In this document: positions 1-64,000 of the stretch, piece by piece
How the letters are laid out: every line of letters starts with the position of its first letter
Position numbering within the stretch: position 1 is the first letter of the stretch
Sequence record: OL631480
Strand: one strand, 5' to 3'
DNA length: 64,000 nucleotides
Origin: Escherichia phage ECML-123-2
The notes under the pieces: model-generated
What the model saw: the letters and a program-made list of their open reading frames with translations, nothing else
What the model was told of the DNA's origin: nothing
The model's database searches: none
Program-made: the position numbers and the translations under genes

Positions 1-2178
1 TTAGGCCGCAAGGGCCTTCATAGTTTTAGCGATTTGAGAAACTTCATCATCACTTAAAGAGTTGCGATATCCGATGAAGTCGGAAACAATACGGAATTTC
101 TTGGTAAACTCAGCAACCATTTTATCACTGTTTTTTGAAGCATTATTTGATAATACATCAAAAAGATTAGTTACTGTCCAGATGTCATGACCGATGGTAT
201 CTTTTCCACCATTAAAATATACACCGCGCAATGAACTAACTATATTAGCGAGTCGTGTATATTCTTCAGAAACTTCATCTGTACTGAAGTACTTCATCAT
301 AAAATCTAGTTCAGGATACTTGATAATTTTATCAATATATCGTTGAGCTGAACTTGAATAACCTACGTACTTATCATAATCTACATCATCAAAAGCATCT
401 ACATATAAATCACGCAGAGTTTCAAAAATACATTGGCACTGACCGAGTTCTTTTACCTTTTTCTGCAAAAGCGGACGAATAACATAAAACTCATTAATGC
501 CAATAAGATTAGCCATACGAATCAAAATATTCATAGATGGATGACAAAGAGATGTAGTACCATCCATAGAGAAAATATCAGAACGATGCATATACGCTAC
601 ATACCCAGTAATTTCATCTGCTTCTGATGTGAGCGTAAATAATTCCTCTTTTTCCCAGCGCCCGTCTTTAATTTCAAACTTAAATGCTGTAGCAGCTTTA
701 GGACGAGGAGCTTTACTTTTAACTACCTTTGGAATATAGCTTTTAACTAAAGCTTCAATTTCTGACAAATAATGAATGTTAACTTCATCACTTTCAAACA
801 TCGCCATAATATCAGGAAGCAAATCAATCTGCGATTCTACTTCTGGATTAATAAACAGAAGGCGTTCGTTGTGATGAATATTCAAAGTGTTATTAAATTC
901 ACTATCATCTAACGCATGTGCTAATCCACGGACAATATTAACACGATTTTTAATATTATCAATAACGATATTAATTTTTGTTGCATTAATACCAAACAGA
1001 CGATAACTTGATGCAACGGCTGAAGTTTCATGACTTTGCTTAATGCGCTTCAGTCGAGGGTCAAGATTTACTTCATACACAACTCCTGCATTGCATAACT
1101 TACTATCAGGTTCAAACATGCTTTGCATCTTCTTATATGACAGATTTTTAGTCGTAAATTTGACTGAATTACTAATCATATAATCTCGAGCAGAATACCC
1201 CATCTTCATCAATTCACGATATGTATGACGGGGAGATGTGGATTCTTTAAATCGTTTTACATCTTCATTAAATGCTTTCTCACTGAGTTCTTTAACTCGT
1301 TCAATAATATTTTTACGAGTACGATCATCCAGTGAAAGAGCCTCGCGAGATGGAGCAATATCAAGTGAACCCATTGGAAACTTAATGTAATTCACTTCAT
1401 TGCGAATGCTTAGCCAGTTACGGTCTCTAATAACACCATCGATAGGATAAACAATACCGCCATAGATAGCATATAATCCACCACGATCAGGCCAGTATCT
1501 TTCTGGATTTACACCGTAATAGTCATCAAAATCCGGAAAATAATCAATTTCGCGGTCAAGACCATTAATGATAGCCAAATCTTTGAATGGTCGCATGATA
1601 TAAGAAACTTCATAAGCAAAGTTTCTAAAGTCTTTTTCTTCAACTGGAACTACGATTTCAATACCAGTTTTATCATCTGGACCCATTTCTTTTACGAATG
1701 TAGGTTTAATCTGTGGGCCATCACCATCCATGTAAGCTACATAACCACGAATTTCACCTTTATGATACGAAGTAATACTAAACGTATCAGTATAACTAAA
1801 CGGAGATTTAGAACCTAAACCAAATCCGCCAATAAAGTCATTAGATTCAGCCTTAGATGAACTGAAGTATGAATTATATAACCCAGGAGAATTATCATCA
1901 CCCTGAATATCAAAATCACTCATACCCGGACCAAAATCTCGACAAACAAATCGCGGATCTAATCGTCCTGGAACTTGTATGATAAATTTTTCAGGATTTC
2001 CATTAAGTGCATGGGCATCAATCATATTAGTAATTAATTCACGGACTACTGCACGAATCTTGTTTGTATACAAATCAGATGACAGAATTTTAAATACTTT
2101 AGGAGATGCTGTGATGCTAAATGCTTTTGATTTAGAACCATTGCCAAGAATTGTTTCTTTTTCAGTGGTGATAATCAT
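1..2178 (-). CDS. rIIA: rIIA protein (membrane-associated lysis-inhibition/exclusion protein), complete 725 aa, stop codon at window edge
   Basis: 725-aa ORF; length and sequence match recalled T4 rIIA; sits next to topoisomerase gene 39 as in T4. Confidence 0.93.
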
Positions 2179-2188
2179 AATTTCCTCA

Positions 2189-2392
2189 TTAATTCATATT
2201 ACGTTTAATAACTTCGGCAACTTCTAGTAGTTCATCTTTAGTTGCGGTATCGGATTGAATTTTATCTCTAATATCCTTAAAGCGGTTTTTAAATTCTTCG
2301 GCTTCTCCCATATCGAAAAAGCGTTGAATGATTCTATATTCTCGATGAACTGCTTTATCAAAAAGTTCTAAATTTACTTTATATGATTTCAT
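2189..2392 (-). CDS. small hypothetical protein at the rIIA.1 position
   Basis: 67-aa ORF with ATG start, SD gaggat upstream, early promoter just upstream. Confidence 0.6.
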
Positions 2393-2417
2393 TTCAATAT
2401 CCTCATTTGCCCAATTA

Positions 2418-2447
2418 ATTATACCACATCCTTGTGGTAAAGTAAAC
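2418..2447 (-). promoter_or_regulatory. T4-type early promoter (minus strand: GTTTAC, 18 bp, TATAAT)
   Basis: minus-strand reading GTTTACtttaccacaaggatgtggTATAAT, about 25 bp upstream of the rIIA.1 start. Confidence 0.5.
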
Positions 2448-4264
2448 TACTGGCTCATCCATTCTTTACGAAGGTCAGCATTATCTCCCATGAGCATTTC
2501 AAAAAGCTCTTTCCAGTTCTCAGGAAGTTTAACAACATCATATACTGGGTTTTGAATCATCTCACGATATTCAGATTTTTCCAAAGAGCCAAGTCCTTTA
2601 ATATAACGGATGCTATGTTTAGGTAGAGCATCTTTGGCACTCTCATATTCAGCGACTGTATAAAACCATTCTTGTTTTTTACCGACCTGAGCGATGATTA
2701 CAGGAGTTTTGACAAAGCGAATTCGTCCTTGCTCAAACAATTCTGGCCAATTACTAAAAAACCCGAGCAGAGAAGGATAAATGCTTCCTAGACCATCATG
2801 GTCAGCATCGGTCATAATAGCAATATTATGATAATTCAAGTTTTCAGCTTTTTCACCAAGAACTAATCCAGTGATTGCGCAAATATCAAACAGTTCTTTG
2901 TTTTTAAGCATGTCAGCATATGACATACCCCAACTGTTGAGAACTTTACCACGTAATGGATAACCACCGTGAAGTTCTTTATCACGAACATCAATAAGAT
3001 ATCCGATAGCCGAATCACCCTCAGTCAAGAAAAGAGTAGTGTCAGCATCTTTACCACAAAGATTCGCTTTGATATGTTTATGAACCTTAGCTTTAGAAGC
3101 CTTTTTAGCTGCTTTAGTTTCTGCTGCTTTTTCTGCCGCCAATTTACGAGCCAAAGCAGCTTCAATAATCGGCATTAGAATTGCTTCATTATTTAGAATA
3201 GCACGTGAAATCTTTTTAGCATCAAGCTGAATATGACTACGGATTTCACCAAATGGAGAAGTCAAACGCTCTTTAGTTTGAGAATCAAATCGCATGTTTT
3301 TCATATCACGAACAAACATAACGATAGTCAAACATTCTTTAACACGTGCTTTAGTTACATCAATTTTGAACTTACGTTTGATTTGTGGAATAAGGTCTTC
3401 ACAAATATCATCCATAACACAGTCAATGTGATGGCCACCATTCTTAGTATGAATGTTATTAACGTATGTTAATTGACGAAAACCATCCGGTGAACGACCA
3501 ACCGCAATAGAACAATTTTCTTGTTCTTGAACAATAGCATGCTCATCATATTGGCGTGCATATTTCTTAAAATTGCCCTGAACCTTTTTACCATTAAAGG
3601 TAAATTGAATATCAGGATAAACTACTGCGAGTGTCTGGAGACGGTCCAGTGTAATGTCAAGATAAACCTGAGACAGCTCATTAGTTTCAAATGACATAAA
3701 ATCAGGAATGAAAGTAACACGAGTTCCTTTCCATTTTCCAGGAATATCTTCCCATGATTTATTTTCCATGCCATTTGAACAACGAACTACAATATTATTT
3801 TGACCATCACCAGTTTCACCGACAAACATCACAGAAAAAATGTTTGTCAAACTAGAACCAACACCATTCATACCGCCAGTGACACGTTCTTTATCATCAC
3901 CAAAGTTACCACCTGCTTTTGGAATAGTCCATGCAGCAACTGGACCAGGAATTTCTTCACCGGTAGGTGTTTTAACCATCGCTTGTGGAATACCGCGACC
4001 GTTATCTTCAACTGTTACCTGATTATTTTTAATGGTAACATTAATTTTATTTGCGAATTTAAACTTAGTACGAATACCTTCATCTACTGAGTTATCGATA
4101 ATTTCATCAATAAGCTTAACAAGACCAGGTACATACTGAACACTTTCCCATTTACCAAACAGAAAGCGCTCATGCATTTCATTAGCAGAAGAGCCAATAT
4201 ACATGCCGCTACGCTTTTTGATATGTTCAATATCGCTCAGAATTTTAATTTCATTCTTAATCAT
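2447..4264 (-). CDS. 39: DNA topoisomerase II large subunit, genes 39 and 60 fused in one ORF
   Basis: ORF starts MIKNEIKILSDIEHIKKRSGMYIGS (GHKL ATPase, GyrB-like); about 605 aa is roughly T4 gp39 plus gp60; track start is GTG, first ATG at 4264. Confidence 0.92.
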   Translation of the reverse strand: MIKNEIKILSDIEHIKKRSGMYIGSSANEMHERFLFGKWESVQYVPGLVKLIDEIIDNSVDEGIRTKFKFANKINVTIKNNQVTVEDNGRGIPQAMVKTPTGEEIPGPVAAWTIPKAGGNFGDDKERVTGGMNGVGSSLTNIFSVMFVGETGDGQNNIVVRCSNGMENKSWEDIPGKWKGTRVTFIPDFMSFETNELSQVYLDITLDRLQTLAVVYPDIQFTFNGKKVQGNFKKYARQYDEHAIVQEQENCSIAVGRSPDGFRQLTYVNNIHTKNGGHHIDCVMDDICEDLIPQIKRKFKIDVTKARVKECLTIVMFVRDMKNMRFDSQTKERLTSPFGEIRSHIQLDAKKISRAILNNEAILMPIIEAALARKLAAEKAAETKAAKKASKAKVHKHIKANLCGKDADTTLFLTEGDSAIGYLIDVRDKELHGGYPLRGKVLNSWGMSYADMLKNKELFDICAITGLVLGEKAENLNYHNIAIMTDADHDGLGSIYPSLLGFFSNWPELFEQGRIRFVKTPVIIAQVGKKQEWFYTVAEYESAKDALPKHSIRYIKGLGSLEKSEYREMIQNPVYDVVKLPENWKELFEMLMGDNADLRKEWMSQ

Positions 4265-4291
4265 CACTTATCCTCGTTTGGTTTCGGGAAT

Positions 4292-4317
4292 ATTATACTC
4301 CGGTAATCATAAAGCTA
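4292..4317 (-). promoter_or_regulatory. MotA-dependent middle promoter candidate for gene 39
   Basis: minus-strand aGCTTTA (MotA-box-like), 12 bp, TATAAT; about 30 bp upstream of start. Confidence 0.45.
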
Positions 4318-4336
4318 AAGGCCCGAAGGCCTTTTA
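4314..4336 (-). terminator. stem-loop with UUCG tetraloop after upstream lipoprotein gene
   Basis: aaaggcccgaaggccttt palindrome directly 3' of the stop at 4334. Confidence 0.5.
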
Positions 4337-4603
4337 TTTAAAACGAATAGTTGAATCCTTAAAGAACAGCCCAGAACATACTGTTCCTTCTACTTTCTGC
4401 CCAGTAGGTCCAATAGCACGAAATCCAGTATGTTGGAAATCATTTTCAGAACAACCGAACCAGTTATATCCAGTGATTTCAATATTAGTAAAACCGCTTG
4501 AAGACAAAACTTTGGTTGCATTATCAGCATCAGTACATCCTACTAAAGACACTGCTAATACTAATGCTGCGATAGAACGATTAATATATTTCATAATTTT
4601 CAC
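4334..4603 (-). CDS. small predicted lipoprotein
   Basis: 89-aa ORF; N-terminus MKIMKYINRSIAALVLAVSLVGC looks like a signal peptide with lipobox. Confidence 0.6.
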   Translation of the reverse strand: MKIMKYINRSIAALVLAVSLVGCTDADNATKVLSSSGFTNIEITGYNWFGCSENDFQHTGFRAIGPTGQKVEGTVCSGLFFKDSTIRFK

Positions 4604-4824
4604 TTAAATTTAATGGCTTGAAGAAGACTAATAACTCTCAAGCGGCTTCTTTCATCTTTAACTGTAAAAGAAAGAGGGTCACCAGATTTCATAGTGATAG
4701 TGCATTCAAAAGCAAAACCTTCGGGAACTTCTTCGAAGAAGTCAAATTCTTCATCATAAATTAGAACATTACTCTGCATACTGTGAAGAATTTTTCCGTC
4801 ATTTCCAGATGCTGTACTAATCAT
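4600..4824 (-). CDS. hypothetical protein
   Basis: 74-aa ORF, start overlaps upstream stop (ATGA coupling). Confidence 0.5.
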   Translation of the reverse strand: MISTASGNDGKILHSMQSNVLIYDEEFDFFEEVPEGFAFECTITMKSGDPLSFTVKDERSRLRVISLLQAIKFK

Positions 4825-4973
4825 TGTGTAACGTTATTACCTTTCATATCTTCAACGATAAATTCGCTTGTAGATATTACAACATTAATAGAACCATTCC
4901 TATAAATAGCAGAAAATAGATATTTCTTTTCTTCACCTTCGCGAATGCGATATTTCTTACCGATTTTAAACAT
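4821..4973 (-). CDS. small hypothetical protein (about 50 aa), not in ORF track
   Basis: ORF MFKIGKKYRIREGEEKKYLFSAIYRNGSINVVISTSEFIVEDMKGNNVTQ; stop overlaps downstream ATG. Confidence 0.35.
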   Translation of the reverse strand: MFKIGKKYRIREGEEKKYLFSAIYRNGSINVVISTSEFIVEDMKGNNVTQ

Positions 4974-4975
4974 AA

Positions 4976-5152
4976 TTACCCTTTAAGTAAGTCGTAAAAT
5001 CCGCCATTCACATGCTTAGGGGCAGAGACTAACCGAATAGCAATCCGATGACAATCAGGACATACATCAGTATCTCTTTCAGAAATTTTCTTGATTTTTT
5101 CGTATTCTTTTGCGCAGTCTTTTGATTGACATTTATAATCATAAAGCGGCAT
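4976..5152 (-). CDS. small zinc-ribbon protein (58 aa), not in ORF track
   Basis: MPLYDYKCQSKDCAKEYEKIKKISERDTDVCPDCHRIAIR... with two CxxC pairs, hand-translated from minus strand. Confidence 0.5.
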   Translation of the reverse strand: MPLYDYKCQSKDCAKEYEKIKKISERDTDVCPDCHRIAIRLVSAPKHVNGGFYDLLKG

Positions 5153-5154
5153 AA

Positions 5155-5568
5155 TTATTCCTTAAAGTGAGCTTTCAACATCTGATACAAGGACCATGCC
5201 TGTTCATCATTTTCAATAGTAACTTTCATTACAGGGAATTTAGATTGATCAGTTATCGGTGCAGATTCTTCCTGCTCTTCAGCTGCCTGGTATGGATTTT
5301 CAACTTCATTAAAGAATTCAGCTTCATTCGATGAAAGCCAAATAAAATCTTCATCCAAAATATCTTTACCAGAAGATAGTACTAAATTTCCAGCAAATGA
5401 CATAATTTTAATAGGACGCCCAAGAGCATCCACATCTAAAATTTTAAAAGGATGCATACCTAAACGGCGTGCATAGATTCCGTTATCAGTATGGTCTTTA
5501 ATAAAATTTTCTTGAGCTTGTTTATTTTTAAATTGATACCATTTATTAACTTCAAATTTAATAGCCAT
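5155..5568 (-). CDS. hypothetical protein
   Basis: 137-aa ORF, acidic C-terminal half, tightly packed with neighbours. Confidence 0.55.
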
Positions 5569-5786
5569 TAATAAATTTCCTTCCAGTAAGTTGTGCCATC
5601 TTCAGTGATTTCACGAAATACACCGTAAATTGGTTGTTTATCCCCAACCTTTTCATACACATAAACCGAAGTCAAGTGAGTAAACTTAGCAGTGTGTTCC
5701 TTTTGAACTACTACCAAATCTGGATCGAATAATACATCTTCAAATTCATCATTAGTGCAATTCTGAACAATTTTACGTTTCATCAT
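5568..5786 (-). CDS. hypothetical protein
   Basis: 72-aa ORF starting MMKRKIV with upstream SD gaggaaat. Confidence 0.5.
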
Positions 5787-5839
5787 AATTTCCTCATTAA
5801 TTGAACATTGGAGCGATGCGTTTCAGAAGAGTATCAGCG

Positions 5840-5849
5840 NNNNNNNNNN
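5840..5849. other. assembly gap (run of 10 N)
   Basis: literal nnnnnnnnnn in the sequence. Confidence 0.97.
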
Positions 5850-6358
5850 TGATAAAAATCTTTATGTGTAAAGAATGGACTGATATAAGCAGTGTTTTCT
5901 CCTGGGTCAACAGGTCTAATTTGCTTATTATCACCTATTCCAATTATAGTACACCACGGCGGGATAGTTGAAAGCAGAATTTTAAATAGCTTTCTATCAT
6001 ACATTGACACTTCATCGCAGATTAATACTCTGCATTTAGCTAAATCTGGTACTTCCTTCTGCTCAAAGAGGACATTTTCTTCATATGTTACCGGGTTAAT
6101 TTTGAGAATACTGTGAATAGTACTCGCTTCTTTCCCTGATAGTTTTGAAAGAATCTTTTTAGCTGCATGAGTAGGAGCTGCTAAAATAATGCCAGTTTCG
6201 CCCGTAGATATTAAGGCTTCAATGATGAACTTAGTAAGAGTAGTCTTACCAGTACCAGCAGGTCCATTAATAGTTACATGATGTTTCTTTTCTTTAATAG
6301 CCCTCATAACGATGTTAAAGGCATTTTTCTGGCCTTCAGTCAAATCATCAAATGTCAT
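5850..6358 (-). CDS. dda: Dda DNA helicase, N-terminal fragment cut off by the assembly gap
   Basis: MTFDDLTEGQKNAFNIVM...GPAGTGKTT (Walker A) matches recalled T4 Dda N-terminus; reading frame runs into the N-run after ...THKDFY. Confidence 0.85.
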
Positions 6359-6666
6359 CGTAAATTCCCTGCAATTGGTATACTAACAATACGCCCAGTA
6401 TCTAAAATTCGCCGATATAATCTTTGTGTGTCTACATCAGGCTTAACATGTTTAACTTCTATTTTATTAAACCAAAACTTGCGTGGAGTCTCAACTAATC
6501 TCGGAATTCCCATACCTAAAGCTAGTCGATACTGCTCTTTAAGAGTGGTAAATACTTTATCAGCAATCTCCCTTTCAAAAAATACAGCAGGACGATGTTC
6601 ATCAAGTGGAACTGGCGCCGTAAATCCGTCTTTGTCTCGGTAAACTATCGCATATACATAAACCAT
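6355..6666 (-). CDS. hypothetical protein at the dda.1 position
   Basis: 103-aa ORF, start overlaps upstream gene stop. Confidence 0.55.
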   Translation of the reverse strand: MVYVYAIVYRDKDGFTAPVPLDEHRPAVFFEREIADKVFTTLKEQYRLALGMGIPRLVETPRKFWFNKIEVKHVKPDVDTQRLYRRILDTGRIVSIPIAGNLR

Positions 6667-6667
6667 A

Positions 6668-7414
6668 TTATCCTCGGATAAGTTTAAAAATTGAACAATT
6701 TAACGGGTATCCTCTTTTCAGTTTAAGTTTATCAATAAAAGACAAGTTTTGATACCGCTCTACACCTTGAATAATTTTATCACACATATCATATTGCATT
6801 TCTGCTTCTGACAACTTTTTCACAGTTTTCCAATCAGAGCCTTTAAGAAGAACGTTCAATTTAACAACTTCAGCGCCTTCTGCTATACGAGAACCATCAA
6901 TACGAGCTTTGAGTGCTACAATCGTTAGCTTAACGTCAGAGGTTTGTTTTGATTTAGAAAGCCGAGAAATGTGTTCAATTCGGTTTTCACGTTTTTTCTG
7001 TATAGCTTTAATTTGATTATAAGTCTTTTTGATTTTAGCCCATTTCTTTTCATCTAAATTTAGTTTATGAACTTTTTTCGCAGATGAACGACCAATTCGC
7101 AAAGCAAATAAATCACGCTTTTCAATCAGCTCTTCTAAAGTATAATCAGAACGAAATGTATTATACTTTTTCTTTACTGCAATAACATTCCCTTTAATGT
7201 ATCCAACGTTATTATCAAAACGTTCTAATGATAATTTCTCTCCTTCAATACGATTATCAAAAGGTTCTCCCGAGTAAGCACAAACTTTTTGATCTAAAAT
7301 GTTCTTAATGTAATTGAAGTCTAAGTTAAAATCTTTAGAACGTCTTTTAGCAGATGCCTGAGTATGCTCTAGACGACGTTTAATTTTACGAATTTGATTA
7401 TTAGACAGCTTCAT
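6668..7414 (-). CDS. hypothetical early protein; position and size fit T4 srd, identity not verified
   Basis: 248-aa basic ORF between dda.1 and modA. Confidence 0.5.
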   Translation of the reverse strand: MKLSNNQIRKIKRRLEHTQASAKRRSKDFNLDFNYIKNILDQKVCAYSGEPFDNRIEGEKLSLERFDNNVGYIKGNVIAVKKKYNTFRSDYTLEELIEKRDLFALRIGRSSAKKVHKLNLDEKKWAKIKKTYNQIKAIQKKRENRIEHISRLSKSKQTSDVKLTIVALKARIDGSRIAEGAEVVKLNVLLKGSDWKTVKKLSEAEMQYDMCDKIIQGVERYQNLSFIDKLKLKRGYPLNCSIFKLIRG

Positions 7415-7450
7415 ATTTTTCTCACATCTTACGGACGGTTAACTACTTAT

Positions 7451-7480
7451 ACTATAACATTTTTACCTTAACTTGTAAAC
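7451..7480 (-). promoter_or_regulatory. T4-type early promoter
   Basis: minus GTTTACaagttaaggtaaaaatgtTATAGT upstream of 6668..7414. Confidence 0.5.
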
Positions 7481-7537
7481 AACTTTATGTAAAAATGCTT
7501 TAAAACTTTCATGGTATAATGAATCTAAGTCCTTCCA

Positions 7538-8140
7538 TTATAGATTAAATCCTTCAAAATCAAGAGTATAGATAGTGTATGTTGAATACTTTTTGTACTC
7601 ATATCTATCTGCAATTCTAAATACACTTCCAGCTGGTATCATTACTTCTTGTTCATCTGAAACTAATTCCATATTACGATAACGATGGCTATCTGGAAAC
7701 TTAAAGTTTGGATTGTATTCTTTACAGCGTAGAGCTTTTATAGCATACTCCTGGAAATTGAATACCATAGGAGCTTTGAATTCAAAAATAACTTGTGTGT
7801 TATACTCTAAACCAGAAGCAAAATGCAGAGCTATATTTTTATCATATGAAGCTGATACTACTTTATCAAATGTAATAATATCAATTCCTTGATTTAATAC
7901 TTGCTTAGTCTCAGCTGGAACACCTCTCCAAAGAGGTTTATCGTTTGGAACCAAACGAGATTTGATTATTTCATTTAACCAAGTATGGTCATCTGGTTTG
8001 TTGGTAATACAATGAATTAAAAGTTCAATTTCAGATAAATTAAATCCTTCAGAAAGTAATTCTTCACGAATAGAAGCACGCACCGATGCATCCATTGATT
8101 TTATTTTAAAATCTTTTAGTTGCATTACTGAGTATTTCAT
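7538..8140 (-). CDS. modA: ADP-ribosyltransferase ModA
   Basis: 200-aa ORF at the T4 modA position with R...S...ExE-like motifs (LWRGVP, SASYD, EQEVMIPAG). Confidence 0.8.
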   Translation of the reverse strand: MKYSVMQLKDFKIKSMDASVRASIREELLSEGFNLSEIELLIHCITNKPDDHTWLNEIIKSRLVPNDKPLWRGVPAETKQVLNQGIDIITFDKVVSASYDKNIALHFASGLEYNTQVIFEFKAPMVFNFQEYAIKALRCKEYNPNFKFPDSHRYRNMELVSDEQEVMIPAGSVFRIADRYEYKKYSTYTIYTLDFEGFNL

Positions 8141-8757
8141 TCAACTACCTCAATATCATAAACTTTAAATGTTCCAAATGAATCGTGTAATTTTTCTTTT
8201 GAAATAGAAGTTATTCTATACTTTCCAATTGGAATCATCCATTCTTGTTCACGCACAATCATCATTAAGTTATCAGTACGCTCTGAATCTAATCCATCAG
8301 TATCTTCATACGTGTACTTAAACTCAGTATTAGGAGAAGAAAGTATAATATCGCTGATATGGTCAGAATAATTAAAAGCTTTATCAGTTTTTAAGCGAAA
8401 TATTATTTCAGTGAAATACACATAAGAAAAACCACATGCTATGTGCAAACTAGTAGTAAATGAATCTACCCTGTTCGTTGAAAACACTTCTCCGACTTGT
8501 AAATCTTTAATGAGTTCTTTTGTCGATTTTGATATACCACGATATAGCTGATAAGGTGATTTAGTTAAATGCTTTTTAATGATTTTATTCAACTGCCTAT
8601 GAAGAGCTTCATTCTTTTTAGCTTCCATACATTGCCAAAGAATTGACTGCTCAAAGTCAGTAAATTTTTCACAGACTTTTTTATACATATCATATTGAAA
8701 ATCAACGCTTTCAGCTTTTATAGATAACTGTTCAACATCTGCAAGATTAATAATCAT
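8137..8757 (-). CDS. modB: ADP-ribosyltransferase ModB
   Basis: 206-aa paralog directly upstream of modA (LYRGIS, STNRVD, EQEWMIPIG). Confidence 0.8.
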   Translation of the reverse strand: MIINLADVEQLSIKAESVDFQYDMYKKVCEKFTDFEQSILWQCMEAKKNEALHRQLNKIIKKHLTKSPYQLYRGISKSTKELIKDLQVGEVFSTNRVDSFTTSLHIACGFSYVYFTEIIFRLKTDKAFNYSDHISDIILSSPNTEFKYTYEDTDGLDSERTDNLMMIVREQEWMIPIGKYRITSISKEKLHDSFGTFKVYDIEVVE

Positions 8758-8783
8758 GATAGCCTCCGTATACTTCAGAAGCT

Positions 8784-8813
8784 ATCATATCATCGTTAGA
8801 AAGGAAAGTAAAC
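8784..8813 (-). promoter_or_regulatory. T4-type early promoter for modB
   Basis: minus GTTTACtttcctttctaacgatgaTATGAT. Confidence 0.5.
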
Positions 8814-8824
8814 AACTTTTTGAA

Positions 8825-9007
8825 TTATTTTGCCCAGGGAGCCCAAGGCGGAGGGTCAAGATGGTATGAAGCTAGTTCTTCTAGAAGAGCATCTGGGGCT
8901 TCAATTCCATAATTCTGTAATACTATACGGTACTCTTTCTTATAATCACTAGAATCATTCTGGTTATTCGTAGAATGATTATCTTCTAACATCTCAAATA
9001 AATCCAT
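8825..9007 (-). CDS. hypothetical protein
   Basis: 60-aa ORF. Confidence 0.45.
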   Translation of the reverse strand: MDLFEMLEDNHSTNNQNDSSDYKKEYRIVLQNYGIEAPDALLEELASYHLDPPPWAPWAK

Positions 9008-9015
9008 ATTAATTC

Positions 9016-9486
9016 CTAGCGATAAAAACCAAATTGACGATTAGCTTCAATAATCTTTCTTTCTTCTTCGGACATTCTCCAACGTAGTCCAACATCAAAA
9101 TGAGCCCAGACCATCTTAACAAATGCATTTATATCTTTAATATCTTCAATAATGAATGTTTTACTTTTAGAAGGTTGACTCACTAATTTAACTTTATCAT
9201 CTTCAAACAGGTCAAAAAGACCATATTCATGAGCTCTTTTATAGCCTTTAATAGTTAAAGCTTCAGAAGAAGAAAACGGTGAATCTGTATTCTGCAAAAT
9301 ATCTTCAGTATGCTTTATAATTAGAATAACATTTTCTGGATATTTTCTTTCTTTTATATCTTTAATTAAAAGATCCGGATTTTCTGCTAAAGGAATAATT
9401 AATGAGCATTTTTTATCAAGTGCATTTACTGATTTACCTTCTTTAGACATAAATTCTATTGAATAATGTTTTGCTACTTCAATCAT
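9016..9486 (-). CDS. hypothetical protein
   Basis: 156-aa ORF. Confidence 0.6.
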
Positions 9487-9643
9487 GTGATTTCCTTTTG
9501 CCTACTAATGGACCATCGGGAATTTTGTTTTCCTGGATATATTTCTCATTTTCTTCCATCATTTTACTGCCAATTTTAAGAAGCAAATCCAGTGCTTCAT
9601 TTGCTTTTGCTTTAGCCTCTTCTAACGTTATATCTTTGTTCAT
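9479..9643 (-). CDS. small hypothetical protein (54 aa), not in ORF track
   Basis: [25 protein letters not shown]...; start overlaps upstream stop, stop overlaps downstream start. Confidence 0.35.
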
Positions 9644-9843
9644 GATTTATCACCATAGATGTCTCTCATCAATTTAAGCGCTGAGCGTTCTAATTTCTTT
9701 TCTTTCTCAGCACTAATCATTGATTTCATCCATTCTTCCGATTCGTTCTGCATTTCTTTATTTGCTTGTTCAACCCAACCATCGTCAATATACATTGAGT
9801 TTGGTCTATTGAACCATTCAAGAATCTTCTTGGGAGCTTTCAT
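9640..9843 (-). CDS. hypothetical protein
   Basis: 67-aa ORF. Confidence 0.5.
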
Positions 9844-10315
9844 TTATTTTACCTAAAACAATAGTAGGAGCATCGTCAAATTTATGAATTTTTAGTAAAT
9901 TTGGATTTAACTTATTCCATAAAGAGGTAATAAAATATGATAGCGCACTTTCGTCCGTAATTATAAATTTATTTCCTTTATCTATTTTCCAATCATATAT
10001 TGAATCATATGAATAGAAGGATAACGGTTTATTATTATAATATGCTTCACTAACATCAATATAGTTAGATTTAGTAAATGCTTGAATTGCCATAAATGGA
10101 GAATTTTGTACAGTTTCAATAATTCCGATCTTTTTAAGTTTTATTTCAACATCTTCTGGAATTGGCATTGAAATAAAATCTTCTACTAGATACATGTTAT
10201 TGTCATATCTTTTATCAATCATTACTGCTACGGTAATTGGAACATCCTTGACAAACGCCATACTAATACTATTGATAGACATTTCAAACAAAATTGCTTC
10301 CATAATTTTCCTCAA
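9818..10315 (-). CDS. hypothetical protein
   Basis: 165-aa ORF. Confidence 0.6.
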
Positions 10316-10653
10316 TCACAAGATGTAGATGAACAACTAGAATCACAAGAACTTCCACATGAATCACCTGCCCATACGTGAACAGGAACATTTGTATCAT
10401 ATGAATCAGAACTAGACTGTGTTTTCTGTGCATTAGATGATGTAGTAGGTGTTGACCAGCGCCAAGGATTTTTATAATATTCTTGGGCTTCTTCATAAGT
10501 CATAGTAACTGCTTCTACTGTTCCATCTCCCATATAAACATACTCAACTACAGTTAAAGGAAGGTAGTCATTTGAAATAGGAACTACACCTTCTCCGGGA
10601 GTTGTAGAGAAAAAATCTGTAAAGAAACTTTTAAACCAATTAAAGATAAACAT
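10312..10653 (-). CDS. hypothetical protein with hydrophobic N-terminus and Cys/Ser-rich C-terminal tail
   Basis: 113-aa ORF ending ...[18 protein letters not shown]. Confidence 0.55.
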
Positions 10654-10859
10654 TACAAAAAGCCTTTCTTGAATTCGACTTGCTTCTCACCATAATCATA
10701 TCGAATTTCTGCATTAAATTCGACAGAACCATCTGCGTACATCATAAATGAATGCACAACAACTTCTGTAGACCATGGTTGTAGTTCATATTTCTTCATT
10801 ACGTGTCGTGAAATGATAATATCTAAATCTTCATTCGGTTTAATCCAACGATTTAACAT
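10653..10859 (-). CDS. hypothetical protein
   Basis: 68-aa ORF with upstream SD and early promoter. Confidence 0.5.
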   Translation of the reverse strand: MLNRWIKPNEDLDIIISRHVMKKYELQPWSTEVVVHSFMMYADGSVEFNAEIRYDYGEKQVEFKKGFL

Positions 10860-10885
10860 AGCGCTCTCCTCTATAAGATAATTCT

Positions 10886-10915
10886 ATTATACCATACTCA
10901 TTTTGGAAAGTAAAC
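10886..10915 (-). promoter_or_regulatory. T4-type early promoter
   Basis: minus GTTTACtttccaaaatgagtatggTATAAT. Confidence 0.5.
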
Positions 10916-10924
10916 CATTTAAAT

Positions 10925-10950
10925 GAAAAAAGGACTCCCGAAGGAGTCCT
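10925..10950 (-). terminator. rho-independent terminator after soc
   Basis: minus ggactccUUCGggagtcc followed by a T-run. Confidence 0.6.
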
Positions 10951-10957
10951 TGAATTA

Positions 10958-11203
10958 TTAACCACCAGTTACTTTCCACAAATCTTCGTTTGCAGCAATC
11001 CATTCAGTACGCTGATTTTCTTCATATACAGTAGTATATGCTGCTTTTTCTGAAGGGAACGTCTGGTAATGAGCACCAGAAATTTTGTGAACGTCAGAAT
11101 AAAGAGGGAAAGCTACTGAAATTTCCTTTCCTTCAATTTTCTTATTTCCATCTAATTTCTGCTCAAATGTTTTGATATTAACATAACCGCGAGTACTAGC
11201 CAT
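10958..11203 (-). CDS. soc: small outer capsid protein Soc
   Basis: MASTRGYVNIKTFEQKLDGNKKIEGKEISVAFPLYSDVHK... matches recalled T4 Soc. Confidence 0.93.
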   Translation of the reverse strand: MASTRGYVNIKTFEQKLDGNKKIEGKEISVAFPLYSDVHKISGAHYQTFPSEKAAYTTVYEENQRTEWIAANEDLWKVTGG

Positions 11204-11271
11204 GTAATTCTCCTTTTATTTAAATTACATGATTATTTATAATAAATTCTCGCGGCTTTTAAGACGAGCTG

Positions 11272-11790
11272 TTAATAACCTCGGTCTTGACGAGCGAAAT
11301 TTTCAGCATTTTTCAGATAATAAAGTTTAAAGATTTCTTCTGCTGTAAGACCAAGACCTTGAAACATGTTCAGAACAAAATGGAGAATATCAATCATTTC
11401 GAATTTGATTTCTAACTGGTCCTGTGGAGACAAATCAGTAATCAGAGTTTCACGACGTTCACCATGCTGCGACTTCCAAGGCTTCCATACAGCAGATGCA
11501 TCTTTTTCACCATTGCTCATACCACCAAGAGAAGTCAGAAGTTCGCGGAATTCATCATCAATATAATCTTTCTGATTACGCAGCCAATCAACAACTTCAC
11601 CTGCAGTAGCCAAATCATCAGGATGACGGTTATATTCAGGTTTATCTTTAGCTAAACGAATCTGCAGAGATTTCTGCATGTCAAGCATTACCTGCAGCGG
11701 GTCTTTTTCATCACCGAGAATATCCCAATATTCATTTTGAGCTTTATCAGCGCCTTCGATCAGTTGACTACATTCGTTAAAGTAAGCCAT
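11272..11790 (-). CDS. 56: dCTP pyrophosphatase gp56 (MazG-like)
   Basis: MAYFNECSQLIEGADKAQNEYWDILGDEKDPLQ...; first ATG at 11790 has SD aaggaaa; track start is TTG. Confidence 0.85.
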   Translation of the reverse strand: MAYFNECSQLIEGADKAQNEYWDILGDEKDPLQVMLDMQKSLQIRLAKDKPEYNRHPDDLATAGEVVDWLRNQKDYIDDEFRELLTSLGGMSNGEKDASAVWKPWKSQHGERRETLITDLSPQDQLEIKFEMIDILHFVLNMFQGLGLTAEEIFKLYYLKNAENFARQDRGY

Positions 11791-11850
11791 TATTTTTCCT
11801 TTCAATTCATTAATAAGTTAAATAATTATACCATTTGAATATATAAGCAA

Positions 11851-12639
<789 letters not shown>

Positions 12640-12740
12640 TCATTTATTGCAGCAAAAATGAATTATACAATTCTTCATCATATGTATTTGATAGTAATAC
12701 TAACACGTTTTGCGATAAATATTAATTTAAAGGAGGACAT

Positions 12741-12941
12741 ATGGTACAAAAATTAATGGCACTTGTTAATGCCATAAAAGGTAATAAAAAACGTATAGCT
12801 TTTACTATTTCTGCTATGATAGGAATTTTACTTTGGAATTTTGTTTTATCGCCAGTTGCTATTGCTCATGGCGTTAGTATTCCAGTAGTTACTCTTGATA
12901 CATTCGTAGATTTAGCATTTGCTTTGGTTGGGTTAATTTAA
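12741..12941 (+). CDS. small hydrophobic protein on the plus strand
   Basis: 66-aa ORF with textbook SD aaaggaggacatATG; two predicted TM segments; convergent with gene 61. Confidence 0.5.
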   Translation: MVQKLMALVNAIKGNKKRIAFTISAMIGILLWNFVLSPVAIAHGVSIPVVTLDTFVDLAFALVGLI

Positions 12942-13966
12942 ATCTTGGCATATTTAGATAGCCTCATTTTAGCCATTAACCCCTGGGCAATATTATTTTT
13001 CATATATTCCATAATTTGTTCAGGGGTTGCACCTTCCTTTCTAATCATATCATTGACATCTTTTGATTTCCAGGGAGATTTATCCCAAAACATAACCCTT
13101 TCTCCTGCATCAACTAATTTAGTCATTCGCTTAATAGTGTCAGGGTGACGAGGTTCATTATCTAAAACCCACACTCGTCTATCTTTAAATGGAACAACTT
13201 CTAGGTCTAATTGACCACCTGTAATAGCTATACCATTTTCAATAAAAAGTGAATCTATAGGTCCTTCTAGAACATATACATCACCATCTTTAACTCGTTC
13301 AACACCGTAAATTTTTGTTGCCTCAGGATAAGCTTTAATGGTGATATATTTTTGAGGAGCATCTTTCTTTAATGCACGTCCTTGAAAAGACTCAGCTTTT
13401 CCGTTAGCATTATAAATTGGAATAACAAGACGAGGCTCAGGTGTTTCCTTTTTATATGTTCCTGGAGCTATACTATTAACTAATTTAGGCCATTCAGTTG
13501 TAAACCAAAGATATTTCCATTTATCCTTTGGAATACAACGAGCTTTTACATATTTTATAATTGGATGGTCTTCCGCCAATTTATCTAATCTGATGCATGA
13601 CGGAAGAGATTTAATTATTTTCTTCTCAGGTTGTTTAGGAAGTTCTTTAGGTTTTTCTACTGGACGACTTTTACCTTTTTCTTTTCTTATTTCAAAGATA
13701 TACTCACGATATAAATCAGGTTCAAACTCCTTTAAATATATTCCGATTGGTGCATGGTAGTTACAGTTATAACAATGAATATTTCCTTCATTATTATCGC
13801 CATAATACCATCCACGGGCTTTATTTTGATCGGTTTTTGAATCTCCACAAACGGGACATCTAAACCGTAATTTAAAAGTTGAACTATTATTTACTTGTGC
13901 GAATTTAGGTAAATGAGCCAATGCACGGTATGCAAACTCATTATCAATCCAAGGTATTGATGACAT
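12938..13966 (-). CDS. 61: DNA primase gp61
   Basis: 342 aa with zinc-binding CPVCGDS...CYNC and primase core; same size as T4 gp61. Confidence 0.92.
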   Translation of the reverse strand: MSSIPWIDNEFAYRALAHLPKFAQVNNSSTFKLRFRCPVCGDSKTDQNKARGWYYGDNNEGNIHCYNCNYHAPIGIYLKEFEPDLYREYIFEIRKEKGKSRPVEKPKELPKQPEKKIIKSLPSCIRLDKLAEDHPIIKYVKARCIPKDKWKYLWFTTEWPKLVNSIAPGTYKKETPEPRLVIPIYNANGKAESFQGRALKKDAPQKYITIKAYPEATKIYGVERVKDGDVYVLEGPIDSLFIENGIAITGGQLDLEVVPFKDRRVWVLDNEPRHPDTIKRMTKLVDAGERVMFWDKSPWKSKDVNDMIRKEGATPEQIMEYMKNNIAQGLMAKMRLSKYAKI

Positions 13967-13968
13967 TT

Positions 13969-14133
13969 TTACTCTTCTTTTTCTTTAGATTCCTCTTTTT
14001 TCTTTTTAGGAATCTGTTCAGGACCTTTATTTACTACAGCACCTGACGTTGTTCCAGTGGAGATATTTTCAGGATTACCACCTGAATCTCCAGCTACCAT
14101 ATCTTCTTTAATAAATTCTTTATATGTTTTCAT
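13969..14133 (-). CDS. small protein (54 aa) at the 61.1 position, not in ORF track
   Basis: MKTYKEFIKEDMVAGDSGG...KKKKEESKEKEE; start overlaps the gene 61 region. Confidence 0.4.
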   Translation of the reverse strand: MKTYKEFIKEDMVAGDSGGNPENISTGTTSGAVVNKGPEQIPKKKKEESKEKEE

Positions 14134-14134
14134 A

Positions 14135-14761
14135 TTAACCTCTATTCATAAAAGCATTAAAAATTTGGTCATCAATAGAAACATCTACTTTAGACTGTTT
14201 TTCTGATGGTAATTCATATCCACATATTACAATTTTGTGATCAATATCAAAATACACAGAAGCAATATGATTAATGATGTTTTCAGTAAAGTCTAAATCA
14301 ACATCAATATCTTTTTGACCACAGCCCAAAGGATAAATAATGCGAGTAATTCGATTATCTTTAACAAAGATTCCACCGACATACTCTGTGCTGCGTTTAA
14401 AGTCTACACGCCGACGAAATGAAAAATATTCAGGCTCTTTATGAGCTCGGCTCATAGGGCACAACGAATAACTAGAATAAGAGATGTCAAATCCTACGCC
14501 TTCAATATGAACTAAATTGTCATGATTAAACCAATTATAATCATATGCCAAGTCCATTAGATTGTCATATGTGAAAGGCACCGGATTAACATCATTGGTC
14601 ACAAGCATATAATTAGCAACTGCTATAATTTCATTATTTTTAACGAATACAAACCGTGATTGATGTGAATGACCTGGACCTGCGTTTTCACGATTAATGA
14701 TATAACACTGGGCACCTTTATATTTGTACGTGTCTTTACACTTGTGCATTTGATAAAGCAT
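14135..14761 (-). CDS. hypothetical protein at the 61.2 position (the T4 gene reported as anti-DarT factor AdfA, by position only)
   Basis: 208-aa ORF, second gene after 61 towards 41. Confidence 0.6.
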   Translation of the reverse strand: MLYQMHKCKDTYKYKGAQCYIINRENAGPGHSHQSRFVFVKNNEIIAVANYMLVTNDVNPVPFTYDNLMDLAYDYNWFNHDNLVHIEGVGFDISYSSYSLCPMSRAHKEPEYFSFRRRVDFKRSTEYVGGIFVKDNRITRIIYPLGCGQKDIDVDLDFTENIINHIASVYFDIDHKIVICGYELPSEKQSKVDVSIDDQIFNAFMNRG

Positions 14762-15054
14762 TATTCACCTACCACTTCAGCGATGATATTTTTATTATTA
14801 AAGTTTTTATCGCAATACAGAACATAATTATACTGCATTACACCACCAGACTTAAGCTGTTTTTGCACTTCAGCTTTCATTTCAGGACGATCACGCTCAA
14901 CGATATTCATAATATCCGCTTCAATTTGAATTTCAACTTCAGTCTGATCTGCAGTCATAGACCATTCGCACAAATCTTTGTCATAACCCGCCATAGCAGG
15001 CTGAGCAGCGCAAGAAGATAAAGCAAAAATTGCAGCAAAGATAAATTTTTTCAT
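14761..15054 (-). CDS. secreted 97-aa protein at the 61.3 position, Spackle-like by position and size
   Basis: MKKFIFAAIFALSSCAAQPAMA signal peptide; 97 aa equals recalled T4 Sp size. Confidence 0.6.
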   Translation of the reverse strand: MKKFIFAAIFALSSCAAQPAMAGYDKDLCEWSMTADQTEVEIQIEADIMNIVERDRPEMKAEVQKQLKSGGVMQYNYVLYCDKNFNNKNIIAEVVGE

Positions 15055-15114
15055 GATAATCTCCTCAGTAGTTTATGTTTATATAGTATCTCAATTTCCA
15101 ATAAAAGTAAACAG

Positions 15115-15372
15115 TTATTTTAAAACTTCTGCATAATCACATGTTACAAACTGTTTCTCTAACTTGGCGATTTTACGAAAGTATCTTTTGCATTGACGAA
15201 TCTGTCGCTTTGTAGGGCGCACAGCAAACTTAATAAATTCCACTCGACCAAATGGAGGGCTTTCTTCTGCCGGAATATCTAATACTAATTCCCACGTATC
15301 TGCAATAAGTGCTTTGAATTGAGTATTTTTCCTGACATTATACGGAGTAGGTTTAAATAAAACGATATGCAT
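15115..15372 (-). CDS. hypothetical 85-aa protein at the 61.4 position
   Basis: internal ATG at 15372 has SD gagga; longer track ORF overlaps dmd. Confidence 0.5.
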   Translation of the reverse strand: MHIVLFKPTPYNVRKNTQFKALIADTWELVLDIPAEESPPFGRVEFIKFAVRPTKRQIRQCKRYFRKIAKLEKQFVTCDYAEVLK

Positions 15373-15373
15373 A

Positions 15374-15556
15374 TTATCCTCGGCAATCCACTTCACATAC
15401 CTTCTTGTCATCAATGAAAGCTTTAACTAGTGCTTTATTAACTTCAGCATATTGAGTAGTAGCCCATTGAACGTCATCTTTCATCATTGTGATCTCTTTA
15501 GTAAACATGCTTTCATTCTTAAACCACCCCATAAAAACTACCTTTACCAATTCCAT
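15374..15556 (-). CDS. dmd: Dmd-like antitoxin (discriminator of mRNA degradation)
   Basis: 60-aa ORF MELVKVVFMGWFKNES... directly downstream of gene 41, as T4 dmd. Confidence 0.65.
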   Translation of the reverse strand: MELVKVVFMGWFKNESMFTKEITMMKDDVQWATTQYAEVNKALVKAFIDDKKVCEVDCRG

Positions 15557-15569
15557 AACAATCTCCTCA

Positions 15570-15599
15570 TTTAACCAACAAGACTACTATACCATAGTC
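15570..15599 (-). promoter_or_regulatory. T4-type early promoter
   Basis: minus GTTTACaagctgacaagactatggTATAGT, with inverted repeat caagacta/tagtcttg around the -10. Confidence 0.5.
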
Positions 15600-15614
15600 T
15601 TGTCAGCTTGTAAA

Positions 15615-17042
15615 CTAAAATTTTAATTCATTTGCCAAAGCATCTAACTGAGCTCGAGTCGATTCGTTTCTTTGATAGCGATTCTGCTCAGCTTGTATCT
15701 GTTGTGAACCTGCTACCTCACTCACTTCAGTTGGAGTAGAATCTTGTTCAATTTCTACCCATTTCTGATTTCCTTTTTGAACACCCATCAAAAACTTATT
15801 CCATTTATTCTTATCACCATATCGTGATTTGATTTGCTTAATAAGTTGTTGTTCAGCAGCTGCTAACTCCTCGGTTTCAATGACCGCAAGCATAAAATCA
15901 GCTGTTGCTGGAAGACCGGCAGATTCTGCAATATCGCTCATGTTAACATCAGAAGAATCCCAAGCTTGTTTACCAACCTGTGCTGCAGTCCAAAGAACAG
16001 TTTCGGTTTCAACAGCAAGAGCACGTAATTCCTCTGCAATGGCTTTAACAGTTGTGTAACTATTTTCTGAGTAAACTCTAATGCGGCAAGATTTACAAAT
16101 ACCCAGATAGTCGACAATAATGATTGTTGGAACAAAATTCTTCTTGAGCTTTAATTCGTTTAAAAGCGATCGAAATGTATTAGCATCTGCTCCACCAGTA
16201 GGATACTGTTTAACTATTAAACGACCGAGAGTAGATTTCTCGCGCCATTTTTCCATTTTTCCTTTATACTCAGCGTAAGAAATATGCCCGTCATCAATGT
16301 CATCAAGAGAAACATCAAGCATATTAGCATCAATACGTTTAGCACAGACTTCTTCTGCCATTTCCATGGAGATATAAAGAACGTTATGACCAAGCTGTAA
16401 ATAATCCGCTGCTAATGAACAAAGTCCTAATGATTTACCAACGTTAACACCAGCCATTAAAACGTTCAGTGTTCCTGTCTCAGCTCCGCCTTTAGTAATT
16501 TTGTTTAGAATTCTGAGTTTAAATGGAACTTTACGAGCTTTATTCATATAAGATAGCCAGCGTGCTTCGTAGTCATCCATCCAATCATGACCAACGTAGC
16601 TATCAAATGAAATTGATAATGCTTGACGCATGATATCAGGAATAGCACCTACATCTGGCATTTTCTTATTTCGTTTTTCCGGAGGAAGCTCAGCATTAGT
16701 TTGAATTTCGATTATTTTAGACGTAGCATTAAACATCGCCCTTTGCTGAACATATTTTTCTGTTTCTTTTACTAACCAACTGTGGTCTTCTGGAGAATCG
16801 GCTAGTTTTGAAATAAGTGTTTTTACACCAGAATATTCTGTTTCAGTAAATGAACTATTTTCTAATGCAACATTTAACGCATTAATAGATGGAACGCTAT
16901 GATACTCATTAACATGAGATTTAATTAATTTGAACGTATTTTTAGCTGGACCACTTTCAAAATATTCTGAATCCATATATGGCCAAACTTTTGAAAAATA
17001 AGCTTGATCAAATATGAGATGAGAAAGAATAATTTCTACCAC
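15615..17042 (-). CDS. 41: replicative DNA helicase gp41 (DnaB family)
   Basis: 475 aa, Walker A GVNVGKS; same size as T4 gp41. Confidence 0.95.
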   Translation of the reverse strand: MVEIILSHLIFDQAYFSKVWPYMDSEYFESGPAKNTFKLIKSHVNEYHSVPSINALNVALENSSFTETEYSGVKTLISKLADSPEDHSWLVKETEKYVQQRAMFNATSKIIEIQTNAELPPEKRNKKMPDVGAIPDIMRQALSISFDSYVGHDWMDDYEARWLSYMNKARKVPFKLRILNKITKGGAETGTLNVLMAGVNVGKSLGLCSLAADYLQLGHNVLYISMEMAEEVCAKRIDANMLDVSLDDIDDGHISYAEYKGKMEKWREKSTLGRLIVKQYPTGGADANTFRSLLNELKLKKNFVPTIIIVDYLGICKSCRIRVYSENSYTTVKAIAEELRALAVETETVLWTAAQVGKQAWDSSDVNMSDIAESAGLPATADFMLAVIETEELAAAEQQLIKQIKSRYGDKNKWNKFLMGVQKGNQKWVEIEQDSTPTEVSEVAGSQQIQAEQNRYQRNESTRAQLDALANELKF

Positions 17043-17051
17043 ACTTACTCC

Positions 17052-17414
17052 TTAAAAGAATTTAAACTTTTTCTTTGACCTTTTATTAAATGCATCTTGT
17101 AGTTGCATTGTAATACATTTTTCTACATGAGGAGCTAACTCAGCTTTTCTTTCTTGGTCAAGAACAGCAAAGTCCATTACGACTTTTCCATCAACCCAAT
17201 CTAATTTTGTCACATACACAATGTGTGTAGAACCATCTTCTAGTTTAATGACAATCTCCTGGATAACATTTTCCATGGCAGATTTAATTATCTTAAGAGA
17301 TTCATTAAAAAGACGTTCTTTTCTTTCTTCTTCCCCCTCCGAAGAGGGGGATTCATCGATAATTTCTAGATCTAAGTCTAAATCATCTTTATTCATTAAA
17401 TTCTTCCATATCAC
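17052..17414 (-). CDS. 40: gp40 head vertex assembly chaperone (by position)
   Basis: 120-aa ORF between 41 and uvsX. Confidence 0.6.
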   Translation of the reverse strand: MIWKNLMNKDDLDLDLEIIDESPSSEGEEERKERLFNESLKIIKSAMENVIQEIVIKLEDGSTHIVYVTKLDWVDGKVVMDFAVLDQERKAELAPHVEKCITMQLQDAFNKRSKKKFKFF

Positions 17415-18570
17415 TTAACTGTTCGAGGTCAGTTTCTAAATCAGCAGCTGATTTACTTTTACTTTCTGGAGATTTAAATTTTTCAACCTTTGAGTTAATC
17501 AATTCATCAACTTCAGCTTCAACAATTTCATTACTATCAATAGCACCTAACTGATAAGCACGTTTAATAGCATCTCGGAATGGTTGATGCTTAAATAAAG
17601 GACCCCAGAATGTAGTGCAGTTAGTATCTTTTGCACGCCAAGATTTTTCTTCGCGAATCATCTCGCCGGTTTCTTCGTCAAGAAATTCACGAGCATACCA
17701 ACCATTCTTAGGTTTTACTACAAATCCTAATTCTAGAGCCATATCTAACAATCCAGAATAAGGATCGATACCACCGTCAAATTTAACATCAATAAAGAAT
17801 TTACTTTTTTCTTTAACGGTACGAGATTTTTCTACATTTAGAACAAATTGATACCCCTGAAGATCAGAACCATCTTTAATCTGACGTTTACCGATAATGA
17901 ATACAGTATCAGCCGAATACATTACGCCTGTACCACCTGTCATCACGGTTTTACTAAACATTTCAATTGTTTCAATTGTATGGTTAACCGCAACACACGG
18001 AATATTTTTAATGCTAAAATAAGGAGTAACGATACGGAATAATGACTTCAGTGATTTAGCACGAGTCATATCTGCCACAGATTTTTCATTCAAGGCATCT
18101 TCCGTTTCTTTCTTAGAAGCCATATTACCAATTGAGTCGATGAATACTATAACCTTTTCACCACGCTCAATAGCTTCAAGCTGATTCACCATATCAATTT
18201 TCAGCTGTTCAACTGATTGAATTGGCGTATGAATTACACGTTCCGGGTCAACTCCCATGGATCGCAAATAAGCTGGAGTAATACCAAATTCGCTATCATA
18301 GAATAGACAAACCGCGTCAGGATATTTGTTCAAATATGCCGCAACCATAGTCAAAGACATATTTGATTTAAAGTGTTTAGAAGGCCCTGCGAAAATAGTT
18401 AAACCAGACTGCATACCGCCATCAATCGCACCAGAAATAGCAATATTCAGCATTGGAATTTTTGTACGGATTACATCCTTTTCATTAAAGAATTTAGATG
18501 TAGTCAGTTCAGCAGTCATTTTAGAAGTGGAAGCTTTAATCAAACGGGATTTTAAATCTGCAATAGACAT
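17389..18570 (-). CDS. uvsX: UvsX recombinase (RecA-like)
   Basis: 393 aa with GPSKHFKS P-loop; matches recalled T4 UvsX. Confidence 0.93.
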   Translation of the reverse strand: MSIADLKSRLIKASTSKMTAELTTSKFFNEKDVIRTKIPMLNIAISGAIDGGMQSGLTIFAGPSKHFKSNMSLTMVAAYLNKYPDAVCLFYDSEFGITPAYLRSMGVDPERVIHTPIQSVEQLKIDMVNQLEAIERGEKVIVFIDSIGNMASKKETEDALNEKSVADMTRAKSLKSLFRIVTPYFSIKNIPCVAVNHTIETIEMFSKTVMTGGTGVMYSADTVFIIGKRQIKDGSDLQGYQFVLNVEKSRTVKEKSKFFIDVKFDGGIDPYSGLLDMALELGFVVKPKNGWYAREFLDEETGEMIREEKSWRAKDTNCTTFWGPLFKHQPFRDAIKRAYQLGAIDSNEIVEAEVDELINSKVEKFKSPESKSKSAADLETDLEQLSDMEEFNE

Positions 18571-18647
18571 TCATTTTTTCCATAGGCATCATTATATTTT
18601 CCTCACTGGTTAAAGATAGAGTAATTATAACACAATAAATTTAGGCA

Positions 18648-19496
18648 TTAATCAACTGCTATTGGATGAATAGCATTAAACTTATGAAATGCTTCTGATT
18701 TTTCTTTACGTGAAACGCACATGCGAAGAACCTTTAATGGCTCGTCTTCTTCACCCAACGATTTTCGTTTTTCAATATTAGAAGTTTTCCAACGAGCTTG
18801 CTCTGGAAACTCTCTATTGATTTGCTCAAGCGCTCTATTATGTTTAGAATTACTACGAATTGAACTGCACCCGCCAGGAGCTTGTGCTTTTCCAGATACA
18901 ACCAGATATTTGAACAAGGCCAAATGCGGATAACCTTGATTAATTAAATTGAGAAATGCATACATATCTTCGCACAAATCAATTTTTCCATACCCAATTT
19001 GTTCTGTCGTAAGTTTTCCAAGGTCATACCATGTATTCGTGAATCCATATGAATTTTCACGATAATTACCCCAAGATGAAGTAATTTTAAAAATTGGTAG
19101 ACGAGCATGACCGTGATAATACCCGCAATCCATGGCATCTTCAACATATTGAATCAATTCATAGAACTGTTCACGAGTTAATTGATTAATTTTATCTACG
19201 CGCCGTTTATCGTCTCTCTTTCGTATTGAACTCATACGGATAGTAGTATCATCGTCAATCATCCAGATTCGTTGACCTGCATACATATCAGTAATTGCTT
19301 TACGAGTACCGGCAATTCCATTAACATCATCAGGAATAGTTACAATTTTAGCTCTAGACCCATAGGCATCATAATAAGCTTTTTCTTCGTGTTCACGCAC
19401 TACAATATGGGGTTCATAATCAGTCGGAAACATATCAAGGGCAGAAACTGCCCCTACACGTTGATAGCTTGGAATTACGAATTGAATCATTTCCAC
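18648..19496 (-). CDS. DNA glycosyltransferase at the beta-gt locus, probably T2/T6-type beta-glucosyl-HMC alpha-glucosyltransferase
   Basis: 282 aa, shorter than and unlike 351-aa T4 beta-gt; has DxD-like MIDDDT; lies between uvsX and 42. Confidence 0.55.
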   Translation of the reverse strand: MEMIQFVIPSYQRVGAVSALDMFPTDYEPHIVVREHEEKAYYDAYGSRAKIVTIPDDVNGIAGTRKAITDMYAGQRIWMIDDDTTIRMSSIRKRDDKRRVDKINQLTREQFYELIQYVEDAMDCGYYHGHARLPIFKITSSWGNYRENSYGFTNTWYDLGKLTTEQIGYGKIDLCEDMYAFLNLINQGYPHLALFKYLVVSGKAQAPGGCSSIRSNSKHNRALEQINREFPEQARWKTSNIEKRKSLGEEDEPLKVLRMCVSRKEKSEAFHKFNAIHPIAVD

Positions 19497-20227
19497 TCAC
19501 CGTTATAATCTTTTTTCACAATATGAGTTTCGCCAGTATTCCACCAATGATCAACCAAGTAAAAATGACGAGAATATACATGAAGACTTCCAACATTCCA
19601 TATAATAGAACCTGCTTTATACTGACGAGTTGAATCGCCTGCATTCAAATCAGATACTAATTTATCTAATACGTATTTTTGCCATGCATAATCATTACGG
19701 AATCCGAAGACCACGTCATTTGAGCGCATGCTTACTACTGCATTGACTTTCTTATCACGAATCAGGTACTGTACTGTATTAGTACACATGAAATCTGACA
19801 TACCATCTTTATTGTAGTCAAATTGCATGGATGGACGAGTATAAATCATGATACCACGCCGAGAATCAGGATTTTGACCAAGTTCAGCTAAACACATATC
19901 ATACTGGGCATAGTTATCTTCTGACCAAATAGCCCAACCATAATTCGAGTTAATTTCGCCTTTAGAAGATGCTACCTGCTGCCAAATCTTTGGTGTTTCA
20001 CCTGGAATATCTTTAACAAACAAGCTCTTAGATTTATACCATTCAAGTTCGCGCTGAATGTATTCATCATTAAGAGCGCCAAAAATAAACGGTTCATCTG
20101 CTACAAATGATGCGCCAATAATTTCAATAGTTTTAACACCGGTTTTATCAACTACGAAATCTTTTTCTTTTAATGCAAGCCCCAAATGAAGACGGATTTC
20201 TTCAACTGTCATAGAGTCACTAATCAT
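19487..20227 (-). CDS. 42: dCMP hydroxymethylase gp42
   Basis: 246 aa, thymidylate-synthase-like; same size as T4 gp42. Confidence 0.95.
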   Translation of the reverse strand: MISDSMTVEEIRLHLGLALKEKDFVVDKTGVKTIEIIGASFVADEPFIFGALNDEYIQRELEWYKSKSLFVKDIPGETPKIWQQVASSKGEINSNYGWAIWSEDNYAQYDMCLAELGQNPDSRRGIMIYTRPSMQFDYNKDGMSDFMCTNTVQYLIRDKKVNAVVSMRSNDVVFGFRNDYAWQKYVLDKLVSDLNAGDSTRQYKAGSIIWNVGSLHVYSRHFYLVDHWWNTGETHIVKKDYNGEWK

Positions 20228-20344
20228 TTAAACCTCAATTGATACATTCATATTTAACTTGTAACAGTAATAAACCCCACCCTATGATAAGAGTTGGAAT
20301 CATAGCAGGAACTGTTACGCTATAGTATATACTTATTATAATCA

Positions 20345-20370
20345 TCAAGATTAAAAGCAACACTGTTATA
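20345..20370 (-). promoter_or_regulatory. MotA-dependent middle promoter candidate for gene 42
   Basis: minus TTGCTTTTA, 11 bp, TATAAT. Confidence 0.4.
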
Positions 20371-20380
20371 ATTTTGCTTT

Positions 20381-20632
20381 TCATTCCTTCTCTCTGATGA
20401 TAATTACTTGATTTGGCTGTGCAGACTTTTTAGTTTCACCCGCAATTGACCAAATAAATGTAATAAACCAACCAATAATTGACCAGTTAAACAGTAAAGA
20501 TGTGAAAAAGATTCCTACTGTCGATTTTGACCCACGCATCAAGGCGATGAACCATGGAAGCATGTATATAATAATAGCCAACACACCTGAAACTAAAACC
20601 ATAAAAATTGAACCTGCTACTAAAGTTTCCAT
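20381..20632 (-). CDS. imm: Imm, membrane protein for immunity to superinfection
   Basis: 83-aa two-TM protein between 42 and 43, same size as T4 Imm. Confidence 0.8.
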   Translation of the reverse strand: METLVAGSIFMVLVSGVLAIIIYMLPWFIALMRGSKSTVGIFFTSLLFNWSIIGWFITFIWSIAGETKKSAQPNQVIIIREKE

Positions 20633-20639
20633 GTTTTCC

Positions 20640-21020
20640 TCACTTAGTCAAATTTTTTACACATGAATTATAAGAATTCACTACATACTCCATCGGAGCA
20701 TTTTTACCAGTACGCCATTGGTAATTATTAGCCCAATTAGCCCAAATTTCGGCGCAGTAGTTTTCAATTTTTTCTTCGCGTGTAATTACATCAGAATTAC
20801 GATATGCTTGAGCAGATTCATCTGGACGAATAGCTTCGTCAAAATTCGCCTGCATTTGTTCGACTGTTTGCTTTGGAGCTTCTTTATAACACTTGACATT
20901 AGGATTATAAAACTTGCTTGAACAGTTTACAATTTTTCCTGCATCAGACTGATTTACTACCGGTCCTTGAGCTACACAACCAGTAAGACCTAATGCAATA
21001 ACCAAAATAGCGATTTTCAT
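20640..21020 (-). CDS. predicted lipoprotein (imm.1 position)
   Basis: 126 aa with MKIAILVIALGLTGC lipobox signal. Confidence 0.6.
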   Translation of the reverse strand: MKIAILVIALGLTGCVAQGPVVNQSDAGKIVNCSSKFYNPNVKCYKEAPKQTVEQMQANFDEAIRPDESAQAYRNSDVITREEKIENYCAEIWANWANNYQWRTGKNAPMEYVVNSYNSCVKNLTK

Positions 21021-21030
21021 AATAATTTCC

Positions 21031-21279
21031 TCAAATGCAAGTAGTAATTACTCCAGTAGTGCTTATGCAGGTATTACCCATTTGCACACCTAAAGATCCA
21101 TTTGTATTCACATGAAGATTATCATCAATTTTAACTGATATTTTACCATTAGTGTGAATAACGGTGCTAGATTCAATCACAGGTTGAGTATCATTTTCAA
21201 CACTAACAAATGGAACTGCTGCTAATGCAACTAAACAAACTGCTAAGCATCCCATAACAATTTTCATTTCATTCTCCAA
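21031..21279 (-). CDS. small secreted/membrane hypothetical protein
   Basis: 82 aa with hydrophobic N-terminus; early promoter directly upstream. Confidence 0.55.
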   Translation of the reverse strand: MENEMKIVMGCLAVCLVALAAVPFVSVENDTQPVIESSTVIHTNGKISVKIDDNLHVNTNGSLGVQMGNTCISTTGVITTCI

Positions 21280-21304
21280 ATCCGTATCAGTAGTTGATAG
21301 TTGT

Positions 21305-21334
21305 ATAGTACCATAGAAGAACAGGGATGTAAAC
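21305..21334 (-). promoter_or_regulatory. T4-type early promoter (conserved family member)
   Basis: minus GTTTACatccctgttcttctatggTACTAT with conserved upstream ATTCCCTAAAAATTTTTTCACAAAACT. Confidence 0.5.
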
Positions 21335-21417
21335 AGTTTTGTGAAAAAATTTTTAGGGAATCCAAAGGGTCCAGAATCATCTCTTTTTCATAAGTATAGA
21401 TTTATATTACTTGTATG

Positions 21418-21442
21418 AAAAAGGGACCTGGAGGTCCCTAGA
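21418..21442 (-). terminator. terminator after gene 43
   Basis: minus agggaccUCCaggtccct followed by tttt. Confidence 0.55.
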
Positions 21443-21451
21443 TTTATTCTA

Positions 21452-24148
21452 TCAGCCAAACAGGAAGTCTAACGAAGCTTTTTCTTCATAGTCCATGCCA
21501 GCCGATTCACACATACCCGCAAGCGGTTTAACAAACGATTTTTGGAACAAAGTTGAGTGGTCAATCCAAGATAGCACATCAGAACGAATTTCTTTTGGAA
21601 GTTCTGTACCCGATGGCCAAGCAATGCACTTGTCACCAAATGGATTTCCTTCACGTAATGGAAGAACCATTACTTTATTTCCATCCAAAATTGGAGCTAC
21701 ACCCAGACCACTAACAGCTCGACGATAAGTTAGCACACCGCGAATATGGAACGGGCATTTAAATCCTGGCCAACCTTTATCATCATATTTCGCTATATCG
21801 TTCGCAGTTTTTACTTCAGCAATAACTTTATAGTCAAGTTGACGATATTCTTTCTCGAAGTTCTTGTAGTATTCTTGGACAGACTCTTCACCTTCTTGAA
21901 GAATACGACGAATACTTTCTTCGAGAGCTTCTTGCACTGCTTTTGGTGTTGAACTCTGCTGAGTTTCCATACCCATGATTTTTAGATGCGGTTCAGCAAA
22001 TCGTTTATCTTCCATATCATAAACGTTCAGAGCATAACGCTTTTTCGCTTTCCAAAATCCACCAACACCCTTTGAACCAAGTGGAGGGCAAGAAATAGCT
22101 TCACGGTCCATATGCATCAGATGCTCGCGGTTATTCATATAATCACATAACTCACGATATGCAACATCAATCATAGGTTCCATCTTTTTCTTACCGAACT
22201 GATTCATGAATTCAACTAAATCGTTCTGCTCTTTGAATCGGTCAAGACCAACTTTTTCAATAACTTTATCTACACAAACATATACCGAATCAGTATCACC
22301 TGCTGCGATGAAATCTTCGCCATTAGTTCCGCATACTTTATTCAGATATTCATTAATTTTACGAGCAATCCACTGAATACCAACTTGGCCGAAAATTGTG
22401 ATAGCAGTAGCATTTCGCAAATCATAGTAACGGAAATGAATATTACCAAGAGCACCATAAAGACTGTTAATAAGAATTTTACGGTTCAGCTGATTTGTGT
22501 TAGCAAGTGTAGCTGCTTTTTCACATTCTTCGATCAGACTATTAAGAACAGATTCAGTATAATTCGATAGTTCATTTAAGAAATCATCACTGAACTTAAC
22601 ATATCGTTCAACTTCTGGTTTAGTTGAACAAGACCCTGCGCCTTTCATAATAATCTTTTTAATAGCTTCGGCATTCATTTCTTCAGCGAACATTTTCTTT
22701 TTCCAGTCTTTACGCTGGAAAAATACTTTAGCGATTTCCTTTGGAATGATACCTTCTTGATGTTTATCATACATCCATCCATTCGGAGAACAAGAATATT
22801 CATCACTCGGTTTAGGAGCTGTTCCTGCGATATATTCATGAATTGGATGAACTTTAAATTGTCCACGAATAGTTTCAGGACTAATGTTAACCTGACGAAT
22901 AATGCTAGGATATAGAGACGTCAAGTCAAAACTCATAATATATCGACGAGCAATTGGTTTAGGTTCAAACACAAATGCACCCGGAAAACTTTGTTTAACG
23001 TGCGAACCTTGTTGAGGAATAACCTTATGTTCACCTTTCAATGAGTTAAAAATAATAGCATCCCAGGTTTTAATAGGACTCATTACACCAGAAAAAGGCA
23101 TTTTAGCATAATAAGACATACTTAAAACTAGATCGATAAACCCGCGAATTTTATCAATTGCTTGAACTGATTCTACGTCAATGATGTTATAACTAATGTA
23201 TCGTTGATGATTAGTCTCACGAAGTTTATTAATAGGACCATCATACGGTAATTTACCTTTTTTGGTTTCATGTTGAGCAACTGATTCCAAAGAGAATGAC
23301 GGCAAATTAGTAAAAGCGAATTTCTTGTACAAATCTAAATAATCAAGAATAGATACGCCATCAATAGAATAAATTTCTTTGCTACCGTACATATTTTGAA
23401 TTAGTTTAGATTTTACTCGACCGATTGGAGAGAAGCGTTTCATACTACGTTCACCGAGAACCATTTTAACACGATTCATGATATACGGAACGTCAAATCC
23501 CTCAATATTCCAACCAGTAAAAATAGCAGGTCGTTTCTGTTCCCAGAGATTGATATATTCCATGAGCATATCACGCTCATTATCGAATGGCATATAAATT
23601 ACTCGGTCAAGAATTTCTTGAGGAACTTCATCACCACCTTCACAGTCAAGCTTAGCAGCTAACTTTGCATCCCATTTTGATACTGAACCGTACATTGAAT
23701 TCAAAAGGTCGAAAACATAAAAACGATCATCAATTGAATCATAATGAGTGATAGCATCAATTTCATATTCTGCTTTCATTGGGTCAGGAAATTTATCACC
23801 AGTAACCTCAATGTCACAGTTAGCTACACGAACAAATTTTCGGTCATAAACAATTTCTGAACCATATGTATCACTGATATAAGCGAGTTTAAAATCGTTC
23901 ATACCGAGAGCTTCGAGACCGATGTCTTCCATTCGTTTCATCCAATCTCGAGCATCTTTCATTGATGGAAATTTTTGAGGAGCGCAGTTTTTACCATAGA
24001 TGTCTTTGTATTTTGACTCTTCCTTACAATGCCTAAACATAGTCGGAAGATATTCTACTTCACGAGTACGTTCCTTTCCGTTTTCATCAATATAACGTTC
24101 AACAATGTTATTTCCGACTGTTTCAATAGAGATATAAAATTCTTTCAT
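21452..24148 (-). CDS. 43: DNA polymerase gp43 (family B)
   Basis: 898 aa, exonuclease and polymerase motifs; same size as T4 gp43. Confidence 0.97.
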   Translation of the reverse strand: MKEFYISIETVGNNIVERYIDENGKERTREVEYLPTMFRHCKEESKYKDIYGKNCAPQKFPSMKDARDWMKRMEDIGLEALGMNDFKLAYISDTYGSEIVYDRKFVRVANCDIEVTGDKFPDPMKAEYEIDAITHYDSIDDRFYVFDLLNSMYGSVSKWDAKLAAKLDCEGGDEVPQEILDRVIYMPFDNERDMLMEYINLWEQKRPAIFTGWNIEGFDVPYIMNRVKMVLGERSMKRFSPIGRVKSKLIQNMYGSKEIYSIDGVSILDYLDLYKKFAFTNLPSFSLESVAQHETKKGKLPYDGPINKLRETNHQRYISYNIIDVESVQAIDKIRGFIDLVLSMSYYAKMPFSGVMSPIKTWDAIIFNSLKGEHKVIPQQGSHVKQSFPGAFVFEPKPIARRYIMSFDLTSLYPSIIRQVNISPETIRGQFKVHPIHEYIAGTAPKPSDEYSCSPNGWMYDKHQEGIIPKEIAKVFFQRKDWKKKMFAEEMNAEAIKKIIMKGAGSCSTKPEVERYVKFSDDFLNELSNYTESVLNSLIEECEKAATLANTNQLNRKILINSLYGALGNIHFRYYDLRNATAITIFGQVGIQWIARKINEYLNKVCGTNGEDFIAAGDTDSVYVCVDKVIEKVGLDRFKEQNDLVEFMNQFGKKKMEPMIDVAYRELCDYMNNREHLMHMDREAISCPPLGSKGVGGFWKAKKRYALNVYDMEDKRFAEPHLKIMGMETQQSSTPKAVQEALEESIRRILQEGEESVQEYYKNFEKEYRQLDYKVIAEVKTANDIAKYDDKGWPGFKCPFHIRGVLTYRRAVSGLGVAPILDGNKVMVLPLREGNPFGDKCIAWPSGTELPKEIRSDVLSWIDHSTLFQKSFVKPLAGMCESAGMDYEEKASLDFLFG

Positions 24149-24185
24149 AGATATTCCTTAGTTTATAGCCCGAGTTATTAGGCTC
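24149..24185 (-). promoter_or_regulatory. gene 43 translational operator (hairpin plus SD bound by gp43)
   Basis: minus GAGCCUAAUAACUCGGGCUAUAAACUAAGGAAUAUCUAUG matches recalled T4 gp43 operator hairpin. Confidence 0.55.
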
Positions 24186-24206
24186 TTGATATATTATACT
24201 CCAAAT

Positions 24207-24226
24207 AAGGGGCCGAAGCCCCTTGC
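24207..24226 (-). terminator. UUCG-tetraloop hairpin upstream of gene 43 leader
   Basis: aaggggccgaagcccctt palindrome. Confidence 0.5.
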
Positions 24227-24448
24227 TTAAATTAGTACTATTTGTCGGTGAAAAATTGTCATTCCATCTGCATTAATTGACTTAACGACTGCAGTAAAGT
24301 GTTTTTGTTCTGGGTGAATTAATTTTTGAAATTCTACCTGAAATTTTAGTTGAAGGTTTTCTGGTAAATCGAAAAGTGTTTCTGTTGCAGAAAGATTATA
24401 TTTTTCTTTAAGAGACGCCATGTATTCTTGCGGAGTTATAGCAGTCAT
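24227..24448 (-). CDS. hypothetical protein (73 aa from internal ATG)
   Basis: ORF between regA and 43; ATG one nt after the regA stop. Confidence 0.4.
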   Translation of the reverse strand: MTAITPQEYMASLKEKYNLSATETLFDLPENLQLKFQVEFQKLIHPEQKHFTAVVKSINADGMTIFHRQIVLI

Positions 24449-24449
24449 A

Positions 24450-24818
24450 TTAATTACCAATCGTATATTTAGGAACGAGTTTCCATTCATGTTTTTGTTT
24501 AAAAGAAATAACTCGGAAATTATTAGTTAAATCTTTCATAAAAGTTCTTTGACCAGGAACGATTTCAATCAGTCCCCAATCTTCTAACAGCCATGCAATC
24601 GAATCACGACGAACTTCATCTTCTTCTGTCATTTCAACTTGGCAACCATCCATACGAAGCATTTCTTTAAAATGAACGATATAGTATAGTCCTTTTTTCT
24701 GAAGAATATGACAGGACTGATACAGAACTTTATCTTTATTATTAGCAATTCCCATACGAGTCAAAGTTTCTTTTACTTTCAGAAAATCTTCAGGTTTTTT
24801 AAGAGTAATTTCAATCAT
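24450..24818 (-). CDS. regA: RegA translational repressor
   Basis: 122 aa MIEITLKKPEDFLKVKETLTRMGIANNKDKVLYQSCHILQKKGLYYIVHFKEM... matches recalled T4 RegA. Confidence 0.92.
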   Translation of the reverse strand: MIEITLKKPEDFLKVKETLTRMGIANNKDKVLYQSCHILQKKGLYYIVHFKEMLRMDGCQVEMTEEDEVRRDSIAWLLEDWGLIEIVPGQRTFMKDLTNNFRVISFKQKHEWKLVPKYTIGN

Positions 24819-24819
24819 T

Positions 24820-25383
24820 TTACCATTCCAATGCTAGTTTTTTGAGTTGTTTCTGTTCTTTTACGTTCTTAGTCACTTCTTTCAAAAAATCATCCGTGAC
24901 TAAACCTTTTAGTTCTTTTAATACTAAAGGAAGTTTTCCATTTTTAGTAAGAATTGATTTATAGTTAATTGCATCATTTGTATTAACTTGATACCGCTTA
25001 GCAAGTAACTTAATAATCAATACTTCGGTGGAATCTTCAACCAGTTTTGCCCATTTACCATATCTTTTACCACGAGGAACTGCAGCCATTAGATAATTAA
25101 AATGAGCTTCATCACTTAATCCAGAACCGATTAAATTCATAGCATATACAGCTGGCATGCACTCTGGAAATTGTGATAATGCATTTTCAACCATGAATTT
25201 TGAATAATCTTTTTGAGCAATAGAGCATTTAGTTTTATTATTAATAGCTCCAATTATTTCAAAAAATTCATTTTCAGCTTTTTCTTTAAAAGAATCAGCA
25301 GCGGATTGGACAGCTGTCCAATCTTTTGAATACCAAGCAACTTGATGCTCGTTTAATTGAATATCATCTTCAAATAAGCTCAT
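24820..25383 (-). CDS. 62: clamp loader small subunit gp62
   Basis: 187 aa at the T4 position and size. Confidence 0.9.
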
Positions 25384-25384
25384 A

Positions 25385-26344
25385 TCACTTCCACTGCATT
25401 TCGCATGCTAATTGAATGAAAAGATAAGCTAAATGCAATTCAGTATTAGCTGCAATACCATGATACTGATTATTTTCGCCTACAATTTCGTACATACGAA
25501 TAATACTCTGCGGAGTTACACGTGAATAGATTTCTTCGGCAAGTTTACCAACGAACCACGAATAATCAGCTGCATATTTTGGTGCTAAAGCTCTGAGTTG
25601 TTTAACATCTTTATTTTTGAGAGACTCAAGAACATCATCAATAGCACCACGATCGTTAGTAACCAGTGATAAAATACCAGCATCCAAAACACCTTTAGAT
25701 GAATAACTATCGAGCTCGCCAATAGTTTTACGAAAATCAGGAAAATTCTTTTTAACCAAAGCTGCTACAACTTTCATATCAGCTATAGCAATTCCTTCAT
25801 GCTTACAGATTTCAGTCAATCGACGAATCATCTGCTTCATCATTTCAATTTTATCTTCATCGGTCGGTTGACCGAATGTAATAACTCGGCAGCGTGACTG
25901 AAGCGGTTTAATAATACCATCAATATTGTTAGCAGTAATAATAATACTACAGTTTGAACTATAAGCTTCCATAAAGGAGCGAAGATGTCGCTGAGATTCT
26001 GCTAAACCTGAACGGTCAAATTCATCAATAACGATTACTTTTTGACGACCATCAAATGAAGCGGCGCTGGCAAAATTAGTCAAAGGACCACGAACGAAAT
26101 CAATTTTACAATCTGAACCATTCACAAACATCATATCAGCATTTACATCATGACACAATGCTTTTGCTACAGTTGTTTTACCTGTTCCTGGAGAAGGAGA
26201 ATGAAGAATAATATGTGGAATCTTACCTTTACTTGTAATAGATTTAAAGGTTTCTTTATCAAAGGCGGGAAGAATACATTCATCGATAGTAGATGGACGA
26301 TATTTCTGTTCAAGAATGTGTTCTTTTTCATTTACGGTAATCAT
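25385..26344 (-). CDS. 44: clamp loader large subunit gp44 (AAA+)
   Basis: Walker [11 protein letters not shown]; first ATG at 26344 gives 319 aa as in T4. Confidence 0.93.
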
Positions 26345-26376
26345 AATTTCCTCATTCAAGTTTTAGTGTAAATTAT

Positions 26377-26395
26377 AAAGGGCCGAAGCCCTCTA
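26377..26395 (-). terminator. UUCG-tetraloop hairpin between 45 and 44
   Basis: aagggccgaagccct palindrome. Confidence 0.5.
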
Positions 26396-27082
26396 TTAAA
26401 AATCATGGGTAGAATCAGCTTCAAGAGCTACTACATAATTCGCATGTTCACCTTCAAATTTAGCAGCGCCTTGTTTACCTTTTGCCCAAAGCAGAAGTTT
26501 ATAATTTCCTGGTTGCATTTTCATATTTGCCATATTGATAATGAAATTAAATGTGTTTTCACCATCATAATCACCAAGAGTCAAAGAATATTTAACACGA
26601 GTCAAAGCAGAATCTTCTACTTTATTAAAACCGTTAATTACGATTTTACCTTCTTTTACTGTGATAGCAATTGTATCAATCTGCAGACCGCGAGATACAC
26701 GCAACAGCTGTTGAAGGTCTTCAGCTTTAATTTCGGTAACAACAGATGCTACCGGGAATGGAATTGGTTTATTAGGAGCAACTACTGTACTCGGATCGGC
26801 TGCTGGCCAAAAAATTGTTGAACGGGCATCAGCAATTTTAATATTTCCATCTTCTGACTGGGAAATTTCTGCATCATCATTAACTAGCGACAGAATACCG
26901 AGAAAACCGTTCAAATCGTAAATTGCTACATCAAAATCAATAACGTCAGAAATATTTGCTTCCGCGTAAGTTGTACCATTAACTGCGCGAGTCATAATAA
27001 ATTGACCGGATTTAAGCATAATGCCAGAGTTAATAGTAGCGAAATTTTTAAGCAGAGCAGTAGTATCTTTAGACAGTTTCAT
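26396..27082 (-). CDS. 45: sliding clamp gp45
   Basis: 228 aa, same size and position as T4 gp45. Confidence 0.92.
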   Translation of the reverse strand: MKLSKDTTALLKNFATINSGIMLKSGQFIMTRAVNGTTYAEANISDVIDFDVAIYDLNGFLGILSLVNDDAEISQSEDGNIKIADARSTIFWPAADPSTVVAPNKPIPFPVASVVTEIKAEDLQQLLRVSRGLQIDTIAITVKEGKIVINGFNKVEDSALTRVKYSLTLGDYDGENTFNFIINMANMKMQPGNYKLLLWAKGKQGAAKFEGEHANYVVALEADSTHDF

Positions 27083-27137
27083 GTAATTTCCTTCAATTCA
27101 AATGAGATTTAATTTTATAACTAATTTAATAAAGCAA

Positions 27138-27527
27138 TTAACGATTAAAATCAGCCGCAATTGTTTCCGCAACAATTTGAGCAGCAACAATTAGACGTTC
27201 ATCTGCATTACCGCAATAATCATCTTCAAGACGTTCACCACATGAAGTCATAATAAATTTAGCACCGGCGTTTAGGGATTCTGTAGTATGTTTGCGCATT
27301 AGTTCAATCCATTTATTACTTACTTCACGATCGATAGCTTCATAATACGCATGACGAGCAGGTGCAGATTTAATTTTGTTCTGAATAACTTCCATTGCGT
27401 TATCAGAAAGAGACAAAACCCATGCTCGACGAATTTTATTTTGGTTTTGTGGATTTGATTCAGAACGCACGTGTTTTGGCTGAATATCTTTTACATCAAC
27501 AGTATAATTCACAGTAATTTTAGTCAT
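27138..27527 (-). CDS. rpbA: RNA polymerase binding protein RpbA
   Basis: 129 aa at the T4 rpbA position between 45 and 46. Confidence 0.75.
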
Positions 27528-27536
27528 AATACACCT

Positions 27537-27725
27537 TTAGTCATAATAATCAGTAACAGTCCAAGCTTCATTTCTATTGGACATTATTTTTGTATATTCT
27601 GCTTTAAATGCATTCCTAAGCATAGATTCAGTAACTATATGCTCTTCATTAGAAAAATTATTTCTCAGAATATATCGTTTTATTTCAGGAATAGTTAATA
27701 GATGCTGTCCGGTTGAATATTCCAT
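27537..27725 (-). CDS. hypothetical protein (45.2 position)
   Basis: 62-aa ORF. Confidence 0.5.
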   Translation of the reverse strand: MEYSTGQHLLTIPEIKRYILRNNFSNEEHIVTESMLRNAFKAEYTKIMSNRNEAWTVTDYYD

Positions 27726-27742
27726 GTTTTTCCTCCATAGAG

Positions 27743-27768
27743 ATTATACTCTAATAAATTAAAGCATA
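27743..27768 (-). promoter_or_regulatory. MotA-dependent middle promoter candidate
   Basis: minus aTGCTTTAa, 11 bp, TATAAT, upstream of 45.2. Confidence 0.45.
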
Positions 27769-27780
27769 ATCTCTTATAAA

Positions 27781-29463
27781 TTAAACCATTACAGTAAATC
27801 GACCAACTTTCTTCATTTGAAGATGCTGACCGTATGCTTGCGGGTCATGGTCTCTATGTGAAATAACAAAAACGTTAGTATTTTTTAAACTATCTAAAAT
27901 AGTTGAAATAGCTTTTACACCTTCAACGTCGGTCGCTGAATCAAAAACTTCGTCAAGAATTAACGTGTTTATTTTAACACCTGAAACTTTTTCAGCAATA
28001 TCACGCCAAGTAAATAAAAGAGCAATATCAATTCGTGCTTTTTCACCTTGACTGAATGAAGCATAACTAAAATCTTCGCGACCACGGGATTTAATTGTCT
28101 CATTAAATTCTTCATCTAATGTAAACACATAATCCGCTTCCATTATTTTAAGATAATGGTTAATCTGCTTATTAAATAATGGAATGTACTTTTTAATAAT
28201 AGCACCTTTAATACCAGAATCTTTGAGCATATCAGTCAAAATTCCTCGGTGGTATTTTTCCATTACTAAATTAGTTTTTGTCTTAACAATTTTATCAAGT
28301 TCTTCTTGAAGCAGTGCTATTTCATCAGCATGGTCAATAAACTCAGAAGATGCTTTTTCTATAGCCGCTTTAACCTTTTTAGCTTTATCTACTGCTGCGA
28401 TCAGAGATTGCTTTTTATTGCGAATATCATTTGCCAACGACTGTTGGGTTTTAATATTATCTCGGTATTCATCAACAAGAACTTTTAAATTATCACGATG
28501 TGTTGAAAGCTGTTCAAACGAATGCGTACATTCAGAAACTTTATCTTTAATTTTAGAAACAACTTTATCACCGGAACTCAATTGTGACAAACAGGTTGGA
28601 CATAATCCACCTTCGTGATACATATTAATGACTTTATTATACGAGTCAATTTTTGATTTAATTAAAACTGCTTCTTGACCGATTTTATTAAATGCATCAG
28701 TCGGGTCTTCATCTAAAACAATATTAACTAATCTTTCATTAGCTTCTTCTATTTCCGATTTTAGCGTTCTAGCTTCTTTTGCCAAATCATCATACATATT
28801 TTGCAGACGAGTAAGATTGTCACCCGTTAATTTTTTCTGGCGTTCAACGTTATCATTATATATTTTAATTTGTTGGATAATACTATCTTTTTTAACGTCA
28901 AGCACTTGGTTTTGTGAATTTAATTCACGTATTAGTGCTTTATTAAGCTTATCCATTTCAGCTAATGTTCCTACCTCAAGTAGGTCTTCCACAAGCTTTC
29001 TTCGCGCAGGGGTCGACAAACCCATGAAAGGGGTATACCCTGCTGTACCAAGGACAACAATCTGCTTGAAACTGGCATATGACATTCCGATAAGCTGTTC
29101 AAATTCTGCTTGGAAATCTTTACTGCTGGCAGATTCATTAAGACGTGTACCGTTAACGGTGATTTCAAAAACGTTCGGCTTTTGTCCTCTTTTGATATAG
29201 TACTTTTTCTCATCATATTCCATCCACAGTTCAACTAAAAGTTCTTTCTTATTTGTGCTGTTTATTAATTGGCCTTTCTTTACATCACGAAATGGCTTGC
29301 CAAAAAGCCCAAATGTGATGGCTTCTAACATAGTAGACTTACCACCGCCATTTCGTCCAGTAATAAGAGTTTTTTGAACCTTATCTAATTGAATGTCAAT
29401 AGGATTTCCACCTACTGACATTATATTTTGATACCTAACTCGGTTTAGTTTAAAATTCTTCAC
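27781..29463 (-). CDS. 46: recombination nuclease subunit gp46 (Rad50/SbcC-like ATPase)
   Basis: 560 aa, Walker A GRNGGGKST, long coiled coil, Walker B LILDEVFD. Confidence 0.93.
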   Translation of the reverse strand: MKNFKLNRVRYQNIMSVGGNPIDIQLDKVQKTLITGRNGGGKSTMLEAITFGLFGKPFRDVKKGQLINSTNKKELLVELWMEYDEKKYYIKRGQKPNVFEITVNGTRLNESASSKDFQAEFEQLIGMSYASFKQIVVLGTAGYTPFMGLSTPARRKLVEDLLEVGTLAEMDKLNKALIRELNSQNQVLDVKKDSIIQQIKIYNDNVERQKKLTGDNLTRLQNMYDDLAKEARTLKSEIEEANERLVNIVLDEDPTDAFNKIGQEAVLIKSKIDSYNKVINMYHEGGLCPTCLSQLSSGDKVVSKIKDKVSECTHSFEQLSTHRDNLKVLVDEYRDNIKTQQSLANDIRNKKQSLIAAVDKAKKVKAAIEKASSEFIDHADEIALLQEELDKIVKTKTNLVMEKYHRGILTDMLKDSGIKGAIIKKYIPLFNKQINHYLKIMEADYVFTLDEEFNETIKSRGREDFSYASFSQGEKARIDIALLFTWRDIAEKVSGVKINTLILDEVFDSATDVEGVKAISTILDSLKNTNVFVISHRDHDPQAYGQHLQMKKVGRFTVMV

Positions 29464-29723
29464 AAAAGATTCCTTTTAATGTATCTTTTAGACCATTCTA
29501 TCATATCATCATAATCTAAAAAGTATTCATCAAATTCAGCCATGCAAACAACGCCTTGTGCTGTTTTTGATGTAATATAAATTATTCCAACATATCTAGA
29601 ATCTTCTTCGGTATAATCAATGTTTGCTATGAATTCATCATTAATGTCAAATGTCGAAAACTTCACAGTATGCATCCTTAATACAAGATACGGCCATATC
29701 TCGTAATGATTTAGGTGTGTCAT
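29460..29723 (-). CDS. hypothetical protein (46.1 position)
   Basis: 87-aa ORF; start uncertain because of overlap. Confidence 0.5.
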   Translation of the reverse strand: MTHLNHYEIWPYLVLRMHTVKFSTFDINDEFIANIDYTEEDSRYVGIIYITSKTAQGVVCMAEFDEYFLDYDDMIEWSKRYIKRNLL

Positions 29724-29910
29724 TATCTAAAATGTTGAAGTTAAAGGATACAGCCCAGTCAGTGCAGACCGTAACCTTTTTAATACAATTATCTTCAACC
29801 TCTAGCGGTTCAAACCAATATTCAATAATTTCTTTATGCCCAATATCATCTTTTACTTCGCATTCAAAATGCTGACTCATCATAACATTTTTAAATTCAT
29901 CAAAAGTCAT
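29647..29910 (-). CDS. hypothetical protein (46.2 position)
   Basis: 87-aa ORF; start may be an internal Met. Confidence 0.5.
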   Translation of the reverse strand: MTFDEFKNVMMSQHFECEVKDDIGHKEIIEYWFEPLEVEDNCIKKVTVCTDWAVSFNFNILDNDTPKSLRDMAVSCIKDAYCEVFDI

Positions 29911-30926
29911 TGTGTTGCCTCTACATATAGCTGATTTGCATATTGAATAAGTGCTTCACGGTCAGAATCGGTGATGTCTGGAATTGCATTAATGTATTCT
30001 TCCATCAATGTCTGAAGCGATTGAACTTCAACTTCTTCACTGTCATCTGACTCGACAGAGTTATCAATCTTTGACACAACTCGTAATGAATGCACAACTT
30101 TCTCTAGTTCAGATTCGAACTTCGTCAGATTTTTGTCTACTTCAGTTACTATAACACGTACTGATAGATTTGTAAAATCTTTATAGTCAATTTTTCCTTT
30201 AAATGGATAATGAATTCTACGATGCCAGGTAGTATTATTTGGAATAAATTCCATTCGTTCTGTTTCTGTATCAAACATCCAGAACCCACGAGGGTCATTC
30301 TCGTCACCTGCTGTTAGTGTCCATGGTGTCCCAATATATCTGACGTTAGCAGCCTCAGAAATAGTATGGAAGTGACCAGACCACACTTCTTTATAAGTCT
30401 TAAGGAAATCAGGTTCAAGACCATGAGATTTCATTCCTTTATAAAAATAAAATCCATTCAGTTCCCAGTGACCAACACAAAAAGAAGCAGATGAAGTTTT
30501 GATATGCTCAAGAATTTCACCAGTATTTTCTTCACACATCCAAGGAATTAAATCAATTAAACATCCGTCAAAATCTACTGTAGTAGGCTTATCATATACT
30601 TTAACATTAGGATATTTAGCCAAAAGCTCAGTAGAGGCATTTGGATGCATTACATTTTTATAGTGGAGATCGTGATTTCCTACAATAGTATGTAATGTGA
30701 TTCCAGCACCATCAAGCATTTGAACTATTTCACGGGCAAACTCCATAGTTTTATGCGTGATTGCTTTTCGCACATCAAAAATATCACCATATTGAATCCA
30801 TACAGTAATTCCATTTTTCTTAGAATATTCTATCGCTTGCTTAATTCCATCAATTTGAATACCGCGAATCCACTCATCATCAGCTTTAACGCCTAAATGC
30901 CAATCACCTAAATTTAAAATTTTCAT
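29907..30926 (-). CDS. 47: recombination nuclease subunit gp47 (Mre11/SbcD-like)
   Basis: 339 aa calcineurin-like phosphoesterase (GDWHLG, GNHD). Confidence 0.93.
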   Translation of the reverse strand: MKILNLGDWHLGVKADDEWIRGIQIDGIKQAIEYSKKNGITVWIQYGDIFDVRKAITHKTMEFAREIVQMLDGAGITLHTIVGNHDLHYKNVMHPNASTELLAKYPNVKVYDKPTTVDFDGCLIDLIPWMCEENTGEILEHIKTSSASFCVGHWELNGFYFYKGMKSHGLEPDFLKTYKEVWSGHFHTISEAANVRYIGTPWTLTAGDENDPRGFWMFDTETERMEFIPNNTTWHRRIHYPFKGKIDYKDFTNLSVRVIVTEVDKNLTKFESELEKVVHSLRVVSKIDNSVESDDSEEVEVQSLQTLMEEYINAIPDITDSDREALIQYANQLYVEATQ

Positions 30927-31063
30927 ATATCAAGAACCGTCATTGAAATGCAAAATAAAATTATTGAAATAAACCCATCTGGTGTGCTAAAGAAACCAAT
31001 CCAGCATGCTCTAGTGAATAGATAAAATGCAAGAAAAAGTATCACATATCCAAGAAATATCAT
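30923..31063 (-). CDS. small hydrophobic protein (46 aa), not in ORF track
   Basis: MIFLGYVILFLAFYLFTRACWIGFF...; stop overlaps the gene 47 ATG; SD acggag. Confidence 0.4.
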   Translation of the reverse strand: MIFLGYVILFLAFYLFTRACWIGFFSTPDGFISIILFCISMTVLDI

Positions 31064-31084
31064 TATATCAAACTCCGTATAAAG

Positions 31085-31105
31085 CTAAAGGGCCGAAGCC
31101 CTTTA
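31085..31105 (-). terminator. UUCG-tetraloop terminator after alpha-gt
   Basis: aaagggccgaagcccttta then a T-run. Confidence 0.55.
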
Positions 31106-32305
31106 TTTTGTAATAATGTCAAACTGTTCTTTAAAGCAGAAGCTTGAATCTTGATGCTGATACAAAAATTCATATGCTTTTTCTCGCTCACGGTCATAAA
31201 GAGCTCGGTCAGATGACAGTTCTTTAATACGTTCAAACGTTGATTCCATATCATTTTCATCAAACCAAATGATACCGCTATCATGCGAGGTCAAAGGAGT
31301 ATTATCAACACGGAATTTTAAATTTTCGCCAGTAGATTTCCAAAATACCGGAATTGTTCCACATGCACCAAGCTCGAGATGAGTATATTCTAAAGAACGT
31401 TGCAGATATTTTTTATCCAACTTACTCAACTGATAACCAAATCCGGATTTACTCATGCGTTCAAGCATTTCGCTATTTACATAACGGTCAAGAATTTGCG
31501 TTGGCAAATTAGGAGCAATTTTAATTTGGTCTACTTGATGAAGACGATAATACTCGTATGGAATTCCTTTTTCTTTAATAGGAATGAACGCTGGAGAACG
31601 TTCCAGACCTTCCATAATAGTACTTAGTCCTGCAGGTTTAAGATGTTTTTCATGAAAATCAAACATCTGATAAAAACCTTTCCATGTAGTCGTACGACCA
31701 ATCCAACGGTTGATATTCATGTTAATTTCAGAAACATCTTTCCAGTAGGTTGACCGAACCTTCGCAATATCCATAGGAGGCTGAAAGTTATATACTGTCG
31801 GTGCTTCTTCAATATCATCAAACAGAGAAACAGTTTCTGGATACCATTCTTTCATCAGAACTTTATTAAAATCACCATTATCAGAATGGCTAAAAATAAC
31901 ATCAGCTCGACGAACAGTTTCTTCTAATCCCAAATTTCGACGCAAAGAAAGAGAAGAATGGTCATGTTGATAAACTACAACACGAACCGAAGGTTTAATG
32001 TTATCAATAATTTTTTTATAGTTATTAATAGTGTCTTCTTCAACTGAAGTAGCAGGAACTGAATTGATAATTAGAATATCACAATCATTTACCAGCTTAA
32101 GTGTTTTATCGTATTCTTTTGCCAATAAAACCGGAATTGAAAATGATTTATAATCATGCGCGCAATTACGAGTAAATGATTTATCTTTAGCATAAACCAA
32201 AGTTACTTCATGACCATTTTTAATAAACCAATCACGTTGCTCGAGTGAGAATTTTGTTACACCACAACCTTCAAGACCTCGAGCCATAAAAATACATGCT
32301 TTCAT
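31103..32305 (-). CDS. a-gt: DNA alpha-glucosyltransferase
   Basis: 400 aa, near-identical to recalled T4 alpha-gt (…CIFMARGLEGCGVTKFSLEQRDWFIKNGHEVTLVYAKDKSF…). Confidence 0.95.
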   Translation of the reverse strand: MKACIFMARGLEGCGVTKFSLEQRDWFIKNGHEVTLVYAKDKSFTRNCAHDYKSFSIPVLLAKEYDKTLKLVNDCDILIINSVPATSVEEDTINNYKKIIDNIKPSVRVVVYQHDHSSLSLRRNLGLEETVRRADVIFSHSDNGDFNKVLMKEWYPETVSLFDDIEEAPTVYNFQPPMDIAKVRSTYWKDVSEINMNINRWIGRTTTWKGFYQMFDFHEKHLKPAGLSTIMEGLERSPAFIPIKEKGIPYEYYRLHQVDQIKIAPNLPTQILDRYVNSEMLERMSKSGFGYQLSKLDKKYLQRSLEYTHLELGACGTIPVFWKSTGENLKFRVDNTPLTSHDSGIIWFDENDMESTFERIKELSSDRALYDREREKAYEFLYQHQDSSFCFKEQFDIITK

Positions 32306-32329
32306 TTAATATCCTCTTTGTTTTGGTTT

Positions 32330-32354
32330 ATTTTACCAAAAATTTATAAAGCAA
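32330..32354 (-). promoter_or_regulatory. MotA-dependent middle promoter candidate for alpha-gt
   Basis: minus atTGCTTTA, 11 bp, TAAAAT. Confidence 0.4.
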
Positions 32355-32371
32355 TATAGGAGCCGAAGCTC

Positions 32372-32563
32372 CTATCCACATAATACGCCATACAGAGGCT
32401 CGTTAGAACTTTTAAATTTTATGCGCTTATATTTTATAGTTCCTTCTGCTTTAGCTTTATCATGAGACTCTTTAAAGCGTCTCATCATTTCCTCTTGAGA
32501 GGAACGAATTTTATTATAATCTATTTCAGAAGTCTGGTGTTCATCTTTCATAACTGCCACCAT
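32372..32563 (-). CDS. hypothetical protein
   Basis: 63-aa ORF. Confidence 0.5.
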   Translation of the reverse strand: MVAVMKDEHQTSEIDYNKIRSSQEEMMRRFKESHDKAKAEGTIKYKRIKFKSSNEPLYGVLCG

Positions 32564-32754
32564 TTTTTGACTTGATAAGAATCAACCCACACTTTCATAT
32601 TGGGGTCTGCTCTTACAATAGGAGGATTAACTTCTTTAATTGAACTATCATGGTATTCTTTTTCAGAAATTTTCACACAAAGATGACCATTCAAAGATTC
32701 AGTAAATCCTGCATTAATTTTAAGACGCTTGAATTTTACGTGTGTAAGCATCAA
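32548..32754 (-). CDS. hypothetical protein
   Basis: 68-aa ORF. Confidence 0.5.
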   Translation of the reverse strand: MMLTHVKFKRLKINAGFTESLNGHLCVKISEKEYHDSSIKEVNPPIVRADPNMKVWVDSYQVKKWWQL

Positions 32755-33037
32755 TCATATCCTCAATCTGCGATCTAGTAGTCTTCCAAAGAATACTGAT
32801 GAGTTCATCGTTATATGGCTGTTTCAGAATATCCCGACTTTTCTTGATAGCATATTCGTATTGAGCAAAATTATTGTTTTCAGCTGCGATCTGAGCGTGC
32901 TTATAAAGACGATTCAGTTCGCGTTTGTTTTTAGACAATAACTTATTTGCTTTTCTTTCTGCTTCAAGACGGTTCTTTTCTTCAATAGAAGAAATAAGCT
33001 TTTCCACTTCATCATTAATTTCGGGTTTATCAGTCAT
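32720..33037 (-). CDS. hypothetical coiled-coil protein
   Basis: 105-aa ORF. Confidence 0.55.
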   Translation of the reverse strand: MTDKPEINDEVEKLISSIEEKNRLEAERKANKLLSKNKRELNRLYKHAQIAAENNNFAQYEYAIKKSRDILKQPYNDELISILWKTTRSQIEDMIDAYTRKIQAS

Positions 33038-33038
33038 A

Positions 33039-33257
33039 TTATTTCTCTAATATAAAATAAAAATCATCATCTGTTAAATGATACCTGTAATTTAATTCTA
33101 CACCATTAGATTTAAAAGCGGTATCATACGGATTTTCTGGATCAATATCAATGTCAAGAGCTAAAACTTCCCTGAGATACATTTTAAGTAAATAGGGAAT
33201 AGCTTCAACTTCAGGTATTTCTTCCAAGAATCCGGAGAGGTTAATCGTTAGCCTCAT
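33039..33257 (-). CDS. hypothetical protein
   Basis: 72-aa ORF. Confidence 0.5.
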
Positions 33258-33798
33258 ATAAAAAATCCAAACTAGGAGAATCGTCTACAACACTTTTCTT
33301 TTCAGCCCCCGGTGTTCTATAGGTTGATTCTTCGTAATGCGTCATTTTATCGTAGATGTCTTGAATAAAAGTTTCATCTACTAACGCAACCATATCGTCG
33401 TCACGACTGTCATAGACATTGTGAACGAAGTAACTGTATTTCTTTGCAACTTCCTTACGTTCTTTTTTAATACGTTGGACGAATGCATTAAAACAAGCTT
33501 GAGTTATATATGCATGCGGGTTTTTATATTTCGTTTCATCAAAATTGTGAAGCCCCTTAATAGAAGCTTCTATACCATCTGCAATCATTTCTTGTTTCCA
33601 AGACTGGGTGTATCCTGAAAAGTTGAAACGTTTAGATAAGCCTTCTGCAATAAGCATAATGGCTAATCCGATAGTATCATTCTGACGAACTACTTTATTT
33701 GGGTCTTTATTATTTGCTAATTCTGTTTTCCAATCAATAATAGCTTGTAAAAGCTCTTTATTGTTTACGTAATTATATTTAGGCTTAGTTTCTGACAT
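33241..33798 (-). CDS. 55: late sigma factor gp55
   Basis: [24 protein letters not shown]... matches recalled T4 gp55; 185 aa from the third codon. Confidence 0.92.
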
Positions 33799-33876
33799 TT
33801 TCACCTCTTAGCTCAATTCATAGATCTATTATATCATAATATTTGAAGATCTATCTTAAAGCATAGAGGATATCAG

Positions 33877-34146
33877 TTATCTAAGTAAACAGTATGCTTG
33901 GAACACTTTTTCCATCATCTTTTTAAATTCATGAATATCTATGTAATGACTAGTTAAATCAGCATGATATAAAAAGTCTAAAAACTTTTCATGTGTACTA
34001 ACATATTCACTTTCATTTAATTCAGAAACATGGCTTTCCCAATATCCAACACCAGTCTTATTTGGGAAAAATGAAATTTTCATGTATTTGTCAACATAGA
34101 AAATGCCATAATTTTCAATAGTAATAGAAATATTAATAAATTTCAT
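33877..34146 (-). CDS. hypothetical protein
   Basis: 89-aa ORF. Confidence 0.5.
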   Translation of the reverse strand: MKFINISITIENYGIFYVDKYMKISFFPNKTGVGYWESHVSELNESEYVSTHEKFLDFLYHADLTSHYIDIHEFKKMMEKVFQAYCLLR

Positions 34147-34358
34147 ACATTCATCAACTTAGCCGCTTCAAGAGCTGCATCTAGTGAATCAAATTGATCA
34201 ACATATTCAATCAATTCGCCGTAATTAGCATATAACCACCATTGGCTAAATTCATACTCAAGGATGAATCCGTTTCCTTCAATTTGAGTTAAACCAATGC
34301 CATTTGTATTTACTTCATACCCAGCAAGACGTAAATCGTTAATAAGAGCTTCGTTCAT
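34143..34358 (-). CDS. hypothetical protein
   Basis: 71-aa ORF. Confidence 0.5.
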   Translation of the reverse strand: MNEALINDLRLAGYEVNTNGIGLTQIEGNGFILEYEFSQWWLYANYGELIEYVDQFDSLDAALEAAKLMNV

Positions 34359-34360
34359 AA

Positions 34361-34687
34361 TTATACCTTAGTAATTTTCAGGTCTGCAAATTTTTTCTTG
34401 CGTTGATTTTTCATGCGACGAATAGTTTTATCGGAAATTTCATGCTTTTGATAAGCTTTAGATTCTACACCAAAAGCTTTAACATCAAATTCTGACAAGA
34501 TATATTGAACCAACAATTCACGGACAGTATTGCGTCCAATCTTCTGATCATTCTGTTTCATCATTTGATGAAGCTCTTTTTCCCATTTATCCAAAATTTG
34601 AGGAGTTACAATATCGCCTTTTTCTAGCAAAGAAACTACTTTATCATATGCGTAAGAATTGATGGCGTTTTTAATTTGAATAGTCAT
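34361..34687 (-). CDS. hypothetical protein
   Basis: 108-aa ORF. Confidence 0.55.
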   Translation of the reverse strand: MTIQIKNAINSYAYDKVVSLLEKGDIVTPQILDKWEKELHQMMKQNDQKIGRNTVRELLVQYILSEFDVKAFGVESKAYQKHEISDKTIRRMKNQRKKKFADLKITKV

Positions 34688-34739
34688 ACATTATCCTCAA
34701 TTGCGTTAAAATTTTATTATCCAAAAAGGGCCGAAGCCC

Positions 34740-34940
34740 TTAGCTAAACTTTTTGGCACCCTTCCAGCCTTCGTACATCATTGCGACTGACAATGACAAA
34801 GCTCCTTCGCATGCTGCATACTTATTATTCCAGAACCAATTTAGAAAAACTTCATCCTCAATACCATTGTGTTTCATGTTCTGGAAAAATTTGGCGCGTT
34901 CTTCAGCAATTCGCTGCGATAATTTAGATTCAGGATTCAT
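34740..34940 (-). CDS. hypothetical protein
   Basis: 66-aa ORF. Confidence 0.5.
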   Translation of the reverse strand: MNPESKLSQRIAEERAKFFQNMKHNGIEDEVFLNWFWNNKYAACEGALSLSVAMMYEGWKGAKKFS

Positions 34941-35072
34941 TTAAATTTCCCAATTGCCATTTTCATCAATAAATTTAATCCAGTCATTTACTGACCACTT
35001 AGTTGTATCGCCTTTTGGAGTAACATTTAAAGTATATAACCCCTGCTTAAAAAGCATTCGTTTGATATTCAT
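34941..35072 (-). CDS. small hypothetical protein (43 aa from internal ATG)
   Basis: ATG at 35072 preceded by SD gaggaaaat; longer track ORF overlaps upstream gene. Confidence 0.4.
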   Translation of the reverse strand: MNIKRMLFKQGLYTLNVTPKGDTTKWSVNDWIKFIDENGNWEI

Positions 35073-35079
35073 ATTTTCC

Positions 35080-35373
35080 TCAGCTATAACGATAACACTC
35101 GTTTGATTTACGTTTAGCAACTCGTTGAGAAGTATTATAATCAAAATCATCGTCAATGTAAACTGATTTTTTCAACTTTCTTACTTCACCGCGTAATTGA
35201 CGATTTAACTCATCTTTAACTTCTGAATCAATACCTTTCATTCTACGCCATTTATCTGAGCGAAAAATGTTTTCAACCATATCTTTATGACTTACACCAT
35301 CAGGAGCTTTACGCTTTCCGAAATAGTCATAATCACGAACTTTCAAGTCTTTACGACGATACGTTTTACCCAT
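35080..35373 (-). CDS. hypothetical basic protein (97 aa)
   Basis: ATG at 35373 with SD aaggaa; track start is GTG. Confidence 0.5.
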   Translation of the reverse strand: MGKTYRRKDLKVRDYDYFGKRKAPDGVSHKDMVENIFRSDKWRRMKGIDSEVKDELNRQLRGEVRKLKKSVYIDDDFDYNTSQRVAKRKSNECYRYS

Positions 35374-35548
35374 GGAGTTTAATTTCCTTAGCAACTGAAC
35401 TAAATGCAGCACGATCGCAAATCATGCGTTTATGTAACTTGAGTATAATATAGCAAACTTCAAAACTATTTACATGAGTAACACGAACAGCATTACCATT
35501 AATGAGATAATACTGTCCCTTTTTAATTTCTTTATCAACCATAACCAT
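35366..35548 (-). CDS. hypothetical protein
   Basis: 60-aa ORF with SD gagga and early promoter upstream. Confidence 0.5.
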   Translation of the reverse strand: MVMVDKEIKKGQYYLINGNAVRVTHVNSFEVCYIILKLHKRMICDRAAFSSVAKEIKLHG

Positions 35549-35578
35549 ATCAATTCCTCAAAGGCAATTCATATGTTA

Positions 35579-35608
35579 ATAATACCACAGTTTGAGCTCG
35601 TTGTAAAC
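35579..35608 (-). promoter_or_regulatory. T4-type early promoter (conserved family member)
   Basis: minus GTTTACaacgagctcaaactgtggTATTAT with conserved upstream ATTCCCTAAAATAATTTTCACAAAGTT. Confidence 0.5.
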
Positions 35609-35706
35609 AACTTTGTGAAAATTATTTTAGGGAATGATAAGAAGGGAACGATAGCTTAGAATGGTAATATACAGAATGTGAGAAAGAAGGACCCAGAGGG
35701 CCCGTC

Positions 35707-36030
35707 TTAGTCTTCTATGATATCTCTATCATATCCAAGTGAAATGAGAGTTTCTTTGAAGTGTTTAATGTTCTTTTGTCTAGAATCATTAATGAAAATG
35801 ACTGGATAACGAATGTTAAGAGATGTGAATCCAGCGCGTTTAGCAAGAGATACAATCAGCGGACGATCATACTCAATCTTACCGTTATTTGTAAGAACTT
35901 TATAGAAAGTAAAAGGAGCATTGAGCTCCTTTAGAAGTTTTGTAACTGATTGACATCCAGGACAACGACCTACTTCTTCGGGGATGCCATAGATTTCAAT
36001 CTTATTCTTTAAGTTCGAGTTTTGTTCCAC
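35707..36030 (-). CDS. nrdH: NrdH-like glutaredoxin
   Basis: ...KIEIYGIPEEVGRCPGCQSVTKLL... with CPGC motif; start uncertain (possible GTG at 36030). Confidence 0.65.
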   Translation of the reverse strand: MEQNSNLKNKIEIYGIPEEVGRCPGCQSVTKLLKELNAPFTFYKVLTNNGKIEYDRPLIVSLAKRAGFTSLNIRYPVIFINDSRQKNIKHFKETLISLGYDRDIIED

Positions 36031-36313
36031 GAGAAATAATTCCTTGATAAGCCCAGTATGGCGGGTTAACAGAATCCTCACCAGAGTTTTCTTCAGGAAA
36101 ATAAACCTGGATAACGAAGCCGGATTCATCAAAGGTGAAATAAGTAGTAGGCAGTTCACCTAACAAATCGGCACGAGCGTTGATTTCTTCGAGGTCTTGT
36201 TCACGTCCAGTCCAGAAGCTTGGGTTCAGACTACATTCATAGAAATAATAGTCATTACCGAACATATCAAAACCATTCCAACTCTCTACTACATACCGCT
36301 CAAAACTAATCAT
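36002..36313 (-). CDS. hypothetical protein
   Basis: 103-aa ORF. Confidence 0.5.
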   Translation of the reverse strand: MISFERYVVESWNGFDMFGNDYYFYECSLNPSFWTGREQDLEEINARADLLGELPTTYFTFDESGFVIQVYFPEENSGEDSVNPPYWAYQGIISRGTKLELKE

Positions 36314-36315
36314 AA

Positions 36316-36531
36316 TTAAGCCTTTTTATCAAGAACAGCATTCAGCTTGTTAGTAATTTTATCCAGACGCTCATTAAACTCACTAGAAGATAAGCCCTTT
36401 TCTGGAGAAATTAAACTAATCACGAAAAATATAGCAATAAAAGGAATAAGAAAAATAGCACCAACTGCCATAAACAAAAAGAACGTTACAGTTGTAAGAA
36501 AATCAGCTAAACCTTTACGAAATTTATACAT
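36316..36531 (-). CDS. small membrane protein
   Basis: 71 aa with one long hydrophobic segment. Confidence 0.5.
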   Translation of the reverse strand: MYKFRKGLADFLTTVTFFLFMAVGAIFLIPFIAIFFVISLISPEKGLSSSEFNERLDKITNKLNAVLDKKA

Positions 36532-36646
36532 ATTTTACCCTTAATTGATTAACCAAGCATTGATAAGCACTAAACTATATTGCGAATAAAATTCTGGACC
36601 AAAATGAAAAATCATATCATTTATAGTATCCATAATGTAATTCAAT

Positions 36647-37117
36647 TTAATCATGTGTCCACACCCCATCGATATTTGACCAAAGTCGCTGATTATCTGA
36701 TCCTCGCCACAGCTTTTTGGTCGGAAGATTTTTCTCATACTTCCCATCAATAATAACATCAACATATTTAAGCATTTCTAGTTGTTTAATATCTTCAAAC
36801 TTATATCCTGTCCACAACCAAATGCTTTTATTGGGATAAAGATTTTTTACTGTTTGAACGATGCAATGAATAACATCTCGGTTATCAGGATAGAGAGGGT
36901 CTCCTCCAGTTATAGTTAATCCTTCTATATAATCATTATTCAAACATTCAATTAATTGTTCTAGTGTTTCACCAGTGAATGGAATACCATTTCTAGCATT
37001 CCATGTTGATTTATTATAACACCCTTCACATTTATGCAAACAACCTGTAACGAAAAGAACTACCCTGCAACCAGGGCCATTCACAAAATCGCAAGGATAA
37101 AATCTATCATAATTCAT
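36647..37117 (-). CDS. nrdG: anaerobic ribonucleotide reductase activating protein NrdG (radical SAM)
   Basis: 156 aa with CPGCRVV...CLHKCEGCYN cysteine cluster. Confidence 0.92.
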   Translation of the reverse strand: MNYDRFYPCDFVNGPGCRVVLFVTGCLHKCEGCYNKSTWNARNGIPFTGETLEQLIECLNNDYIEGLTITGGDPLYPDNRDVIHCIVQTVKNLYPNKSIWLWTGYKFEDIKQLEMLKYVDVIIDGKYEKNLPTKKLWRGSDNQRLWSNIDGVWTHD

Positions 37118-38931
37118 TGATGCTTAACCCTATGCATGATTTCTTTATTTTTGCCGAGATTAAATCCGCGTTCGTTCGGATTTCCCAAATAACCACATGT
37201 TCTTCTTATTGTATTCATCTTTTTAGGATCAGTTTCTCCACAAATAGAACAAACAAATCCGTTTTCAGTAGGAGTCATTTCATGGGTACTTCCGCATGTA
37301 AAACATTTATCTACCGGCATGTTAACACCAAAATAATCTAAATGTTGTGCAGCATAATCCCATACGGCCTCAAGACCTTTCAAGTTATTTTTCATATCAG
37401 GAAGTTCAACATAAGAAATGTGACCACCTGTCGCAATGAAATGATATGGCGCTTCACGAGAAATCTTTTCAAACGGAGTAATATTTTCTTCTACTGAGAC
37501 ATGGAAACTGTTAGTGTACCAGCCTTTATCGGTAACATCTTTTACGCTTCCATATTTTTCTGTATCGAGTTTACAGAAGCGATAACAAAGGTTTTCAGCA
37601 GGAGTCGAATATAAACTAAAAGCAAATCCGGTTCTTTCAGTCCACTGTTTAAGATGAGCATTCATTTTAGTTAAAATTTCTCGTCCAATATCACGACCGA
37701 CAAGAATATTCAATTCGTGAATACCAATGTATCCTAAAGACACTGAACTTCTGCCGTTTTTAAATAACTCAATTATATCGTCATCAGGTTTAAGACGAAC
37801 CCCGAATGCACCTTCTTGATAAAGAATAGGAGCAACAGTAGCTTTAACTCCTTTTAAGGAACTAATTCTACACATCAAAGCTTCAAAACATAAATCCATT
37901 CGCTCATTGAACAATTCGATAAATTTCTGTTCATTGAACTGTGTTCCAATATAAGAATCTAATGCGATACGAGGAAGATTCAGTGTTACAACACCAAGAT
38001 TATTACGTCCATCAAGAATTTCATTACCGGTTGAATCTTTCCACGCACTCAAGAAACTGCGGCAACCCATTGGAGAAACAGGAATAGATGAGCCGGTGAT
38101 AGCTTTATTGTTCTTAGCTGAAATAATATCAGGATACATTCTTTTGCTTGCGCACTCTAGAGCAAGCTGCTTAATATCATAGTTCGGATCGTCTTTATAA
38201 AGATTAACACCTTCTTCAACAAACATAACAAGCTTAGGGAAAATAGGAGTTATTCCATCACGACCAAGACCTTTAATACGATTTTTCAGAATTGCTTTCT
38301 GAATCATTCGTTCAGTCCAGTCAGTTCCTGTACCAAATGTAATTGTTACAAAAGGTGTTTGTCCGTTTGAACTAAAGAGAGTATTTACTTCATATTCATA
38401 AGCTTGGAATGCATCGTATACATCTTTTTCTGTTTTAGATTGAGCATAATTCAACGCATCAGCGATTTGCCATTTTTCTGCATCCTCAATATGTTTTGCA
38501 TAGGTGCGTTTAACATAAGGAGAAAGTACTTTATCGACATTAGCAAATGTAGTTCCGCCATATTGGTGAGAAGCAACCTGTGCAGTAATTTGTGCCATAA
38601 TTGCAGTAGCAACACCGATTGATTTAGGAGTTTCAATCTGTGCATTACCAAGCTTAAATCCGTTCTCAAGCATTCCTTTTAAATCTACTAAACAACAATT
38701 AGTAAATGGAAGAGCAGGGGAATAATCAATATCGTGGAAATGGATAATTCCGCTTTCATGCGCTTTCATAATAAAAGACGGGACCATATTTTTGGCAATG
38801 TGTTTAGACACAATACCAGCCATAAGGTCCCGTTGAGTTGGAAAAACACGAGAATCTTTATTAGCATTCTCGTTTAAAAGGTCTTTATTAGTTTTATGAA
38901 TCAATCCTTCAATTTCTTTTTCAATTGTCAT
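37114..38931 (-). CDS. nrdD: anaerobic ribonucleoside-triphosphate reductase NrdD, uninterrupted
   Basis: 605 aa ending with glycyl-radical motif RTCGYLG and zinc ribbon CFTCGSTHEMTPTENGFVCSICG. Confidence 0.95.
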   Translation of the reverse strand: MTIEKEIEGLIHKTNKDLLNENANKDSRVFPTQRDLMAGIVSKHIAKNMVPSFIMKAHESGIIHFHDIDYSPALPFTNCCLVDLKGMLENGFKLGNAQIETPKSIGVATAIMAQITAQVASHQYGGTTFANVDKVLSPYVKRTYAKHIEDAEKWQIADALNYAQSKTEKDVYDAFQAYEYEVNTLFSSNGQTPFVTITFGTGTDWTERMIQKAILKNRIKGLGRDGITPIFPKLVMFVEEGVNLYKDDPNYDIKQLALECASKRMYPDIISAKNNKAITGSSIPVSPMGCRSFLSAWKDSTGNEILDGRNNLGVVTLNLPRIALDSYIGTQFNEQKFIELFNERMDLCFEALMCRISSLKGVKATVAPILYQEGAFGVRLKPDDDIIELFKNGRSSVSLGYIGIHELNILVGRDIGREILTKMNAHLKQWTERTGFAFSLYSTPAENLCYRFCKLDTEKYGSVKDVTDKGWYTNSFHVSVEENITPFEKISREAPYHFIATGGHISYVELPDMKNNLKGLEAVWDYAAQHLDYFGVNMPVDKCFTCGSTHEMTPTENGFVCSICGETDPKKMNTIRRTCGYLGNPNERGFNLGKNKEIMHRVKHQ

Positions 38932-39401
38932 TTTAAACTCTTTCTAAGCTGCTTCTTAAATGAAGCTATTAACTGTGTTTTGGTGTCAGATTCATTATAT
39001 TCAAATCCTCTTTGAAGCATCTCGGCCATCATTTCCTCTTTTCCTAAACGAGAAAATTCCTTTGATTTATCTCCAACAAAGTTAGGGTGAATATTATTTT
39101 GGGTGTAATCGGATTTTAAATAAGTAAGTAAATTTTCTAACCATTCAAGATAATCAACACCTTGTCCCTTTAAGCCAGAACGATTAAATTTATGCTTCAT
39201 TTGACCTTCTGTAGCATTGCAGAGATTACAAAGCAATCCACGTATCTTTCCTGCTTTTGGTCCATTTAATTCATGGTCATGGTCGAGGTGATTAGCTTGA
39301 ACATCAGGATTTAGTTCTCGTTGGCAAATTAAGCATTTACCGTTTTGTGCATTATAAAATTTTTGTTTTTCTTCTTTGTATAATTTGCCAGTCAATAACA
39401 T
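38928..39401 (-). CDS. 49: endonuclease VII gp49 (Holliday junction resolvase)
   Basis: 157 aa with CLICQRE...HLDHDHE...CNLCN zinc/HNH-like motif; same size as T4 gp49. Confidence 0.93.
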   Translation of the reverse strand: MLLTGKLYKEEKQKFYNAQNGKCLICQRELNPDVQANHLDHDHELNGPKAGKIRGLLCNLCNATEGQMKHKFNRSGLKGQGVDYLEWLENLLTYLKSDYTQNNIHPNFVGDKSKEFSRLGKEEMMAEMLQRGFEYNESDTKTQLIASFKKQLRKSLK

Positions 39402-39443
39402 AATAAAACCCTTACCTTAAATAGATAAGGGTATTTATTATTT

Positions 39444-39489
39444 TTAAGTATTGTAAAACATTCGATGCAATCGTTTATACTGTCGAATC
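39444..39489. repeat. direct repeat copy 1 (46 bp), encodes the C-terminal tail of the 58-aa ORF
   Basis: ttaagtattgtaaaacattcgatgcaatcgtttatactgtcgaatc. Confidence 0.8.
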
Positions 39490-39620
39490 ATCTTTTTAGT
39501 AGGACGAGAATAGGTTCCTACGCAAGTGGTCATATGAGGGTCCGTAGAATGTCCTTTAATAAAAAGTTTCCAAACCTTACCGCCATTTAACTTTTCAGTA
39601 TAAACCAATTCGGTTTTCAT
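39444..39620 (-). CDS. small hypothetical protein (58 aa), not in ORF track
   Basis: MKTELVYTEKLNGGKVWKLFIKGHSTDPHMTTCVGTYSRPTKKMIRQYKRLHRMFYNT; C-terminal 16 aa shared with the next gene. Confidence 0.45.
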   Translation of the reverse strand: MKTELVYTEKLNGGKVWKLFIKGHSTDPHMTTCVGTYSRPTKKMIRQYKRLHRMFYNT

Positions 39621-39656
39621 TAAAATGTCCTGTCAGAAAAAGAATTTTGAGTTTTT

Positions 39657-39702
39657 TCAAGTATTGTAAAACATTTGATGCAATCGCTTATATTGCCGAA
39701 TC
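39657..39702. repeat. direct repeat copy 2 (46 bp, about 5 mismatches), encodes the C-terminal tail of the 167-aa ORF
   Basis: tcaagtattgtaaaacatttgatgcaatcgcttatattgccgaatc; a second short repeat gtcagaaaaagaaWtttgagttt lies at 39632 and 39707. Confidence 0.8.
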
Positions 39703-40160
39703 TTTTGGTCAGAAAAAGAAATTTGAGTTTCAAGCCATTCAATGTACTCTGCGGCAGCTTGCATCAGGTTACCTTCATAGCCATCGTTATTTTCTTGCGC
39801 AGCTAATTTAGCTAATGCGTATGAAATACGTTCACCTTGAAAAGCGGCTTTAGGCTTCTGAACATCTTGGCTAGTTCTCTCTACAACTTCTTCAATTTCG
39901 CCATTTTCAACGGATTCAGTATTCCATAAACACCAGTATGTAATTGGCTTATCATAGATGTTAATAATCTTTCCGTCGGAAAGTTCAATTTCAATAATTC
40001 CAGTATCAGGTTCTATATCATCTTCGCATTCTTTTGCAAGTTCACGAACTTTAAAGACAGTACCTGCACTAAGTTCCGGCCAGTAATTACATAGCCCTGT
40101 ATCAACACGATTAATTCTAAACCACTTATCTACTGTAATCATGTCCCATCTCCATATCAA
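39657..40160 (-). CDS. hypothetical protein at the pin-locus position (Pin-like by position only)
   Basis: 167-aa ORF ending ...QKIRQYKRLHQMFYNT. Confidence 0.55.
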   Translation of the reverse strand: MIWRWDMITVDKWFRINRVDTGLCNYWPELSAGTVFKVRELAKECEDDIEPDTGIIEIELSDGKIINIYDKPITYWCLWNTESVENGEIEEVVERTSQDVQKPKAAFQGERISYALAKLAAQENNDGYEGNLMQAAAEYIEWLETQISFSDQKIRQYKRLHQMFYNT

Positions 40161-40264
40161 TTAAGTCATTTATCGTTGGTTCATTATATACTGTTTCTTC
40201 ATCAGTGTAAACCGGTTCTTCCGGCTCTGGCTCTACAGTTTCCCATCTAGCCGCCCACCAAGGT

Positions 40265-40435
40265 TTAACCCCGAAGCTTATTAAGTTCTTCATAATCAAT
40301 CCAGGATTCTAATCCTGATGGCAAATCAGATTCAATTTCCCAAAGAAGCTCTTCAATTTTCTGAAGACGATCTAGTTCTTCGGCTGGAATAGTAACCATT
40401 GACGGAGCTCGTGATACATTAATATCGTAAATCAT
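40265..40435 (-). CDS. small hypothetical protein (56 aa), possibly part of a frameshifted longer gene
   Basis: MIYDINVSRAPSMVTIPAEELDRLQKIEELLWEIESDL...; an open frame without ATG continues downstream in another frame. Confidence 0.35.
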   Translation of the reverse strand: MIYDINVSRAPSMVTIPAEELDRLQKIEELLWEIESDLPSGLESWIDYEELNKLRG

Positions 40436-40437
40436 AT

Positions 40438-40653
40438 TTACCCCAATTTAACCATACAATCGCCGTATTTCCACTTAGAAATAGACTTTTCACCATTAGA
40501 ATAATAAACTTCGAGTTTAGCACGATTATTTTTAATTTGAATAACCTTGGCTGTCATCAAAGTTCCATACCCATAATAAACTGCAACTTCATCACCTACA
40601 TATACCGCGCTTCCGCGGTAATCATGAATATAGTCAGTTCCTTCAAGCATCAT
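40438..40653 (-). CDS. hypothetical protein
   Basis: 71-aa ORF. Confidence 0.5.
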   Translation of the reverse strand: MMLEGTDYIHDYRGSAVYVGDEVAVYYGYGTLMTAKVIQIKNNRAKLEVYYSNGEKSISKWKYGDCMVKLG

Positions 40654-40913
40654 TTAAAATATTCTCGCAGTTGGTCAAATCCACCAATATGACTTCCATC
40701 AGGAGCAAATACCTGGGGCATTGTCAAGCCGATTTGAGTATCACGACCTAGTTTAGTCAGAAGCTCAGCAATTTTCTCATCATCAAAAACACCTTTTTCC
40801 GGCATAATGTTGATAAATTCAAACGGCTGTTTCTTCACGGTCAAAAGACGTTTTGCATTATCGCAATACACACATTTATGAATGTTGCTATCATAACCAT
40901 ATACTTTAAACAT
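40650..40913 (-). CDS. nrdC: thioredoxin/glutaredoxin NrdC
   Basis: 87 aa MFKVYGYDSNIHKCVYCDNAKRLL... with CVYC; matches recalled T4 NrdC. Confidence 0.92.
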   Translation of the reverse strand: MFKVYGYDSNIHKCVYCDNAKRLLTVKKQPFEFINIMPEKGVFDDEKIAELLTKLGRDTQIGLTMPQVFAPDGSHIGGFDQLREYFK

Positions 40914-40914
40914 A

Positions 40915-41157
40915 TTATTCCTTAATTCCTAGTACTTGTTTAAAAGTCTCGTCGTAATCAAGACTTTGGCCCGTTTGTTCTTTATGTTTGTATATAATAT
41001 CACTTACTTCTGATAGCATATTTTTATATGAACGAGTTAAAGCAGATTTAAGCACGCTGTATCTATCAGGAAATTTACCGTGTTCATTATAATAAGCTAT
41101 TGCTAATTCACGGACTGCCTTTTCAGCAGCCTCCATATATTCTTTACGCTTGGTCAT
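40915..41157 (-). CDS. hypothetical protein (nrdC.1 position)
   Basis: 80-aa ORF. Confidence 0.55.
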
Positions 41158-41159
41158 TT

Positions 41160-41549
41160 TTAATCCAAAATATTATTAGGCATTGGTTGAACACTCACAA
41201 GTTCTTTAAAGAACTCAGTAGAGTCAGGCAATTTAACCATTTCCGGAGCATGCTTACTGAATTTATGTTTACATTGACGGCATTTATATTCAAGCTCTGG
41301 TTTACGCCAGTTAATCAACTGAACTTGTTCAGTACCGCATTCAGGGCAATTAGGAACGTTTTTAGAAGCTCTTTCACGTCGTTCAACCATAGCCATAATA
41401 GCATCCCATGCTGGAGGTTTAAAATCTAAATCGTCGCAGCCGTGAATCTTTCCACGCATTTCCATATCATCTTCCTCACCAGCCATAATAATTTTAATTA
41501 AACTGGAATTACTTGAAGCTGCAATGTCTTCTAATAAACGCTTTTTCAT
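41160..41549 (-). CDS. hypothetical zinc-ribbon protein (nrdC.2 position)
   Basis: 129 aa with CPECGTEQ...CRQCKHKF. Confidence 0.55.
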
Positions 41550-42475
41550 TTCAATACCTCAATAGCATTACGTAAACCATTTGCTTTTGCATTAAGAGCT
41601 TTTAACAATTTGGTGTGTTCTGCAATTTGGGCTTCAACTTCAATCAAACGGGCATTGAGATATTCACGTTCTTCACTCAGATTATCAACCTTTTCTACTT
41701 TAGGCTCTTTTACAACTGTCTTATATGTATTAGGGTTCTTCAATTTAATTAGAATGCGTGAACTGTATAACATTGAACCATTATCTTCGGTTTCGTCATA
41801 CATTTCCACTACGTCCATAATTTTTAACATCATGCGGAGTTTATAAGACAACGAACGAATAGTTTTGTTGTGCTTATTAATTTCTTTAGCTGTCATGGTG
41901 CCAAGATTACGTGAGTAATAATAAGGAACCTGGATATTAATTAATACTGATGAACCACCTGGCTTGTGTGTTACTTCATCAGCAATAACCCAGTCCTTAA
42001 CATGAACTGTATTTGTACGGTCATCGCCCGCGGTAAATAGTTTGCGAGCATGCTTAAAAAGCATATTCACTTGGTCATTTAATTGACAAGCAAATTTATC
42101 AGCAAATTTAGTTTCAGGAATGGTAGAAAACCAATCAGCCAAATGAGTCTTTTTAACATCATTAACAATAGTAAATTCAACCAAATCGGTTATAGATGTC
42201 TCAGATTTAATGAAGCTCGGCTTCATAAAGTTTTTAATGTTCTCATGAGCTACAGTAGAAGATAACATACGAGAACGTTTAAACCATTCAAGCAAATTGC
42301 CTAACGAATGAGAATAAGCGTTTTGAGTATCTTTACAGATATGATTTTCCTGACCAACATATTGAAGGAAATCACGAAGAATATTATTGATTACTGCTCT
42401 GTGCCCGATCTGATAATTACGGTGTTTAGTAATAAGACTGTCAAAATAATCAATATAATGTTTACGAGTTTTCAT
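41546..42475 (-). CDS. hypothetical protein with C-terminal coiled coil (paralog family member 1)
   Basis: 309 aa; C-terminus [42 protein letters not shown]. Confidence 0.6.
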   Translation of the reverse strand: MKTRKHYIDYFDSLITKHRNYQIGHRAVINNILRDFLQYVGQENHICKDTQNAYSHSLGNLLEWFKRSRMLSSTVAHENIKNFMKPSFIKSETSITDLVEFTIVNDVKKTHLADWFSTIPETKFADKFACQLNDQVNMLFKHARKLFTAGDDRTNTVHVKDWVIADEVTHKPGGSSVLINIQVPYYYSRNLGTMTAKEINKHNKTIRSLSYKLRMMLKIMDVVEMYDETEDNGSMLYSSRILIKLKNPNTYKTVVKEPKVEKVDNLSEEREYLNARLIEVEAQIAEHTKLLKALNAKANGLRNAIEVLK

Positions 42476-42527
42476 ATTCTTCTCACTTGGTTAATGGTTT
42501 ATACTCCGAGCCATCCTTGGCTTTAAA

Positions 42528-43529
42528 TTACTTAATTAACTGTAAAGCTTGTTCAAGACGATCAAGACGATTAACGGATTCTTCCCAAATCTTTTTAGCC
42601 TGCTCATATTCTTTCTGCGCTTTATTAGAAATTTCTAGAACTTCTTTATAAGCTTTTTCTAGTGCAATAACTTCTGGACGAATTTCTACTGGTTCAGGCG
42701 AATCGTCAAGACATTCCATTAGTTCCTCAAGGGTAGTTTCTTCTTTAGGAGTATTCACAATTTCATCACATTTTTGTTGGTAAATTTCTTTATCAGTCGG
42801 TGAGTACGCACACTTTACTTCACGGAGACTAACTACAATTTTATATCCTTCCCAACCGCATATATTCTTAAAAGGATAAGTATGAATATTTTCTACTGTT
42901 TCCATACAAAGTAATGCGGTCTCTAACTGACGAGTTATATCGCTAGCAATTGAGAAAAATTTATTAATGTTCTTTTGATTAGCTTCTGGTGTAAAAAATT
43001 CATAATTCACAAAAATAGCTGCTTTATTTTTATCAAGCTCATATTCTTTTATGATAATCATATCAGAAGCCCAAGGATGGATTTGACGATAATCACCATA
43101 GCATAATTTAGAAGCTGATTTTAGAATTTGCTTCTTGAAAAGTCTAAAATTACTAATCCAACGACGAGTAAAAATATTCTCAGGGTCTTCTTTATTATTA
43201 AGATGATAAGAATTAACATCACCGAACCAACTGTATCCTACTACATCTTTAGTTCGTTTAATTTCTTTCCCAAATTTACCAAGAATATCTTGATTAACTA
43301 AATATGAAAGAAGACGAGAACCTTTAAAAGTTTCCTTAATATCATCTTTATATTCGCGACTAGAAATTTTATGAACTTCATGAATAAATTTGCTTGAAGA
43401 AACAATACTTGCATCAATATTATTGAGCCATTGATTGATAATGGAAATAACACTATTCTGACTAAACACAGGTTTAACTTTATCATCAATAACGCTATTG
43501 AATGATTTGATATATTCGTTACGAGTCAT
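42528..43529 (-). CDS. hypothetical protein with C-terminal coiled coil (paralog family member 2)
   Basis: 333 aa from ATG at 43529 (SD ggagattaat); motif FKKQILKSASKLCYG. Confidence 0.6.
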   Translation of the reverse strand: MTRNEYIKSFNSVIDDKVKPVFSQNSVISIINQWLNNIDASIVSSSKFIHEVHKISSREYKDDIKETFKGSRLLSYLVNQDILGKFGKEIKRTKDVVGYSWFGDVNSYHLNNKEDPENIFTRRWISNFRLFKKQILKSASKLCYGDYRQIHPWASDMIIIKEYELDKNKAAIFVNYEFFTPEANQKNINKFFSIASDITRQLETALLCMETVENIHTYPFKNICGWEGYKIVVSLREVKCAYSPTDKEIYQQKCDEIVNTPKEETTLEELMECLDDSPEPVEIRPEVIALEKAYKEVLEISNKAQKEYEQAKKIWEESVNRLDRLEQALQLIK

Positions 43530-43557
43530 ATTAATCTCCTCAGTAGAAAGTAAGAAC

Positions 43558-43587
43558 ATTATACCACATCCTTGTGGCAAAGTAAAC
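43558..43587 (-). promoter_or_regulatory. T4-type early promoter, near-identical to the rIIA.1 promoter
   Basis: minus GTTTACtttgccacaaggatgtggTATAAT. Confidence 0.5.
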
Positions 43588-44606
43588 TAGTTTAGTGCAT
43601 TTAGTGCATTGTTCAGTTTAGAACGTTGCTTCGTAAGATTTTTGACTTTTTCTTGAGCTTTTTCTAGCATCTTTTCAGCTTCTAACACTTCATTAGTTGC
43701 TTTAACGAGTTCATCATCTACTGCCTTGATAGACTTCTCAATCGCATCCGCGTGCCATTTTTCAACAGGTTTAAGACTCGGATTTTCAACAGGAAGAAAA
43801 TTCACTTTATTGAATTTCCATGTATCTTTATTACCTGAACTATACATCCAAAATTTAGGATCGTTTGATGAGTAATTGGATAAATTTAAGATATCTTGCA
43901 CTTCCTGCTTTTTCTCTTGCGGGACTTCGTCCTTTCTCAAAAAATCGTATTTAAATGAAACGATCATATCAAGTTCATACGTTGTTGTATGTTCCCAATT
44001 TCGCTCAAAACGAGGTAAAATCTTAGACTGAACCGCGGCAACTACATCCATATACTTAAATGCTTCTGTCAACTGTGATTTAAGGCATTCACAAATTGAA
44101 AGAGAATTTTTTGTATTAGGTTTAAAGCTAATTCGTGCAGTTCTGTTATTTTCTTTTAATGGTCTTACTTCCATCTGAAGAGTATAACCATCAAATTTCA
44201 GATTCTTTAAGTTAATATCAGAACCTTTTAATCGACTAGCCGTCGACAAAATTTGCTTTAATTGTTTACGGAATAGAGCAATAAATCTCCACTCAATACG
44301 ATAATGATTTGGATTGAAAAATCCAGATGATAAATCGACCTTACTCTGACCAACACCTTGAACAAATAGAGGATTTTTATAATCAATAGTTTTACAGAAA
44401 TCAGTGAGCTGCTCACGAGCAGTCATTTGTGTAATATACCCCGCTTTACTAAAATGACGTAATAATTCACTGCTATTTAGATATTTAAAGTGAATAGCAC
44501 GATTAACTTTATCAGGGTCTAAATTATTTTCACACAAAAATGTCATAACATTACGAGTATCGCTGCCAGTACGAACCATATCTTCAATTTGAGAACGAGT
44601 TTTCAT
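43587..44606 (-). CDS. hypothetical protein with C-terminal coiled coil (paralog family member 3)
   Basis: 339 aa; motif FRKQLKQILSTASRLKG. Confidence 0.6.
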   Translation of the reverse strand: MKTRSQIEDMVRTGSDTRNVMTFLCENNLDPDKVNRAIHFKYLNSSELLRHFSKAGYITQMTAREQLTDFCKTIDYKNPLFVQGVGQSKVDLSSGFFNPNHYRIEWRFIALFRKQLKQILSTASRLKGSDINLKNLKFDGYTLQMEVRPLKENNRTARISFKPNTKNSLSICECLKSQLTEAFKYMDVVAAVQSKILPRFERNWEHTTTYELDMIVSFKYDFLRKDEVPQEKKQEVQDILNLSNYSSNDPKFWMYSSGNKDTWKFNKVNFLPVENPSLKPVEKWHADAIEKSIKAVDDELVKATNEVLEAEKMLEKAQEKVKNLTKQRSKLNNALNALN

Positions 44607-44614
44607 GGTGTTCC

Positions 44615-45526
44615 TTAAGATTTAAGTAAATCAACAATTTTAATTAACTTTTCACGCTCAGATTTAGCTTTACTACTCAGTCCAGATAGTCTGAAAATTT
44701 CATCATCATATTGTTGAATAGAAATATTCAGCTCTTCAATCTGTTTATTAAAATAATCAATTTGTTCAGAATGTTTTTCGTTACTACGAACTGGTACAGG
44801 TTTTGTAGGCAATTTAGTTGAACTGGATTCATCCGGGCGATAAATTAAAACACAACTTGAACCAATAGGGCATTTTGCACCAGATGAATATTCTAATGTT
44901 CCAGCTTCTTTTAAAACTTCAAAAGCTAAACAGAGATGATGCCCCATATTAACATAATCTGTAGAGCGAGCTCTGATGTAATAATCATCGCCGCGAATAC
45001 TAAATTTAAAGCATTTAAGGTCTTCTGTATTATTGGTCTTAAAAATCATTTGTTTATCTAGACCTTTAGCTAATCGAGCGCCTAATGCTAATAATCGTCT
45101 TTGATTTTCCCACAAATCCGCAATCATTTGATCGAATGATAATTTTGGCATTAGTCGACCATAAAGGTCATATCCTTTATTATAATTACGAAGGATTTCA
45201 CTCGCATTAATACGAGACAATGCTCCAATTTTATTAAGGGCTTTCATAATGCGATTAGATAAACTCATTCCAGATCCGTTTGTTCGCTGCAAATGTTTTT
45301 CTAATCCAAATCCAATATCAACTTTAAACTTATCTAAAATTTCTGCATGAACATCTCTGTCAATAACATTCAAATCCAAAGTTGAGTTAAATCTATGAAA
45401 AAATTTATCTGGCTCTGCACTGCGAAATACAGTCCATTCATTCATCATTTTTTTATTAACTAAAGATTTAATTACTGCATTGACATTATTAATTACTACT
45501 GACATATTTTCCTCACTCAATTTCAA
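44615..45526 (-). CDS. hypothetical protein with C-terminal coiled coil (paralog family member 4)
   Basis: 303 aa; motif NQRRLLALGARLAKG. Confidence 0.6.
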   Translation of the reverse strand: MKLSEENMSVVINNVNAVIKSLVNKKMMNEWTVFRSAEPDKFFHRFNSTLDLNVIDRDVHAEILDKFKVDIGFGLEKHLQRTNGSGMSLSNRIMKALNKIGALSRINASEILRNYNKGYDLYGRLMPKLSFDQMIADLWENQRRLLALGARLAKGLDKQMIFKTNNTEDLKCFKFSIRGDDYYIRARSTDYVNMGHHLCLAFEVLKEAGTLEYSSGAKCPIGSSCVLIYRPDESSSTKLPTKPVPVRSNEKHSEQIDYFNKQIEELNISIQQYDDEIFRLSGLSSKAKSEREKLIKIVDLLKS

Positions 45527-45920
45527 TTTTACTAAATATACAGAATAAGATGGAACAGACTATATAAGCACCACACACAGATTGAACTAATACCATTCCA
45601 AAGAACCAAACAATATTATCAAACAATGTCTGTTTTACGTCGAAAGGACGTAAACTTACAGTAATATTATCACCTTTTTCTATTGAAGAATACATCTCTG
45701 GGGAAATATATTCACTAAATCTATAACCATCTTTGAGTTCATATACGGCAATAAACGATAAACTAGACCCTTTTCCTTGTGTTCCTGTAATGGTATTAAC
45801 TACAGTAACATCATAATCTTTATAATGCATATAATCATTAATTGCGTAATAACCATATGCAATTACTACACATAAACAACATATCAATAAATTCAATCTT
45901 TTAATTATCAACTGTTTCAT
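45513..45920 (-). CDS. membrane protein
   Basis: 135 aa with hydrophobic segments at both ends. Confidence 0.55.
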   Translation of the reverse strand: MKQLIIKRLNLLICCLCVVIAYGYYAINDYMHYKDYDVTVVNTITGTQGKGSSLSFIAVYELKDGYRFSEYISPEMYSSIEKGDNITVSLRPFDVKQTLFDNIVWFFGMVLVQSVCGAYIVCSILFCIFSKIEIE

Positions 45921-45975
45921 AATAATCTCAATTAAAAGGGCTTAGAACCATTATACCATCCTTGGTATAAAGCGG

Positions 45976-46503
45976 TTATGCGAGTACCGTCTTTAACCGT
46001 TCTTCAAACTTCCGAAGAGTATTTTGGCGTTCAGCTCTTTGCTTTTTGTAAGTTTCAATACGCTCTGAAATGAGAGTGTATCGTTCATTTACTGATTCTT
46101 TCATAAAATCAGGAATTTCACGAGAAGCTTTAATCTCGTCAAATTTATCAATAACAGCTTGCTCTTCAGCAATTAAGTTATCATACATTAAAATATCTTT
46201 CTTGATAAACTCAATATCTTCTTGAGTTACACGAGATAATTTAGATGCTTTATCCTTTTTGTACTGTTCGTTAGTATCACGAGACCAGTGTAATGTACGA
46301 TTTTTATTCGTATTTTTGTAAATTTCTACAATACCGATCTCATCGATAATAACGATCCAATTCCAACGGGATTTGTAAATTTGTCCTCCATCAACAGTGA
46401 TTTCACCTCCGATTGAGATGTCATTAAAGAACTTGCTTTGCGCTTCAGATTTAAATTTACCATCGTTGTAATTTACTAAGTTGAAAATATCTTTAGCGTT
46501 CAT
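45976..46503 (-). CDS. hypothetical protein
   Basis: 175-aa ORF with SD ggagga and early promoter. Confidence 0.6.
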   Translation of the reverse strand: MNAKDIFNLVNYNDGKFKSEAQSKFFNDISIGGEITVDGGQIYKSRWNWIVIIDEIGIVEIYKNTNKNRTLHWSRDTNEQYKKDKASKLSRVTQEDIEFIKKDILMYDNLIAEEQAVIDKFDEIKASREIPDFMKESVNERYTLISERIETYKKQRAERQNTLRKFEERLKTVLA

Positions 46504-46531
46504 TTTCTGTTCCTCCGTAGTTGATAGTTGT

Positions 46532-46561
46532 ATAGTACCACAGAGGAACAGTCTTGTAAAC
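46532..46561 (-). promoter_or_regulatory. T4-type early promoter
   Basis: minus GTTTACaagactgttcctctgtggTACTAT. Confidence 0.5.
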
Positions 46562-46563
46562 CA

Positions 46564-46878
46564 CTAAAAGAAACTTCTTTCACAATTTTTTCCACTGAAC
46601 CATGCGCTTACCGCTTTCTTAGTCTCAGGAGCAGTGTTATCCATAAACCATTCAAAGGCAGCCTTTTTATGATTCTGGAGGGCTTCTCGGGCTTTAATCT
46701 GCTCACGGTCTATTAACACTAACATATGAGCCTTTCTTGTCACCATGGGCTTCTTATGATTTTTTGAATACTCCCAGTCATTTGTCCATCGCATTGTCGT
46801 TGCGAACTTAAATACTGCTTCTTTAATTTTAGTTTCGTAAATTTCACGAGCCTTTGAGTATAACATCATTACCTCCAT
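46564..46878 (-). CDS. hypothetical protein
   Basis: 104-aa ORF. Confidence 0.55.
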   Translation of the reverse strand: MEVMMLYSKAREIYETKIKEAVFKFATTMRWTNDWEYSKNHKKPMVTRKAHMLVLIDREQIKAREALQNHKKAAFEWFMDNTAPETKKAVSAWFSGKNCERSFF

Positions 46879-46967
46879 TCACCAGTTTAATTCTAGTCAT
46901 CTTTTTAATGGCAGTCCATATAATCTATTTCTGAACTGCCTTTTTGTCATAGAAGTCCTCTTATGAA

Positions 46968-47936
46968 TTATTTCAGAAGAGTAACCTCAGCAATTTCTTC
47001 CCAACCGTTTTTGTCGGTCATAATAAAGTCAGCAAGATAAAGAGCAGTACGCAGTGAAACATTGCGTAAACGATTAACATTAACTTTCATCCATGATAAT
47101 GCTTTATAAGTTTCTTCATCAGAAAGACCGCGCTTTTGCATCATGTCAGTTGAAAGAATAACATCTTCAACCCTGACCATAATTTCTTCATTAGTGTGAA
47201 CACCCAAATCCAAATAAACCGAGCGGGACACTAATGCTTGTAAATGTGGAGCAAGTTTAGTACCACGGTCTAATTCGCGGTCAATGTCAACGTTTGTGAT
47301 AAAAACAATCGTTCCTTTAAATTCAAACTCACGCTCAATGCCTTTTTCTTCTAAGTAAGAAGACGCAGTGCTCCAGCAGACTTTACGGGTCTCTCCGGTG
47401 TCCAGAGCAGCTTTCAGAAGATTAAGAATGTCCATATCAGAGAAAACATCCACATCATCAATCAAAAGGACAGAATTCTCTTCACGATTATTCCAAAGCT
47501 GTTCATAAAGACCAATACCAGAGATTTTACCATTAATGCTTTTATATTCAATGTATCCAATATCATTTGCTTTATTTAAAGCTTTATCTAAAGAATACGT
47601 TTTACCAATGCCTGCCGCACCAGAGATAATTAATGAACGAATGTTTCCGTTAATAATACCATTCGTCATCATTCCCATAACATTAAATCTTTTATTAATG
47701 CGGGTTTTCATATCTTCATACGATTCTTTAACTTCTTCAACTTTTACACCATCATATGAAATGTCTGATTTGTAAACCCAAACACCGCGACGTTTACCGT
47801 CAATTTCAACAAAAACTTTACCATCTCCTTGTGCATCTACTGGAGCATTATCTGGGAACCATTCGCCTAAGAGCTCAAAAGTTCCAGAGATTTCTTTACC
47901 GAAGTAGATACCCTTATTGATAGTTACAGTTTTCAT
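46968..47936 (-). CDS. P-loop NTPase (AAA-like), nrdC.10 position
   Basis: 322 aa from ATG at 47936; Walker A GAAGIGKT, Walker B VLLIDDVD; own early promoter. Confidence 0.65.
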   Translation of the reverse strand: MKTVTINKGIYFGKEISGTFELLGEWFPDNAPVDAQGDGKVFVEIDGKRRGVWVYKSDISYDGVKVEEVKESYEDMKTRINKRFNVMGMMTNGIINGNIRSLIISGAAGIGKTYSLDKALNKANDIGYIEYKSINGKISGIGLYEQLWNNREENSVLLIDDVDVFSDMDILNLLKAALDTGETRKVCWSTASSYLEEKGIEREFEFKGTIVFITNVDIDRELDRGTKLAPHLQALVSRSVYLDLGVHTNEEIMVRVEDVILSTDMMQKRGLSDEETYKALSWMKVNVNRLRNVSLRTALYLADFIMTDKNGWEEIAEVTLLK

Positions 47937-47970
47937 TTTATTCTCCAAATCCGTATCAGTTGATAGTTGT

Positions 47971-48000
47971 ATAGTACCATAAAGCTTTATGCTTGTAAAC
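47971..48000 (-). promoter_or_regulatory. T4-type early promoter (conserved family member)
   Basis: minus GTTTACaagcataaagctttatggTACTAT, inside the longer track ORF. Confidence 0.5.
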
Positions 48001-48028
48001 AATTTTGTGAAAAAATTTTTGAAATAAA

Positions 48029-48052
48029 AAAAGGGAGCCCGAAGGCTCCCTA
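48029..48052 (-). terminator. UUCG-tetraloop terminator after the NTase-like gene
   Basis: gggagcccgaaggctccc followed by a T-run on the minus strand. Confidence 0.55.
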
Positions 48053-49066
48053 TCATTTATAATAACTTCGGTGGTTTTCAAGATAAACCCTCTCAAGGAA
48101 GTCATCCCAAAAACCCATGTCTACTTTTTGCTGCATACCGTTCTTAGAAGCTTCAGTAGATGCTGCTTCTACTTGATCGACCACATCTTCCAAAAACTCT
48201 TGAACCGTTTTAAATGGATGTTTACCCAACTTCACGTCGAGAATAAATGGAGCATCTTGGAGTGGATAAACCAAGTCACCAGTTTTGTAAATTTCCAATA
48301 GTTGGAGTCCACCACGGCAAGCATGACTCATAGCTTTCCAGTCAATACCTTCATTGGCTTCGGCCTTACGAGCACGTTCACCGTATTCAGCATCTAATTT
48401 GTTCAGTGACTGCTTAAGCTCAATAAGAGAAAGCGTTGTCTGATATTTACGACCCAACACTGTGTAGAACGTCTGTGGGCCTGTTTTCTCATGATTATGG
48501 AACACCCATTCACAGAATTCGTTTTCTGGAAGACGATGCTTAATATCTTCAACTTTAGTACGACGCTGCTTAATAGAACCATCTTCTTGGTAATCAACCC
48601 ATTGCTCAGGGATTTGATTAACTACTTTCAATACATCACGTAATGCAGCCAAACGAGAACCCTTAACGCCGTATTTAGAAGCTTGCTTACGGACATATCC
48701 TAAATAGGATTTCATGTTAGTCGTATAAAAACGAGAACGGTTGTCTTGAATAAACTTCCACACATCAGGCAAATCAGATTTAACCACTAGTTCAGGTGGA
48801 GTGTGAAGCATATCTAACGCTACAGTTTCACCATCTGCTGCTAATTTAAAGAAATATTTAAGACTGTATAGTTCATGGTCAATATCATCTTTAGTGTTTT
48901 TAGATGATGTGTTGTTAGTGTTTTTACTCATGTGCTCTTTAACATTTCCGATAAGAATATCACGAGCAGGAGGAACAAAGATTTCTTTAAAATCTACATC
49001 AGATTCTGGGGTAGAAGTTCCATAAAGATGACTACCAAAATAGCTTTTCATTACTGTTTTCATCAT
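48053..49066 (-). CDS. predicted nucleotidyltransferase (Pol-beta-like fold), nrdC.11 position
   Basis: 337 aa; N-terminal FGSHLYGTSTPESDVDF fits the GS-x(9-13)-DxD NTase signature. Confidence 0.6.
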   Translation of the reverse strand: MMKTVMKSYFGSHLYGTSTPESDVDFKEIFVPPARDILIGNVKEHMSKNTNNTSSKNTKDDIDHELYSLKYFFKLAADGETVALDMLHTPPELVVKSDLPDVWKFIQDNRSRFYTTNMKSYLGYVRKQASKYGVKGSRLAALRDVLKVVNQIPEQWVDYQEDGSIKQRRTKVEDIKHRLPENEFCEWVFHNHEKTGPQTFYTVLGRKYQTTLSLIELKQSLNKLDAEYGERARKAEANEGIDWKAMSHACRGGLQLLEIYKTGDLVYPLQDAPFILDVKLGKHPFKTVQEFLEDVVDQVEAASTEASKNGMQQKVDMGFWDDFLERVYLENHRSYYK

Positions 49067-49524
49067 TCAGCCTTATATTCAATAACAGGACATACTTTAG
49101 CTTTACGAGCTTTTAAAAATTCAACGATAATCGATTTCTTGGGTTGAATAGGAGGTAAACCTTTATACGCCCTATCAATATTTTCTACGTGTAAAGCATA
49201 ATCCTTTTTCCATTTATAATCTTTATATTTTTCACGCAGTTGTGCAGGAATAACAAATGAACCGATAATAAGTAAAACAAGCAAAATGGCAAGTATAAAT
49301 GCTGATGGAATAAGAGTCCATAAACTACCAAAAATAAGCCATTTCTGTATGATTTCTGCGCAGATGATAGTTAGACCTACGAGTATAGTACATCCGAAAA
49401 AAGAAACGAAAAATGTAGGGATAACAATAGACCAAAAGTATGCGCACAGCGTCTTAGGTCGTTGCCATTCATCGTTAAACAATTTGAATAATTTATAGTG
49501 CCAAGAGTTTTCATTAATAATCAT
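49063..49524 (-). CDS. membrane protein
   Basis: 153 aa with two to three predicted TM helices. Confidence 0.55.
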   Translation of the reverse strand: MIINENSWHYKLFKLFNDEWQRPKTLCAYFWSIVIPTFFVSFFGCTILVGLTIICAEIIQKWLIFGSLWTLIPSAFILAILLVLLIIGSFVIPAQLREKYKDYKWKKDYALHVENIDRAYKGLPPIQPKKSIIVEFLKARKAKVCPVIEYKAE

Positions 49525-49526
49525 AA

Positions 49527-50048
49527 TTATCCTTTCATTGAAGGTGTAACAGTTGTTAAATACTTAATCATAGCTTCAGCTTCTGATTTTGATAATGAAA
49601 TTTCTTCATTGTTTTGACGAATAGAAATAAAATCCGGATGACGGTCACCACCAGCTTTTAAAACACACATATAAGTATCAGTTTCATCTTCAATATCTGA
49701 AATGATTGAAGCAGTTCCACATGAATGTGGTTTTTGATAAATCAATACAGCTTTTCTTCCACCGTTTGACTGTTCATAAACTTTTAACACATCAAACAAA
49801 TCGCTTCTTTTATCAATAGCTAAGATGTTGTTTTCATCTTCAATATTAAATCCTTCGGATACTTCATAAAGTGTCACCCATAAATCACCAATATCAATAA
49901 CAGCGTTCACTTTTCCATGACTTTCAAGAGCATTACAAATTTTCTTAATTTCATCATAACTCATTTTAATAATATCATCTCCTTGAATAAGGAAGATGTC
50001 ATTTTTAAATTCAACACGAATTAAACCACTTCCACTTGAAATAAACAT
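49527..50048 (-). CDS. hypothetical protein (paralog pair member A)
   Basis: 173 aa, C-terminus SKSEAEAMIKYLTTVTPSMKG. Confidence 0.55.
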   Translation of the reverse strand: MFISSGSGLIRVEFKNDIFLIQGDDIIKMSYDEIKKICNALESHGKVNAVIDIGDLWVTLYEVSEGFNIEDENNILAIDKRSDLFDVLKVYEQSNGGRKAVLIYQKPHSCGTASIISDIEDETDTYMCVLKAGGDRHPDFISIRQNNEEISLSKSEAEAMIKYLTTVTPSMKG

Positions 50049-50054
50049 ATTTCC

Positions 50055-50612
50055 TCACTTTGAAATCATAGTTGGAATGACAGAATCGAGATAAGTCTTT
50101 AGCGCAATAGCTTCGTCTTTGGTAAATGTGACAATATACGATCGAAAATCATCAATTTGACGAATAGTTAAGACATCACCATCTTCATAGCATTTTGATA
50201 CGTTTAAAACAGTTTCATCATTCTGATTGCAAGCGTTAGTAATAATAGCATTGCAATTTTTGAGCCATTTTAAACTATGTTTTCTTTCATTAGAATAATA
50301 AAAATATTTAATCTTATCTATAAAACTATCCCAATGGATAACTGATAAACACATTGACTCACTTTTAATATTAAATCCTGGGCATGAAGAATAAAAATGA
50401 ATTTTGTGCTCATCATTGATGCTTACTATTTTATCAGTATAAGGATATTCAATTTGGGTTAAATGAATGATTTCACTAGGCGTAAAATATAGCATATCGT
50501 CTTCTTGTGTCAAACGATACATATTATTTACTTTTTCTATAGCTAATTCACCAAAAAGCGGACTAACTTCTAATACTAATCGTTTCATATTGATTCTCTT
50601 CGACTCACCCAC
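50055..50612 (-). CDS. hypothetical protein (paralog pair member B)
   Basis: 185 aa, C-terminus TKDEAIALKTYLDSVIPTMISK. Confidence 0.55.
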   Translation of the reverse strand: MGESKRINMKRLVLEVSPLFGELAIEKVNNMYRLTQEDDMLYFTPSEIIHLTQIEYPYTDKIVSINDEHKIHFYSSCPGFNIKSESMCLSVIHWDSFIDKIKYFYYSNERKHSLKWLKNCNAIITNACNQNDETVLNVSKCYEDGDVLTIRQIDDFRSYIVTFTKDEAIALKTYLDSVIPTMISK

Positions 50613-50747
50613 AATTACATACTCCTTTGAATAATATCAATAATGTTGTTCACCAGATTATAAGTAAACATTGGATAATTATATTGAATCATCACATACA
50701 CAACAAACAAAACTTTCATTCTCTTCTCCTTGGCAGTTGACAAGATT

Positions 50748-50777
50748 ACTATATCATAATCTTGTCAACTTGTAAAC
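50748..50777 (-). promoter_or_regulatory. T4-type early promoter with palindrome
   Basis: minus GTTTACaagttgacaagattatgaTATAGT inside inverted repeat gttgacaagatta/taatcttgtcaac. Confidence 0.45.
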
Positions 50778-50779
50778 CA

Positions 50780-50953
50780 TTAAATGACGTTTTCAATAAA
50801 ATTCTGAAGCTTTGTGTGAGCATCAACCATGATTTTCATTTCTTCTTTGGCGAAAGCTGTACCTCTTTCCCGAGAAGAACACTCATAGTCAGAAACTGCA
50901 TTAGCATATTCTTCAATTAGTTTCATTAAAAACATCTGCTTTTCAGTTTTCAT
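50780..50953 (-). CDS. small hypothetical protein (57 aa), not in ORF track
   Basis: MKTEKQMFLMKLIEEYANAVSDYECSSRERG...; start overlaps upstream stop. Confidence 0.4.
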   Translation of the reverse strand: MKTEKQMFLMKLIEEYANAVSDYECSSRERGTAFAKEEMKIMVDAHTKLQNFIENVI

Positions 50954-51137
50954 TGTTCCACCTAATCATTTCAAGATATTGAACTAACTTAGCTTTAGAT
51001 TTATCCAAATCCTTTTTAGCTGCTTCTATACCATCGTATGAATATCCTTCACAATGCTCAACTGCTAATTGATATGAATCTATTTCAATATCACGTGCTA
51101 ATTTAATGATTTTTTCAAACTGTTCGCGTGTTAGCAT
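50943..51137 (-). CDS. hypothetical protein
   Basis: 64-aa ORF. Confidence 0.5.
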   Translation of the reverse strand: MLTREQFEKIIKLARDIEIDSYQLAVEHCEGYSYDGIEAAKKDLDKSKAKLVQYLEMIRWNNEN

Positions 51138-51139
51138 AC

Positions 51140-51379
51140 TTACACTCTCGTATTATGATCGATAATTTCATCAAGAAACATATCTAACGCTTCTATAGCA
51201 TTATCAACTTTAGCTTCAAGTTCTTCAGCGCCTTTATTTGCAATGCCTGCCGAAAACCAAGCAAAGTCACTAAGTTCCTCATCTGCTTTGCGAATTAAAG
51301 CTACCAATTCTTTAATTTTATCTGCTTGTTCAATGCTAGTCATTATTCCACCACATATGAAAGAGAGAATATTGCACAC
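51140..51379 (-). CDS. hypothetical protein
   Basis: 79-aa ORF. Confidence 0.5.
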
Positions 51380-51531
51380 GCCATATGAGTTGCAGCTTCA
51401 TCACACATATCATAACGTTTCTTAAGAAGTTCTACAAGTTCTTCACTAGTAACTTCATCCATGTCGACGAAAAAATCACCATTAATGATGACGTAGATAT
51501 TTCCTTCTTGATTGAGTGCTTCAATTTTCAT
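51343..51531 (-). CDS. hypothetical protein (62 aa from internal ATG)
   Basis: ATG at 51531 preceded by SD gaggagaacatc. Confidence 0.45.
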
Positions 51532-51559
51532 GATGTTCTCCTCTTTATCCGACGGTTGT

Positions 51560-51589
51560 ATAGTATCACAGCTCAAATTGAAAGTAAAC
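51560..51589 (-). promoter_or_regulatory. T4-type early promoter
   Basis: minus GTTTACtttcaatttgagctgtgaTACTAT. Confidence 0.5.
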
Positions 51590-51602
51590 TGGTAAAATGA
51601 AA

Positions 51603-51625
51603 AAAGTCTCCCGAAGGAGACTAAT
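51603..51625 (-). terminator. UUCG-tetraloop terminator
   Basis: agtctcccgaaggagact. Confidence 0.55.
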
Positions 51626-51626
51626 G

Positions 51627-52013
51627 TTATTCGAGGGAAAGAAGATATTTGCTCTGGTAAAACATCCCAGTAATATCATCTATCGTGCTTTGAATGGCTG
51701 GAGGCATTTCTTTATAAATGCTGTTAGATTGGTCTAGTATGCGATCAATCATTTTAATTGTGTCGGTAGGAAGTTTACTGGCATCTGGAATAGAAGGCGT
51801 GTATTTTCTACCAGAATACCCCAAATATTGCTCACCAAATTTATCAATCAAATCTGGCAACTCAGAGAAAATAAAATCGTATGCTTTGTGTCTAGCATAA
51901 CTTTTAGTTTCAAAATGCGCAGAATGAAAATAAGCTTGTGCAGCCATTAATAAACCTAAGTATTCATCTGCCTTTGAAGGTTTTCCACTTTGTGAAAAGT
52001 CGCTGAATTTCAT
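51627..52013 (-). CDS. hypothetical protein (rI.-1 position)
   Basis: 128-aa ORF directly downstream of rI. Confidence 0.55.
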
Positions 52014-52303
52014 TCAGTCTCCAATTTAATGTTCATAATTCTAGCGTATGATTGTGCCATCTCCGCGCCTCGCTCTATACATTCAAAATCGGAAGAGCAC
52101 GGGTCATTTTTATAAGTCGTTCGCATAAAACTATAGAACTGTTCAGATGATTCTACGCTTTTGTTTTCAAAAAGCATATAAACGTGTCTAATACCAGATT
52201 CCATAAATTTATCAAAATGAGGATCGACATTCGCTTCAATTGGTGGAGATAAAGCAAACGCTAATCCTAGCATGGCAAATAGTGCCGTTGCTTTTAAGGC
52301 CAT
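52010..52303 (-). CDS. rI: RI lysis-inhibition regulator (antiholin)
   Basis: 97 aa MALKATALFAMLGLAFALSPPIEANVDPHFDKFMESGIRHVYMLFENKSVESSEQFY... matches recalled T4 RI. Confidence 0.85.
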   Translation of the reverse strand: MALKATALFAMLGLAFALSPPIEANVDPHFDKFMESGIRHVYMLFENKSVESSEQFYSFMRTTYKNDPCSSDFECIERGAEMAQSYARIMNIKLETE

Positions 52304-52315
52304 AAAGGCCTCCTA

Positions 52316-52528
52316 TCATTTTTGTCCTGTATTTACTTTATGCCGATGCACGGCCTTAACTTTATCAAGGTATTTTTCAAAATTTCGCAATCTAGTATAG
52401 TCTGCCGGAGATTGGTTGAGTGATACTTCTCGACGCAAAGCTGAAATGATATTTCCAACTTCCCTACGAATTTCATCTAATTGAAGAACAGTAAGATTGC
52501 GAAGTTGCTTTTCAGTTAATTGTAGCAT
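52316..52528 (-). CDS. hypothetical protein (rI.1 position)
   Basis: 70-aa ORF. Confidence 0.5.
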
Positions 52529-52570
52529 ATATACCCCTTTAGTTAGATAAACCTATTTATAACTTTTGCA

Positions 52571-53152
52571 CTAACCGAGCTTTTTAGTTAATTCATTCCA
52601 ATGTTTTCTACACAAAGAAACATAAATTTCATCACCAATACAGATTTGATTACCTTCTTTAACTGGTGTTCCATCTTCCATTAATCGAGCTGTCATAATA
52701 GCTTTTTTACCACAATGACAAACTGCCTTTAGTTCAATAAGTTTATCTGCAATCGCCAAAAGTTCTTTAGAACCTTCAAATAATTTTCCAGCGAAATCAG
52801 TCCTTAGCCCATAAGCCATAACAGGAACATTATATGTATCAACAATTCGACTTAATTGATGCACCTGTTCAGTTTTTAAAAACTGAGCTTCATCTACAAA
52901 TACACAATGAATATCTTTTTGTGCTTCAGCCCATTTATAGAACTCAAAAATATCCATATCATCCGTAATAATATTCGCTTCCTGCTTAATTCCAATGCGA
53001 GAAACGACTTCACAGACAGAATCGCGAGTATCAATAGCAGGCTTAAGAACTAATACACCCATTCCGCGTTCTTTATAATTATGTGCAGCAGTCAAAAGAG
53101 AAGCAGATTTTCCAGCATTCATTGCTGCGTAAGTAAAAATTAAACTCGCCAT
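52571..53152 (-). CDS. tk: thymidine kinase
   Basis: 193 aa, P-loop MNAGKS, zinc-binding CHCGKKA...; same size as T4 Tk. Confidence 0.93.
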   Translation of the reverse strand: MASLIFTYAAMNAGKSASLLTAAHNYKERGMGVLVLKPAIDTRDSVCEVVSRIGIKQEANIITDDMDIFEFYKWAEAQKDIHCVFVDEAQFLKTEQVHQLSRIVDTYNVPVMAYGLRTDFAGKLFEGSKELLAIADKLIELKAVCHCGKKAIMTARLMEDGTPVKEGNQICIGDEIYVSLCRKHWNELTKKLG

Positions 53153-53161
53153 ATCACCTTC

Positions 53162-53347
53162 TTAAAGCATATTCACATAAGCTATTAATTCGTTTTCTTT
53201 CTTATCAAACCGATCAGCAAATTCTTCTTGCTGTTCGGGAGATAGCGGGCCGTATTCATCATAAAAGGTGTTTGCTTCTGTATGCTCATCTAGAAGTTCA
53301 TGGATAAGCTCAAACAATTTATCTTTTTGTTCTTTACTCAGACTCAT
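53162..53347 (-). CDS. hypothetical acidic protein
   Basis: 61-aa ORF. Confidence 0.5.
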   Translation of the reverse strand: MSLSKEQKDKLFELIHELLDEHTEANTFYDEYGPLSPEQQEEFADRFDKKENELIAYVNML

Positions 53348-53513
53348 ATATTAATTTCCAGGAGTTTTAAAATAATTCGCTTTTGCTTAAATATTTCCAT
53401 AGTTAAATGACCAGTATCTTTTTGACCGATTCCAATGGCAAAACCTTTATTGACAGCGAGTTCAATTAAATTATCAAGCTCACGTAACACTTCATACTGT
53501 AACTCAAAACTAT

Positions 53514-53726
53514 TCATTTCGGTTTACCTTCTTTAACGAAATCTGGATAAGGATAAAATCCCGAATAAAATCCTTCACCTTTATGATTGATGCATCCTTT
53601 ATTAGAACAATAGCACCAATAATCGAAATCACAAGCCATTTCATCGTTGCATAAAGCAAAAACAACTGGCCATTTACACTTTTCACAATGGGCATTTTTA
53701 AGAATACTAGTTTGGCTCATAACCAT
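53514..53726 (-). CDS. small Cys-rich protein (putative zinc-binding)
   Basis: 70 aa with HCEKCKW...CNDEMACDFDYWCYCSNKGCINH. Confidence 0.5.
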   Translation of the reverse strand: MVMSQTSILKNAHCEKCKWPVVFALCNDEMACDFDYWCYCSNKGCINHKGEGFYSGFYPYPDFVKEGKPK

Positions 53727-53944
53727 GTAACCTTTAAGCAGTATTCTTCTACATGCTGTTTACGACCTTTCTTATCAATAAAGGTATATTCAACGAATGT
53801 TCCAATGTAGTCTTTATCTACATCATGCGGACTATTAATTGGACATTTAGTACGGCAAATGCGTTCCCATTGACGAATAATTACTGCCTTATTCTTTGGG
53901 TCATATGGATGTGGATAATGTATATTCATAATAACGGTTCCCAA
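53717..53944 (-). CDS. hypothetical protein
   Basis: 75-aa ORF. Confidence 0.5.
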   Translation of the reverse strand: MGTVIMNIHYPHPYDPKNKAVIIRQWERICRTKCPINSPHDVDKDYIGTFVEYTFIDKKGRKQHVEEYCLKVTWL

Positions 53945-54393
53945 TCAACAATCACAATTTCTAATTTAGAGGAATATGTATCTAAAATCCCCTCAATAAT
54001 ATCCCAGTTCCCTTTACCTATGCCTGCACCAATCCTAGGCATATAGATTGTAGGTTTAATCAGTTTATTTTCACCAAACTCATTTAATTCTAACATACAA
54101 TTCATTAAAGCGGAATACTCAAAATTTGGCCCTGGTTGAAATTGAGTATAAAGGTTGAAGCAATACGCTTTATGAGTCCTAAAGTATTTTTCATAGACTG
54201 AGTAAGAACCGAGTTTAGTTACATCACCCCATTCAGTCTGTAATTTATCAGCTTCCAAAATTTTAGGGAAAGCTTTGGTTAATTGACCCGCTACGCCTGA
54301 ACCCATAGTATGAAAACAATTGCATCCATGCGCAATATTTTTACCTTCAGCGAAAAGGGCGACAATATCGCCCTTGATATATTTTACAATCAT
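53926..54393 (-). CDS. macro-domain protein (ADP-ribose binding or hydrolysing), tk.4 position
   Basis: 155 aa; AHGCNCFHTMGSGVAGQL and IGAGIGKGNW resemble macro-domain N-x6-GG[VLI] and G-x-G motifs. Confidence 0.55.
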   Translation of the reverse strand: MIVKYIKGDIVALFAEGKNIAHGCNCFHTMGSGVAGQLTKAFPKILEADKLQTEWGDVTKLGSYSVYEKYFRTHKAYCFNLYTQFQPGPNFEYSALMNCMLELNEFGENKLIKPTIYMPRIGAGIGKGNWDIIEGILDTYSSKLEIVIVDWEPLL

Positions 54394-54731
54394 CTAGTAC
54401 TCAATCCTCGATTATAAGAATCTACCAAACGGTCAACCATTGAATGACAAGCGGCTTTATCTTTCTCCTCCGCAACTGAACATTCTAAGGTATTCCACTT
54501 TTTAGCATATCGTTTTAATAATGTATCGTTTTTGTATCTGCTTGATTTATCTCTTTCTCCGTCTTTATATGCATATATTAATTTCTGCGCAAATTCAGCT
54601 TGGCATGCTTTATTTTTCCCACAATAATCCGCGGCAGTACGGTTTACATACTCTCTAATTTCAGTATATGATGTATCTGCTAACGCAGAAAATGAAATTA
54701 ATCCTATACATAAAACCAAAATTTTAGTCAT
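54390..54731 (-). CDS. secreted hypothetical protein (vs position)
   Basis: 113 aa with MTKILVLCIGLISFSALA signal peptide. Confidence 0.5.
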   Translation of the reverse strand: MTKILVLCIGLISFSALADTSYTEIREYVNRTAADYCGKNKACQAEFAQKLIYAYKDGERDKSSRYKNDTLLKRYAKKWNTLECSVAEEKDKAACHSMVDRLVDSYNRGLSTR

Positions 54732-55269
54732 TTACTATTTCCAAAAGTTTATTATTTTTAAGGTAATTAGCCTTTTCTAGGACTTCAGAAGCATATTTAG
54801 AACCAGCTTTAACATTCCATCCCGAATTATAAGAGGATATTGCTTTTCTTATATCGCCCTTATGTATATTTAACCAATAAGAAAGTTCAATGTACGCCCA
54901 GGAAGCTGAATTGGACCGTTTATTCAACATTCTTTTTATTTCAGCATCGGTCATATTATAACCAAGTTCCTTGACTCTCGCTCGCATAGTAGGCAAATAA
55001 TTTTGGAACATTCCATAAGCGTGATGCTTTGGTTTAGATTTTAAATTAACTCCGCCAGAGCTTTCTTGCCATAAAATGGCTGCCATTATATGGCCTAATC
55101 CGCTCTTGTGGATGTTTTTGTGTGTTTTATATTTTCCATCCTTAGAAAATTGTTCCCCGAATTGATACGCGTAACGCATGTTATCGAGTTGGACATTACT
55201 GAAAGTATGCTCGGAGCTATGTGCCATCATTGAAATGGCCAATAGACCAGCGAGTAGTGCTTTTCTCAT
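54724..55269 (-). CDS. secreted lytic-transglycosylase-like protein (SLT domain), vs.1 position
   Basis: 181 aa with signal peptide; ILWQESSGG ... GMFQ resembles the SLT catalytic region. Confidence 0.55.
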   Translation of the reverse strand: MRKALLAGLLAISMMAHSSEHTFSNVQLDNMRYAYQFGEQFSKDGKYKTHKNIHKSGLGHIMAAILWQESSGGVNLKSKPKHHAYGMFQNYLPTMRARVKELGYNMTDAEIKRMLNKRSNSASWAYIELSYWLNIHKGDIRKAISSYNSGWNVKAGSKYASEVLEKANYLKNNKLLEIVND

Positions 55270-55276
55270 GCTTACC

Positions 55277-55738
55277 TCATTGAGTTTTAATTACTGCTTT
55301 AGAAGCCTTTCCTGGTAAACGACGACTATTGATAATTGCCATCCTGCATTGAAGCGACGGGTCTTTGAACTTCGCATTAGGTTTACAAACTGTAAATCCA
55401 AGCCAAAGATTTCCATCTGTGATTTCTAAACGTCCAGGACGGTATTCAACCCCATCAATAAAATCCTCATCAATGTCAGGACGCGGAGGCATACTCAGGA
55501 ATTCATTAACTTCTAAAACATGGTCTTTTATTTTGTGGAATAATTCAAAAACATATGTCTCATCAATCTCCCGTTGAATTGCACGATCAAGAAGATGCTG
55601 AGAATATTTTAGATGAAACGATGAGACCCCTGCTGCTTTTGATGCCTCACGAATCTCATTGTTAATTTGACGAAACTCCGACTCAAAGTGACGACGAAGC
55701 TTATTTCGACGGATAAAAACTTCTGTGTTGATAGTCAT
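55277..55738 (-). CDS. regB: RegB site-specific endoribonuclease
   Basis: 153-aa basic ORF at the T4 regB position and size. Confidence 0.7.
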   Translation of the reverse strand: MTINTEVFIRRNKLRRHFESEFRQINNEIREASKAAGVSSFHLKYSQHLLDRAIQREIDETYVFELFHKIKDHVLEVNEFLSMPPRPDIDEDFIDGVEYRPGRLEITDGNLWLGFTVCKPNAKFKDPSLQCRMAIINSRRLPGKASKAVIKTQ

Positions 55739-55765
55739 GTTATTCTCCTCTTAACTGATAGAAAA

Positions 55766-55795
55766 ATTATACCACAGTCAAGAGGAAAAGTAAAC
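55766..55795 (-). promoter_or_regulatory. T4-type early promoter for regB
   Basis: minus GTTTACttttcctcttgactgtggTATAAT. Confidence 0.5.
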
Positions 55796-55797
55796 AG

Positions 55798-56022
55798 TTA
55801 TTCTTTAAATCTAATCAATTTATTCATAGACTTTGAAACTTCGGCACGAACCTCATGTAGATTTTTGAGCTGTTCAAGACGCTGCGTATAGTAAGCAATT
55901 TCATCTTCTTCGAGACAGTCCTGTGAATCTTCTTTAAGATACCGTGCATAGTCCTGGAAAGCGTTACGGACTACTTCCTGGAAGTCATCAAGACTTTGAA
56001 TTTTCTTAGGAGCAGCAGACAC
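55798..56022 (-). CDS. hypothetical protein (vs.3 position)
   Basis: 74-aa ORF. Confidence 0.5.
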
Positions 56023-56074
56023 ACGACGAGGGCAGTATAATACTCATAACCAAACCCTGCGCTTAATTGAGCCA

Positions 56075-56341
56075 TTAGTATTTTTCCTCTGGTTGGAACA
56101 CAGCACGACAAGCCCACATACTGGCTTCTTTGAGTTTCGTTTTAGCAATAGCTAACTGATCGAGGCTTTCAGCATAATTCTTCGCGAGTTCAAAGTCTTC
56201 GCAATTATCTAGTGCTTCCCAGAATTCATCATATAAAGCATCAAAGATAAGTCCTAAACGAACTTCAGCGTCTTTAATAGCATTTACTTTACCGATTTTT
56301 TCGTCGGTATGTGGCTTATAACCTTTAATATCTTCAATCAT
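56075..56341 (-). CDS. hypothetical protein at the vs.4 position (T4 Vs.4 is reported as the cyclic-oligonucleotide sponge Acb2; assigned by position only)
   Basis: 88 to 100-aa ORF, second gene after regB; start either 56377 or internal ATG 56341. Confidence 0.45.
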   Translation of the reverse strand: MIEDIKGYKPHTDEKIGKVNAIKDAEVRLGLIFDALYDEFWEALDNCEDFELAKNYAESLDQLAIAKTKLKEASMWACRAVFQPEEKY

Positions 56342-56555
56342 ATTTGACTTCCTCACCAGTACATAAATCGTATTCAACTAAACGAATAGGTTCATGAATG
56401 CCATATCCTTGAACAGAAATTTCTGTCGTAGGATAAATTCCATTAATATCACCCATGTTCCATGCTTCGTTAAATTGCTGTTCGCCTGAATTACTAAACC
56501 ACTCGGCGAAAGCATTTAGCACATCTTCAGAACCTTCAATAATTATCTTTGCCAT
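56334..56555 (-). CDS. hypothetical protein (vs.5 position)
   Basis: 73-aa ORF. Confidence 0.5.
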   Translation of the reverse strand: MAKIIIEGSEDVLNAFAEWFSNSGEQQFNEAWNMGDINGIYPTTEISVQGYGIHEPIRLVEYDLCTGEEVKYD

Positions 56556-56917
56556 TACAAACTCTCGGTGAAGGTACGAGCGATAACGTCGCGCTGCTGT
56601 TCCGGAGTCAGAGAGTTAAAGCGAACTGCATAACCGGATACACGGATGGTCAGCTGCGGATATTTTTCCGGATGCTTAACTGCATCTTCCAGAGTTTCAC
56701 GACGCAGAACGTTAACGTTCAGGTGTTGACCACCTTCAATTTTAACTGTAGGCTGTTGCTCAATTTCAATTTCACGGGCATGCAAACCATAGAAAATTTC
56801 TGGGTCTACAAAAGAGTCCTCTTTAAAGGTTTTAGAGACAATAATTCGTGCTTGAATACCATCTTCAAAATAAATAGTACCTTTATGTGTGCCTTCAAGA
56901 ATTTGATATGCTTTCAT
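56555..56917 (-). CDS. autonomous glycyl-radical cofactor (YfiD/GrcA-like; T4 Y06I-like)
   Basis: 120 aa with C-terminal glycyl-radical motif RVSGYAV. Confidence 0.75.
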
Positions 56918-56923
56918 ATAACC

Positions 56924-57253
56924 TCAATTAGAAAATAAATTTATCCAAGATTGTTCTTTAATTAAAAATGGCTCAGAATCATATGCCATTAAACTCTGTG
57001 TGATTAGTCCTTTAAAAGGCCCATCAATAAATTCCATGGTAAAATATGGAATTTTATTCATTAGCCGTGCATTAGGAGCCGTGCACAAAACTCTGCATCC
57101 TTTGAATACGCCTTTTTGTAATTTGTATTGCTTGGGATAAAATTCGCTCAAAATGTTATTTTTTGCCAAAATTTCAAAATGATTCACCAATTTATTTTTA
57201 ATAGTTTTTGGCGAAAAATAAAGATATTCGAAAAGCTGAGTGTCTGTCATCAT
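56924..57253 (-). CDS. hypothetical protein
   Basis: about 110-aa ORF; start uncertain. Confidence 0.45.
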   Translation of the reverse strand: MMTDTQLFEYLYFSPKTIKNKLVNHFEILAKNNILSEFYPKQYKLQKGVFKGCRVLCTAPNARLMNKIPYFTMEFIDGPFKGLITQSLMAYDSEPFLIKEQSWINLFSN

Positions 57254-57837
57254 TGCATTCCGATTACGAAAAACTGTGGACGAGTAATACCACCAATGCA
57301 ACATTTAATATTACAGCAGCAGTGTACAGTGTCAATATGGACACTATAAATCTTATCCATATCAGGAGATTTGACAGGCTCATCAATTATATACAAAATT
57401 CGCGAAAGCGATAAACCTCTGAACTTGCTTCCTTTATTACCAATAAAACTGCGCACAGAATCAGTAAATAAACGAAAACGTATATCATCATTAGAATAAC
57501 GCGAAAATTCCTTTTTAATATTATCTGCGGAAATTTTAGCGTAAGCTGAAGTATTAGAAAGAACAATAACTGTTCCACCGTCATACAACCAATTAGCGGC
57601 AAAATTAGTTACTGCAGTTGATTTACCAGATTGACGCCCACCATCTAGTCGAAGTGTACAATACTGTTTAAGTAAGTCTTCAAATGGCGGGATATATTCG
57701 TTTTTACAAATTTCTTCTACTCTAGCATCAGAATGGTGTGTAAAAGCATTCATCAGGGATAGATAAGGACCAGTTAAAAATGTTCTCATTTTGTTCTCTC
57801 TAGGTTTGGGCCATTCCATGGCGCATGAATTGTCCAT
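57250..57837 (-). CDS. P-loop NTPase-like hypothetical protein
   Basis: 195 aa with GGRQSGKST Walker-A-like motif. Confidence 0.55.
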   Translation of the reverse strand: MDNSCAMEWPKPRENKMRTFLTGPYLSLMNAFTHHSDARVEEICKNEYIPPFEDLLKQYCTLRLDGGRQSGKSTAVTNFAANWLYDGGTVIVLSNTSAYAKISADNIKKEFSRYSNDDIRFRLFTDSVRSFIGNKGSKFRGLSLSRILYIIDEPVKSPDMDKIYSVHIDTVHCCCNIKCCIGGITRPQFFVIGMQ

Positions 57838-57934
57838 TTCTGTATTTACCCATTACCGCACTTGGGCTCGACCTTATTACAGGTTGGCGGGAATCCCTCA
57901 CAGAATCATGAGGTCCAGGTTATTCCCATGTTAT

Positions 57935-58351
57935 TTAAATGTAAATATTTTTGCCGTAATACTTATACCAGTGTGGCTTCATTAAAATTTTTTCATCGAG
58001 TCGTTGTTGACTCAACTTAATAGCTGATTTGCATGGATTATAATCATTTTTCCATTCTACTGGAATATCGCTGATGTCAGGAACTTCAGTATCTTTTATA
58101 CTGAACCCGCGTTTTAAGCATTCCGTTATAATGTCCGATTGACGCTTTCGCAAAAATTCTAACTTATCGTAAAAGAAAGTAACATGACCAGAACCTAAAA
58201 TAAATTTAGAAGATATTTTAAAATCTTTAACGCGCTTACCGTTTGCCACATGCTTACGAACTATACCAAAAACACGCGGCAATTCACGGTATTCTGCGAT
58301 TAAATGTTGATCAGCAAGTTCAGATACTAAAGTCAAATTAATACGAGTCAT
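57935..58351 (-). CDS. denV: endonuclease V (pyrimidine dimer DNA glycosylase) DenV
   Basis: 138 aa [29 protein letters not shown]... matches recalled T4 DenV. Confidence 0.93.
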
Positions 58352-58374
58352 TTTATCCCTCCAAGTAACTGTGA

Positions 58375-58404
58375 ATATACTATCACAATTCTAGGAGAAA
58401 GTAA
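58375..58404 (-). promoter_or_regulatory. T4-type early promoter for denV
   Basis: minus GTTTACtttctcctagaattgtgaTAGTAT. Confidence 0.5.
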
Positions 58405-58410
58405 ACAACT

Positions 58411-58941
<531 letters not shown>

Positions 58942-59397
58942 TTAAAAGAGGCTGTTCATTATTCGGTAAAGTGAAGGACCCATCACATATTGCCACTGAG
59001 TACGAGGAATAAGAGCAAAAGCATCCATCTCTGGAATCATAACGCCATCTTTATTTTCAAAATAAGACTCGCAATGGCAATTTCTAAACATCTCATGCTC
59101 TACTGGAATCGTATAATAAAATAACTGTAAGTCTTTATTACTAGAATATTTAAATACACCTAGGTCTTCTAGAAGGTCTGGATTATAATTGCTAAAACCG
59201 GTCTCTTCTAAGCATTCTCTTTTTGCAGCTTCCAGTGCATTCAAATCAGAACTTTCTACACGTCCCTTTGGAATATCCCAGCGATGTGCCATCATTCCAG
59301 GCTTACGAGAACCAGTAACCCGACCCATAAATAAATCTTTATCTTCTGTCATGAAGATAATACCAGCTGATAATGTTTTCATTTTAATTTCCTGCAT
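58942..59397 (-). CDS. nudE: Nudix hydrolase NudE
   Basis: 151 aa with Nudix box GRVESSDLNALEAAKRECLEETGF. Confidence 0.88.
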   Translation of the reverse strand: MQEIKMKTLSAGIIFMTEDKDLFMGRVTGSRKPGMMAHRWDIPKGRVESSDLNALEAAKRECLEETGFSNYNPDLLEDLGVFKYSSNKDLQLFYYTIPVEHEMFRNCHCESYFENKDGVMIPEMDAFALIPRTQWQYVMGPSLYRIMNSLF

Positions 59398-59867
59398 TCA
59401 GTGATAAAGTTATTTAAATTTTGAGCATATTTCTTTTCATCAAAAATCTTTTGTTGTCTGCGTAAACGCCATGGCATTTCAATGAACATACGCCATATTC
59501 CTGATAATACTGCTGCTGTAAAAATATTAACAAGTATAGTTAAAAGAACCCAATCTCCTATTCTGTCCATTGGATTTTTTATAAAAAAGTAAAATACGAA
59601 CGATGATATAGGAAGACTAATGATATACCACAGAAGAACCTTCTTATCTGTGAACCAATCAGCATTCGTTAACTTAGCGCGACCGTTTTGAATACATACG
59701 AACTTATCATCTGTTACAGTAAATGGCTTAGCTGCTTGATATCCCATTCTAAACTCCCTAATCAACAAATTTTTCATATCTTCGGAACAACCATTCCAGT
59801 CAACTCTATCAACTGAAATGCCATCATCCCCATCATCTAAATCATACCAGCGAGTTTTTAAAATCAT
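59379..59867 (-). CDS. membrane protein (e.2 position)
   Basis: 162 aa with two TM helices. Confidence 0.55.
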   Translation of the reverse strand: MILKTRWYDLDDGDDGISVDRVDWNGCSEDMKNLLIREFRMGYQAAKPFTVTDDKFVCIQNGRAKLTNADWFTDKKVLLWYIISLPISSFVFYFFIKNPMDRIGDWVLLTILVNIFTAAVLSGIWRMFIEMPWRLRRQQKIFDEKKYAQNLNNFITECRKLK

Positions 59868-60226
59868 TTAATTTTCCTACAATCACTCACAAACTCTTTC
59901 ATTGACTCATTTTCAATATAAGACATGTAGCTATTATATTCTTTTAATTGTATTTTGTAATCTTTTTTTCTTTGCCAATTTATTTTAAAATTATCATAAT
60001 GAAAATATAAAATGATACCAAAGAATGAAAACAATGAAATAATTTTAGTATAACAAAGCTCACTCCAAACTTCTGTTATATTTACTGTGCCGTCGATGTT
60101 TAAAATAAGACAGTCAATTAACAATCCAAAAAGACTACCTGCAAGAGCTGCAGCCAACGCCACAGCAAAAATTAAAAATGACTCAGAAAACGAATATTTG
60201 ACTTTATTTAGTTTTGGCTTTTGCAT
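59864..60226 (-). CDS. membrane protein
   Basis: 120 aa with hydrophobic segments. Confidence 0.55.
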   Translation of the reverse strand: MQKPKLNKVKYSFSESFLIFAVALAAALAGSLFGLLIDCLILNIDGTVNITEVWSELCYTKIISLFSFFGIILYFHYDNFKINWQRKKDYKIQLKEYNSYMSYIENESMKEFVSDCRKIK

Positions 60227-60621
60227 CGTGATTCCTTAACAAATTTCATAATTTCATCAAATTCATACGCAGCAAGTTTAAGCTGATGTTCCTTTTTAAT
60301 CTTTTTACACTGTGCTTTCCAATCACGTACGCGTTTACGATAATGCCTTCCTTGATACCAGTATCCTACCCAATTTACGGGTACTAATAAAAGTGGAACT
60401 ATTAATGGAAGAATTAGCATTAACACAAGTATTTCGCCAGAATCAATATCAGTCATAACATCTAAAACACCTCCAATAATCAATAGAATTACAAATGATA
60501 TGAGTATAACAGGACCTATTAACACATCAGTAGAAATTATCTGACGCTTTAATTCATACTTCAACGGTTTACTTGGAAGGTATAGTGATGGCTTTGACAT
60601 ATTCTCTACATTCCTTAACAA
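60208..60621 (-). CDS. membrane protein
   Basis: 137 aa with two TM helices. Confidence 0.5.
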   Translation of the reverse strand: MLRNVENMSKPSLYLPSKPLKYELKRQIISTDVLIGPVILISFVILLIIGGVLDVMTDIDSGEILVLMLILPLIVPLLLVPVNWVGYWYQGRHYRKRVRDWKAQCKKIKKEHQLKLAAYEFDEIMKFVKESRCKSQN

Positions 60622-61183
60622 ATTTTTCTAGTAATAAATCACTTTCAAAATTGGGATTTTCTACAAATTTATCAAAAAGATCATCAACAATAGTTAAGAT
60701 ATTCTTTTTACTAAGAATACGTTTATTTTCATGCTTCGTTTCAGAATCAACTATAAGAGTAAAGAAATATTTCTTGCCCTGAAATTTTACAGTAGTATCA
60801 ATATAAAATAAATTTGACTTTTGTAAATTACGTTTAAACCATGCGTCACTTAAACTATAAACACCGAGATAATCAAAATCGTCGTTTAAATAACAAACCG
60901 TCCATTCAGGAGAAATGAAATCAGTAAATTCAACATCAAAATCACACGTCAATGAATGAATTGATTCAATACTGTTAATGAGTATTCCAGGACGTATTAA
61001 AGACTTTTTACCTCTAGAAAATCTTCCGGAAAGGCTTTCATCAGTTTCATATGAAGACCCCCAATAGTAATTACGTCCTTCTGCCATGCGTTTAAGAGCA
61101 TTTAGTAATTGGTCTGGAACATCAACCTGTCTTTGGAACTCTTCAAACATTGAATTGAAATCACTTTGCATTTTCATTTTCAT
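60569..61183 (-). CDS. hypothetical protein
   Basis: 204-aa ORF. Confidence 0.6.
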   Translation of the reverse strand: MKMKMQSDFNSMFEEFQRQVDVPDQLLNALKRMAEGRNYYWGSSYETDESLSGRFSRGKKSLIRPGILINSIESIHSLTCDFDVEFTDFISPEWTVCYLNDDFDYLGVYSLSDAWFKRNLQKSNLFYIDTTVKFQGKKYFFTLIVDSETKHENKRILSKKNILTIVDDLFDKFVENPNFESDLLLEKFVKECREYVKAITIPSK

Positions 61184-61198
61184 TCCTATTTACTCCAA

Positions 61199-61223
61199 GT
61201 ATAAGGGGCCGAAGCCCCTTATC
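61199..61223 (-). terminator. UUCG-tetraloop terminator
   Basis: taaggggccgaagcccctta. Confidence 0.55.
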
Positions 61224-61224
61224 A

Positions 61225-61818
61225 TTATTTCAGAGAATTAATGTATTCCTGAACATCGGCAGAGGTAGTTTCAACCCCAGAAATATTACCGTTAAAGGTT
61301 TCAACTCGAGCAAGGGTATCTTCAATATCAACCTTAGTCAGTGCTGCAATTTCAACTACATCATCAGCAGTACTAATTCCAAGGGCATTCGCTGCACGAG
61401 TTTCACGGATATATTCCAATTTAACCGCAAGTTCTTGACGAGCATCATCTAACTCAACTACTTTCTTGGCGATTTCAATTCGCATTTCAGCATAACCGTC
61501 AGCCTTAGTAGTCAACTGCTCAGCTGTTCGACGATATAGTAAACCGAGTTTAGCATGCATTGTTACATCTTGGCCTTCGGAAAGAAGTTTACGAATTTCA
61601 CGCTCTTTTGATTCGGCCTGTCGATTCTTTTCGATAACAAGTTCACGAATACGTTTTTCTTCGTTAATAGATTTAACAGAAGCAGTTTTTAGATCTTTAA
61701 TTTTATCAAGTAGTTTTGCTGCTGCAGCAGTATACTGTTCTTCGACAGATAGATTTTTAGCCATAGCAGAACCAAGTTTAGTGCGAATAAACTCAACAAT
61801 TTTCTTCAGTGTGTTCAT
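61225..61818 (-). CDS. coiled-coil hypothetical protein
   Basis: 197-aa ORF, largely helical coiled coil. Confidence 0.6.
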
Positions 61819-61865
61819 AGTATTTCCTTAGGTTAATTGAGATTTAAAATCCATGAGAGTATTAT

Positions 61866-62039
61866 ACTCCGGATAGTTTGTAAACTATTTCAACATCGCC
61901 TTTTGCTGCTTTATAACCTTCAGCCCAAGATACAACCGAGTTTTTATCCGAAGATTCAAATTCTGGCATTGGGCTTTCGCCAATGTTCACGCAGTATGTT
62001 TCTTCATTTTCGTCGAACCAAATAATTAAAGTAGTCATT
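61866..62039 (-). CDS. small hypothetical protein (57 aa), not in ORF track
   Basis: MTTLIIWFDENEETYCVNIGESPMPEFESSDKNS... with SD ggagaaataa. Confidence 0.4.
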
Positions 62040-62107
62040 TATTTCTCCGTTTTCTGTATTTGTTTTGATAAGTCTATAATAACACCGTCCTTGGCGTTTG
62101 TACACAA

Positions 62108-62383
62108 TTATTTCATATTATTGAAATATTCTTCTGCGATTTCATCGTTATCATGGTAAACTTTAGAAGACAGTTTAACATAACCTTCAGCAGTGAACAT
62201 GTTAATCACAACCTTTACAGTATACCACTGACCATCTTCATTACCCATTACTGCATAGGTTTCAAACATCGGATGGTCAGGACCGATAACTTTAATATCA
62301 TTCACTGTACGACCGAAATCTTCTGAAACACATTTCATAAAGAAGTTGAACAGTTCGCCGTAATTATCCATTTCATTCTCCAA
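62108..62383 (-). CDS. hypothetical protein
   Basis: 91-aa ORF with SD ggagaatga and early promoter. Confidence 0.6.
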   Translation of the reverse strand: MENEMDNYGELFNFFMKCVSEDFGRTVNDIKVIGPDHPMFETYAVMGNEDGQWYTVKVVINMFTAEGYVKLSSKVYHDNDEIAEEYFNNMK

Positions 62384-62413
62384 GTTGTTTTTGTATCAGT
62401 AGTTGATAGTTGT

Positions 62414-62443
62414 ATAGTACCATGGAAGAACAGGGATGTAAAC
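62414..62443 (-). promoter_or_regulatory. T4-type early promoter (conserved family member)
   Basis: minus GTTTACatccctgttcttccatggTACTAT with the same upstream element as 21305..21334. Confidence 0.5.
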
Positions 62444-62576
62444 AGTTTTGTGAAAAAATTTTTTAAAAAGTTTTAGGGAATTCTAGGGCAGGGAGGGGCA
62501 ATTAAAAGATAGGATAATATATTATAAAGGGTAGAAACTAAATGATGTCTAGAGAGGCCCGGAAAGGCCTAGATAC

Positions 62577-62606
62577 CAAAAAGCCCCAACCTTTTGGTCG
62601 GGGCTA
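62577..62606 (-). terminator. rho-independent terminator after the internal-protein-like gene
   Basis: minus agccccgaccAAAAggttggggct followed by ttttgg. Confidence 0.6.
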
Positions 62607-62612
62607 AGAATG

Positions 62613-63086
62613 TTATTTGATTTGTTTAGCAGACCAAATGCGGTCTTTAATAATTTTTTGGATGTCTTCAACATACTCAAGAGAGTGAACATGTGGGTTA
62701 TCTTTGAAACTATAAGCACGAGCTAGCTTTTGGCCTTCAGTTTTGATTACTAAAAGCTCTTTAAGGATAGCTTCATATTTGGAGATAATTCCTTTAACAA
62801 TATTTTTCTCTTGTGTGACTTTAGGATCTGCTTTAGGAGCAGGTTTACCTGAAGCCTTTGCAAAAGCAGCTCCAGTAGCAACTAAACTTTTCCAAGCCAT
62901 ACTAACTGCATTCCCTGTAAATCCTTCGGCTTTCATATCACGAGCAAATTGGAATCGTGATTCATCGGAAGCATCTTTATAGGAATATTTACCCGCGGCA
63001 ATGGCAGCTTTTGCAACAGCTTGAATTTCAGTGCTAGATGCTTCATTTAACACCGCTTCATTTAAAAATTGAGTATATGATTTCAT
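62613..63086 (-). CDS. internal-protein-like protein with capsid targeting sequence
   Basis: 157 aa from ATG at 63086; N-terminus MKSYTQFLNEAVLNEA resembles T4 internal-protein CTS (MKTYQEFIAEA, cleavage after L-x-E). Confidence 0.55.
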   Translation of the reverse strand: MKSYTQFLNEAVLNEASSTEIQAVAKAAIAAGKYSYKDASDESRFQFARDMKAEGFTGNAVSMAWKSLVATGAAFAKASGKPAPKADPKVTQEKNIVKGIISKYEAILKELLVIKTEGQKLARAYSFKDNPHVHSLEYVEDIQKIIKDRIWSAKQIK

Positions 63087-63130
63087 CTTATTTCCTGTTT
63101 TAATTTGTAGATTTAATATACTAATATTTA

Positions 63131-63162
63131 TACCAAAAAGCCCCAACCTTTCGGTCGGGGCT
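63131..63162 (-). terminator. second copy of the same terminator hairpin, upstream of the internal-protein-like gene
   Basis: agccccaacctttcggtcggggct, near-identical to 62581..62604. Confidence 0.55.
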
Positions 63163-63164
63163 AA

Positions 63165-63469
63165 GCCTTGCGGCAACCTTGTCGGGGTTCCACCTGCTAA
63201 GGCAAGTGTTTGTACGAAACGCCGGGATTCGAACCCGGTTATTAAGTAGTTGACGCTACTCAATATTTTTAAAAGGCCATATCTCGACCATATCCGAACG
63301 TTCCGTCAAAAACGCTACTCGGCTTACGGCAAAGATATTTCCTCGAATCGATAATTCGGTGCGCCGTTTCTGCTGTGATAGTAAAGAGCCAGAACACAGT
63401 AAAACTGTGGGAGGAAACTATACTCCAGGGAACATCAGTCCGACGACTTACCGGTAGCGACCCGGTTTC
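63165..63469 (-). ncRNA. structured non-coding RNA region next to the tRNA genes (possible T4 stable RNA C/D-like)
   Basis: about 300 bp without a credible ORF; minus-strand tRNA-like T-arm ccgggTTCGAATcccgg; GC content above neighbours. Confidence 0.4.
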
Positions 63470-63820
63470 TTAATATTCTTTTAAAGAATCAATATATTCA
63501 CGGCGTTTACGCCACAAATCAATTGCTTCATACGCGGATTCAGCATTTCGAATTAGCCGGCATTTATGTAAAGACTTATGATTTTGATATTGTGTAGATA
63601 ACGGAATTGTATCTAAAAGGTCTTTACGATCAAAATATTCGTAACCATCTAAACCAAATGAACGATTTTTGAGAAATTGCCAATGACCATATTCGTTTTC
63701 GACATAAACATAATCTGCATGCTGATAAAGCAAATTAATTACACGTTCAGAAATAACAGTATCATTATGATTAAAATAGAATGTTAAATCATGAACTACT
63801 AAATAAACATTACCTTTCAT
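63470..63820 (-). CDS. hypothetical protein within the tRNA region
   Basis: 116-aa ORF. Confidence 0.5.
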   Translation of the reverse strand: MKGNVYLVVHDLTFYFNHNDTVISERVINLLYQHADYVYVENEYGHWQFLKNRSFGLDGYEYFDRKDLLDTIPLSTQYQNHKSLHKCRLIRNAESAYEAIDLWRKRREYIDSLKEY

Positions 63821-63838
63821 ATTTTCCTCACTTATAAT

Positions 63839-63914
63839 TGGTCGAGGCAGTAGGGATCGAACCTACGACCTAGGACTTAGAAGGTCCTTGCTCTTCCTTC
63901 TGAGCTATGCCCCG
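63839..63914 (-). tRNA. tRNA-Arg (anticodon TCT)
   Basis: 76 nt cloverleaf folded by hand: 7-bp acceptor stem, D/anticodon/T stems all pair, anticodon loop CUUCUAA, T-loop TTCGATC, encoded CCA. Confidence 0.85.
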
Positions 63915-63918
63915 TAAT

Positions 63919-63994
63919 TGGGGTGACCGATGGGAGTCGAACCCATGACTACGAGAATCACAATCTCGAGTTCTACCAACTGAACTACGGCCAC
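63919..63994 (-). tRNA. tRNA-His (anticodon GTG)
   Basis: 76 nt cloverleaf; anticodon loop UUGUGAU, C73 discriminator, ends ...CACCCCA like bacterial tRNA-His; encoded CCA. Confidence 0.75.
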
Positions 63995-64000
63995 ATTAAT

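Follow-up and report, generated by a model that had tools for sequence, protein, structure and literature searches.

The nrdC.3–nrdC.6 array of T4-like phages: a putative family of diverged tandem paralogues that includes the anti-Dsr1 gene nrdC.5

Four adjoining early genes of a T4-like phage appear to form one family of divergent paralogues with a common architecture. One member, nrdC.5, is known from T4 to counteract the Dsr1 sirtuin (SIR2) defence (Srikant, Guegler and Laub, eLife 2022; PMC9391042). The original prediction of such a family is supported by BLASTP and profile–profile links, with nrdC.6 as the least certain member. Because nrdC.5 disarms Dsr1 and the four genes would constitute a single family, nrdC.3, nrdC.4 and nrdC.6 are good counter-defence candidates.

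The 64,000-nt stretch of DNA analysed here (the window) comes from a Tequatrovirus, a T4-like phage, and matches Tequatrovirus genomes at 99.9% at the DNA level. Gene-by-gene correspondence with T4 identifies genes A, B, C and D as the orthologues of nrdC.3, nrdC.4, nrdC.5 and nrdC.6, respectively (Table 1). They had been called as consecutive open reading frames (ORFs) of 309, 333, 339 and 303 aa; the four do adjoin one another on the minus strand, but D is likely 296 aa long. As first called, D occupies 44615–45526 on the minus strand and starts at a TTG (45526). Its most likely start is instead the ATG at 45505, which we chose because it has a GAGG Shine-Dalgarno sequence, lies 7 nt past the nrdC.7 stop, and gives the Met-Ser start common to all orthologues. 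A predicted promoter of early type lies in the nrdC.5–nrdC.4 spacer upstream of nrdC.4, followed by AGGAG and then the nrdC.4 ATG. Together with the designation of nrdC.5 as an early gene by Srikant et al. (PMC9391042), it bears out the assignment of the array to an early region. An Rfam search of positions 40000–47000 found no RNA families.

Table 1. Features of the nrdC.3–nrdC.6 array (positions in the window)
Feature	Coordinates	Strand	Family or basis
Gene A, nrdC.3 orthologue, 309 aa	41546..42475	-	phrog_1435; PF26897
Gene A motif helix	42026-42067	-	
Gene A M-D-V-V helix	41798-41824	-	
Gene A linker	41690-41737	-	
Gene A C-terminal heptad helix	41549-41689	-	
Gene B, nrdC.4 orthologue, 333 aa	42528..43529	-	phrog_1435
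Gene B motif helix	43095-43139	-	
Gene B M-E-T-V helix	42885-42911	-	
Gene B linker	42672-42755	-	
Gene B C-terminal heptad helix	42531-42671	-	
Gene C, nrdC.5 orthologue, 339 aa	43587..44606	-	DUF7235/PF23882; phrog_2351
Gene C motif helix	44223-44273	-	
Gene C M-D-V-V helix	44031-44057	-	
Gene C disordered linker	43758-43943	-	
Gene C C-terminal helix	43590-43757	-	
Gene D, nrdC.6 orthologue, 296 aa from ATG 45505 (most likely start)	44615..45505	-	phrog_2257; PF26899
Gene D motif helix	45062-45106	-	
Gene D central helix	44903-44929	-	
Gene D linker	44777-44833	-	
Gene D C-terminal helix	44618-44776	-	
Predicted sigma-70 early-type promoter, GTTTAC-17 nt-TATAAT with extended TG	43558..43586	-	consensus match

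Protein family databases divide these genes. PHROG profiles place A (E = 1.4e-114) and B (E = 2e-166) at full length in phrog_1435, and C and D in one further family each. Pfam splits the genes into three separate families. Gene C matches DUF7235, the NrdC.5 family, over its full length (416.1 bits, E = 1.3e-124; gathering score 30 bits), while genes A, B and D remain without a DUF7235 match when the cut-off is relaxed to E ≤ 1. Protein database entries related to A are assigned PF26897, and those related to D are assigned PF26899. No thioredoxin family is among the Pfam and NCBIfam matches of the four genes. The label ‘thioredoxin’ is found in many GenBank records, on all eight genes under the genome match, and in our reading was taken over from gene names that reflect position (nrdC.N). 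The comparison thus brings to light a widespread mis-annotation of nrdC.3–6.

On sequence comparison, nrdC.3 and nrdC.4 are certainly homologous: A and B are linked by BLASTP (E = 2.5e-5) and by profile–profile comparison (97.6%, E = 2.6e-12). The case for homology of nrdC.5 to these two is strong. The B and C families are joined by profile–profile comparison (74%, E = 2.7e-5) across 166 mid-protein columns, and a profile of single-copy genes (see next paragraph), stripped of linker and coiled coil, matches A/B/C at 98.6% (E = 1.2e-15). None of ten negative controls, for which we used reversed alignments and two unrelated families (nrdC.10 and nrdC.11), fell below E = 0.06. The likeness of the proteins thus exceeds coiled-coil composition.

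Single-copy relatives, one per genome and about 315–348 aa long, occur in other Tevenvirinae genera and in Marfavirus. These include ORF091 of EcS1 and genes of Serratia phages X20/CHI14, Kosakonia phage 305, Enterobacter phage IME523, and Klebsiella phages Marfa, Metamorpho and Mineola, all annotated as hypothetical. They resemble nrdC.3–6 in architecture and size and have profile links of 99.3% to A/B/C and 94% to D, but stand alone where the window has an array. In EcS1 (Kagamiyamavirus) and a Jiaodavirus-like Klebsiella phage, the single copy was confirmed to lie in the slot between homologues of nrdC and nrdC.10/nrdC.11, a synteny also seen in the window, T4, Mosigvirus, Dhakavirus and Gaprivervirus. 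Phages of the T-even group carry two to four diverged copies: nrdC.3,.4,.5 and.6 in Tequatrovirus;.6, sometimes.5, and.3 in Mosigvirus; and.6,.5 and.4 in Dhakavirus and Gaprivervirus. The family is very narrow, with 23 matches among 1.84 billion representative proteins. A search of viral contigs gave no relatives for P0217 and only its own genome for P0221.

Within the T-even group, alleles have been exchanged. Gene C shares 92% protein identity with T4 nrdC.5 at the same genome position; gene A shares only 60% with T4 nrdC.3 but 77% with a Mosigvirus copy, and the nrdC.2/nrdC.3 segment of the window is a mosaic replacement. Natural chimeras also occur (e.g., P0093, with the nrdC.5 helix on a different N-terminal part). 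Gene-wide dN/dS against T4 is 0.06–0.31, below 1 for all four genes, and gives no sign of positive selection. By these comparisons, nrdC.3–6 are both maintained and shuffled. In laboratory T4, a frameshift in nrdC.6 removes the terminal helix, which shows this gene to be dispensable on laboratory hosts, an observation that is neutral as to an anti-defence role.

The first reading of the sequence knew no function for any of the four genes and guessed at counter-defence; the former is outdated for nrdC.5. Growth of T4 clones with deletions spanning nrdC.5 is normal on MG1655 and fails solely on hosts with dsr1, and expression of nrdC.5 restores plating of the T4 deletion mutant on Escherichia coli with dsr1 (PMC9391042). 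Counter-defence is therefore established by genetic complementation in T4 for nrdC.5, and for the other three we infer it. Our literature search found no functions for nrdC.3, nrdC.4 or nrdC.6 and, for nrdC.5, anti-Dsr1 and DUF7235, nothing past Srikant et al. 2022; neither a mechanism nor a direct nrdC.5–Dsr1 interaction has been published.

We somewhat favor a model in which an ancestral T4-like early gene gave rise to the array by lineage-specific tandem expansion, its copies having diversified as oligomeric binding inhibitors of host defences. The ancestor would have been a single early gene of T4-like phages that expanded in tandem in the T-even group. Its descendants would encode inhibitors that are produced early in infection and act stoichiometrically, not as enzymes, with a globular part that binds a host immune protein and a terminal helix that, we assume, oligomerises the proteins and adds avidity. 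The Dsr1 sensor recognises the phage major capsid protein (PMC13581612), and by analogy with the action of DSAD1 on DSR2 this sensor domain would be the most likely target of nrdC.5. The paralogues and their divergent alleles may each have adapted to a separate host defence protein or protein variant. An alternative that we consider unlikely is that the proteins serve early infection in a housekeeping or regulatory capacity (e.g., as scaffolds or adaptors for macromolecules of phage or host), the rescue by nrdC.5 on dsr1 hosts being indirect and the paralogues not being devoted to immune inhibition. Such a role would suit the retention of a copy in one genomic position by many genera of T4-like phages, purifying selection on the four genes, and a literature that reports no direct contact with Dsr1; in addition, the N-terminal part of nrdC.3 has a sub-threshold resemblance to the SAM-like core-binding domain found in tyrosine recombinases (E = 0.13 in Pfam and 0.0025 in NCBIfam), a weak hint of nucleic-acid binding. 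However, the T4 deletions matter only on dsr1 hosts and nrdC.5 alone reverses their effect (PMC9391042), a frameshifted nrdC.6 is tolerated by laboratory T4, and variable copy number, presence and absence, allele replacement and chimeras form the pattern of accessory host-range genes rather than of core functions.

Less probable than this alternative is that only nrdC.3, nrdC.4 and nrdC.5 are paralogues and that nrdC.6 is an unrelated neighbour that converged on their size, helical N-terminus and terminal heptad helix. Direct similarity of D to A, B and C is not significant by BLASTP or profile–profile comparison (1.0% without the coiled coil), nrdC.6 is a separate family in both Pfam and PHROGs, and the terminal helices of the families have little specific similarity. 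Bridging sequences from other T4-like genera were therefore needed. The single-copy profile without linker and coiled coil reaches the D family at 79% and E = 1.6e-5 over 77 columns, in contrast to the ten controls described above. We also searched the 380 ORFs of the window with a profile that drew solely on the single-copy genes of other genera and omitted the coiled coil. The four genes took the top four places (B, 2.5e-10; C, 1.8e-6; A, 5.9e-6; D, 8.3e-4), and the next match, at 0.34, followed D after a 400-fold gap. Moreover, the predicted structures of nrdC.6 and nrdC.5 agree in the order and spacing of secondary structure and have one Foldseek match in common, and nrdC.6 adjoins other members in every genus examined. 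We conclude that nrdC.6 is a probable homologue of nrdC.3–5, with moderate confidence in a tie that is transitive through the single-copy profile. Separately, we tested neighbouring proteins of ∼260 aa, from EcS1 and from a Klebsiella phage, as possible counterparts of nrdC.6 and found them unrelated.

All four proteins have the predicted architecture of a helical N-terminal part, a motif, a proline-containing linker and a C-terminal heptad helix. The variable N-terminal part is predicted to lead into a conserved helix pair, a β-hairpin/helix/β-hairpin domain, the linker and the final helix, in this order. The helix pair closes with the motif [FL]-x-x-x-[IL]-L-x-x-[AG]-[SA]-[RK]-L-x-x-G-[DS]-x-[RK]. 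The motif strings originally quoted are all present (residues 137–150 in A, 131–145 in B, 112–128 in C and 141–155 in D); the motif is in register across A, B and C, and that of D is in register against the bridging profile. AlphaFold models were made for C and D, and they show the same secondary-structure order at near-constant offsets, with a long terminal helix (283–338 in C; 253–279 and 285–302 in D) after a low-confidence proline-containing linker. The nrdC.5 model has a moderate pLDDT of 66.8. It was predicted from a shallow alignment because the word-indexed homologue search, run with the combined alignment as query, picked up neither nrdC.4 relatives nor the nrdC.5 variants of Mosigvirus and Dhakavirus. 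In Foldseek, both models match the same ∼326-aa protein of Klebsiella phage Mineola and ∼300–370-aa proteins from other T4-like phages; among solved structures no matching fold was found.

The C-terminal end is a ∼50-residue amphipathic heptad helix that follows the flexible, disordered linker. By our criterion of hydrophobic heptad periodicity along a long helix free of proline and glycine, the best heptad-periodic stretch lies within the last ∼50 residues in 4/4 proteins, with 0.9–1.0 of the a/d positions hydrophobic. The predicted coiled coil is thus borne out as heptad periodicity and predicted long helices, and the label rests on these two. A search of the window for this C-terminal helix as a shared module found it in none of the other ORFs. 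We rejected the terminal helix as evidence of homology; helix profiles built with one family left out recover nrdC.5 alone, a result that likewise gives no indication of a binding partner common to the helices. Least probable of all is that the four proteins join through these helices into one hetero-oligomeric complex, a single machine rather than independent inhibitors: each has a C-terminal heptad helix whose last residues are loosely alike (L-x-x-[AIV]-x-x-[LI]-[KN]), the genes adjoin and are probably co-expressed, and P0093 indicates that the nrdC.5 helix can pair with a different N-terminal part, but the Dsr1 phenotype needs nrdC.5 alone (PMC9391042), one or two members are missing from many phages and distant genera carry just one, T4 nrdC.6 has no terminal helix, and the helices do not identify each other by sequence.

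The outcome usefully refines what is known of these genes. The anti-Dsr1 activity of nrdC.5 was already known; the family-level unification of nrdC.3–6 with a single-copy ancestor, which we propose from sequence profiles, goes beyond the three separate families of Pfam. Three of the four early genes, each of ∼300 aa, have no assigned function although no virulent phage has been studied better than T4. The conserved scaffold (motif helix and predicted β/α/β domain) and the variable parts are now marked for mutagenesis. Extending the inhibitor model, we conjecture more tentatively that nrdC.3–6 form a modular platform against pattern-recognition-type defences, in which a rapidly exchanged recognition surface would be combined with a conserved scaffold and a helix for oligomerisation, with one sensor per paralogue or allele. 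Here, nrdC.5 would block Dsr1/Avs7-type capsid sensors and nrdC.3,.4 and.6 would block other systems. If so, array content would predict T-even host range. More generally, differences in host range among therapeutic T-even phages may be explained in part by which genes and alleles the array contains.

Several known systems invite comparison. T4 tifA, dmd, adfA and ipIII are likewise early, non-essential accessory genes that each neutralise one defence and set host range, but they lie elsewhere in the genome and are unrelated in sequence to nrdC.3–6. To our knowledge, none of them belongs to a tandem family of paralogues encoding multidomain proteins of ∼300 aa. DSAD1 of SPbeta-like Bacillus phages is reported to inhibit DSR2 by binding the sensor region and, like nrdC.5, is a phage protein that turns off a defence-associated sirtuin NADase. 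DSAD1 has no sequence or fold relationship to nrdC.3–6 in any of our searches, and its target senses the tail tube protein whereas Dsr1 senses the major capsid protein. T4 NrdC.5 itself is related to the array by descent: gene C is its orthologue, and genes A, B and D are related to it at the superfamily level only.

The four array genes of ECML-123-2 are already known, annotated T4 genes, and for one of them a counter-defence phenotype is on record. Aligned with the reference annotation of T4, genes A, B, C and D are the orthologues of nrdC.3, nrdC.4, nrdC.5 and nrdC.6, respectively. The array lies on the minus strand, flanked by nrdC.2 and nrdC.7, with endonuclease VII and the NrdC thioredoxin encoded upstream; the segment containing it shares 99.9% identity with Yersinia phage PYps32T and has matches in >700 T4-like genomes. 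The nrdC.N names are positional. Pfam and NCBIfam searches found a thioredoxin domain in none of the four array proteins, and the domain is absent from each of nrdC.2 to nrdC.8 tested. Many GenBank records call all eight genes of the nrdC.1–nrdC.8 region thioredoxin, a label that we take to be an annotation error propagated from the positional gene names.

The original prediction described four ORFs (309, 333, 339 and 303 aa) sharing a mid-protein motif, a proline-containing linker and a C-terminal coiled coil. The ORFs and lengths stand except at the start of gene D, which is most likely an ATG giving 296 aa, because this codon has a GAGG Shine-Dalgarno, lies 7 nt past the nrdC.7 stop and yields the Met-Ser N-terminus of all gene D orthologues. 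The quoted motif strings are present in all four proteins. Likewise, the best heptad-periodic window falls within the last ∼50 residues of every protein, and a proline-containing stretch, of very low confidence in both AlphaFold models (C and D), precedes each terminal helix. Jointly aligned, A, B and C have in common an N-terminal M-(K)-T-R, the motif helix, an M-[DE]-[VT]-V helix and a terminal L-x-x-A-x-x-[LI]-[KN]. The N-terminal helical part of gene A bears a weak likeness to the SAM-like core-binding domain of tyrosine recombinases, far below threshold (Pfam PF02899, E 0.13; NCBIfam XerD-type, E 0.0025, 17 bits), which we treat only as a lead towards possible nucleic-acid binding.

Coordinates of features in and around the nrdC.3–nrdC.6 array
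Feature	Window position	Residues	T4 NC_000866 position
nrdC.1–nrdC.8 region	40900-46500		
Segment matched to T4-like genomes	41000-46000		
Divergent segment (nrdC.2 and part of nrdC.3)	~41100-42350		
nrdC.2 orthologue (129 aa)	41160-41549		
Gene A, SAM-like likeness	42295-42387	30-86	
Gene A, motif		137-150	
Gene B, motif		131-145	
Gene C, motif		112-128	
Gene D, motif		141-155	
nrdC.6, stretch with 1-nt deletion in T4	44615-44730		7997-8894
Gene D, most likely start (ATG)	45505		

Profile comparisons indicate that the array unites three separate Pfam/PHROG families in one superfamily with a single-copy ancestor, which is new. A and B are plainly related: both belong to phrog_1435, BLASTP aligns them with E 2.5e-5, and their family profiles match at 97.6% (E 2.6e-12). 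For B and C, the profiles match along 166 mid-protein columns (74%, E 2.7e-5), and the motif falls in register. Compared directly with A, B and C, D gave nothing significant by BLASTP or profile–profile search; it joins them through a 14-sequence profile of single-copy relatives, which supports the claim of four divergent paralogues, D being the least secure. This single-copy profile matches A/B/C at 99.3% (E 1.6e-20), or 98.6% (E 1.2e-15) with linker and coiled coil removed, and the nrdC.6 family at 94% (E 1.4e-7), or 79% (E 1.6e-5) without the coiled coil. The latter link spans 77 columns, from the helices preceding the motif through the motif helix. None of ten negative controls, whether reversed alignments or the unrelated families of nrdC.10 and nrdC.11, went below E 0.06. 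In the cleanest test, the single-copy profile without coiled coil was searched against the complete set of 380 six-frame window ORFs; the best four were B (2.5e-10), C (1.8e-6), A (5.9e-6) and D (8.3e-4), and the fifth scored 0.34. A terminal-helix profile matched no further window ORF. When one family was left out of such profiles, the nrdC.5 helix alone was recovered; the terminal helices therefore have a common heptad character and little specific sequence. The coiled coil should not be read as evidence for homology.

The superfamily is narrow. An exhaustive search of 1.84 billion representative proteins with the A/B/C alignment returned 23 matches in all, five of them remote full-length members of 315–348 aa. 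One is Escherichia phage EcS1 ORF091 (P0221) and another comes from Klebsiella Marfavirus-type phages (P0212); for the remaining three, the only relatives are distant ones in Klebsiella phages (22–26% identity). Related genes occur in Kagamiyamavirus, Winklervirus, Kanagawavirus, Jiaodavirus and Marfavirus, with one match per matching genome. In both neighbourhoods examined, the single-copy gene holds the position that the array has here, with nrdC on one side and the nrdC.10/nrdC.11 homologues on the other; an adjoining ∼260-aa gene is unrelated to the family.

Lineage-specific expansion and allele shuffling of the superfamily are also new. Tequatrovirus carries four copies, Mosigvirus three (.6-like,.5-like and.3-like; two in one genome, G2285, which lacks the.5-like gene), and Dhakavirus and Gaprivervirus three (.6,.5 and.4). 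The last two genera also encode a 67–71 aa ORF between their nrdC.6-like and nrdC.5-like genes (loci L005, L006, L008 and L009), which is missing from the Tequatrovirus array. Alleles of nrdC.3 diverge sharply: the window protein shares 60% identity with its T4 counterpart and 77% with the protein of Mosigvirus phage moha, suggestive of exchange between genera. Across nrdC.2 and the C-terminal two-thirds of nrdC.3, DNA identity to T4 is 49–80%, flanked by 92–100%, the pattern of a mosaic replacement. The nrdC.2 orthologue, far more divergent from its T4 counterpart than adjacent genes (60% DNA identity, 91 gap positions), has two CxxC pairs and a sub-threshold match to Zn_ribbon_8 (E 6.6e-6, 26.5 bits; cutoff 34.4 bits). 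Gene-wide dN/dS against T4 is 0.31 for nrdC.3, 0.17 for nrdC.4, 0.18 for nrdC.5 and 0.06 for nrdC.6, and therefore all four genes are under purifying selection; dN of the first three is much above that of most neighbours.

Several variants depart from the four-gene arrangement. P0056 (299 aa; contigs up to 167 kb) is a natural chimera that runs from an internal Met of nrdC.5 to the linker (...WKFNKV) and continues as nrdC.3 from the motif (NMLFKHARKLF...) on, implying a deletion of nrdC.4 plus the adjoining halves of nrdC.5 and nrdC.3. In P0093 (173 aa; 803-nt metagenome contig), the C-terminal helix of nrdC.5 follows an N-terminal part of ∼125 aa that is unrelated; over the final ∼55 residues P0093 matches the window protein at 100% identity, suggesting that this helix can move as a module. 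The nrdC.6 orthologue of Shigella phage Sf25 (gp220, P0094; 378 aa) contains an internal tandem duplication of ∼83 residues (IRAHSTDY...QIEEL twice). Reference T4 (locus L001) has a 1-nt deletion in nrdC.6 (GAGCTG-ATATT versus GAGCTGAATATT in the window), which shifts the frame and costs the protein its C-terminal helix. Read in the +1 frame, the 36 codons that remain are intact, and nrdC.6 of laboratory T4 appears truncated, barring sequencing error.

The suggestion of a host-interaction or counter-defence family is partly supported, and nrdC.5 is the sole array gene with a published function. A T4 clone with deletions no longer plates on ECOR17, and deletion of host dsr1 brings plating back; moreover, cloned dsr1 in MG1655 blocks the T4 deletion mutant, and expression of T4 nrdC.5 gives infectivity back (PMC9391042). 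Our literature search found no nrdC.5 work after that study and nothing on nrdC.3, nrdC.4 or nrdC.6. Dsr1, still termed poorly characterised (PMC13464706), is a SIR2 NADase; its sensor domain, which it has in common with Avs7, recognises the phage major capsid protein (PMC13581612). Because T3, R4 and hydrophobic residues make up the invariant positions of A, B and C, and the array proteins match no enzyme family, they are most likely binders, not enzymes. We propose that they act as early-expressed stoichiometric inhibitors; an early-type promoter upstream of nrdC.4 (GTTTAC, 17 nt, TATAAT) fits early expression. The terminal helix would oligomerise the protein and the globular part would bind a host immune protein directly, in the case of nrdC.5 most likely the Dsr1 sensor. 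Paralogues and alleles may be specialised for different targets, which would extend an anti-defence role to nrdC.3, nrdC.4 and nrdC.6. A precedent for sensor-blocking by a phage protein is DSAD1, which binds and blocks a DSR sensor, and to which we liken nrdC.5.

Follow-up and report, generated by a model that had tools for sequence, protein, structure and literature searches.

The phage T4 enzymes Pnkp/PseT and Rnl1 undo the cuts made by the anticodon nuclease PrrC, and they are the textbook example of viral RNA repair. The nuclease RloC excises a nucleotide, and religation alone then leaves a dead tRNA.

A recent study of the RlaP family, an unreviewed 2025 preprint, determined that bacterial RlaP adds one or two NMPs to RNA 3'-OH ends, that it requires a 3'-OH end of the kind made by Pnkp, and that it prefers a cleaved-tRNA mimic and Mn2+; proteins and DNA were not labelled (bioRxiv 10.64898/2025.12.29.696909). 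The enzymes in question, PfRlaP and PaRlaP, are distant bacterial members of the family, their role in repair is the authors' proposal, and T4 NrdC.11 is listed in the same work under RlaP cluster 5.

In this analysis, a 64,000-nt stretch of Escherichia phage ECML-123-2 (record OL631480; hereafter the window) is examined for two neighboring genes, one encoding a nucleotidyltransferase (NTase) and the other an ATPase. Our overall view, which we hold with moderate confidence, is that these are two independent early genes, that NrdC.11 would carry out a fill-in step in tRNA repair, and that NrdC.10 would be an AAA+ ATPase of DNA replication, recombination or a related DNA transaction.

The nrdC.11-nrdC.10 locus

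The two genes are the long-known and already named phage T4 genes nrdC.11 and nrdC.10, and the domains of both T4 open reading frames were reportedly described in a publication of 2006. The first gene (48,053-49,066, minus strand) encodes a 337-aa protein that is 98% identical to T4 NrdC.11 (NP_049709) and is assigned, from T4 identity, Pfam, PHROG and an AF2 model, to the long, phage-type subfamily of RlaP (PF10127) within the Pol-beta superfamily. The second (46,968-47,936, minus strand) encodes a 322-aa AAA+ ATPase that is 99% identical to T4 NrdC.10 (NP_049708). Gene order, strand, terminator and promoter are alike in T4 and the window, as is the intergenic distance (114 bp in T4). ECML-123-2 is a T2/HP3-type relative that lacks the upstream mobD, and no other substantive difference from the T4 locus was seen. 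nrdC.11 is flanked by nrdC.10 on one side and, on the other, by a 153-aa ORF resembling a membrane protein. The label "thioredoxin" that many records attach to these genes is wrong. T4 tolerates the deletion of nrdC.11-mobD.3 (PMC9825161), so the role of nrdC.11 would be an accessory one.

The ORF list gives the ATPase frame as 46,968-48,056 (362 aa). This longer form would start inside the terminator described below, and its extension is absent from all homologues. The start of nrdC.10 was placed at the ATG at position 47,936 because a conserved Shine-Dalgarno sequence, GGAG (47,943-47,946, minus strand), precedes it by 6 nt and all homologues begin there.

Generic scans returned 19 sigma-70 promoter-like sites against 11 expected and two terminator-like sites against 1.7 expected, neither of which is significant alone, so that conservation, folding energy and the T4-specific pattern served as the measures for the signals between the genes. 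An intrinsic terminator follows nrdC.11 (48,024-48,051, minus strand), with an 8-bp GC-rich stem, a UUCG loop and a U7 tract (AGGGAGCC-UUCG-GGCUCCCU and then U7). It folds at -16.2 kcal/mol (z = -4.3), a value equalled by none of 200 shuffles, and it is kept in T4 and in the loci L008 and L010; in L010, where the NTase is 83% identical, the stem is retained through a compensatory pair change. A T4-type early promoter of nrdC.10 (47,971-48,000, minus strand), with GTTTACA, N14, TGG and TACTAT, is kept in the same three places. The early-promoter pattern has 15 matches in the window, all 15 on the minus strand, where 0.15 would be expected by chance. The initial annotation had placed a terminator and an early promoter between the two genes and had concluded that they can be expressed separately, and the fold, the pattern match and the conservation bear this out.

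Inheritance of the two genes

It had also been suggested that the two genes resemble the NTase and ATPase pairs of nucleotide-signalling and toxin-antitoxin systems. In a two-component module of this type, for counter-defence or nucleotide signalling, the ATPase would partner an NTase that synthesises or degrades a signalling nucleotide or serves as antitoxin. The arrangement in T4-type phages is what such a module would look like, as all T4-type relatives with the two genes have them side by side on one strand, the ATPase after the NTase, and both are early genes amid dispensable ORFs. We nevertheless consider the module highly improbable, as nrdC.10 has its own promoter behind a strong and conserved terminator, and the wider distribution of the two families argues against it. 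Adjacency is limited to close T4 relatives, whose NTase shares about 52% identity or more with that of the window (at least 61% in all but one locus), and in these loci the gap ranges from 115 to 2290 bp, the junction taking insertions of up to 2.3 kb. In five close relatives the NTase is present and the ATPase missing. Among 77 distant ATPase loci none has the NTase within 6 kb, the ATPase is absent from about 50 distant NTase loci, and it lies near the NTase in none of 80 cellular loci. Both genes occur in two contigs, at a distance of about 35 kb in one and about 150 kb in the other, and in D491s no NTase lies within 20 kb of the ATPase.

Searches against known defence systems gave no support to the module either. 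Neither protein matched a PADLOC defence model at E <= 1, the CD-NTase family (and with it any cyclic-nucleotide synthase family) was missing from the Pfam matches, and the neighborhoods held no recurrent effector-like gene. The defence-model matches and linked effector that mark CBASS, Pycsar, Thoeris and Hailong-type systems were thus not found, and the same is true of co-transcription and of conserved co-occurrence across lineages, the marks of an operon or module. The RlaP family, whose members extend RNA at its 3' end, is not one of cyclic-nucleotide synthases.

Because a terminator and a promoter stand between the genes and the families do not co-occur in distant loci, we take the two genes to be independent of each other. 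They are neighbors by lineage history and not a two-gene system, and the inheritance of the NrdC.10 family does not follow that of the NTase. What the initial annotation had said of genes, motifs, signals and separate expression therefore stands, but the functional pairing is not supported, since elsewhere the two families are separate or far apart. For genome scans the lesson is that adjacency inside one phage lineage is weak evidence of a functional pair.

The AAA+ ATPase NrdC.10

NrdC.10 is a complete AAA+ ATPase. It consists of an N-terminal beta-rich domain (residues 1-61), an ATPase core (about residues 73-245) and a helical lid (residues 249-320). The Walker A motif, GAAGIGKT (G106-T113, 47,598-47,621), and the acidic pair D160-D161 (47,454-47,459) of the Walker B motif, VLLIDDVD (residues 156-163), span 47,454-47,621 on the minus strand; both motifs had been described at the outset. 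Across 30 homologues of 55-89% identity, K112, T113, D160, D161, N215, R238 (in ALVSRS) and R296 are invariant, and N215, R238 and R296 are read from the sequence as sensor 1, the arginine finger and sensor 2, respectively. The protein thus has the Walker A and Walker B motifs, a sensor 1, an arginine finger and a helical lid with a sensor 2 arginine, and its fold is AAA+. Pfam AAA models gave weak matches only, none of them at the cutoff, and a sub-threshold match to the NCBIfam Hda model (15 bits) was rejected as a match to a generic motif. Compared with the initiator, clamp-loader and MoxR groups of AAA+ proteins (DnaA, ORC/Cdc6, RFC, NorQ/CbbQ), NrdC.10 differs in its 60-residue beta domain at the N terminus, which is peculiar to its family and, even there, missing from many distant homologues.

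The neighborhoods of distant homologues are informative about function. An SF2 DNA helicase is encoded on the same strand within three ORFs downstream in 43 of 80 ATPase loci of distant phages, and a UvsY-like gene lies upstream in 18 of these 80 loci and a UvsX-like gene in seven. Because distant homologues sit between UvsY-like and helicase genes, a role in DNA transactions is likely, and the most likely target of NrdC.10 would be DNA itself or a protein of replication or recombination. It is also conceivable that NrdC.10 has nothing to do with DNA and is instead a chaperone or remodeller of a protein, similar to MoxR/NorQ, or serves nucleotide metabolism. Its place in the nrdC cluster, together with a family member that adjoins nrdAB in a Vibrio phage, is consistent with this possibility, which we regard as unlikely.

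NrdC.11 and its proposed role in tRNA repair

The NTase signature FGSHLYGTSTPESDVDF occupies residues 10-26 of NrdC.11, and within it F10-G11-S12 and D23-V-D25 correspond to the hG[GS] and [DE]x[DE] parts of the Pol-beta motif. The catalytic core (48,878-49,036, minus strand) comprises G11-S12 (49,031-49,036), D23 (48,998-49,000), D25 (48,992-48,994) and D63 (48,878-48,880), all five of which are invariant among 72 homologues with 34-88% identity to the window protein. In the AF2 model (pLDDT 92), which has a KNTase-like NTase core and a helical domain, D23 and D25 open the strand 24-31 and D63 is on a subsequent strand (62-68), predicted to belong to one sheet with it; the model, the invariance and the alignment with the invariant Asp in canonical RlaP agree on D63 as the probable third catalytic carboxylate. 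The Pfam RlaP model matches residues 7-135 (profile positions 23-142 of 249) with an E-value of 2.4e-11 and 44.3 bits against a cutoff of 23, and phrog_388, "nucleotidyltransferase", matches with an E-value of 7e-137. The RlaP match and the weak AAA matches of NrdC.10 indicate that the motifs of the two proteins are not there by chance. The 337-aa Pol-beta-type NTase and the P-loop ATPase of the initial annotation are thus upheld, and the structure predictions for the two proteins, KNTase-like and AAA+, agree with them.

From its sequence, NrdC.11 is a divergent, long-form RlaP-family Pol-beta nucleotidyltransferase. In an hhalign comparison the NrdC.11 set is read as lining up with the GS and DxD motifs and the third Asp in canonical RlaP, and the likeness to Pseudomonas PfRlaP and PaRlaP appears to extend to the combination of an NTase core with a helical domain. 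The alignment of the NrdC.11 family to 18 canonical RlaPs is confined to 82 columns at the N terminus (probability 76%, E 2e-5). In length NrdC.11 exceeds canonical RlaP by about 70-80 residues, only the first 90 or so residues align by profile, and the model places a beta-rich insert at residues 155-209. The C-terminal two-thirds of the protein, insert included, has no characterised counterpart, and the substrate could therefore differ. Searches of PDB sequences with single sequences and family profiles returned nothing useful, and Foldseek found no match to the NTase in the PDB at E <= 1e-3. The activity of PfRlaP and PaRlaP is measured, whereas that of NrdC.11 is predicted.

The link to RNA repair comes from the genes around relatives of NrdC.11, and the cellular genomes bear most of its weight. 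In a sample of 80 cellular genome loci with full-length relatives (32-53% identity), a canonical short RlaP (PF10127, E 4e-75, phmmer) was present in 23, mostly directly downstream, and Pnkp, Hen1, RtcB or an RNA ligase was encoded within 6 kb in 16. The bacterial long form thus occurs alongside canonical RlaP and does not replace it. Apparent fusions of the long and short forms in two loci were rejected as artefacts of alternative-frame ORFs. On the phage side, RtcB or an RNA ligase was found near about 10 viral NTase loci compared with one of 83 ATPase-anchored control loci, and the phiM7 homologue sits between two RNA ligase genes. This enrichment is modest, because most T4-like genomes have one or two ligase genes in any case. 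An HD protein borders the NTase directly in six viral loci, and in a seventh it is encoded 777 bp further downstream. Among NCBIfam models this protein best matches the HD region of the multifunctional CCA addition/repair enzyme (E 1e-8 to 2e-9). The NTase gene followed by an HD gene recalls the CCA-adding/repair enzyme, a class II NTase with an HD domain, split over two genes, although the NTase cores belong to different families and no evidence of CCA specificity was found for NrdC.11-type NTases. In contrast to these RlaP-type surroundings, nrdC.11 of T4-type phages is unlinked to ligase genes: genes for an RNA ligase, Pnkp, RtcB or an HD protein were not found in the window, where nrdC.11 has no nearby HD gene to complete a CCA-type pair, and the vicinity of T4 nrdC.11 is likewise free of them.

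Two other activities have to be weighed against this context. NrdC.11 might nucleotidylate a protein or small molecule and so neutralise a host toxin, in the manner of an MNT antitoxin that AMPylates a HEPN RNase toxin or of an aminoglycoside nucleotidyltransferase. The MntA model (NF047752) reached 13.2 bits, where the cutoff is 60, on a stretch of 18 residues, which is a generic motif match, and no HEPN gene adjoins nrdC.11 in the window or recurs in the neighborhoods. Neither the equivalog score nor the adjacent HEPN toxin gene of a type VII toxin-antitoxin system was thus found. As bacterial RlaP labels neither proteins nor DNA (bioRxiv 10.64898/2025.12.29.696909) and the orthologues sit among genes of RNA-end repair, we judge a protein or small-molecule target to be quite improbable. 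NrdC.11 could instead be a template-independent oligonucleotide synthase like Hailong HalB (PDB 9dbh), its poly- or oligonucleotide products possibly replacing or mimicking a host guard signal, for which we see little prospect. What NrdC.11 shares with HalB is a generic NTase fold (Foldseek E about 1e-2, TM 0.25-0.37, 16% identity), and KNTase and 3c18 score about equally well against NrdC.11. HalB has no sequence-level link to NrdC.11, which Pfam assigns to RlaP; it makes tyrosine-primed poly-dA and has the channel HalA as its partner, neither of which is seen for NrdC.11, and the orthologue neighborhoods carry RNA-repair genes and no HalA-like channels. The stronger form, in which a HalB-fold synthase has no part in repair and its product replaces or mimics the guard oligonucleotide or swamps nucleic-acid-sensing immunity, is very improbable indeed; if true, it would add a new anti-defence enzyme class to most T4-like phages.

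We infer that NrdC.11 acts on RNA and that its role is most likely the fill-in step of phage tRNA repair. Host anticodon nucleases would break tRNA, and the resulting tRNA 5' halves would be the chief substrate. The phage polynucleotide kinase-phosphatase would heal the ends first, NrdC.11 would extend the 3'-OH of the broken RNA by one or two untemplated nucleotides, and a phage RNA ligase would then seal the tRNA. A fill-in of this kind would allow the repair of tRNA from which a nucleotide has been excised (RloC-type) in addition to tRNA that has been cut cleanly (PrrC-type). The scheme shares its phage lineage, and the logic of reversing host tRNA cleavage, with the T4 repair pathway. The classical pathway, however, consists of healing and sealing only, the fill-in being what is proposed here, and nrdC.11 does not lie close to pseT or rnlA. 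A counter-defence role, which the initial annotation had raised for the locus, is plausible for the NTase.

A function for either gene would annotate many genomes, as about 1,500 sequenced phages carry the NTase and about 1,300 the ATPase. If the repair role of NrdC.11 is true, T4-like phages can also counter RloC-type nucleases, and a long-standing gap in the arms race between phage and host would be closed.

The nrdC.11 and nrdC.10 genes and the signals between them

The window comes from a T4-type phage with ~35% G+C and genes on the minus strand. Nucleotides 46900-49200 are 99.2% identical to Escherichia phage HP3 and are matched in 695 phage records, in 491 of which one continuous match location spans 80% or more of these nucleotides. 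The nucleotidyltransferase (NTase) gene, 48053-49066 on the minus strand, is the orthologue of nrdC.11 and encodes 337 aa with 98% identity to T4 NrdC.11. The ATPase gene, 46968-47936 on the minus strand, is the orthologue of nrdC.10 and encodes 322 aa with 99% identity to T4 NrdC.10 over 316 aligned residues. The T4 genes (54343-55320 and 55435-56445) have the same order and are 114 bp apart. A 362-aa ATPase ORF from a mechanical ORF list was rejected; the length of 322 aa is correct because every homologue begins at the ATG at 47936, which is preceded by GGAG (47943-47946, minus strand).

The initial annotation described both ORFs with a terminator and an early promoter between them, and this observation is fully borne out. 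Directly after the NTase stop codon lies a hairpin with an 8-bp GC-rich stem, a UUCG loop and seven U (-16.2 kcal/mol, z = -4.3; all 200 shuffles fold less stably). The hairpin is kept in T4 and two other relatives, and in one relative that keeps it (NTase 83% identical) both sides of a stem pair are changed. Thirty bases beyond it is the promoter GTTTACA-N14-TGG-TACTAT (47971-48000, minus strand), a genuine member of the phage early-promoter set, as the T4 early-promoter pattern GTTTAC-N14-16-TGnTAnnnT has 15 matches in the window, every one on the minus strand, where chance predicts 0.15. Other minus-strand matches include 2418-2447, 21305-21334, 43558-43587, 46532-46561 and 62414-62443; the cassettes at 21305 and 62414 are near-identical, as are those at 2418 and 43558.

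Earlier publications already cover both genes, their domains and the assignment of T4 NrdC.11 to the RlaP family. In a 2006 comparison of T4-like genomes nrdC.10 matched AAA, nrdC.11 matched the COG3541 nucleotidyltransferase, and nrdC.10 was retained in only three of six genomes (PMC1524935). A genome-reduction study lists nrdC.11-mobD.3 as one of the large fragments missing from viable T4 mutants with reduced genomes (PMC9825161). In many GenBank/RefSeq records matching 43587-51600 (e.g. HP3, L001, and T4, L248), nrdC.10, nrdC.11 and other nrdC.x ORFs are named 'thioredoxin' and, in many of the same records, small mobD.x ORFs are named 'molybdopterin-guanine dinucleotide biosynthesis protein MobD'; gene symbols, not homology, seem to be the source from which such names have spread. 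Directly upstream of nrdC.11, overlapping its start by 4 bases, is an ORF (49063-49524, minus strand) whose 153-aa product has long hydrophobic stretches and resembles a membrane protein; the T4 gene in this slot is mobD, which encodes a homing endonuclease. Genes for tRNA-Arg (TCT) and tRNA-His (GTG) at the window's right edge (63839-63914 and 63919-63994, minus strand) presumably open the phage tRNA cluster, which the window truncates.

Adjacency of the NTase and ATPase genes

The initial annotation also suggested that the two genes could form an NTase-ATPase module. An ATPase gene is found within 6 kb of the NTase in 25 viral NTase-anchored loci with NTases 61-98% identical to that of the window, and in one further such locus (L041, NTase 52% identical). 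Wherever both are present in these loci the order is NTase then ATPase, with a gap of 115 to 2290 bp, so other ORFs have been inserted between them. The junction (47937-48052 and its equivalent in the related loci L009-L045) is an insertion hot spot, with a gap of 115-119 bp in the window, T4 and a few close relatives that widens to 306-2290 bp in others; in vB_EcoM-fFiEco06 one of the inserts carries a DUF4031 annotation. The ATPase is absent within 6 kb in five close relatives (NTase 69-82% identical) and in about 50 loci whose NTases are more distant. No NTase was found at any of 77 distant ATPase-anchored loci and no ATPase at any of 80 cellular NTase loci (the best 80 of 156 relatives). 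Both genes can lie far apart on one contig, by ~35 kb (L048/L090) or ~150 kb (L065/L103), and KVP40-like Vibrio phages have the NTase close to rIIA/rIIB and the ATPase close to nrdAB. The lack of co-inheritance, together with the terminator and separate promoter, shows that the adjacency reflects lineage history; a functional pair is not supported.

The NrdC.10 ATPase

No Pfam AAA model matched the widespread ATPase at cutoff (best AAA_14, 23.3 bits versus 27), and PHROGs places it in phrog_1250, function unknown. Among 30 homologues (55-89% identical to the window protein) the Walker A residues G106...K112 and T113, Walker B D160 and D161, N215, R238 in ALVSRS and R291/R296 in the lid are invariant. 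In the structural model (pLDDT 88.7), residues 1-61 form a beta-rich domain ahead of a classical AAA+ core and a helical lid. This N-terminal domain is absent from many distant homologues, whose matches begin at residues 61-71. Among distant T4-like contigs, most of them environmental, a block of UvsX-like, UvsY-like, ATPase, 374-aa unknown and SF2 DNA helicase genes recurs. The helicase lies at most three ORFs downstream of the ATPase in 43 of 80 loci; upstream of it, 18 loci carry UvsY-like and 7 carry UvsX-like genes. In Vibrio phage D533 the ATPase gene is between dUTPase and DNA helicase, beside clamp-loader genes, and in D491s it is between nrdAB and topoisomerase II. This neighborhood points to a putative DNA-transaction role, though conserved core synteny alone could give the same pattern. 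The conserved ~374-aa protein of this block separates the ATPase from the SF2 helicase in many of the environmental T4-like contigs, and its gene directly follows that of the ATPase in a viral locus (L140:2801-3925) and 21 others; it has no PHROG match and may be the real partner of the ATPase.

NrdC.11 and a proposed role in RNA repair

Pfam assigns the NTase to RlaP (PF10127; 44.3 bits versus a cutoff of 23) over residues 7-135 only, and PHROGs to phrog_388, 'nucleotidyltransferase'. A search of 1.84 billion representative proteins gave 3,429 relatives at E <= 0.001. G11, S12, D23, D25 and D63 are invariant in 72 homologues (34-88% identical to the window protein), as are N57, Y132, R231, K244, H248, R251, P268 and K279. 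The confident AlphaFold model (pLDDT 92) has an N-terminal alpha/beta NTase core followed by helices, a beta-rich insert (155-209) and a long helical C-terminal domain. When its family profile was compared with that of 18 canonical short RlaP proteins, only 82 N-terminal columns aligned (probability 76%); by our reading, the GS, DxD and third Asp coincide there with those of canonical RlaP. On these data NrdC.11 is predicted to be a divergent long-form RlaP, its membership resting on the catalytic core.

The biochemistry of RlaP comes from one preprint (Carruthers, Fatma and Huang, bioRxiv 10.64898/2025.12.29.696909), in which two Pseudomonas RlaPs extended RNA 3'-OH ends by one or two NMPs/dNMPs, were inactive on DNA and protein, and preferred Mn2+ and the 5' half of a cleaved-tRNA mimic. 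RlaP partly restored aminoacylation when it acted before ligation on tRNA missing one anticodon-loop nucleotide, and the authors proposed it as an antidote to nucleotide-removing ribotoxins such as RloC; T4 NrdC.11 falls in cluster 5 of their similarity network, flagged as an uncharacterised member.

Scanning prokaryotes at one genome per species gave 156 confirmed relatives, the best 80 of which are full-length and 32-53% identical. A canonical short RlaP was found by phmmer in 23 of these 80 loci (Pfam E 4e-75, whole profile), mostly directly downstream on the same strand, and Pnkp, Hen1, RtcB or RNA ligase lies within 6 kb in 16 of the 80, with Pfam confirming these identities (PNKP_ligase 1e-168, Hen1_L 7e-110, RtcB 2e-132). 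The association is strong because these genes are rare in genomes. The tandem of long and short RlaP (bacterial loci L171, L184, L188, L216, L219, L231, L232, L237, L238 and others) often adjoins Pnkp/Hen1 or RtcB, and no description of two different RlaP-type NTases in tandem in RNA-repair loci was found in the literature consulted.

The context in viral contigs is similar but weaker. An HD-domain protein of ~170 aa with an HHPEGD motif is encoded just downstream of the NTase, abutting or overlapping it (spacing -10 to +39 bp), in six viral contigs (L062, L063, L073, L078, L084 and L085), and 777 bp downstream in a seventh. Among NCBIfam models it matches best the HD segment of the multifunctional CCA addition/repair protein (E 1e-8 to 2e-9), suggesting a unit in which healing and extension of RNA 3' ends are split between two proteins. 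An HD phosphoesterase could make the 3'-OH end required by RlaP; in T4 such an end is made by the Pnkp phosphatase. RtcB is nearby in three viral NTase loci and RNA ligase genes in about seven, compared with a ligase in 1 of 83 ATPase-anchored control loci, and in Sinorhizobium phage phiM7 the NTase homologue is flanked by two RNA ligase genes. No repair genes are close to nrdC.11 in the window or in T4. The context of NrdC.11-type genes in cellular genomes and viral contigs is new here.

The suggestion that the two genes serve counter-defence survives for the NTase only, in the form of an RNA 3'-end fill-in step that NrdC.11 would perform within tRNA repair and that may be the one missing from the T4 pathway; nucleotide signalling does not survive. 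There is a small chance, given its resemblance to HalB, the Hailong-system oligonucleotide synthase, that NrdC.11 is a more unusual oligonucleotide synthase.

Follow-up and report, generated by a model that had tools for sequence, protein, structure and literature searches.

A MobD.1-family (T4_y05I) gene pair at the mobD locus of a Tequatrovirus genome

Two adjacent open reading frames of Escherichia phage ECML-123-2 (sequence record OL631480) encode proteins of 173 and 185 amino acids whose C-terminal ends resemble each other. Are the two proteins related over their whole length, where do their genes stand relative to phage T4, and what might such a pair do? We addressed these questions in a 64,000-nucleotide stretch of the genome, referred to here as the window. 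A sequence-only reading had proposed that the pair is duplicated, occupies the region where T4 carries a homing endonuclease and small accessory ORFs, and serves an accessory function under diversification. Both ORFs are present as described, and the C-terminal ends quoted for them are correct. The genes and their domains are located as follows.

49527–50048, minus strand: 173-aa paralog, RB32ORF097c type, assigned by ORF, Pfam and PHROG; T4 has no copy
~49758–50048, minus strand: N-domain of the 173-aa protein (HMM scan)
~49530–49757, minus strand: C-domain of the 173-aa protein (HMM scan)
50055–50612, minus strand: almost certain mobD.1 ortholog, 185 aa, assigned by ORF and by Pfam T4_y05I_N and T4_y05I_C
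~50280–50573, minus strand: N-domain of the 185-aa protein (HMM scan)
~50061–50285, minus strand: C-domain of the 185-aa protein (HMM scan)

The two proteins are homologous from end to end, a stronger relationship than had been claimed. A single BLASTP comparison aligned them over 176 columns with 27% identity and 49% positives (E=2e-9). The similarity is not confined to the last residues: the N-domains alone align with E=4e-6, and the proteins without the C-terminal tail with E=4.9e-6. Both contain the Pfam domain T4_y05I_N (PF24449; E=1e-34 and 119.6 bits for the 173-aa protein, E=3.6e-39 and 133.8 bits for the 185-aa protein, gathering score 24.9 bits) and the domain T4_y05I_C (PF24448; E=1.6e-23 and 83.3 bits, and E=1.4e-20 and 73.8 bits, respectively, gathering score 27 bits). 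T4 MobD.1 (NP_049711), the founding member of the family, has the same two domains and scores 73.7 bits with PF24448. Both proteins also match PHROG 1502 end to end, and both genes lie at the locus typical of the T4_y05I family, flanked by the small ORFs of the rI/mobD.x group on one side and by nrdC.11 on the other. We conclude with near certainty that they are full-length, anciently diverged paralogs of the T4 MobD.1 family in Tequatrovirus.

An HMM scan of all six frames found exactly two y05I copies in the 64-kb window, namely these two genes, and no third copy elsewhere in it. T4 nrdC.8 (175 aa), considered as a third member of the family, has no Pfam match. DUF7189 is matched by the 173-aa protein only, at 23.4 bits, which is under the gathering score of 27 bits; there is no DUF7189 ORF in this window, and its small upstream ORFs contain neither DUF7189 nor y05I domains, three of them being DUF7438 paralogs. 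A search of the pair against NCBIfam gave no matches. The start codon of the 185-aa gene is uncertain, with two candidates: a GTG at 50612, preceded 9 nt upstream by GGAG, yields 185 aa, and an ATG at 50588 yields 177 aa.

The tail that first drew attention to the pair is where the conservation of the family is concentrated. In an alignment of 29 diverse members, Glu156, Tyr163 and Leu164 are invariant and Val167, Pro169 and Met171 nearly so, and almost all invariant or near-invariant columns fall inside the C-terminal motif. The quoted motif is thus the signature of the whole family.

How does the locus compare with that of T4? The window belongs to Tequatrovirus, and this locus is 99.3% identical to that of vB_EcoM-CHD16UKE1, HP3 and similar phages. 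The T4 gene order is rI, rI.-1, mobD.5 to mobD.2, mobD.1, mobD (an HNH homing endonuclease) and nrdC.11. MobD has been described as a free-standing HNH homing endonuclease encoded between mobD.1 and nrdC.11 (PMC2988022), and it gave a weak HNH match in our Pfam search. At 85.8% identity to the product of T4 mobD.1 (tblastn), the 185-aa protein is almost certainly the MobD.1 ortholog. DNA homology to T4 extends over 46901–49067 and 50030–52808 (blastn), and two features define the difference between the phages.

49068–50029, minus strand: segment absent from T4, which carries the mobD HNH cassette in its place (blastn, T4 annotation)
50030–50048, minus strand: first 19 nt of the 173-aa gene, kept in T4 as a vestige between mobD.1 and mobD

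Just after mobD.1, T4 retains a remnant of the 173-aa gene, made up of its GAGG site and the initial 19 nt of coding sequence (codons MFISSG), which identifies the mobD state of T4 as the derived one. It is near certain that the mobD cassette displaced the 173-aa gene and the neighboring gene for a 153-aa membrane protein in the T4 lineage. In Mosigvirus a20, a 74%-identical mobD separates the membrane gene from nrdC.11 and no gene is missing, which places the endonuclease's own insertion point beside nrdC.11 and makes the deletion specific to T4. T4-type mobD is present in 47 records at ≥95% identity and in 51 more at 60–80%. The proposed placement at the T4 homing-endonuclease position is therefore correct for the 173-aa gene, which shares the mobD slot with the 153-aa gene that the proposal had left out, but not for the 185-aa gene, which is T4's own mobD.1. 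Neither paralog contains, by Pfam, the HNH or GIY-YIG nuclease domain that a homing-endonuclease cassette would have.

The paralog pair is an ordinary arrangement that is already annotated in hundreds of T4-like phage genomes. The distribution among related phages was determined by tblastn. The 173-aa gene occurs at ≥90% identity in 433 phage records, its other matches being cross-matches of ~25–28% to MobD.1 of other genera and frameshifted T2 copies. MobD.1 occurs in 728 records (413 at ≥80%, ~300 at 43–49% and some at 30–35%). Among 1.84 billion representative proteins, an exhaustive profile search returned only 28 clusters of the y05I family, and all IMG/VR matches to the family lie on contigs of 155–175 kb; the family was found here in T4-like phage contexts only. 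In an HMM survey of all fetched loci, tandem full-length pairs were seen in Tequatrovirus, and a single full-length family gene was seen in SF and a20 (Mosigvirus according to their records) and in JS98/VR-type phages, which we take to be Dhakavirus. More distant T4-like phages carry one mini-protein consisting of the C-domain only, or a tandem pair of them (loci L004–L006, L033 and L035).

A recent tandem duplication is ruled out by the divergence of the paralogs and by their phylogeny. Their identity is 27%, compared with 44–49% between MobD.1 proteins of different genera or alleles, and the 173 clade falls outside all MobD.1 orthologs of three genera in neighbour-joining trees of the whole protein, the N-domain and the C-domain. 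The 173-aa gene is thus, as far as the trees and identities indicate, an old paralog or a xenolog.

The pair is tightly packed with its neighbors, and the flanking elements are as follows.

50735–50776, minus strand: promoter plus hairpin, PeSL-like element, with a perfect 14-bp inverted repeat (50735–50748/50757–50770)
50776–50748, minus strand: early-promoter-like site TTTACA-17-TATAGT, a consensus match upstream of mobD.2 and mobD.1
50615–50719, minus strand: mobD.2-like 34-aa ORF, first after the early promoter, equivalent to a 105-nt CDS in T4 and HP3
49063–49524, minus strand: basic (pI 9.4) 153-aa membrane protein, RB32ORF096c type, phrog_944
48053–49066, minus strand: nrdC.11, RlaP/Pol-beta-type nucleotidyltransferase, last gene of the unit (PF10127, E=2.4e-11; phrog_388)
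48032–48051, minus strand: intrinsic-terminator-like hairpin and T-run, directly after the nrdC.11 stop codon

The gap between mobD.1 and the 173-aa gene is 6 nt and contains the GAGG site, the stop codon of the 173-aa gene lies 2 nt from the start of the 153-aa gene, and the 153-aa gene and nrdC.11 overlap in ATGA. The promoter-early stem-loop (PeSL) shuffling element of T4/PST type, in which a promoter is accompanied by a stem-loop beside variable genes, has the promoter consensus TTTACW-N17-TAYWAT (PMC4122927), which the site in the window matches at 11 of 12 positions; the hairpin overlapping this promoter has a free energy of -22.8 kcal/mol (z=-5.7). All 17 matches to the pattern TTTACW-N17-TAYWRT in the window, where 0.63 would be expected, are on the minus (coding) strand; downstream of the site at 50776–50748, the next copy is at 47999–47971. 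Terminator-like elements are found at both ends of the five-gene unit, and the JB75 record annotates a terminator at the place equivalent to 48032–48051. A search of 48900–52700 against Rfam found no known RNA family. Given this packing, the promoter pattern and the terminator-like hairpin, mobD.2, mobD.1, the 173-aa gene, the 153-aa gene and nrdC.11 appear to be transcribed early as a single unit. The nrdC.11 segment is 96% identical to T4 at the nucleotide level.

Linkage of the family to the downstream membrane gene is near-obligate. The 153-aa protein has hydrophobic segments over residues ~25–98 and a basic C-terminal tail. With T4 as the sole exception, each fetched locus encodes a homolog of it immediately after the last family gene. 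The loci span Tequatro-, Mosig- and Dhakavirus-type phages as well as more distant T4-like phages. At locus L004 the module is duplicated, and the pairing of family gene and membrane gene is kept twice.

Within allelic classes, Nei–Gojobori estimates of dN/dS are 0.16 in the 173-aa gene, compared in 8 phages, and 0.14 in T4-type mobD.1. The ratio is likewise 0.16 in the membrane gene but 0.05 in nrdC.11, and the C-domains have values of 0.15–0.33. Both paralogs are under moderate purifying selection, not diversifying substitution; what generates variation is the exchange of cassettes, together with gene loss and fusion, rather than point changes. The proposed diversification of a duplicated pair is borne out in the form of exchange, loss and fusion, whereas the duplication is not recent and the substitutions are under constraint. 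Three sites in the pair mark the exchanges.

50190–50613, minus strand: exchangeable 5′ cassette of mobD.1 (its 5′ two-thirds), where homology to PE37 is lost
50210–50219, minus strand: GATGAAACTG, 10-nt microhomology in mobD.1, crossover site of hybrid gene P0011
49679–49688, minus strand: GATGAAACTG, 10-nt microhomology in the 173-aa gene, partner of 50210–50219

The PE37 allele of mobD.1 has 49% protein identity to the one in the window, and its flanks have 95–97% DNA identity. The 3′ 124 nt of mobD.1 (50066–50189) are conserved even in comparison with Mosigvirus SF. Loss is seen in T2, where both genes are frameshifted in two independent records, and in RB14, where mobD.1 is frameshifted in a single record. 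The apparent 57% allele of T2 is a tblastn artefact of these frameshifts, and the truly divergent allele is the metagenomic P0010. Fusion is seen in P0011, which joins the N-terminal part of MobD.1 to the C-terminal part of the 173-aa protein and is found on 6 contigs, the three shown coming from three different runs. The hybrid sequence indicates that P0011 arose by deletion between the shared 10-nt copies of GATGAAACTG.

The accessory nature of the pair is supported by these T2 frameshifts, by the loss of the 173-aa gene from T4 and by a viable genome-reduced T4 that lacks nrdC.11–mobD.3 (PMC9825161), which implies that the family is dispensable in the laboratory.

To relate the sequences to structure, we examined AlphaFold2 models of both proteins. 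The mean pLDDT is 85.2 for the 173-aa and 86.8 for the 185-aa protein, residues 1–7 of the latter being below 50. Both models have one topology, with the same order of secondary-structure elements: an N-domain made of two units of four strands and a helix, followed by a C-domain of five strands and a helix. All 12 family members tested are acidic (pI 4.2–5.8, net charge -3 to -22), and none of these 12 has a hydrophobic segment. Both paralogs therefore display a soluble, acidic, two-domain α/β architecture. Foldseek comparison of both models with the PDB found no solved relative (best E=0.03 and 0.0016, TM≤0.35, rmsd ~17–23 Å), and sequence and profile searches of the PDB gave no matches for the family. 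Against BFVD, the 173-aa model retrieved only family members and uncharacterised phage proteins.

Profile comparison reveals an internal repeat, whose two units lie in the 173-aa gene at these positions.

49926–50024, minus strand: repeat unit A of the 173-aa protein, residues 9–41, comprising strands, a Q-x-D-D turn, a strand and a helix
49557–49673, minus strand: repeat unit A′ of the 173-aa protein, residues 126–164, the conserved C-domain core ending in the signature helix

Alignment of the sub-alignment of the first N-domain unit (N1) with that of the C-domain by hhalign gave a probability of 92.5%, E=4.7e-7 and a score of 33.1, the best score among 30 column-shuffled control alignments being 13.1. 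This shows, at the level of profiles, that each paralog holds two copies of one ancestral strand–turn–strand–helix unit of ~35 aa, the first N-terminal unit and the C-terminal core, with a consensus near L.V....d.i.ltQ.dd.i.fT..Ea..l..yL. The middle N-domain unit (N2), considered as a third repeat, gave no hhalign signal. The same ~35-aa unit occurs as stand-alone proteins of ~70 aa in more distant T4-like phages.

What might the pair do? Literature searches on mobD.1, y05I, nrdC.11 and RB32 with mobD found no functional data, and we found no experiment or homology tying the family to any activity. From the membrane-protein homolog that comes after the last of the family genes at all fetched loci but that of T4, we tentatively propose that members of the family are soluble early proteins, not essential to the phage, that partner the 153-aa membrane protein, a reading that we favor while rating it somewhat below an even chance. 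The paralogs would act through protein–protein binding rather than DNA binding, which we suggest with low confidence. Gene order and opposite charge suggest that the invariant C-terminal unit may dock onto, or assemble with, the co-transcribed basic membrane protein, and the variable N-terminal region could then confer target specificity. Two non-redundant paralogs might thereby equip a single membrane anchor with two specificities, serving host takeover, exclusion or counter-defence, with variation supplied by cassette swapping, loss and paralog fusion. Two observations bear on this proposal from the other side. Phages with the hybrid gene have a membrane gene with a different central allele next to an unchanged C-domain, and simple co-variation is thus not seen. 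In T4, MobD.1 persists although the membrane protein is gone; MobD.1 at least may be independent of that partner, or the T4 copy may be a relic.

A bolder form of the proposal, which we regard as improbable though worth stating, is that the y05I C-terminal unit and the ~150-aa membrane protein form a conserved two-component early module of T4-like phages with a fold absent from the PDB, in which, in Tequatroviruses, two non-redundant soluble paralogs share one anchor and address different host or competitor targets, for example in counter-defence or superinfection exclusion. If so, the exchangeable N-terminal cassette of MobD.1 would be a specificity determinant in an arms race. PADLOC profiles for anti-phage defence and counter-defence gave no match for the pair at E≤0.1.

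Alternatively, the paralogs could heterodimerise through the conserved C-terminal unit, making the pair itself the functional unit. The adjacency of the genes 6 nt apart and the invariant helix motif common to both proteins fit this idea, as does the internal repeat, which suggests a pseudo-dimeric architecture; tandem pairs have also arisen independently as adjacent C-only mini-proteins (L004–L006, L033 and L035). Mosigvirus- and Dhakavirus-type phages and T4, however, manage with a single copy, and some phages have one hybrid gene in place of the pair, and we consider a functional complex of this kind unlikely.

Less probable again is that the paralogs are transcription factors that bind phage or host DNA or RNA polymerase and tune early or middle transcription. 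PF24449 and PF24448 carry the name 'y05I-like putative transcription factor', the genes appear to be early, and Foldseek shows a weak, non-significant resemblance to LytTR and to sliding-clamp-like β/α repeats. T4 encodes several small acidic polymerase-binding regulators, which also counts in favor of such a role. Yet the models match no DNA-binding domain above noise in Foldseek (TM≤0.35), the proteins have no HTH, wHTH or RHH match in Pfam at E≤1, and our literature search found no support for the Pfam label, which is thus unsupported here. The net negative charge of every member tested (-3 to -22) argues against direct DNA binding, although not against binding to RNA polymerase.

The C-terminal conservation could also be a constraint on DNA, reflecting a recombination junction or the flank of a homing endonuclease, and not on protein function. 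The mosaic boundary relative to PE37 and SF does fall inside mobD.1 near 50190, with only the 3′ 124 nt conserved; the T4 mobD cassette ends 19 nt into the next gene; and the hybrid crossover is nearby. This explanation is nevertheless very unlikely. The same peptide motif recurs in the stand-alone proteins of distant phages, where similarity at the DNA level is no longer detectable, the motif of the 173-aa protein has ~45% residue identity to that of MobD.1 with DNA identity limited to in-register patches of 19–21 nt, and the C-domain dN/dS quoted above implies constraint at the protein level. Finally, the pair might be a duplication without function that is decaying within a hyperplastic region, a notion to which the frameshifts of both genes in T2 and of mobD.1 in RB14, and the deletion in T4, might point. 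It is largely refuted by dN/dS (~0.15) and by conservation (intact genes ≥90% identical in 433 records, gene order kept across genera), as well as by confident, matching predicted folds, and we give it hardly any credence.

The existence of the pair was known before this analysis. The family is curated in Pfam and PHROG, and hundreds of sequenced T4-like phages carry the pair. In the RB14 GenBank record, the 173-aa type is annotated "similar to mobD.1" and the 153-aa type (RB32ORF096c) "replaces mobD", which means that the paralogy had already been flagged by its annotators. Our analysis adds the internal repeat, the near-obligate linkage to the membrane gene, the apparent early five-gene operon and the hybrid gene at a 10-nt microhomology. 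The finding of the pair matters little in itself; its residual value is that of a well-delimited case of evolution in T4 hyperplastic regions, illustrating the replacement of two genes by an endonuclease cassette that left a 19-nt vestige, intragenic cassette exchange and the fusion of paralogs at a 10-nt microhomology. Conserved across T4-like genera, the module of an acidic soluble protein and a small membrane protein is also a candidate for host-takeover or counter-defence activity.

Compared with known systems, the pair shares a genomic slot with T4 MobD, but it is unrelated to the endonuclease in sequence and has no HNH motif. Stand-alone y05I C-domain mini-proteins (phrog_7763 and phrog_10804) and DUF7189 share with the pair the C-terminal strand–strand–helix unit and its motif TK.EA.AL..YLN.VIPTM. 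The genes for the mini-proteins share the locus of the pair and precede the same membrane gene, sometimes in tandem, but their products lack the N-terminal domain and are ~70–87 aa in total. T4 MobD.1 resembles the 185-aa protein in having the same two domains, encoded at the same place downstream of mobD.2. The 173-aa protein agrees with T4 MobD.1 in domain architecture and predicted topology, but its identity to any MobD.1 is only 27–28% and it falls in a separate clade. Its gene is that of RB32ORF097c and RB14ORF98, with 93–95% identity to RB32 and RB14 and allelic differences only.

The 173-aa gene and the adjacent 185-aa mobD.1 ortholog share two in-register DNA repeats, which coincide with the GFNI and IRQ motifs and have been retained although protein identity is 27%. 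Directly upstream of this pair lies a second tandem paralog array, a trio of small genes assigned to Pfam DUF7438.

49834-49854 / 50359-50379, 173-aa gene versus mobD.1, in-register DNA repeat, 21 nt, 86%
49606-49624 / 50149-50167, 173-aa gene versus mobD.1, in-register DNA repeat, 19 nt, 84%
50780-50953, minus strand, mobD.2a equivalent, 57 aa, Pfam DUF7438
50943-51137, minus strand, mobD.3 equivalent, 64 aa, Pfam DUF7438
51140-51379, minus strand, mobD.4 equivalent, 79 aa, Pfam DUF7438

An entire module is duplicated in tandem in the distant T4-like phage OQ927978.1 (L004; 2902-4960 and 5535-6987 of that locus); it comprises Phage_T4_Y05J, small ORFs, Phage_tudor, y05I_C and a membrane protein. 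Frameshifts disrupt both family genes in phage T2, with an identical pattern of ORF fragmentation in two independent records (L011, L015). The 5′ end of the T2 membrane gene, the neighbor downstream of the 173-aa gene, appears to lie in another frame.

Mosigvirus a20 (L022) carries a homolog of the homing endonuclease gene mobD (2501-3283 of its locus, 74% identity) between the membrane gene and nrdC.11. Nothing was deleted, and the arrangement therefore reveals the endonuclease insertion point; it shows an independent invasion of another genus. Translating the aligned T4 sequence between mobD.1 and mobD (L001, 13210-13283), we found that the relic start of the 173-aa gene begins a 23-codon ORF, MFISSGTDMCYKCKAKLNETKNQ, whose stop codon overlaps the annotated mobD ATG (ATGA). 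Because of this overlap, mobD translation in T4 may be coupled to the vestigial start.

A scan of the whole window for the T4/PST early-promoter pattern TTTACW-N17-TAYWRT returned 17 sites, where chance alone would give 0.63; every one of them lies on the minus strand. From their sequence, these sites probably map the early transcription starts of the 64-kb early-gene region. Examples are:

2418-2446, minus strand, pattern match
43558-43586, minus strand, pattern match
47971-47999, minus strand, pattern match
51560-51588, minus strand, pattern match
55766-55794, minus strand, pattern match

The promoter at 47999-47971 and the nrdC.11 terminator both fall within the upstream part of one listed ORF:

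46968-48056, minus strand, nrdC.10 ORF as listed, 362 aa

The PHROG match of its product, which also has weak AAA/STAND NTPase matches, starts at residue 41 (MKTVTINKG...), making the internal ATG there the probable true nrdC.10 start.

One promoter-like site lies upstream of mobD.2 and mobD.1:

50735-50776, minus strand, early-promoter-like TTTACA-17-TATAGT inside a perfect 14-bp inverted repeat

Computed folding gives an RNA hairpin of -22.8 kcal/mol (z=-5.7). A very similar near-twin, TTTACAAGCTGACAAGACTATGGTATAGT, occurs at 15586-15614. The 50735-50776 element resembles the PeSL promoter/stem-loop shuffling elements of T4-type phages.

What the first reader, a model, noticed from the sequence alone, without database searches (positions are those of the whole stretch)
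53926..54393. Macro-domain protein encoded in a genome that also carries ADP-ribosyltransferases
The 155-aa ORF has motifs (HGCNCFHTMGSGVAGQL, IGAGIGKGNW) consistent with a macro domain, which binds or hydrolyses ADP-ribose. The same window encodes ModA and ModB ADP-ribosyltransferases. A phage macro domain could reverse host defence ADP-ribosylation (for example DarT) or tune the phage's own modifications.
Basis: partly seen in the sequence, partly recalled or inferred. Interest (0 to 1): 0.55.

Follow-up and report, generated by a model that had tools for sequence, protein, structure and literature searches.

The report
T4 tk.4/AdfM anti-DarT2 macrodomain gene

Summary
The 155-aa ORF at 53926-54393 (minus strand) is real. 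Its protein is 100% identical to phage T4 Tk.4 (NP_049723.1); the window comes from a T4-like Tequatrovirus. It passes the Pfam Macro threshold. An AlphaFold model (pLDDT 95) has a macro fold whose nearest solved structures are BT1257/SCO6735, Poa1p, DarG and TARG1. The ADP-ribose-binding loops are invariant across 77 homologues. ModA and ModB are in the window but about 45 kb away.

A November 2025 preprint (HIDEN-SEQ) found tk.4 as the single T4 gene required on a DarTG2 host. A clean knockout sensitised T4, and the authors renamed the gene adfM. No enzymology of the T4 protein was found in the searched library.

One detail I add: Tk.4 lacks the catalytic lysine of DarG/TARG1. It has an invariant Gln84 there, as in Streptomyces SCO6735, a lysine-free macrodomain shown to cleave thymidine-linked ADP-ribose from ssDNA, where Q85A is inactive. 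PhiKZ gp104, also named "AdfM" and biochemically proven, is a lysine-type DarG-like protein barely similar to Tk.4. Two macrodomain lineages therefore share one name. Interest is low.

The parts
53926..54393 (-). tk.4 / adfM coding sequence: a 155-aa single-domain macrodomain protein
54405..54409 (-). Shine-Dalgarno-like GAGGA, 11 nt upstream of the ATG
   Evidence: Read from the sequence. An RBS is annotated at the corresponding place in phage U115.
54390..54393 (-). ATGA overlap: the vs stop codon (TGA) overlaps the tk.4 start codon (ATG), suggesting translational coupling within one transcript
   Evidence: ORF coordinates and sequence. The coupling itself is an inference.
53926..53929 (-). 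ATGA overlap: the tk.4 stop codon overlaps the tk.3 start codon (ATG at 53929)
   Evidence: Sequence. The U115 and T4 annotations place the tk.3 CDS start here.
54289..54321 (-). Codons N25-A35 (NCFHTMGSGVA): the conserved Asn plus the GxG-[VIL]-A loop of the ADP-ribose pocket
   Evidence: N25, G33 and A35 are invariant in 77 homologues. N25 aligns with PhiKZ AdfM N23, whose Ala mutant has reduced activity.
54142..54144 (-). Codon Q84 (CAA): occupies the column of the catalytic Lys of TARG1 (K84) and DarG (K80); invariant Gln in the Tk.4 family
   Evidence: Alignment A2. 77/77 Gln. SCO6735 Gln85 is at the equivalent position and Q85A/E is inactive (PMC9411070).
54004..54039 (-). Codons P119-W130 (PRIGAGIGKGNW): the second, diphosphate-binding glycine-rich loop
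   Evidence: P119, I121, G122 and G124 are invariant; G128 and W130 are at least 90% conserved. The loop aligns with the PRIGCGL / PPLGAGNGG loops of TARG1 and DarG.

Best explanation
This is tk.4 (adfM) of a T4-like phage. It is an orphan, antitoxin-like macrodomain enzyme made from the leftward prereplicative gene block (regB-vs.1-vs-tk.4-tk.3-tk.2-tk.1-tk). When the host DarT2 toxin ADP-ribosylates thymidines in single-stranded phage DNA, Tk.4 binds the ADP-ribose in its macro pocket (N25, G31-A35 loop, P119-G128 loop). It then hydrolyses the ribose-thymine N-glycosidic bond, releasing ADP-ribose and restoring replicable DNA. Catalysis is probably lysine-independent: an invariant Gln84 replaces the DarG/TARG1 lysine and would position the substrate and a water molecule, as proposed for SCO6735. 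Shown here: gene identity, macro fold, intact pocket, and the Gln-for-Lys substitution. Shown in the literature: T4 lacking tk.4 becomes sensitive to DarTG2; Gln-type (SCO6735) and Lys-type (DarG, PhiKZ AdfM) macrodomains cleave T-ADPr from ssDNA. Inferred: that Tk.4 itself is the hydrolase, that Gln84 is essential, and when the gene is expressed.
Against: No enzymology, catalytic mutant or complementation of the T4 protein was found; the preprint infers hydrolysis from structural similarity, and the preprint is not peer-reviewed. Tk.4 lacks the DarG/TARG1 catalytic Lys and the TARG1 Asp. It also lacks the extended 'mobile loop' and the Val25/Lys34 equivalents highlighted for SCO6735. The SCO6735 analogy is therefore partial. 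Promoter-like sites in the region are no more frequent than in shuffled sequence, so expression timing is inferred from gene order only.
Confidence: 0.82

Rival explanations
1. Tk.4 protects against DarTG2 mainly by binding and inhibiting the DarT2 toxin, or by shielding modified DNA, rather than by catalytic removal of ADP-ribose.
For: Catalytically dead SCO6735 (Q85A), DarG (K80A) and TARG1 (K84A) all inhibit DarT in vitro, and SCO6735 inhibits it most strongly (PMC9411070). The other T-even factor, AdfA, works by binding DarT1. Tk.4 lacks the canonical catalytic Lys.
Against: Tk.4 has no DarT-binding C-terminal domain: it is 155 aa and matches only positions 2-146 of the 338-position DarG model. 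The whole ADP-ribose pocket and Q84 are invariant across distant phages, which is what selection on catalysis would produce. Gln-type SCO6735 is a faster T-ADPr hydrolase than DarG.
Confidence: 0.08
2. Tk.4 is an ADP-ribose-1''-phosphate phosphatase, or another small-molecule ADP-ribose-derivative hydrolase. This is the historical 'A1pp phosphatase' annotation. Such an enzyme would process by-products of RNA repair or NAD-derived immune signals.
Against: It does not explain the specific DarTG2 phenotype of the knockout. The annotation was transferred from motif similarity only. T4-type RNA repair (Pnk/Rnl) does not generate Appr>p (own knowledge). It could be a side activity.
Confidence: 0.05
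3. Tk.4 is an eraser for the phage's own ADP-ribosylation (Alt, ModA, ModB, including ModB RNAylation), tuning or recycling those marks.
For: ModA and ModB are encoded in the same genome. SCO6735 and TARG1 also act on protein-linked ADPr. An Arg-specific macrodomain, MavL, exists (cited).
Against: There is no linkage: the genes are about 45 kb apart. Alt, ModA and ModB modify arginine (own knowledge), and no ALC1-like macrodomain has been shown to cleave Arg-ADPr. The SCO6735 paper describes tk.4-like residues only for Glu/Asp- and thymine-linked substrates. tk.4 is dispensable on plain K-12 and scored only with DarTG2. Macro genes occur in many phages (2750 records; 41% of myoviruses), which argues against a role tied to these particular ARTs; ART co-occurrence was not checked here.
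Confidence: 0.04

Closest known systems
Phage T4 Tk.4 = AdfM (anti-DarT factor Macrodomain), NP_049723.1; bioRxiv 10.1101/2025.11.20.689424
   Same: Identical protein sequence, the same vs-tk.4-tk.3 gene order, and the same orientation.
   Different: Nothing at the protein level. There are 6 synonymous nucleotide differences. The window is a T4 relative (100% to phage U115 over 1.9 kb), not the T4 reference.
Streptomyces coelicolor SCO6735 / Bacteroides BT1257 (Gln-type ALC1-like macrodomains; PDB 5E3B, 2FG1/2AFC)
   Different: Identity is only about 27-29%. Tk.4 lacks the 5-residue-longer mobile loop with Lys89/Lys93. It has Gly23 and Ser32 where SCO6735 has Val25 and Lys34; this residue mapping was made by hand through the BT1257 sequence. 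Tk.4 is a phage protein, SCO6735 a bacterial housekeeping or stress protein.
DarG2 antitoxin macrodomain (T. aquaticus, M. tuberculosis; PDB 5M31, 5M3E, 5M3I)
   Different: Tk.4 has Gln84 instead of Lys80. It has no C-terminal DarT-binding domain and no adjacent darT. It scores 30 bits against the 250-bit cutoff of the NCBIfam DarG equivalog.
PhiKZ gp104 'AdfM' (Cell Rep 2026, PMC13309987)
   Same: A phage-encoded stand-alone macrodomain that counters DarTG2. The conserved Asn (N23 in gp104, N25 in Tk.4) lies in the same motif.
   Different: gp104 belongs to a different lineage. It is DarG-like with the FPTK lysine motif (E 9e-25 to Mtb DarG). Its only BLASTP match to Tk.4 is 21 bits over 23 residues. 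Its activity is biochemically demonstrated, whereas Tk.4's is not. It is imported into the phage nucleus.
Human TARG1 / yeast Poa1p
   Same: Both are top Foldseek hits (7e-10 and 3.5e-9). The N-terminal motif IxH-x-CNC...G-x-G-[IV]-A is shared with Poa1p.
   Different: The TARG1 catalytic dyad, Lys84 and Asp125, is absent from Tk.4. Poa1p's characterised activity is as an Appr-1''-p phosphatase.

Membership tests
Macro domain (Pfam PF01661) | Profile HMM score above the curated gathering threshold | tested here: met
   27.7 bits against a cutoff of 22; residues 22-132 match profile positions 2-113 of 118.
Macro domain (Pfam PF01661) | Three-layer alpha/beta/alpha macro fold | tested here: met
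Macro domain (Pfam PF01661) | ADP-ribose pocket motifs: conserved Asn, the GxG-[VIL]-A loop, and the P-x-IGxG loop | tested here: met
   N25, G33, A35, P119, I121, G122 and G124 are invariant in 77 homologues.
ALC1-like class (TARG1/DarG/Poa1p/SCO6735) | Nearest structural neighbours belong to this class, separated from MacroD-type, viral and PARG-type macrodomains | tested here: met
DarG/TARG1 lysine-type hydrolases | Catalytic lysine (DarG K80, TARG1 K84) after the T of the beta-strand 'xxTK' | tested here: not met
   Tk.4 has Q84 in that column, and the position is Gln in 77/77 family members.
DarG/TARG1 lysine-type hydrolases | TARG1 Asp125, the dyad partner (TARG1 only) | tested here: not met
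   That column is Gly in Tk.4 (GAGIGKG against GCGLDRL).
SCO6735-type (Gln-type) T-ADPr hydrolases | Gln at the position of the DarG/TARG1 lysine, essential in SCO6735 | tested here: met
   Q84 is in the Lys column. SCO6735 Gln85 is stated to be equivalent to that Lys by structural alignment. The equivalence here is by transitivity, not by direct superposition.
SCO6735-type (Gln-type) T-ADPr hydrolases | Mobile loop five residues longer than in TARG1/DarG | tested here: not met
   Between Q84 and the conserved Tyr93, Tk.4 has 8 residues, as TARG1 and DarG do. BT1257 has about 14.
SCO6735-type (Gln-type) T-ADPr hydrolases | Hydrolysis of thymidine-linked ADP-ribose on ssDNA | not testable with these tools
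   Needs a biochemical assay. It is only inferred for Tk.4 in the preprint.
DarG antitoxin of a DarTG2 toxin-antitoxin system | Macrodomain fused to a C-terminal DarT-binding domain; full-length match to the equivalog model | tested here: not met
   The protein is 155 aa. The NCBIfam DarG score is 30.3 bits against a cutoff of 250, covering model positions 2-146 of 338. The PADLOC DarG model matches positions 2-145 of 329.
DarG antitoxin of a DarTG2 toxin-antitoxin system | Adjacent darT toxin gene | tested here: not met
   The neighbours are vs, vs.1 (SLT domain), regB, tk.3 (DUF7202), tk.2 (zinc-binding) and tk.
T4 AdfM (tk.4) | Orthology: sequence identity and synteny with T4 tk.4 | tested here: met
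   100% amino-acid identity and the same flanking genes.
T4 AdfM (tk.4) | Required for plaque formation on DarTG2-expressing E. coli | not testable with these tools
   Reported for T4 in bioRxiv 10.1101/2025.11.20.689424.
PhiKZ-type AdfM (gp104) | Close sequence relationship to gp104 / DarG2 macrodomains with the FPTK motif | tested here: not met
   BLASTP gives 21 bits over 23 residues. gp104 hits DarG at 9e-25, whereas Tk.4 hits DarG at 5e-4.
Poa1p-like Appr-1''-p phosphatase | Residues probed in Poa1p (H23, S30, F152) and phosphatase activity | tested here: inconclusive
   H22 and T29 align with Poa1p H23 and S30. The C-terminal part aligns poorly, and activity cannot be tested here.

The most novel reading that the evidence does not exclude
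T4-type AdfM is a separate, lysine-free (Gln84), short-loop lineage of ALC1-like macrodomains, recruited by phages independently of the DarG-like PhiKZ AdfM. Like its relatives SCO6735 and TARG1, it may have a broader substrate range: uracil-ADPr on RNA, Glu/Asp-linked protein ADPr, or other ART-based defences. If so, its role would extend beyond DarT2, possibly including editing of marks made during infection.
Probability: 0.2. Interest if true: 0.45.

Novelty: already known. Interest (0 to 1): 0.15.

Why it matters
The gene is a textbook example of a phage carrying an orphan 'antitoxin-like' eraser enzyme against a DNA-ADP-ribosylating defence. Together with AdfA (gp61.2, also in this window) and AdfN (gp30.3), it shows layered anti-DarT protection in T-even phages. 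Because this was published in 2025, the scan finding adds no new biology. The modest residual value is mechanistic. T4 AdfM is a Gln-type enzyme, unlike DarG and PhiKZ AdfM, so it is a compact model for lysine-independent cleavage of base-linked ADP-ribose. The shared name AdfM also hides two distinct lineages.

Tried and rejected
1. I considered whether the missing catalytic lysine makes Tk.4 an inactive binder. I rejected this as the main reading, because SCO6735 has Gln at the same position and is highly active, with Q85A dead.

2. I tried to obtain a direct residue-level alignment to SCO6735 (5E3B) from the PDB sequence search. The full-length hit ranks 7th and is not printed. A truncated query aligned only the C-terminal loop. 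I relied on transitivity through TARG1 and DarG instead.

3. Pairwise global alignment with BT1257 is ambiguous around Q84. Default gap penalties put Q84 opposite Asp; lenient penalties put N80/Q84 opposite N/Q.

4. The promoter and terminator scan of 52.4-58.2 kb found no enrichment over shuffled sequence (21 sites against 22.4 expected). A MotA-box search found no site near tk.4. No dedicated promoter can be assigned.

5. I checked whether 'bacterial' homologues might sit next to darT. The one I looked up (P0072, a 'Bacilli' MAG) lies in a T4-like phage context with no darT.

6. I searched the literature for biochemical work on T4 Tk.4. Only the HIDEN-SEQ preprint mentions it.

7. LeRoux 2022 (PMC9250638) is not held. 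The gp61.2 = AdfA link is taken from a review.

Full report
**Observation.** The ORF listing returns an ATG-initiated ORF of 155 aa at 53926..54393 on the minus strand. The gene has a GAGGA Shine-Dalgarno-like sequence 11 nt upstream of the ATG. It is joined to both neighbours by ATGA stop/start overlaps: 54390-54393 with vs, and 53926-53929 with tk.3 (sequence; annotations). It therefore sits in a tightly packed, co-oriented gene string.

**Identity of the gene.**
- Megablast of 53400-55300 finds 662 phage records. Nearly all carry Escherichia, Shigella, Enterobacteria or Yersinia phage names, and the listed best hits are T4-like; the best is phage U115 at 100%.
- tblastn shows the protein is 100% identical to T4 'ORF 60.5' (X04567).
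- Direct comparison with the T4 reference confirms identity to tk.4 (T4p110, NP_049723.1, annotated 'phosphatase; contains A1pp phosphatase motif'). The DNA differs at 6 positions and the protein at none.
- Neighbouring genes match T4: tk, tk.1-tk.3, vs, vs.1, regB.
- The window is a T4 relative, not T4 itself. ModB is 94.7% identical to T4's, and vs and tk.2 differ slightly in length.
- ModA (7538-8140) and ModB (8137-8757) are indeed in the window, about 45 kb from tk.4.

**Is it a macro domain?** Yes.
- Pfam Macro scores 27.7 bits against a gathering cutoff of 22.
- The PDB sequence search finds BT1257 (E 1.3e-9), Poa1p, SCO6735, DarG and TARG1.
- NCBIfam and PADLOC give weak, N-terminal-only matches to DarG models.
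- An AlphaFold2 model built on a 77-sequence alignment has pLDDT 95.3 and pTM 0.90.
- Foldseek's top hits are TARG1, Poa1p, BT1257 and DarG.
- The protein therefore belongs structurally to the ALC1-like class (TARG1/DarG/Poa1p/SCO6735).
- The ADP-ribose-binding elements (N25, G33, A35, P119, I121, G122, G124) are invariant across the 77 homologues.

**What is known about it.**
- The HIDEN-SEQ preprint (bioRxiv 10.1101/2025.11.20.689424, Nov 2025) screened a T4 transposon library on a DarTG2-expressing host. It found tk.4 as the single significant hit. A clean tk.4 knockout sensitised T4 to DarTG2.
- The authors noted structural similarity to M. tuberculosis DarG and renamed the gene adfM. Enzymatic removal of ADP-ribose from DNA is stated as likely, not shown.
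- This filled a gap left earlier: T4 lacking both adfA and adfN is still DarTG2-resistant (PMC11825919).
- Many GenBank records already label the gene 'macro domain protein'.

**Mechanistic detail added here.**
- In an alignment with TARG1, two DarG macrodomains and PhiKZ gp104, Tk.4 has Gln84 in the column of the catalytic lysine (TARG1 K84, DarG K80, gp104 'PTK'). It has Gly where TARG1 has Asp125. The TARG1 sequence used was verified against PDB 2LGR.
- Gln84 is invariant in all 77 family members, as are Y82 and, nearly, T83 and N80.
- This is not a sign of inactivity. S. coelicolor SCO6735 is 54% identical to BT1257, the best PDB hit of Tk.4. It has Gln85 at the position structurally equivalent to that lysine. 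It cleaves thymidine-linked ADP-ribose from ssDNA faster than DarG or TARG1, rescues E. coli from DarT, and is inactivated by Q85A/E. A water-mediated, lysine-independent mechanism was proposed for it (PMC9411070).
- Tk.4 is nevertheless not a plain SCO6735 orthologue. It lacks the five-residue-longer 'mobile loop' of SCO6735/BT1257; its loop has TARG1/DarG length. It has Gly23 and Ser32 where SCO6735 has Val25 and Lys34 (this mapping was made by hand through the BT1257 sequence).
- The Q84-to-Q85 equivalence is by transitivity. I could not obtain a direct superposition, and the pairwise sequence alignment with BT1257 is ambiguous in that loop.

**Two different proteins named 'AdfM'.**
- A 2026 Cell Reports paper independently named PhiKZ gp104 AdfM. 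It showed in vitro removal of DarT2-made ADP-ribose from DNA, reduced activity of N23A, and rescue from DarT2 toxicity (PMC13309987).
- gp104, translated from the paper's construct, is a DarG-like, lysine-type macrodomain: E 9e-25 to Mtb DarG, with the FPTK motif.
- It shares only a 23-residue, 21-bit BLASTP match with Tk.4 around the N...GxG motif, where N23 aligns with N25.
- Phages have therefore recruited at least two macrodomain lineages against DarT2.

**Most likely mechanism.** Tk.4 is made from the prereplicative leftward gene block. It binds ADP-ribosyl-thymidine in ssDNA through the conserved macro pocket and hydrolyses the N-glycosidic bond with Gln84-assisted water chemistry. This restores replicable DNA.
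- Shown here: identity, fold, intact pocket, and the Gln substitution.
- Shown in the literature: the genetic requirement against DarTG2, and the activity of Gln-type and Lys-type relatives.
- Inferred: Tk.4's own catalysis, the role of Gln84, and expression timing. The promoter scan is uninformative and no MotA-box site lies near the gene.

**Rival explanations.**
1. Protection by binding and inhibiting DarT2. Dead SCO6735, DarG and TARG1 mutants inhibit DarT in vitro. However, Tk.4 has no DarT-binding domain, and its catalytic pocket is invariant.
2. The old A1pp-phosphatase, small-molecule role. It is supported by Poa1p similarity, by the label of PHROG 335, and by an RNA-repair neighbourhood in one homologue. 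It does not explain the DarTG2 phenotype.
3. Erasure of the phage's own Alt/ModA/ModB marks. There is no linkage and no evidence, and Arg-ADPr is not a known substrate of this class. It is not excluded.

**Verdict.** The feature is the already described T4 tk.4/adfM. Novelty: already known. Interest is low at 0.15. The remaining open point is biochemical: direct proof and mechanism of a lysine-free, short-loop T-ADPr hydrolase, and its substrate range.

Noticed in passing
window 14138-14761 (-): A homologue of T4 gp61.2 (208 aa, 98% identical). gp61.2 is reported as the anti-DarT factor AdfA. The window therefore carries two of the three known T-even anti-DarT genes (AdfA and AdfM). adfN (30.3) is not expected in this window, judging from the T4 gene map (own knowledge; not checked).
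   Followed up: partly
window 5840-5849: A run of 10 N (masked or unknown bases) lies inside a helicase-like ORF (5834-6358, minus strand; the translation shows XXXX and a P-loop GPAGTGKT motif). The position upstream of srd/modA suggests dda.
   Followed up: no
window, whole (e.g. 27741-27766, 28289-28313, 32330-32353, 38994-39019, minus strand): MotA-box-like middle-promoter pattern TGCTTNA-N11-13-TANNNT: 16 matches against 4.8 expected from shuffles, with none of 100 shuffles reaching 16. Most are on the minus strand between 27 and 39 kb. None lies near tk.4.
   Followed up: no
L004 1927-2397 (NCBI GCA_051648945.1, labelled Bacilli bacterium MAG): The Tk.4 homologue P0072 sits in a clearly T4-like phage context: Rnl1 RNA ligase one gene upstream, a Dda-like helicase immediately downstream, then spanin, PNKP and dCMP deaminase. 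The 'bacterial' label is probably a phage contig binned into a MAG. DUF4326 and RNA-repair genes lie nearby.
   Followed up: partly
window 54247-54249 (codon D49 of tk.4): Asp49, in the helix 'EADK', is invariant in all 77 homologues. It has no counterpart among the catalytic residues discussed for TARG1, DarG or SCO6735, and its role is unexplained.
   Followed up: no
window 54355-54375: A perfect 8-bp GC-rich inverted repeat (AAGGGCGA-CAATA-TCGCCCTT) lies within codons 7-13 of tk.4. It was flagged as terminator-like on the plus strand. The count of such sites in the region is not above chance (4 against 3.7 expected).
   Followed up: no
window 7538-8757 versus 53926: The distance from modA to tk.4 is about 2.6 kb shorter than in the T4 reference (46.4 kb against 49.0 kb). 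vs is 113 aa here against 115 aa in T4. The window is a U115-like T4 relative with indels relative to T4 between these genes; which genes differ was not checked.
   Followed up: no
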